DNA from: Octopus sinensis
Lineage: Eukaryota
DNA: 12,048 bases
Direction of reading: 5' to 3'
Assembly (NCBI RefSeq): GCF_006345805.1
Contig: NW_021826819.1
Location: 1-12,048, forward strand
Part shown: positions 1-12,048 of the stretch, piece after piece
How positions within the stretch are numbered: the stretch's first letter is position 1
Layout: each line of letters opens with the position of its first letter
Made by a program: the position numbers and the translations under genes
Notes under the pieces: model-generated
Databases searched by the model: none
Told to the model about the DNA's origin: nothing
What the model saw: only the letters and a program-made list of their open reading frames with translations

Positions 1-20
1 GATATATATATATATATATA

Positions 21-104
21 AAATGGCGGTGCCCCAGCAAATGGTGGTGCCCCAGCATGGCCACAGCTCATGATCTGAAACTGGAATCAATCAATCAATC
101 AATC
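21..104 (+). mobile_element. SINE 3' end fragment with (ATCA)n tail
   Basis: GGCGGTGCCCCAGCATGGCCACAGCTCATGATCTGAAAC matches the 3' end of the full SINE at 5521-5560 (GGCGGTGCTCCAGCATGGCCGCAGTCAAATGACTGAAAC). It is followed by ATCA repeats. Confidence 0.8.
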
Positions 105-105
105 A

Positions 106-192
106 TGTATAATGGATAAATTAAGAAATGGAGTCAAACGCAGTTGTTACACCTGTATTTGACTCCATTTCTTAATTTATCCATGTTATACA
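106..192. repeat. Near-perfect inverted repeat (hairpin or tiny MITE)
   Basis: 106-138 pairs with 158-192 over 33 bp with one 2-nt bulge. Inner CAG/CTG pairs close a 9-nt loop. Confidence 0.9.
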
Positions 193-324
193 AAAACATT
201 TCAGTTAACCCTGGAATTTCTACCTTTATAAGTAGGCTGTAATATCTTTGGCACTTATGTGAATTTTTGCTACCCTGGTAACTATTTATTTATTTTTTCT
301 TTGTTATTTGGACGCATTGAAAAA

Positions 325-326
325 AT

Positions 327-410
<84 letters not shown>

Positions 411-425
411 TGAGAAAGAGAGAGA
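325..425. repeat. Compound (TA)n-(GA)n microsatellite
   Basis: Read directly from the sequence. Confidence 0.97.
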
Positions 426-1420
426 TACAGCCAAATGGCATTAGTTGTTAAAACATCACAACTTTGTCTTTCATCCTTTCTGGCTCTATGGAATACTAGT
501 CTCATGCTGGACTCGATTCTGTTCTCTCTTACTCCCTCTCTCTCTTTCTCTTCCTTCCTCTTTCTTCCCAGAAGAAATTGGCTGTGGTCAGACCTGGTGA
601 GCAACGGGATCCACCAGGTCTAAAAGTGTCTAAGATATGCTGTATTTCACAACAGCACTCCTACGACTGCATCACGTAGTTAACGGACTAGAGCAAGATA
701 GTGCTTATGCACAAGAAACTACCATAAATTTTATAGCTCAATTGACACAATACCATATAAAATCTTGCACACAGTTTGTAATCAGCTATTACAAATGCAG
801 AGAGCAAAAAACTTTCGAAAATTGAAGATAAACAATATCATTGATGATTAAAATATCAATTTCCTACACCTGTTTCAATAATCCTCACATATCCTCATAA
901 CTGTACAATTATATAACAATATAAGTATACAGGACATAAGAATCTTATTTTCAAGGATCACTTTTTTAATATGAATTCCAAACTATAACAAATTCTATAT
1001 AGAAAGAGGAAGATGCAAGAGAAAGAAATAAGAAAGAAGAGAAAGGAAGTAATGATTTAGTGACAAAGAGTAAATAGAAAGGTAGAAAGATGTTAACAAT
1101 GGAGATGGAAAGAAGAGATTAGGGCAGTAAAATAGTAATAAAATCAAGAAAAGAAATATGGAATTCATAAAAACTAAATAAATAATAACAAAGAAAAGTA
1201 ATAGAAAAATATAAAGTAAAATAAATTTAAAAAATATATAGTAAAAGTAATAAATCAATGAAAAACTGATATCTGAAGCAGGAAGGTTATAAATTAATTC
1301 TTGTAGCTATGCAGATAACTGCAGGTTTAGCTGGTCATACATGGCAATTTGAAGGAGAATCATGAAAGCTCTGCTGCAAAACTGGATCACAAGAGTTCAC
1401 AGATACATGTAAACATATAT

Positions 1421-1690
1421 CATCATCATCATCATCATCGTCATTATAGTTTAACGTCCATTTTTCATGCTATCATGGGTTGAACAGTTTAACATGGAGG
1501 TGGCCAGCTGGAAGCTGTCCAGACTCCAATTGTCTGTTGTGACATGGTCTCTATGTCTAGATGCCCTTCCTAATGCCAACCACTTAGCAGAGTGTACTGG
1601 GTGCCTTTTATGTGCCACCAGCATAGGTGCATTTATGCAGCACCAGCATGGGTGATTTTTCTTTATGTGGAACCAGCACCTGAAAGGACA
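1421..1690 (-). mobile_element. Retroposon (SINE or LINE-tail) fragment with (ATG)n tail
   Basis: (CAT)n at 1421-1438 is followed by GTTTAACGTCCATTTTTCATGC...GATGCCCTTCCTAATGCCAACC, a 3'-end motif I recognise from invertebrate retroposons. The family is not determined. Confidence 0.65.
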
Positions 1691-1823
1691 AGCTTGTATA
1701 TGCGGAAGACAATAGACACACATACACACACAGGACAAACATTAGATCCCTCTAAACAAATTATCTGAGCAGGTTTCTCAGTGAGAAGATGCAAGATAAG
1801 TCCCCAGAATATATATATATATA

Positions 1824-2100
1824 CTTTGGGTATAGTAGATGAGTTCAGCAAAAATTTAGATTCAGATGAATATGGTACTTAAGTTGAGGCACCAGAATTT
1901 AGTATGGTATTATCCATACAATTTCAAAGTAAGGTGATTAAAATCAAAATAAGCAACAAGGATATCCAGAGATAATGCAGTACGATCGTTTCATGTGACT
2001 CCATTTAATTGAACAATGCAATCATTACATCAAGTTAAAATGTAGAGCAATCATCAGCTGTGCAAAGGCATAGAATTTAATTAAATTAGAACAGATGGAC
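1824..2100 (-). mobile_element. Probable non-autonomous HHR-bearing repeat (Penelope pLTR/retrozyme-like)
   Basis: Non-coding segment starting beside a (TA)n run and containing the HHR motif at 1975-2064. Boundaries are approximate. Confidence 0.45.
1975..2064 (-). ncRNA. Type I hammerhead ribozyme-like motif (family A), degenerate stems
   Basis: Minus strand: UGCACAG-CUGAUGA-uugcuc...gagucacau-GAAACGAUCGUA-CUGCA. The core is intact, stem III is palindromic (ACGAUCGU) and the triplet is GUA. Stem I has a 2-nt bulge and stem II is weak. Confidence 0.65.
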
Positions 2101-2279
2101 ACATTAATATACCTAAAATCTCACAGAAGTTTAGGAGATAGACAAAGAACATATTGTCTCTACTTCAGCATAGAAGTTACTAAAATTATCAAGAAGACTC
2201 TGCCTGCCACTGATTTTTTGTCTTTATGGGGTCAGTTTTAATTTATAGACTAGTTTATCAAATCCCTTGTATATTTAAG

Positions 2280-2648
2280 GCTGAGAGGATAGAGGGCAGT
2301 ATTTGTTAGGGGTAGGGCTGAGAGAGTAGACAGACATTCTAGTTGGTATAGTCATAAAAAAATCAAGATTATTATAAGCAATATCATGAGGATTAGTAAG
2401 GGAAAACTTAAAACAAGATGTTAAGGGGGTCGTCCACTAGAAGACTATCGATAATGAAGCAGGGGAAGTCTTATTGTTAAATATTTTAAACAATGTTGCT
2501 ATGTATACAGTTAAAGTTTAGGGTTATTTAAAGGATTATTAAGAAGAATATTATAAGAAATGGATAGAACTTTATGAATACTTTTGAGTATATACCAAAC
2601 TCTTACCACAATAGAAGGAGGAAAAGAAATTATCCAGAAATAGTTTAA
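2280..2648 (+). pseudogene. Decayed coding relic, copy 1 (paralogous to 3240-3520), possibly a non-LTR ORF2 C-terminus
   Basis: Translates as TRRLSIMKQG...LKFRVI*RIIKKNIIRNG*NFMNTFEYIPN...TIEGGKE.YPEIV*, with stops and frameshifts. It aligns to copy 2. Confidence 0.4.
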
Positions 2649-2687
2649 TATTTATACATATTGTATACTTAAATACTAACTCATCTG

Positions 2688-3520
2688 ATGGTATCTGTGA
2701 ATATTGATTATATATATTGGTATATACTGGTATTAATAAAGGAGTATTGGGGTAAAGGAATATGCTAATTATATATTAATAAAATTTTAATCTAAGCAGT
2801 TTTTCATAAGTAGTGAATATTACAGTATGGTTTTATATAAGTTAAGTATGAATTTATAGATACAAAAATTAGATTAATATTATAAATAAAGGTTAATTAT
2901 AAAATAATAAAGAAATGAAATAAAATAATCAAGTTAGGCAGAACAGCACAGAAAAGGAATAAAAGAGCTTAATCACTAAAACTATGATAAAGTATATGTA
3001 GCTTATTAACACCAATAGAGAAGATTTATAGAAAATGTATAATAATTCAAAATATATTAGACTAAAAATTATATATTTACTTATTTAGCTAATATCAATA
3101 AAAGACTGATGTTTGGTATCGGTTAAAGGGATATTTAAGTTATGTGACATTCATATTTTACACTAATTTTTTTAAACTAAGGGTTTTATTATAGGTTTAA
3201 GAAGTTATTATTGTTACTCCCTACATGATATTTATAGTTACTTAGTGGTACTTGTTTAGAAGGGTTATTTATACAAAGGCCTTTATAAATACTAAGACCA
3301 GGAGGATAGAGCTCTTTAAGAAAGGGATAAATCAAGTAATTTCTAAAGATCACTTCAAACAATATTGTCTTATTGTATAAAGTTAAAATTTAGGATAATC
3401 AAGAAGATTATTAAGAATGAAATTTTAACAAAAGGATATAACTTCTTAGAATATTTTGAGTACATACCAAATTTTATCACAATAGAGGGAGGAAAAGAAA
3501 ATTACAAAGAAATAGTTTAA
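2688..3520 (+). pseudogene. Decayed coding relic, copy 2, possibly an L1/Tx1-type ORF2 C-terminus
   Basis: Open frame 3347-3520 ends KLKFRIIKKIIKNEILTKGYNFLEYFEYIPNFITIEGGKENYKEIV*. Upstream, ...KCIIIQN...VWYRLKGYL loosely recalls an L1 zinc-knuckle region but carries many stops. A (TAG)n run follows the stop. Confidence 0.4.
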
Positions 3521-3528
3521 TATTTATT

Positions 3529-3570
<42 letters not shown>
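3529..3570. repeat. (TAG)14 microsatellite
   Basis: Read directly from the sequence. Confidence 0.97.
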
Positions 3571-3572
<2 letters not shown>

Positions 3573-4107
3573 CACAAAGTCCAAAATGTAACCCTGCTCA
3601 ATTCAGGTAGGACTGGATGGAAATACTAGGATCTCTGGGACAGATGAGTTGGGTGCTACACATTTGTTTACCAACAACTGTTTGAGTTTAATAAAACTTC
3701 TAAAGACATATTTACAGTTGTCTGTGACACATAATAGATTAAATTTTTGTTAATTTGTTGTACAAAATCATTGTAGGAATGATTGCTATAGAAACTGTTA
3801 AAGAAACATGTGTGAATCTAAAACAGACAAAGTGTTTGGGTTATGTGAGGTTGTATTTCAGCATTTGTTGCTTTGTTTATACAATTTCTCAATGCAAAAT
3901 CTGTTTCATGTACAGAATGTTAAAGGAAACTTTGGGAATCCCTATTGGTCATCAACCTAATTCATCTCAGTGTTTGAAACGTAAATGTACTGAAACGATT
4001 GCTTGTAATGTATATACTCTTTCTCTCCCTCTCTCTTTTCCATCTCTCACTCTCTCTACATATATATGTGTGTGTGTGTGTGTGTATTTTCATAGCATTT
4101 TTTCAAT

Positions 4108-4179
4108 GGCCTGATAACTGAAAAGATGGCGGCATGGGTTTCCGCCCCGACATCCGAAACTCAGAGTTTTATCATGGTT
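4108..4179 (+). ncRNA. Type I hammerhead-like motif (family B, left arm), core G8>A
   Basis: UGAUAA-CUGAAAA-GAUG...CAUC-C-GAAACUCAGAGUU-UUAUCA. Stem I is 6 bp, stem II is GAUG/CAUC with an inner GCGG/CCGC helix, stem III is ACU/AGU and the triplet is GUU. Confidence 0.55.
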
Positions 4180-4287
4180 ACTGAATAATTGTTGCATATT
4201 ATATTTACAGATAAATTCCTCTATTTACATAATATCGAGGTCTCTTTCATTCTTTTGTTGTCTTACCATTTTTATCAATATACAGAT

Positions 4288-4330
<43 letters not shown>

Positions 4331-4440
4331 CATATATATATTGGTAAAAACAGTAAGATAACAAAAGTAAGAAAGAGACCTCAATATTATGTAAACAGAG
4401 GAAATTTATCTGTAAAATAATATGTGACAATTATTCAATA

Positions 4441-4511
4441 GCCAAGATAAAACTCTGAGTTTCGGGTTCCGAGGTGGAAATCCACAACACCATCTCTTCG
4501 GTTATCTGGCC
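4441..4511 (-). ncRNA. Type I hammerhead-like motif (family B, right arm), core U4>C
   Basis: Minus strand: GCCA-GAUAA-CCGAAGA-GAUGG...CCC-GAAACUCAGAGUU-UUAUC-UUGGC. Stem I is conserved and stem II is degraded. Confidence 0.55.
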
Positions 4512-4835
4512 ATCTGAAAAACGCTATGAAAAAAGACCATTATACAAAAGGAATTTGCTGTGTTATAATTCCGCTACTTATATAAAAGCGCTAATCCAAT
4601 GACCTCTAATTAATATATATACATATATATATATGAGTTTAGAGGGATATCTTATCTGCGTAGATACTGTATTGGCTGTCAGTTAAGTTCCAGTTAACAG
4701 CTAACCACTTCAATCAGTATTTAATGTCTGTGTCTATTATTTGTTGCTAGTCACTCTGTGAATTCTTCCAATGGGTAATTCTGTATAGGCTTTGCTGGAC
4801 GGTAAAAATTGTCTGGAGTATATATTATTATTATT

Positions 4836-5120
4836 AATGAAGAGTATGGAGACTTGTTCATCTGCAAAATTTATTTTCTAGTTACATACAGCATATTATA
4901 ATGACCTAAACATGTTTCCACTGCACTGACTATGCACAGTTGCAGATGCAGAGGATGGCCAAATGGATGAACCCTAATGAAACTGCACCAATAATAATGC
5001 AAGGTTGTATCTGCATCCATGAGTTGTTAGTGTGGAAGAAACATGTGCAGGTCGTTATGATATGCTGTATGTAACTATAAAATAAATTTTGCAGATGAAC
5101 AAGTCTCCATTTTCTTTATT
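4836..5120. mobile_element. MITE-like fold-back element with long terminal inverted repeats
   Basis: 4846-4895 vs 5061-5110 match 49/50 as reverse complements. Imperfect pairing continues inward to about 4920/5030. The flanks are (TAT)n on the left and (AAT)n on the right. Confidence 0.8.
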
Positions 5121-5163
5121 AATAATGATAATAATAATAATAATAATAATAATATAATATATA

Positions 5164-5328
5164 GGCACAGGAGTGGCTGGGTGGTAAGTAGCTTGCTAAC
5201 CAACCACATGGTTCCAGGTTCAGTCCCACTGCGTGGCATCTTGGGCAAGTGTCTTCTGCTATAGCCCCGGGCCGACCAATGCCTTGTGAGTGGATTTGGT
5301 AGACGGAAACTGAAAGAAGACTGTCGTA

Positions 5329-5371
<43 letters not shown>

Positions 5372-5580
5372 TTGTGTGTCTGTGTTTGTCCCCCTAGCAT
5401 TGCTTGACAACCGATGCTGGTGCATTTACGTCCCCGTCACTTAGCAGTTCGGCAAAAGAGACCGATAGAATAAGTACTGGGCTTACAAAGAATAAGTCCC
5501 GGGGTTGATTTATCGACTAAAGGCGGTGCTCCAGCATGGCCGCAGTCAAATGACTGAAACAAGTAAAAGAGTAAAGAGTA
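5164..5580 (+). mobile_element. Full-length tRNA-derived SINE (Octopus-type, CORE-like centre)
   Basis: A-box-like TGGCTGGGTGGT (5174-5185), B-box GGTTCAGTCCC (5217-5227), CORE-like TTGGGCAAGTGTCTT, an internal (TA)n(TG)n run and an A-rich repeat tail. Homologous copies lie at 6500, 7151, 9676 and 11470. Confidence 0.92.
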
Positions 5581-5603
5581 TATATATATGTATGTATGTA
5601 TAT

Positions 5604-5800
5604 ATCACCATGATCACCGTGACCGACCAGGCTATCAGATGTTGCAACACATTGCTGGTCACAATGCACTTTGCATTGTTTTAGCCTTCAAATGACAACA
5701 CCCTGCTGGCTAAGCTAGCAGGCCAACAGAAGAAAGAGTGAAAGAAAGTTGTGGCAAAAGAGTACAGCAGGGATCGCCAACACCCAATACCAGAGCCACG
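5604..5800 (-). mobile_element. Fragment of a second SINE-like family
   Basis: ATCACCGTGACCGACCAGGCTATCAGATG...GCTGGCTAAGCTAGCAGGCCAACAG resembles a common cephalopod repeat (recalled). It is truncated where the HHR-bearing segment begins. Confidence 0.5.
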
Positions 5801-6159
5801 TGAGCACTGAATATGATGTCTCTGATACCGTTAGGTAGAGAGATATATTCCAGTGCCTTCGAATTTAATATTTAATAATTAATATTGGAGGAATCCCACG
5901 CTGATGAGCCGAAAATGGTCGGGTAGGTATAATTATTTATTCTTTATACCGATCTAATTCAGAAACGTGCGTACGTGGGTAACCTAATATCGATTGATTT
6001 TCGTTATTTTTCCCTTTTGCCTGCGTGGATTGTGTTCAAGTACTATGGTTTTTCTAGGAGTCCCTTTTAAAGTAGAAGGAATAGCTAAGATTTTTTGACT
6101 GCTATTTCTAAACTTCGGTATGTGGTGAAGCAAATCTTTGCTGAACCCTGATTATAAAG

Positions 6160-6160
<1 letters not shown>
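5800..6160 (+). mobile_element. Probable HHR-bearing repeat (Penelope pLTR/retrozyme-like)
   Basis: Non-coding segment containing the HHR motif at 5882-5990 and ending at a (TA)n run. Boundaries are approximate. Confidence 0.45.
5882..5990 (+). ncRNA. Type I hammerhead-like motif (family C), atypical stem II
   Basis: CCCACG(5895-5900)-CUGAUGA-54 nt-GAAACGUGCGUA-CGUGGG(5974-5979). Stem I extends past an internal loop (AUAUUGG 5882-88 / CUAAUAU 5984-90). The G10.1-C11.1 closing pair of stem II is missing. Confidence 0.62.
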
Positions 6161-6195
<35 letters not shown>

Positions 6196-6499
6196 AACAC
6201 ACATACTTAATGTGTGTGCTTTGTTTGTTCACTGTTAGGCTGTGATTTGATGCAATACAGATGATTCTCTCAAAGCAATGGGATTTAAAACACCTGAAAG
6301 TCATAGGCAAGCAAAACAACTTACCCAAATCACATCGAGGAGTGATAGACACCAATGTTTACCTATTTTTGTGGCATATCAACATCACATGTGTTTGATA
6401 AATTGCATCCAATCAGCAAACAACCAATGCTCATACATTGATTATGTGTGTTCTATAATGTTTACAATATTACACTATTTCTAATTCATAACTAAATAT

Positions 6500-6912
6500 G
6501 TTCTTTTATTCTTTTATTCTTTTCAGTCATTTGACTGTGACCATGTGGGAGCACCACCTTAAAGGTTCTTTTAATCGAAGAAATCAACCCTAGGACTTAT
6601 TCTTTGTAAGCCTAGTACTTATTCTATTGACTGTTTTGCCAAACTGCTAAGTTACAGGGTCCTAAACACACCAGCATTGTCAAGTGATGGTGGGGGAACA
6701 AACACAGACACACACATAAATGCACACACACACACATGTTTATGCAATGGGCTTCTTTCAGCTTCCATCTACCTAATACACTCACAAGGCTTTGGTTACC
6801 CTGAGGCTATAGTGACAGACACTTGCCCAATGTGCCATACAGTAGGACGGCACCTGGAACCATGTCATTGGGTTGGGAAGCAAGCTTCTTACCACACCAT
6901 TGTGCCTGTGCC
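6500..6912 (-). mobile_element. Near full-length, diverged tRNA-derived SINE (same family as 5164-5580)
   Basis: Reverse complement of the head, CORE-like region (GACACTTGCCCAA), internal (CA)n and 3' end (TTTCAGTCATTTGACTGTGACCATG). Confidence 0.9.
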
Positions 6913-6913
6913 T

Positions 6914-6957
<44 letters not shown>

Positions 6958-7150
6958 CATGCAAGGGCCAAAATTCAGCCCATTGCATGGTGAGCCTAGA
7001 ATCAACACTAGGAACAGCCAACATCCAACAGAAAGCACATTCACAAGATGAATTCATGTGTTACACTTTGCATAACTCATACCCAACACAATGAACACTT
7101 CATGAAATCACACAAACAACGCAATACATATATAAAATATATGCTACATA

Positions 7151-7335
7151 GGCGTAGGAGTGGCTGTGCGGTAAGTAGCTTGCTTACAAACCACATGGTT
7201 CCAGGTACAGTTCCACTGCATGGTATCTTGGGCAAGTGTCTTCTACTATAGCTTCGGGCCAACCAAAGCCTTGTGAATGGATTTGGTAGACGGAAACTGA
7301 AAGAAGACTGTCATATATATGTAAATATATATATG
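7151..7335 (+). mobile_element. 5' half of the tRNA-derived SINE
   Basis: GGCGTAGGAGTGGCTGTGCGGTAAG...TTGGGCAAGTGTCTT...CTGAAAGAAGACTGTC is nearly identical to 5164-5330. It is truncated at the TA run. Confidence 0.92.
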
Positions 7336-7460
7336 AGGTCAGCTTTTGCACTTCATCCTCACAGGGTTGATGAAATAAGTACCCATCAAGTACTGGGGGT
7401 CGATGTAATCAACTAATCCCCTCCCTCCAAAATTGGTTGCTTTAAGTCAAAATTTGACGC
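7336..7460 (+). mobile_element. SINE central/3' fragment (Nin/Deu-domain-like)
   Basis: CAGCTTTTGCACTTCATCCTCACAGGGTTGATGAAATAAGTACC...GGGGTCGATGTAATC. A short related piece (CTTTGTCTTTCATCCTTTC) lies near 462-481. Confidence 0.55.
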
Positions 7461-7461
7461 A

Positions 7462-7552
7462 GTTGTTGTTGCCGTTGTTGTTGTTGTTCTTCTTCTTCTC
7501 CTTTTTCTTCTTCTTCTTCTTCTTCTTCTTTTCCTCCTCCTCCTCTTCCTTC
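7462..7552. repeat. Compound (GTT)n(CTT)n(CCT)n microsatellite, probably a LINE tail
   Basis: Read directly from the sequence. It abuts the LINE remnant on the minus strand. Confidence 0.9.
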
Positions 7553-7554
7553 TA

Positions 7555-7900
7555 TTTTTCTCAAAGAAATCATTTATGTTCCTCTTGAACTCGCTTAAGT
7601 CAAAACTTTGTAAGACGAGAATTCAGGGGGTCAACGTTCTGGAGCGGGGGGGGGGGAGGAATGGGATTAGGGATAAGTAAGTGTCATGATAGGGCGGAGA
7701 AACACTTGACACGAGAAGGTAGGAGGAGAGGTTAGTGAAACGGAAAAATATCTGGGTGGGTACAAGAGAAGCATGAGGGTGGGGCAGCGGAGGGGGCCTG
7801 TGTTGGGAGGTTGGTAATGAGGTTATGAAGGTGGTGGAAGGGGTGAGTGGGTGGGTGGAATAATGAAGATCATGTGGTTGTTGTTTTTGAAAAGCAAAAT
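7555..7900 (-). mobile_element. LINE (CR1/L2/Jockey-group) ORF2 C-terminal remnant
   Basis: The frame of ORF 7623-7991 read through its stop gives HPHASLVP...YHDTYLSLIPF...SRTLTP*ILVLQSFDLSEFKRNINDFF, resembling the SRT..LWN.LP...F..SYDL..FK.N(V/I)N end of these ORF2s. A simple-repeat tail follows. Confidence 0.55.
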
Positions 7901-8060
7901 AGGCCATTGATCTCTTTATTTGGTATATATCCATATATTCATGTACACATACAGGCTCCATATGCAAATACACACACAAACACACACACAATCACATACA
8001 CTAACACAATCACATAAAAACACACACCAGTCTATACATATGTGTGTGGGTGTGTGCATG

Positions 8061-8162
<102 letters not shown>

Positions 8163-8584
8163 CATCACACAAACAAGCCTCCACAGGAATGCAACACACA
8201 TACACACACTCAATCACATACACATGCACTAACAAACCATGCAAAAAACACACCGCCTATATATATATGAGTGTGTGTGTGTATATATATGTATATATGT
8301 GCATGTAGTGTGTATGTATGTATGTATGTATGTATGTATGTGTGTATGTATATATATATATATATATATTATAATATAGGGTGGCAAGGAAAATTTTGTA
8401 GAATTTTATTGCCCACCCGGCCCAGTGGAAAAATTAAATAGTCATAGACCATTTTTAAGTTCAACGTAACAATTAAGGAACGGCCATAATAGGCCATTCA
8501 CCCACTAGAATAACAGCCAAAGCTTCTACCGCAAATAAAGATTAATTCCGTAAACGGAGAAAATAAAAAAACATTTACCCTGTA

Positions 8585-8689
8585 ATTTCTTGTACGGTAT
8601 AACATTTCATCCGCTGTTAATGGTAAACTAACATGATTAAATTAATCAAGCCAATCTTCCATAAGCCCTCGGATTCTTCAGCAAGAAAT
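8585..8689 (-). ncRNA. Type I hammerhead (family D, copy 1), stem III mutated
   Basis: AUUUCUUG-CUGAAGA-AUCCG...CGGAU-GAAAUGUUAUACCGUA-CAAGAAAU. Two substitutions break the stem III palindrome. Confidence 0.75.
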
Positions 8690-9071
8690 AGCTCAAGTTG
8701 GAACAGATATTTACACGAGGCATACCCAATCTGCCAAGTCAATATCTGACCTAAAATTTTCAAATCGTCGCACTCGCACCAAATTTATCGGCAGCAAATA
8801 AATATCAGCCGTCGATTCCATTACGGAATTAACCAAAAATTCATATTTAATCCATAATAGGGTGGCAAGGAAATTTTTGTAGAATTTTATTGCCACCAGC
8901 GGCCCAGTGGGAAAAATTAAATAGTCATAGACCATTTTTAAGTTCAACAGTAACAATTAAGGAACGGCCATAATAGGCCATTCACCCACTAGAAATAACA
9001 GCCAAAGCTTCTACCGCAAATAAAGATTAATTCCGTAAACAGGAGAAAATTAAAAAAACATTTACCCTGTA

Positions 9072-9178
9072 ATTTCTTGTACGGTATACCGTTTCATCCG
9101 CTGTTTAATGGTAAACTAACATGATTAAATTAAATCAAGCCAATCTTCCATAAGCCCTCGGATTCTTCAGCAAGAAAT
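9072..9178 (-). ncRNA. Type I hammerhead ribozyme (family D, copy 2), apparently intact
   Basis: AUUUCUUG-CUGAAGA-AUCCG-(58 nt)-CGGAU-GAAACGGUAUACCGUA-CAAGAAAU. Stem I is 8 bp, stem II is 5 bp and stem III is a perfect 12-nt palindrome. Predicted cleavage is after GUA, between 9080 and 9079. Confidence 0.87.
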
Positions 9179-9610
9179 AGCTCAAGTTGGAACAGATATT
9201 TACACGAGGCATACCCAATCTTGCCAAGTCAATATCTATATGTATATATGTATATATGTATGTATGTATGTATGTTTATATGTATGTGTATGCACCTATT
9301 TATATGTATATATGTGTATATATACAGACAAGGGAAACACAAACACACAAACACACACATAACAATACACAACAGAAGGAACTCGATATGAAAGGTAAAA
9401 CAACACCAGGGACCCCTCTTGGGGGATCCAACATTATGTCTCACTTCCTGTTCCCGTTACCAACAATAGCTATGGAGCACTACATGAACATGCATGTGCA
9501 TGTACGCATACACAAACACACATACACACACTCATCTGTGTGCATGCATGTAGCATTTGTACACATATAAGTATATTTGTGAATGTGAGGGTATATATGT
9601 AGGAGTATGA

Positions 9611-9651
<41 letters not shown>

Positions 9652-9675
9652 TGTGTGTGTATGTGTGTGTGGATA

Positions 9676-9838
9676 GTCACAGGCATGGCTGTGTTGTAAG
9701 AAGCTTGCTTCCTAACCACACAGTTCCAGGTTCAGTCCCACCGCATGGGACCCTGGGCAAGTGTCTTCTATTATAGTCTCAGGCTGACCAAAGCCCTGTG
9801 AGTGGATTTGGTTGGCAGACACTGAAAGAAGCATGTTA

Positions 9839-9883
<45 letters not shown>

Positions 9884-9980
9884 AGTACTAGGCTTACAAA
9901 GAATAAGTCCTGGAGTTGATTTGCTCGACTAAAGGCAGTGCTCCAGCATGGCCACAGTCACATGACCGAAACAAGTAAAT
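9676..9980 (+). mobile_element. tRNA-derived SINE with an internal deletion
   Basis: The head, B-box GGTTCAGTCCC, CORE-like region and 3' end are present. The ~95 bp after the (GT)n run seen in the 5164 copy are missing. Confidence 0.9.
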
Positions 9981-10072
9981 ATATATATATATATATATAT
10001 AATAACGAAATAATAAATAAAACACATGCATATATACATACATATATGTACTTACCTACATGTATATGTATA

Positions 10073-10665
10073 TATGACGCCAAAAGAATGTCGAACACAA
10101 TGAGATACGAAAACATAAAAACAGAACAATGGAAAAGGACATTTTTTTAAACAACGAAAAAACAGGGTACAAGACATACAACACAAAGAAAATTCCCCTT
10201 CTGCAGCCACCTCCATTTCGTCTACTCCACATTTCGAAGGTAAAGGCGAGACATGACTTCGGCGAAATGGTCCTTCCCGCAAAGCAAATATATATATATA
10301 AAATTTAAATAATGAGGGTGATAAATTGAATATTAATTCAATTAACATCAATTTAAAACCAGTAGCCTAGCATATAGAAAAACTGAAAATTCAGAAAAAT
10401 TGTAATACATGCGTATAAGAAGAGATAACCACTAAGTGGACATCCAGTATGTTAAAAGAAGATCACCTACGATCTAACCACACAGAAAAGAATGTTCTCT
10501 AGAGAAATTCAGCAAACACCAGAACATAGGCGGGCAAGACATGAAAATATACAAAATTAAAGAATTAATTGTAGACTGATTTCGTCATTAACGATTTTAC
10601 TTACGTAACATCATATGTGGACTCTTCAGTACGATCGTTCCAATTCAATATAATTTGGAGAACTA
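10073..10665 (-). mobile_element. Probable HHR-bearing interspersed repeat (Penelope pLTR-like)
   Basis: Non-coding segment between a TA microsatellite and the repeat near 10670, containing HHR family E. Boundaries are approximate. Confidence 0.5.
10567..10636 (-). ncRNA. Type I hammerhead ribozyme (family E), minimal stem III
   Basis: GAUCGUA-CUGAAGA-GUC...GAC-GAAAUCAGUC-UACAAUU. Stem I has 6/7 pairs and stem II has the canonical G-C closing pair, extended by a 10-bp helix with a GUAA tetraloop. The triplet is GUC. Confidence 0.75.
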
Positions 10666-10682
10666 TATACGGGTTGTCCTCA

Positions 10683-10768
10683 TAAAATTAGATGTGTGTG
10701 TAGTTCTACCGATTACATTGGGGTTATTTTCATGTAATCAGTAGAACTACAAACCCACGTTTATTTTA
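10683..10768. repeat. Inverted repeat hairpin
   Basis: 10699-10718 pairs with 10732-10751 (19/20) around a 13-nt loop, with a degenerate outer extension. Confidence 0.8.
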
Positions 10769-10941
10769 TTATATCACCATTATGTTGGTTGCGCCAGGGT
10801 TGGTAGTTTTGCAAGACTTATTCGTCTATGCTCCAAACCAGAAAACATTGAACGTTGTTTACCCAGAAGCTCTTACATAATTTCCTTCAACATGTGGTAG
10901 AATTTATCCCCTTTCATAAAAGTGGTAAATTTTGTATTTTC

Positions 10942-10943
<2 letters not shown>

Positions 10944-10995
<52 letters not shown>
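10944..10995. repeat. (TTA)n microsatellite
   Basis: Read directly from the sequence. Confidence 0.97.
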
Positions 10996-11104
10996 CATTT
11001 TGTATTATGAATTCAGAATTGATTTCCTAATTAAAGAATAAATTGTATCCCAATTGAAGAATAAATTTAATTTAGAATAACAAATTTATATATAGCATAT
11101 ATAT

Positions 11105-11345
11105 ATGTACTTGCATAGCATATGTACTTGCATAGATGTACTTGCATAGCAAGTGACCTGATCTGAGATCGTGTGCTGGAACGAAAACAATTGCAACATG
11201 GAAGGTGTTTATAAGCCATTTAAGAAACACACAAAAACCGTTAGATTCACGAAAATATTTTGACAAATTAAATTTAAATTTTGAAGTGAATCTAACGGTT
11301 TTTGTGTATTTCTTAAATGGCTTATAAACACCTTCCATGCTGCAA
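11105..11345. mobile_element. Fold-back repeat: 60-bp inverted arms and a triplicated 14-mer at the left end
   Basis: 11191-11250 vs 11286-11345 match 58/60 as reverse complements, with a 35-nt spacer. ATGTACTTGCATAG occurs at 11105, 11122 and 11136. Confidence 0.8.
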
Positions 11346-11430
11346 ATATTTTGCTTTTTTCTTCCAATATGTGAGGAGAAATTTAATTCCTGGACAATGC
11401 CGGGTGCCTCTGCTAGTATGTGTGCATGTG

Positions 11431-11469
<39 letters not shown>

Positions 11470-11474
<5 letters not shown>

Positions 11475-11657
11475 ACTTGTTTTAGTCATTACACTGCAGC
11501 CATGCTGGGGCACCGCCTTGAAGAACTTTAGTCGGACGAATTGACACCCAGTACTTATTCTGTCGGTCTCCTTTGCCGAACTGCTATGTTACGGGGACAT
11601 AAACACACCAACACAAGTTGTCAAGCGGTACTGGACTACAAAGACAAATACACACAC

Positions 11658-11690
<33 letters not shown>
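11470..11690 (-). mobile_element. 3' half of the tRNA-derived SINE
   Basis: TTTTACTTGTTTTAGTCATT...GCCATGCTGGGGCACCGCC...AGTACTTATTC...TTTGCCGAACTGCT is the reverse complement of 5390-5570. Confidence 0.88.
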
Positions 11691-11694
<4 letters not shown>

Positions 11695-11738
11695 ACACCA
11701 CACACACACCATGCGCAACAGAGAGATTGAGAGATTAC

Positions 11739-11822
11739 CAGGATGGGTTATAGGGCATTTTGAGCTCCGAATCGTAACACTTTTTTCTTTCCCCCGTCAC
11801 TGCTGTTGTCGTGCTTTTAATT
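11739..11822 (-). CDS. Candidate 84-nt internal exon, product unknown
   Basis: Minus strand: TTCTTCAGCGTTTTTCAATTGCAG|exon|GTAATC. One frame is open (IKSTTTAVTGERKKCYDSELKMPYNPS) and the exon is symmetric phase 2-2. The sequence is non-repetitive and retains CpG. No homologue recognised. Confidence 0.35.
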
Positions 11823-12048
11823 CTGCAATTGAAAAACGCTGAAGAATTTGATACTGAGTCAGTTATAAAGCATACGGTAACAAACAAACACGCGCACGCG
11901 CACGCACACACGGCCATGTGTGTGTGTATACATAAATTTCTATCTATATATATATATAATATACTCACACACGCATCCATGCACACATGTGTTTGTGTTC
12001 GTATTAAACTTACCGAATGGCATTTGTTAAATGAAGTGTGTAAACCAT

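What the first reader, a model, noticed from the sequence alone, without database searches (positions are those of the whole stretch)
8376..9237. Retrozyme-like tandem: two ~375-bp direct repeats, each with a hammerhead, predicting a ~487-nt self-excising RNA
Seen: repeats 8376-8747 and 8857-9237 flank a 109-bp unique core, and predicted cut sites (after 9080 and after 8593 on the minus strand) are 487 nt apart. No credible ORF is present and the element sits in TA microsatellite. Established: retrozymes are non-coding retroelements whose tandem HHRs release monomers that circularise, and palindromic stem III allows two tandem HHRs to act as a dimer. Inference: a cephalopod retrozyme or non-autonomous Penelope derivative producing a ~0.49-kb linear or circular RNA.
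Basis: partly seen in the sequence, partly recalled or inferred. Interest (0 to 1): 0.92.

Follow-up and report, generated by a model that had tools for sequence, protein, structure and literature searches.

The report
Hammerhead-ribozyme retroelement dimer in a microsatellite
A ~485-base non-coding mobile element carrying a self-cutting hammerhead RNA motif sits as 1.8 head-to-tail copies inside a TA-rich microsatellite; it is a plausible new example of the known animal "retrozyme" class, not a new kind of thing.

Summary
Repeats 8376-8747 and 8857-9237 flank a 109-bp core (8748-8856). They differ by 3 substitutions and 10 small indels.

On the minus strand each repeat carries a complete type I hammerhead: helix I of 8 bp, CUGAAGA, helix II AUCCG/CGGAU with a ~58-nt structured extension, GAAA, a palindromic helix III, and GUA|C. 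The cut sites fall after 9080 and 8593, 487 nt apart.

My descriptor found only these two motifs in the window. It found none of equal quality in 36,216 shuffled windows. The canonical three-way junction is the minimum-energy fold.

Read on the minus strand, the locus is a 5'-truncated unit followed by a full unit. It splits one (TATATATG)n microsatellite and has no ORF, LTR ends, primer-binding site or polypurine tract. That matches a non-LTR retrozyme or non-autonomous Penelope-like insertion.

Weak points:
- Rfam Hammerhead_1 scores 21.4 and 17.3 bits, below the gathering score of 34.
- The 10.1-11.1 pair is A-U, not G-C.
- The left copy's helix III carries two mutations.
- I found no relatives, so copy number, covariation, expression and the cephalopod host are all untested.

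The parts
8282..8378 (.). Left flank: (TATATATG)n/(TA)n microsatellite. It is the 3' flank of the element as read on the minus strand.
   Evidence: TRF period 8, 10.6 copies; sequence read.
8376..8747 (-). Left repeat copy (L). It is the 3' three-quarters of the downstream, full-length unit.
   Evidence: Pairs with 8857-9237 at 96.3%; 3 substitutions and 10 indel events.
8748..8856 (-). 109-bp segment present once. It is the 5' part of the full unit and is missing from the 5'-truncated upstream unit.
   Evidence: Alignment. It has no match elsewhere in the window.
8857..9237 (-). Right repeat copy (R). It is the upstream, 5'-truncated unit.
   Evidence: Homology starts at AGATATTGAC, directly after the microsatellite.
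9072..9178 (-). Hammerhead R. Helix I 5' strand 9178-9171 (AUUUCUUG); CUGAAGA 9170-9164; helix II AUCCG 9163-9159 and CGGAU 9100-9096 with a 58-nt structured extension between them; GAAA 9095-9092; helix III A-CGGUAUACCG-U 9092-9081; A17 at 9080; helix I 3' strand 9079-9072 (CAAGAAAU).
   Evidence: Descriptor hit with helices 8/5/4; Rfam RF00163 21.4 bits, E 0.0042 to 0.025; the minimum-energy fold is the three-way junction, z = -3.9.
8585..8689 (-). Hammerhead L. The layout and core are the same: CUGAAGA 8681-8675, GAAA 8608-8605, A17 at 8593. Helix III reads A-UGUUAUACCG-U, weakened by two substitutions (+ strand 8602 and 8604).
   Evidence: Descriptor hit with helices 8/5/3; RF00163 17.3 bits, E 0.092; substitutions listed.
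8593..9079 (-). Predicted 487-nt monomer RNA released by cleavage 3' of A17 at both hammerheads (GUA|CAAG).
   Evidence: Cut sites. The linear fold has z = -5.4 (folded one base out of register, 9080 to 8594). The circular fold is -136.6 kcal/mol, z = -5.6, 62% paired.
8379..8418 (-). Hairpin at the 3' end of the element (GGGUGGGCAA...UUGCCACCC), directly before the UA-rich end. The same hairpin lies at 8861-8897 in copy R.
   Evidence: Read from the sequence. It is predicted in the monomer fold.
8821..8834 (-). Core-side strand (GGUUAAUUCCGUAA) of a 14-bp long-range helix. It pairs with UUACGGAAUUAAUC at 9025-9038.
   Evidence: Predicted in the linear and circular folds. It contains a 12-bp perfect inverted repeat readable.
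9025..9038 (-). Repeat-side strand of the same long-range helix. The same sequence also occurs in copy L at about 8540-8553.
9237..9321 (.). Right flank: (TATATGTA)n/(TATG)n microsatellite. Its 8-mer is a rotation of the 8-mer in the left flank.
   Evidence: TRF period 8, 10.6 copies; flanks printed.

Best explanation
This is a genomic insertion of a non-coding retroelement of about 485 nt that carries a hammerhead ribozyme. It belongs to the animal non-LTR retrozyme / non-autonomous Penelope-like kind.

Shown from the sequence: the sense strand is the window's minus strand. The insertion holds 1.77 head-to-tail units, a 5'-truncated unit (9237 to 8857) followed by a full unit (8856 to about 8376). 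It interrupts a single (TATATATG)n microsatellite.

Inferred mechanism:
1. A minus-strand transcript spanning both units folds two type I hammerheads. They could act singly, or as a double hammerhead in which the 12-nt palindrome ACGGUAUACCGU forms an extended helix III.
2. The transcript cuts itself after GUA at 9080 and 8593. This releases a 487-nt RNA with a 5'-OH and a 2',3'-cyclic phosphate.
3. By analogy with published retrozymes, a host tRNA ligase would circularise this RNA.
4. A reverse transcriptase supplied in trans, most likely from a Penelope-like element that targets TA microsatellites, would copy it into tandem cDNA at new TA-rich sites. Microhomology is available at both ends: UAU at the 3' end and AGAUAU at the 5' truncation point.

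This particular copy is probably a recent but partly decayed insertion, because helix III of the downstream hammerhead carries two mutations.
For: 1. All hammerhead core positions are present in both copies: C3 U4 G5 A6 N7 G8 A9, G12 A13 A14, A15.1-U16.1, H17 = A, and C1.1-G2.1. Three helices surround the core in type I topology. The canonical junction is the minimum-energy fold of the 119-nt context (-32.8 kcal/mol, z = -3.9).
2. The motif occurs only in the two repeats. No motif of equal quality appeared in 36,216 shuffled windows or in 5,000 shuffles of the element.
3. No ribozyme was found on the plus strand.
4. Head-to-tail units with a fractional copy number and a 5'-truncated upstream unit are what reverse transcription produces. 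They are the pseudo-LTR layout of Penelope-like elements (PMC8557442) and the tandem layout of retrozymes (PMC7229834).
5. The same microsatellite lies on both sides. (TA)n targeting is reported for Naiad Penelope-like elements and a microsatellite bias for Neptune ones (PMC8557442).
6. There is no ORF and no protein-family match. GC is 36%.
7. The monomer is strongly self-paired (z = -5.4 linear, -5.6 circular), as described for retrozyme circular RNAs (PMC7229834).
8. Cofolding favours the double hammerhead: R+R -78.6 against -65.6 kcal/mol for two monomers, and R+L -69.6 against -60.1. The dimer form could therefore compensate for L's weak helix III.
9. The unit length falls within published ranges: 150-450 bp (PMC7229834), 51-972 bp (bioRxiv 10.64898/2026.07.22.740005), and about 500 bp for the cricket pDo500 hammerhead repeat (PMC2837043).
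Against: - Rfam Hammerhead_1 is below its gathering score in both copies (21.4 and 17.3 bits against 34). The roughly 68-nt helix II accounts for at least part of the shortfall.
- The 10.1-11.1 pair is A-U, whereas G-C is highly conserved in canonical and Penelope-like hammerheads (PMC4209133).
- No loop 1/loop 2 tertiary contact can be recognised.
- Copy L has two substitutions in helix III.
- This is a single locus. Pattern scans of viral, metagenome and prokaryote-genome contigs returned either nothing or chance hits. ORF-based protein searches returned nothing. So multi-copy status, covariation and a cognate Penelope-like element are untested.
- At whole-genome scale a few chance motifs of fair quality are expected. 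The >=6/4/3 class occurs at about 8e-5 per 12 kb.
- Nothing is known about transcription or cleavage.
Confidence: 0.7

Rival explanations
1. The hammerhead-like motif arose by chance in a non-functional local repeat, such as a partial segmental duplication of unique DNA between microsatellites. No ribozyme or retroelement is involved.
For: The Rfam score is below gathering. The 10.1-11.1 pair is non-canonical. No relatives were found. Loose motifs occur at 0.009 per 12-kb window, which means thousands per Gb-sized genome. The two copies are not independent observations.
Against: No motif with helices 8/5/3 or better appeared in 36,216 shuffles. The canonical fold is the minimum-energy structure. 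The motif coincides with a tandem unit of retrozyme size. A plain tandem duplication gives whole copies, not 1.77 copies bounded on both sides by one microsatellite. The RNA is strongly structured, including a 14-bp long-range helix.
Confidence: 0.12
2. It is a SINE-like passenger of a microsatellite-specific LINE (for example an R4/Dong-type element) rather than of a Penelope-like element. The LINE RT would recognise the 3'-terminal hairpin and the TA-rich tail. The hammerhead would only process the transcript.
For: A 3'-terminal hairpin sits directly before the TA-rich end (8379-8418). 5' truncation is typical of target-primed reverse transcription. The authors of PMC7229834 leave LINEs open as possible mobilisers. 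Dong-R4 LINEs are abundant in one octopus genome (PMC13282606), if the host is an octopus. That R4-clade LINEs target microsatellites is my own background knowledge and was not tested here.
Against: Head-to-tail partial tandems combined with type I hammerheads are the signature of Penelope-like elements and retrozymes (PMC4209133, PMC8557442). No tRNA-like or other Pol III head was detected. No LINE sharing this 3' end is available for comparison.
Confidence: 0.08
3. The tandem is an assembly artefact. The genome holds a single unit with one hammerhead, and a mis-assembly created the second partial copy.
For: Ten of the 13 differences between the copies are 1-2 nt indels, mostly in short homopolymer runs. 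That pattern is typical of noisy long-read consensus. The locus lies in microsatellite DNA, which is hard to assemble.
Against: The copies also differ by 3 substitutions. Nine of the 10 indel events go in the same direction (L shorter), which random error would not produce. The upstream copy has its own distinct junction with the microsatellite.
Confidence: 0.06
4. It is a miniature LTR retrotransposon (TRIM-like or plant-type LTR retrozyme): two ~375-bp LTRs around a 109-bp internal region.
For: Two long direct repeats flank a short unique core. Plant retrozymes carry hammerheads in LTRs of about 350 bp (PMC9695139).
Against: The repeats lack TG...CA ends in either orientation. Next to the repeats there is no GC-normal primer-binding site (only TGGATTAAATATG) and no polypurine tract (sequence). 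The hammerhead is type I, not the type III found in plant LTR retrozymes (PMC7229834).
Confidence: 0.03

Closest known systems
Metazoan non-LTR retrozymes (Cervera & de la Pena 2020, PMC7229834), e.g. the 350-390 bp repeats of Mytilus galloprovincialis
   Same: A type I hammerhead in every unit; head-to-tail units of a few hundred bp; no ORF, LTR, primer-binding site or polypurine tract; GC below 50%; a highly self-paired predicted RNA; the hammerhead on one polarity only.
   Different: The unit (about 485 nt) is longer than the 170-400 nt quoted there. Only 1.77 units are seen. Helix II is about 68 nt long instead of about 4 bp plus a loop. The 10.1-11.1 pair is A-U. No loop 1/loop 2 contacts can be recognised. 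Expression and copy number are unknown.
Pseudo-LTRs and minimal hammerheads of Penelope-like elements (Cervera & de la Pena 2014, PMC4209133; Craig et al. 2021, PMC8557442)
   Same: A partial-tandem layout in which the repeated segment carries the hammerhead; a palindromic helix III suited to dimeric cleavage; insertion into a TA-type microsatellite.
   Different: No RT/GIY-YIG ORF lies in the unit or anywhere in the window. Helix III is a stable 4-bp stem plus tetraloop rather than 0-2 bp. [quoted passage not shown] Naiads, the clade reported to target (TA)n and to occur in cephalopods, lack canonical hammerheads.
Hammerhead-bearing satellite repeats: cricket pDo500 (~500 bp, PMC2837043) and newt/axolotl 330-350 bp repeats (PMC7229834)
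   Same: A repeat unit of similar size with one hammerhead per unit. Single and double hammerhead modes have been proposed for them. Compensatory changes at 10.1-11.1 are known in pDo500.
   Different: Those form long arrays conserved across species. This locus is a dispersed 1.77-mer inside a microsatellite.
Plant LTR retrozymes (PMC9695139)
   Same: Two direct repeats of about 350-380 bp, each with a hammerhead, around a non-coding core. The RNA released between the two cut sites circularises.
   Different: The plant elements have type III hammerheads, a primer-binding site, a polypurine tract, 4-bp target-site duplications and a 600-1000 nt core. None of these is present here.

Membership tests
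Hammerhead ribozyme, type I (Rfam RF00163) | Conserved core: CUGANGA, GAAA, A15.1-U16.1 and H17 (not G), with a C1.1-G2.1 pair | tested here: met
   Both copies read CUGAAGA ... GAAA ... U-A|C, with G2.1 preceding C3.
Hammerhead ribozyme, type I (Rfam RF00163) | Three helices around the core, with helix I open (type I topology) | tested here: met
   Helices of 8/5/4 bp (R) and 8/5/3 bp (L). The junction is the minimum-energy fold in both copies.
Hammerhead ribozyme, type I (Rfam RF00163) | Score at or above the curated gathering threshold (34 bits) | tested here: not met
   21.4 and 17.3 bits. Nothing reached gathering score in the window. The alignment shows insertions of more than 50 nt in helix II.
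Hammerhead ribozyme, type I (Rfam RF00163) | G10.1-C11.1 pair at the base of helix II | tested here: not met
   The pair is A10.1-U11.1 in both copies. It is still a base pair, and compensatory changes at this position are reported in pDo500 (PMC2837043).
Hammerhead ribozyme, type I (Rfam RF00163) | Tertiary contacts between helix I and helix II | tested here: inconclusive
   There is no loop 1, and helix II continues into a long imperfect hairpin. The mussel retrozyme hammerheads also lack the archetypal contacts (PMC7229834).
Hammerhead ribozyme, type I (Rfam RF00163) | Covariation in the helices among relatives, and self-cleavage activity | not testable with these tools
   No relatives were retrieved. 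Cleavage needs a bench assay.
Metazoan non-LTR retrozyme | Head-to-tail repeats of a few hundred bp, each with a type I hammerhead | tested here: met
   1.77 units with a period of 481-489 nt and a hammerhead in each. The size is within 51-972 bp (bioRxiv 10.64898/2026.07.22.740005) and slightly above 150-450 bp (PMC7229834).
Metazoan non-LTR retrozyme | Non-coding; no LTR ends, primer-binding site or polypurine tract; GC below 50% | tested here: met
   ORFs are 81 aa or shorter with no family match. The repeat ends and junctions were read. GC is 36.3%.
Metazoan non-LTR retrozyme | Monomer RNA predicted to be stable and highly self-paired | tested here: met
   z = -5.4 for the linear fold and -5.6 for the circular fold, 62% paired.
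Metazoan non-LTR retrozyme | Many dispersed or tandem copies in the genome, alongside autonomous Penelope-like elements | not testable with these tools
   The host genome is not in any searchable collection. There is no other copy in the 12-kb window.
Metazoan non-LTR retrozyme | Expressed as linear and circular monomer RNA | not testable with these tools
   This needs RNA data or a northern blot.
Penelope-like element (autonomous) | ORF encoding a reverse transcriptase and a GIY-YIG endonuclease | tested here: not met
   No ORF exceeds 127 aa in the window, and stops occur about every 17 codons in all frames. The ORFs I submitted had no Pfam match above threshold.
Penelope-like element (autonomous) | Traits of the minimal hammerhead in pseudo-LTRs: an extra nucleotide between 9 and 10.1, G10.1-C11.1, and a palindromic 15.2-16.2/loop 3 (PMC4209133) | tested here: not met
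   Only the palindrome is present (CGGUAUACCG). There is no extra nucleotide, and the pair is A-U.
Penelope-like element (autonomous) | Partial-tandem (pseudo-LTR) insertion with a bias for microsatellites | tested here: met
   A 5'-truncated unit plus a full unit lie inside one (TATATATG)n array. This is one locus only, so a bias cannot be shown.
Plant-type LTR retrozyme / TRIM | Type III hammerhead, TG...CA LTR ends, primer-binding site, polypurine tract | tested here: not met
   The hammerhead has type I topology. The ends and junctions, read, lack these signals.

The most novel reading that the evidence does not exclude
The element could be the first recognised member of a retrozyme family that is mobilised by TA-microsatellite-targeting Penelope-like elements of the Naiad type. 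Naiads are reported in cephalopods and themselves lack hammerheads. On this reading, hammerhead-bearing parasites exploit hammerhead-less Penelope-like elements. The ribozyme would also be an unusual variant, with A10.1-U11.1, a ~68-nt helix II and a 12-nt palindromic helix III that works as an obligate double hammerhead.
Probability: 0.1. Interest if true: 0.6.

Novelty: new member of a known kind. Interest (0 to 1): 0.38.

Why it matters
If genuine and multi-copy, this would extend hammerhead retrozymes, and the circular RNAs they produce, to another animal lineage. That lineage may be cephalopods, for which I found no report.

It would also add a natural hammerhead variant with a very long helix II and an A-U 10.1-11.1 pair.

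Finally, it would be a concrete case linking retrozyme insertion to TA microsatellites. That bears on the open question of which reverse transcriptase mobilises animal retrozymes (PMC7229834; bioRxiv 10.64898/2026.07.22.740005).

As a single, partly decayed locus it is mainly an annotation point: the locus should be masked or annotated as a retrozyme / non-autonomous Penelope-like element.

Tried and rejected
- Rfam at gathering score over the whole window gave nothing. In the permissive search the only other hits on the element are weak chance matches (E of 3 to 9); the mir-297, mir-1277 and RUF3 hits lie on the flanking microsatellites.
- I looked for relatives with the pattern TTGCTGAAGAATCCG N{45,75} CGGATGAAA. 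It found nothing in viral contigs, 2 hits in metagenome contigs and 1 in prokaryote genomes. On reading them, all three lack helix III, the UH site and helix I, and the two I could place lie in ordinary-looking coding sequence. They are chance matches.
- Two further exact 20-24-mers found nothing in viral contigs.
- I searched the protein collection with spurious ORFs to reach other copies or to identify the host. Neither the 81-aa ORF of the element nor the 116-aa ORF through the neighbouring SINE-like repeat gave a hit.
- Sequence strings searched in paper texts matched only unrelated sequences such as primers. The supplement of PMC7229834 had no match, and none is held for PMC8557442.
I scanned selected ORFs instead and found nothing.
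- ARAGORN found no tRNA-like head.
- I rejected the LTR/TRIM reading: there are no TG...CA ends, no primer-binding site and no polypurine tract.
- Weak resemblances to Pol III A and B boxes are too far apart to count.
- TRF did not report the ~485-nt period because fewer than two copies are present.
Full report

Yes. The plus-strand segments 8376-8747 and 8857-9237 are direct repeats, 96.3% identical over 382 aligned columns. They are separated by 109 bp that occur only once, at 8748-8856.

A global alignment shows only 3 substitutions but 11 gap columns in 10 events. Substitution identity is therefore 99.2%, and the repeat register drifts between 481 and 489 nt. No other copy or fragment of the unit exists in the 12-kb window.

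**2. Is there a hammerhead?**

On the minus strand each repeat reads:

- helix I 5' strand AUUUCUUG
- CUGAAGA
- helix II AUCCG ... CGGAU
- GAAA
- helix III
- U-A|C
- helix I 3' strand CAAGAAAU

In the right copy (R) helix III is A-CGGUAUACCG-U, a 12-nt palindrome. In the left copy (L) it is A-UGUUAUACCG-U.

My own descriptor search found exactly these two motifs in the window and nothing else on either strand. The cleavage nucleotide A17 lies at 9080 and at 8593.

Rfam's Hammerhead_1 model aligns end to end to both copies, at 21.4 bits (9074-9176) and 17.3 bits (8587-8687). Its gathering score is 34, and at gathering threshold the window has no hit at all. The alignments show that the core boxes and all three helices match. 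They also show more than 50 inserted nucleotides in helix II.

A 119-nt context of copy R folds, as its minimum-energy structure, into the canonical three-way junction with the core unpaired. The energy is -32.8 kcal/mol, z = -3.9, and 0 of 200 shuffles fold as well. Copy L folds the same way with a 3-bp helix III.

**3. Chance**

I ran the descriptor on 36,216 dinucleotide-preserving shuffles of the whole window, both strands.

| Helix lengths required (I/II/III) | Hits in 36,216 shuffles |
|---|---|
| >=4/3/2 | 338 (0.009 per window) |
| >=5/4/3 | 21 |
| >=6/4/3 | 3 |
| >=8/5/3 (as observed) | 0 |

In 5,000 shuffles of the element alone there were 5 loose hits and none with helices >=6/4/3.

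The motif is therefore far beyond chance for one window. In a genome of gigabase size, however, a handful of fair chance motifs would exist, and the two copies here are not independent observations. The case rests on the motif together with its setting.

**4. Anatomy of the locus**

Read on the minus strand, which is the hammerhead strand, the locus consists of:

- microsatellite
- a 5'-truncated unit (9237 to 8857, 381 nt)
- a full unit (8856 to about 8376, about 481 nt, beginning with the 109-nt segment)
- microsatellite

The junction between the two units is seamless...CCUUGCCACCCUAU|UAUGGAUUAAAU... Both flanks are the same 8-mer array, (TATATATG)n at 8282-8378 and its rotation (TATATGTA)n at 9237-9321. 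The element therefore splits one microsatellite.

A target-site duplication cannot be read in such a sequence. Both ends fall on TA-like microhomology, AGAUAU at the 5' truncation point and CCCUAU at the 3' end.

The 3' end carries a hairpin (8379-8418, and also 8861-8897 in R). A 14-bp long-range helix, containing a 12-bp perfect inverted repeat, pairs the 109-nt segment (8821-8834) with the repeat (9025-9038).

The predicted 487-nt monomer is much more stable than shuffles: z = -5.4 as a linear molecule, and -136.6 kcal/mol, z = -5.6, 62% paired as a circle.

There is no coding capacity:

- The longest ORF across the element is 81 aa with a TTG start.
- No ORF I submitted has a Pfam match above threshold.
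- Every frame of the window has a stop about every 17 codons.

GC content is 36%.

**5. Mechanism**

Shown:

- the motif
- the tandem geometry
- the position of the cut sites
- the predicted folds

Inferred from published work on the family (PMC7229834, PMC4209133):

1. A minus-strand transcript through both units cuts itself 3' of A17 at each hammerhead and releases a 487-nt RNA (9079 to 8593).
2. Host tRNA ligase circularises it.
3. A reverse transcriptase supplied in trans copies the circle, or an uncleaved oligomer, into tandem cDNA at a new site.

The ends of this insertion do not coincide with the ribozyme cut site, and the cDNA runs through that site twice. The template was therefore either a ligated circle or an uncleaved multimer, not a cleaved linear monomer.

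The fractional copy number with a 5'-truncated upstream unit is what target-primed reverse transcription leaves behind. A plain tandem duplication would not give 1.77 copies bounded by one microsatellite.

Cofolding favours a double hammerhead in which the palindromes of two motifs form one long helix III.

| Pair | Cofold (kcal/mol) | Two separate monomers (kcal/mol) |
|---|---|---|
| R+R | -78.6 | -65.6 |
| R+L | -69.6 | -60.1 |

The most likely mobiliser is a Penelope-like element:

- Such elements show partial-tandem pseudo-LTRs and carry type I hammerheads.
- Neptune elements show a microsatellite bias, and Naiad elements specifically prefer (TA)n (PMC8557442).
- A 2026 preprint derives animal retrozymes from the pseudo-LTRs of these elements (10.64898/2026.07.22.740005).

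**6. State of this copy**

Two of the three substitutions between the copies lie within the 10-nt palindrome of copy L (plus strand 8602 and 8604). Copy R keeps the perfect palindrome, so it is probably closer to the source.

Nine of the ten indel events make L shorter by one base, mostly in short runs. This could be real decay, reverse-transcriptase slippage or long-read consensus noise. I cannot tell which. It is the main reason to check the reads.

**7. Comparison with known families**

The locus meets the sequence-level definition of a metazoan non-LTR retrozyme:

- a type I hammerhead per unit
- head-to-tail units of a few hundred bp
- no ORF, LTR, primer-binding site or polypurine tract
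- low GC
- a self-paired RNA

Copy number, expression and co-occurrence with Penelope-like elements could not be tested.

It is not an autonomous Penelope-like element, because no RT/GIY-YIG ORF is present. Its hammerhead also lacks two of the three traits of the minimal hammerhead of those elements: there is no extra nucleotide after position 9, and 10.1-11.1 is A-U rather than G-C. It keeps the palindromic helix III.

It is not a plant-type LTR retrozyme or TRIM, because the ribozyme is type I and there are no TG...CA ends, primer-binding site or polypurine tract.

It resembles hammerhead satellites such as cricket pDo500 (~500 bp, PMC2837043) in unit size, but it is a dispersed 1.77-mer rather than an array.

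**8. Host and novelty**

Nothing I could run identifies the organism. ORFs through the element and through the neighbouring SINE-like repeat have no relatives in the protein collection.

If the guess is right, octopus genomes do hold active Penelope-like families (PMC13282606), and Naiads occur in cephalopods (PMC8557442). I found no paper describing cephalopod retrozymes or hammerheads.

The class itself is well described across invertebrates, including molluscs. I therefore rate this as a new member of a known kind.

**9. Verdict**

| Reading | Confidence |
|---|---|
| Hammerhead-bearing non-autonomous retroelement | about 0.7 |
| Chance motif in a local repeat | 0.12 |
| LINE-mobilised SINE-like element | 0.08 |
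| Assembly artefact | 0.06 |
| LTR-type element | 0.03 |

Interest is 0.38.

Noticed in passing
window 5152-5597, 6484-6925 (inverted), 7124-7334, 9670-10000, 11471-11676 (inverted): An interspersed repeat of up to about 450 bp occurs five to six times in the window at 73-89% identity, usually next to TG, TA or CA microsatellites. It looks like a SINE-like family. ARAGORN finds no tRNA-like part, and an ORF through it has no protein relatives.
   Followed up: partly
window 2485-2655 and 3354-3527: A second direct repeat pair, 80.7% identical over 176 columns, unrelated to the element. I did not characterise it.
   Followed up: no
window 8376-8747 versus 8857-9237: The differences between the two copies are very lopsided: 10 indel events against 3 substitutions, and in 9 of the 10 indel events the left copy is one base shorter. 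This could be long-read consensus error, RT slippage or real decay.
   Followed up: partly
window 8602 and 8604 (+ strand): Two of the only three substitutions between the copies fall within 3 nt of each other, inside the helix III palindrome of the left hammerhead. One change is consistent with CpG deamination. The clustering is unexplained.
   Followed up: no
window 8310-8373 and 9236-9298: Rfam mir-297 and mir-1277 models match the (TATG)n/(TA)n flanks at 24-42 bits, against gathering scores of 81-90. These are low-complexity artefacts, not microRNA genes.
   Followed up: yes
window 8067-8162: A compound perfect microsatellite, (TC)19.5 directly followed by (TA)29, lies about 200 bp left of the element. 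The window as a whole is dense in TA, TG, TATG and CA arrays and has 35% GC.
   Followed up: no
window 8821-8834 with 9025-9038 (also 8540-8553): A 12-bp perfect inverted repeat (TTACGGAATTAA / TTAATTCCGTAA), extendable to 14 bp in RNA, links the single-copy 109-nt segment to the repeated part. It closes a large domain in the predicted monomer fold.
   Followed up: partly

Follow-up and report, generated by a model that had tools for sequence, protein, structure and literature searches.

A stretch of 12,048 nucleotides of Octopus sinensis DNA (contig NW_021826819.1, positions 1 to 12,048 of the forward strand; hereafter the window) contains a short tandem array that is probably a retrozyme-type hammerhead repeat and belongs with the metazoan non-LTR retrozymes or hammerhead satellites. 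This assignment is based on the context of the motif, two hammerheads within a 487-bp tandem repeat, of which the first-pass annotation had treated one as a stand-alone ribozyme. So assigned, the locus is an ordinary new example of a known animal retrozyme layout and not a new class. Retrozymes are small mobile repeats that excise themselves from transcripts by self-cleavage and turn into RNA circles. We consider the odds that this particular copy cleaves efficiently to be roughly even.

Reading of both strands revealed a complete type I hammerhead at positions 9178..9072 of the minus strand, referred to below as hammerhead B and composed as follows.

9072..9178, minus strand: hammerhead B, complete type I motif (sequence, descriptor scan with shuffles, minimum-energy fold, sub-threshold Rfam Hammerhead_1)
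9178-9171, minus strand: stem I 5' strand, AUUUCUUG (sequence)
9170-9164, minus strand: core CUGAAGA, C3-A9 (sequence)
9163-9159, minus strand: stem II 5' strand, AUCCG (sequence)
9158-9101, minus strand: stem II insert of 58 nt (predicted long imperfect hairpin extending helix II)
9100-9096, minus strand: stem II 3' strand, CGGAU (sequence)
9095-9093, minus strand: GAA, G12-A14 (sequence)
9092-9081, minus strand: stem III, ACGGUAUACCGU, a perfect 12-nt palindrome from A15.1 to U16.1 (sequence)
9080, minus strand: H17, an A (sequence)
9079-9072, minus strand: stem I 3' strand, CAAGAAAU (sequence)

All core positions (C3 U4 G5 A6 N7 G8 A9, G12 A13 A14, A15.1-U16.1, and an H17 other than G) are present. 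Stem I has 8 bp, stem II 5 bp plus its extension and stem III 4 bp, and helix I is open. The cleavage triplet after the palindrome is GUA, with the predicted cut between 9080 and 9079. The first-pass annotation had described an apparently intact hammerhead with all core nucleotides, an 8-bp stem I, a 5-bp stem II closed by A-U and a perfect 12-nt palindromic stem III. These elements were all recovered in the sequence, the palindrome at 9092-9081, and the type I motif is intact by sequence and predicted fold. The proposal of 9079 as the new 5' end likewise agrees with a scissile bond at 9080/9079.

The motif is unusual in several details. The 10.1-11.1 pair closing helix II is A9163-U9096 and not G10.1-C11.1, a pair which is highly conserved (PMC4209133) and not absolutely required; compensatory changes at the same pair are known in cricket hammerheads (PMC2837043). 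Stem I is predicted to be an uninterrupted 8-bp helix without internal loop, and stem II leads into internal loops and a long hairpin, so that no canonical tertiary contact between loop 1 and loop 2 was recognizable in hammerhead B. The 58-nt length given earlier for the stem II loop is correct, but the insert is not an open loop, as it is predicted to form an imperfect hairpin that prolongs helix II past an internal loop. The same hairpin is predicted in the second copy described below, and the only differences between the copies in this arm are indels at 9134 and 9106, both at predicted unpaired positions.

We assessed the strength of this call with a type I descriptor, which demands the core boxes, a nested arrangement of the three stems, and a nucleotide other than G after U16.1. 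The descriptor was run on both strands of the window and on both strands of 1000 dinucleotide-preserving shuffles of it. With stems I/II/III of at least 5/4/3 bp, two matches were obtained in the window and none in the 1000 shuffles, and a relaxed descriptor (4/3/2 bp) matched in 10 of the 1000 shuffles, with 0.011 hits per shuffled window. Moreover, the minimum-energy fold of the 107-nt motif is exactly the hammerhead three-way junction (−31.8 kcal/mol, z = −4.14; equally stable folds in 0 of 200 shuffles). A third loose core match at ~10629..10580 of the minus strand (CUGAAGA, a 3-bp 'stem II' and GAAA) lacks stems I and III and was rejected as a hammerhead.

At gathering thresholds, Rfam returned no match in the window. 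The Hammerhead_1 model (RF00163) aligns with hammerhead B over its full length (model positions 1-45) at 21.4 bits, below the gathering threshold of 34, with an E-value of 0.3 over the window and 0.023 over a 911-nt stretch. The alignment departs from the consensus at two points, the long insertion in loop 2 and the A/U at G10.1/C11.1, and the sub-threshold score is plausibly traceable to the 58-nt insertion together with the A-U pair. This score and its E-value over the window would speak for AT-rich repetitive DNA that resembles the hammerhead consensus by accident. Such a coincidence is hardly conceivable, as the shuffles without a 5/4/3-bp match effectively refute it, the minimum-energy fold coincides with the motif (z = −4.1), and both repeat units keep the motif with the same core, stem I and stem II. 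Sequence and predicted fold thus show the motif to be real, yet atypical enough to escape curated detection. The many sub-threshold Rfam matches to miRNA families were discounted, since they correspond to microsatellite or inverted-repeat hairpins.

Hammerhead B lies within a head-to-tail repeat of ~487 bp that comprises 1.78 units at 8362-9234 and was recovered by repeat finding, pairwise self-alignment, blastn and nhmmer. Tandem Repeats Finder by itself made no call of a 487-bp period. The features of the array and its flanks are listed below.

8746..9234, minus strand: full repeat unit B, 489 bp, upstream on that strand (self-alignment, blastn, nhmmer)
8362..8745, minus strand: partial repeat unit A, ~0.78 unit, downstream on that strand (self-alignment, blastn, nhmmer)
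8585..8689, minus strand: hammerhead A, the second copy, with the cut predicted between 8593 and 8592 (descriptor, self-alignment, fold)
8284..8369, no strand assigned: (TATG)n/(TA)n microsatellite adjoining one end of the array (Tandem Repeats Finder, sequence)
9237..9321, no strand assigned: (TATG)n/(TATA)n microsatellite adjoining the other end (Tandem Repeats Finder, sequence)

The start-to-start spacing of the two copies is 483-489 bp, and the G+C content of the repeat unit is 35.9%. Unit A stops short at the junction with a (TA)n microsatellite, and no further copies or fragments of the 487-bp unit were found within the window. Units A and B share 94.9% identity if gaps are counted. Sixteen of the 21 differing columns are indels of 1-2 nt, mostly within A/T runs and possibly assembly noise, and five are substitutions, two at the array edge and three inside the unit. 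Two of these three fall in the 5' arm of the stem III palindrome of copy A, one of them at a CpG.

Hammerhead A passes the type I descriptor and equals copy B in the core and in both stem I and stem II. Its stem III is weakened to AUGUUAUACCGU by the two substitutions, and Rfam did not report hammerhead A at E-values up to 10. The descriptor scan found these two hammerheads in the window and no more. Hammerhead B had been ranked as the best candidate for a live ribozyme in the window, a ranking that holds insofar as it is the better of only two, copy A carrying the stem III substitutions. The predicted cleavage sites of hammerheads B and A are 487 nt apart. The ends of the array (8362 and 9234) do not match these sites, which fits the copying of a more-than-unit-length, multimeric or circular template rather than of a linear monomer.

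Nothing found in the window points to a host transcript or exon. The longest ORF inside the repeat unit comprises 81 aa, for which a protein search found no homologues, and no longer ORF lies between or beside the two hammerheads. Pfam searches with the window's ten longest stop-free stretches of non-repetitive sequence yielded no match, a convincing coding segment or exon was not found anywhere in the window, and ARAGORN detected neither a tRNA nor a SINE head there. SINE-like repeats do occur in the window (e.g. 5136-5567 and 9648-9979) and seem to resemble a very abundant octopod SINE; a peptide from one such repeat had no homologues in our search. Searches of metagenome and viral collections with the pattern CTGAAGAATCCG-N(45-75)-CGGATGAAA retrieved 27 loci, most of which resemble GC-rich microbial DNA. 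As none of them has stems I or III, they were regarded as chance matches. Exact motif strings retrieved only unrelated primer matches from the literature, and the supplement of PMC7229834 contains no matching sequence.

These results bear on the suggestion in the first-pass annotation that hammerhead B would cut intronic pre-mRNA transcribed from the minus strand. A solitary, host-domesticated hammerhead of this type, comparable to the intronic hammerheads of amniotes, would be consistent with the strand of the ribozyme, which is minus. An intronic location would also be possible in principle, given that ~44% of retrozyme copies in Xenopus overlap introns (2026 preprint, 10.64898/2026.07.22.740005). 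According to the same preprint, however, retrozymes are depleted in introns compared to intergenic DNA. Furthermore, the motif is tandemly duplicated together with the whole 487-bp unit, and the window offers no Pfam domain, convincing ORF, tRNA, or exon or coding signal. The Rfam models of the amniote intronic hammerheads HH9 and HH10 and of the discontinuous Clec2 hammerhead did not match the window at E-values up to 10 after clan competition. We therefore regard the suggested cutting of pre-mRNA as speculation and a solitary intronic hammerhead as very unlikely.

The array could also be what is left of the terminal repeats (pLTRs) of an autonomous Penelope-like element that lost its RT-endonuclease ORF by deletion, and not a dedicated non-autonomous retrozyme. 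The pLTRs of Penelope-like elements contain type I hammerheads, and the elements are known as partial tandems (PMC4209133, PMC8557442) that insert preferentially into microsatellites, (TA)n among them (Craig et al. 2021, PMC8557442). Retrozyme families of Xenopus have been placed as sister to pLTRs (10.64898/2026.07.22.740005), and the array at hand is flanked by (TA)n/(TATG)n. Since short-period repeats already account for ~8% of the window (summed Tandem Repeats Finder intervals), the position of the array in a microsatellite suggests a target preference but does not prove one. Against a pLTR remnant, there is no trace of an RT or GIY-YIG domain, the ORFs between and beside the hammerheads have at most 81 aa, the 81-aa ORF had no homologue, no Pfam match was obtained for the ten longest stop-free stretches, and the hammerhead does not have the minimal Penelope-like architecture. 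We thus consider this origin rather unlikely. In addition, the pLTR-remnant and retrozyme hypotheses largely merge according to the 2026 preprint (10.64898/2026.07.22.740005).

The folding of the hammerheads, by themselves and within longer RNAs, was assessed from predicted structures and energies. On its own, stem III of copy B forms a 4-bp hairpin capped by a UAUA loop (−2.9 kcal/mol), and that of copy A does not fold stably (0 kcal/mol). Two copy B palindromes pair as a 12-bp intermolecular helix at −18.8 kcal/mol, and the heteroduplex of the B and A stems reaches −10.3 kcal/mol. Co-folding of two full motifs results in a classical double hammerhead, with a gain over the monomers of −13.0 kcal/mol for B+B and −9.5 kcal/mol for B+A. 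The earlier proposal that stem III can fold in cis or pair between molecules is in line with these predicted energies, which favor the dimer of full motifs by −13 kcal/mol. According to the same models, the intact unit B could rescue the damaged copy A within one transcript by inter-unit pairing of stem III.

Cleavage at both predicted sites would release an RNA of unit length.

8593..9079, minus strand: predicted 487-nt released RNA, candidate circular RNA (distance between both predicted cleavage sites; folds)

As a linear molecule, this monomer has a predicted folding energy of −142.3 kcal/mol (z = −5.5). As a circle, it reaches −136.6 kcal/mol with 62% of the bases paired, and stem I of the hammerhead is not formed. 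In the predicted fold of the 873-nt transcript of the entire array, the stems II and, in copy B, stem III form, and in both copies the AU-rich stem I loses out to other pairings. Forcing an inter-unit helix III in this transcript costs only 1.8 kcal/mol. Thermodynamic folding thus leaves the active fold in a long transcript neither guaranteed nor excluded, and co-transcriptional folding would favor the local fold.

The loss of stem I in the minimum-energy fold of the long transcript is one of several observations compatible with a decayed relic, that is, a repeat which derives from a hammerhead-bearing element and whose copy no longer cleaves usefully in cells. The replacement of the conserved G-C by A10.1-U11.1 and the lack of a recognizable loop 1 / loop 2 contact point in the same direction. 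As stem III of copy A carries two substitutions, monomer release needs a weakened site; the array is also short and truncated at both ends, and minimal Penelope-like hammerheads show low activity in vitro (PMC4209133). On the other hand, none of the 11 invariant core positions is altered in copy B, its three helices are intact, and the low number of substitutions between the copies, three within the unit, is suggestive of a young insertion. Copy A can regain its helix III by pairing with copy B (−10.3 kcal/mol). Furthermore, the hammerheads of mussel retrozymes, which also lack the archetypal nucleotides for tertiary contacts, still cleave at ~0.1 per min and yield abundant circles (PMC7229834). 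Considering both sides, a decayed relic is a serious alternative, but not the explanation that we prefer.

If the locus is a retrozyme-type repeat, as we consider probable, a minus-strand transcript crossing the array would fold a hammerhead at each unit. Each motif might then cleave singly, which would be possible for copy B with its stable 4-bp stem III hairpin. Alternatively, the palindromic stems III of two units or of two transcripts would form one 12-bp helix in a double hammerhead, a pairing that would also restore the damaged copy A. Double self-cleavage would release the 487-nt RNA, which a host tRNA ligase of the RtcB type could close into a circle. The circle may in turn serve as template for a reverse transcriptase acting in trans, most likely from a Penelope-like element, and its reverse transcription would yield more-than-unit-length tandem copies at new sites. 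For the retrozymes of corals, mussels and the axolotl, transcription, self-cleavage, ligation by RtcB and abundant circular RNAs have been reported, and Penelope-like elements have been proposed as the mobilizing partner of metazoan retrozymes (Cervera and de la Peña 2020, PMC7229834).

Ribozyme specialists may take an interest in the unusual details of the locus: the A-U pair at 10.1-11.1, the extended arm of helix II, the palindrome of 12 nt and the unit of 487 nt. Together, A10.1-U11.1, a helix II arm of 58 nt that replaces loop 2, the lack of a loop 1 and a fully palindromic helix III of 12 nt might even constitute a distinct hammerhead sub-architecture. Such a hammerhead would perhaps work solely as a double hammerhead of adjacent units, with cleavage switched on in multimers and off in the excised circle, and would mark an undescribed, possibly active retrozyme family that makes 487-nt circular RNAs in a cephalopod. 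We consider this interpretation unlikely, and a co-option of this copy for the processing of host transcripts is a less likely variant of it.

The locus does not change the current picture of animal hammerheads. The main gain is the placement of the motif in its repeat context, which also lowers the claim of a special 'live intronic ribozyme'. In cephalopods, the giant squid genome paper listed 235 Hammerhead_1 loci and reported Penelope elements (PMC6962438). If the repeat described here is active, cephalopod mollusks would be a further invertebrate lineage in which self-cleaving hammerheads give rise to small circular RNAs. An active repeat would further provide a natural test of the limits within which the 10.1-11.1 pair and the contact between loops 1 and 2 are replaceable, and of whether a long palindromic helix III ties cleavage to pairing between units. 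The microsatellite flanks are a small addition to the evidence for mobilization by Penelope-like elements.

Among known systems, the plant LTR retrozymes (PMC4918200) share with the array two hammerheads in direct repeats around a non-coding segment. They self-cleave and circularize to non-coding circular RNA, which for the octopus array is a prediction only. In contrast to this array, they have type III hammerheads, a G+C content above 55%, and LTRs with PBS, PPT and 4-bp target duplications, none of which was seen here. An LTR-retrozyme of the plant type, composed of a repeat, an internal segment of 100 nt and a repeat, was therefore rejected: the hammerheads are of type I, the G+C content is low, the array ends are not TG...CA, and by inspection neither a PBS (tRNA-complementary site) nor a PPT adjoins the repeats.

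The hammerheads in the pLTRs of Penelope-like elements (PMC4209133, PMC8557442) resemble those of the array in their type I topology and in a palindromic region at 15.2-16.2 and loop 3 that is suited to dimers. A partial tandem organization and insertion in the context of (TA)n microsatellites are also shared. Penelope-like elements contain an RT / GIY-YIG ORF, whereas the array does not. The minimal hammerhead of pLTRs has a helix III that is absent or consists of 1 bp, a helix I of 4-5 bp, a helix II of 6-8 bp and an extra nucleotide after A9 (PMC4209133). Hammerhead B differs from this minimal type by a stable helix III (4 bp and a tetraloop), a helix I of 8 bp and no unpaired nucleotide between A9 and 10.1. 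Its 10.1-11.1 pair is A-U, whereas the minimal motifs of pLTRs keep G-C.

The array also resembles two hammerhead satellites, pDo500 of Dolichopoda cave crickets (~500 bp, PMC2837043), to which it comes close in size, and newt satellite 2 (~330 bp; Epstein and Gall 1987, as cited in PMC2837043). Like the repeat in the window, both are tandem repeats with one hammerhead per unit. Their long transcripts are processed to monomers, and action as a single hammerhead in cis as well as a double hammerhead of two motifs has been proposed. In the double hammerhead of the cricket, the two copies share stems I and II, whereas here helix III would be shared, as in the newt. The satellites form large arrays which are conserved across species and for which activity was shown; here, 1.78 units with predicted hammerheads are present.

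The metazoan non-LTR retrozymes of Acropora, Mytilus and the axolotl (PMC7229834) likewise match the array. In animals, type I hammerheads are typically found in dimeric to multimeric tandem repeats of 150-450 bp, and metazoan non-LTR retrozymes have a G+C content below 45-50%, are devoid of LTR, PBS and PPT, and occur in expressed form as self-cleaved RNAs, both linear and circular (PMC7229834). Dimeric action is usual for such type I hammerheads of metazoans, as is a short helix III that ends in a palindromic loop (Cervera and de la Peña 2014, PMC4209133). The 2026 preprint (10.64898/2026.07.22.740005) defines retrozymes by at least two consecutive units that each contain a complete type I hammerhead, and reports consensus lengths of 51-972 bp. 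In the octopus array, two consecutive units each carry such a hammerhead, although the array spans 1.78 units and helix III of copy A is weakened. The 487-bp unit lies at the upper edge of the range of 150-450 bp that is usual for metazoan retrozymes and inside the 51-972 bp of the preprint. Compared to these retrozymes, hammerhead B is distinguished by the 58-nt hairpin extension of helix II, the A-U at 10.1-11.1, the lack of a recognizable loop 1 / loop 2 contact and a longer helix III, which has 4 bp and a tetraloop and is palindromic over 12 nt. What is shared is the general plan: one type I hammerhead per unit of a short head-to-tail repeat, a unit with low G+C content, no ORF, no LTR, PBS or PPT and a strongly self-paired monomer, and a predicted unit-length RNA whose ends would be suited to ligation by RtcB.

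The two copies of the 487-bp hammerhead repeat (8362-9234), the partial unit copy A and the full unit copy B, differ mostly by indels, which account for 16 of the 21 differing columns, are mostly single-base and lie in A/T runs. These A/T-run indels look like long-read assembly noise. Two of the three substitutions within the unit (at 8604 and 8602) fall in the 5' arm of the stem III palindrome of copy A. The following element is conserved, with one occurrence per repeat unit.

8962-8983, minus strand, GC-rich hairpin of 8 bp
8478-8499, minus strand, GC-rich hairpin of 8 bp

In each unit the hairpin, which was detected by a terminator-like scan, reads GAAUGGCC-UAUUAU-GGCCGUUC and is followed by a U-rich stretch. 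It is also part of the stable fold predicted for the 487-nt RNA that cleavage at both hammerheads would release.

Further repeats were located elsewhere in the window.

2502-2655 and 3374-3527, AT-rich direct repeat of ~150 bp (families D13 and D20)
11169-11373, hairpin or inverted repeat, long and almost perfect
4823-4950 and 5006-5133, inverted-repeat pair, arms 55 nt apart
4082-4205 and 4414-4537, inverted-repeat pair, arms 208 nt apart

The copies of the direct repeat share 77-85% identity at a spacing of 872 bp. No hammerhead core was found in either of them, and this repeat is an unrelated one. The long hairpin matched two plant miRNA precursor models below threshold, MIR841 (66 bits against 200) and, on the opposite strand, MIR6027; rather than a miRNA gene, it most probably represents a MITE-like inverted repeat. 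The arms of the two inverted-repeat pairs are 124-128 nt long and 80-84% complementary, and both pairs are possibly foldback or MITE elements.

No recognisable coding sequence was found across the whole 12-kb window. Microsatellites are very dense (25 Tandem Repeats Finder rows per 12 kb), the main types being (TA)n, (TG)n, (TATG)n and (GA)n, and they include two that are compound.

325-425 and 8067-8162, compound microsatellites (AT)n(AG)n and (TC)n(TA)n

These two tracts, separated by 7.6 kb, are mutual reverse complements (at most 94% over 83 nt), a match that may be a microsatellite coincidence or may mark the ends of a larger structure.

A SINE-like interspersed repeat recurs through the window.

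5136-5347, 7123-7334 and 9648-9859, direct copies
6704-6872, inverted copy
5469-5567 and 9880-9979, tails
34-88, fragment

The repeat encloses a (TA)n(TG)n tract, and its conserved tail contains GGTGCTCCAGCATGGCCGCAGTC. ARAGORN found no tRNA head in this repeat, and a database search returned no homologue of a peptide derived from it. The repeat seems to resemble the abundant octopod SINE.
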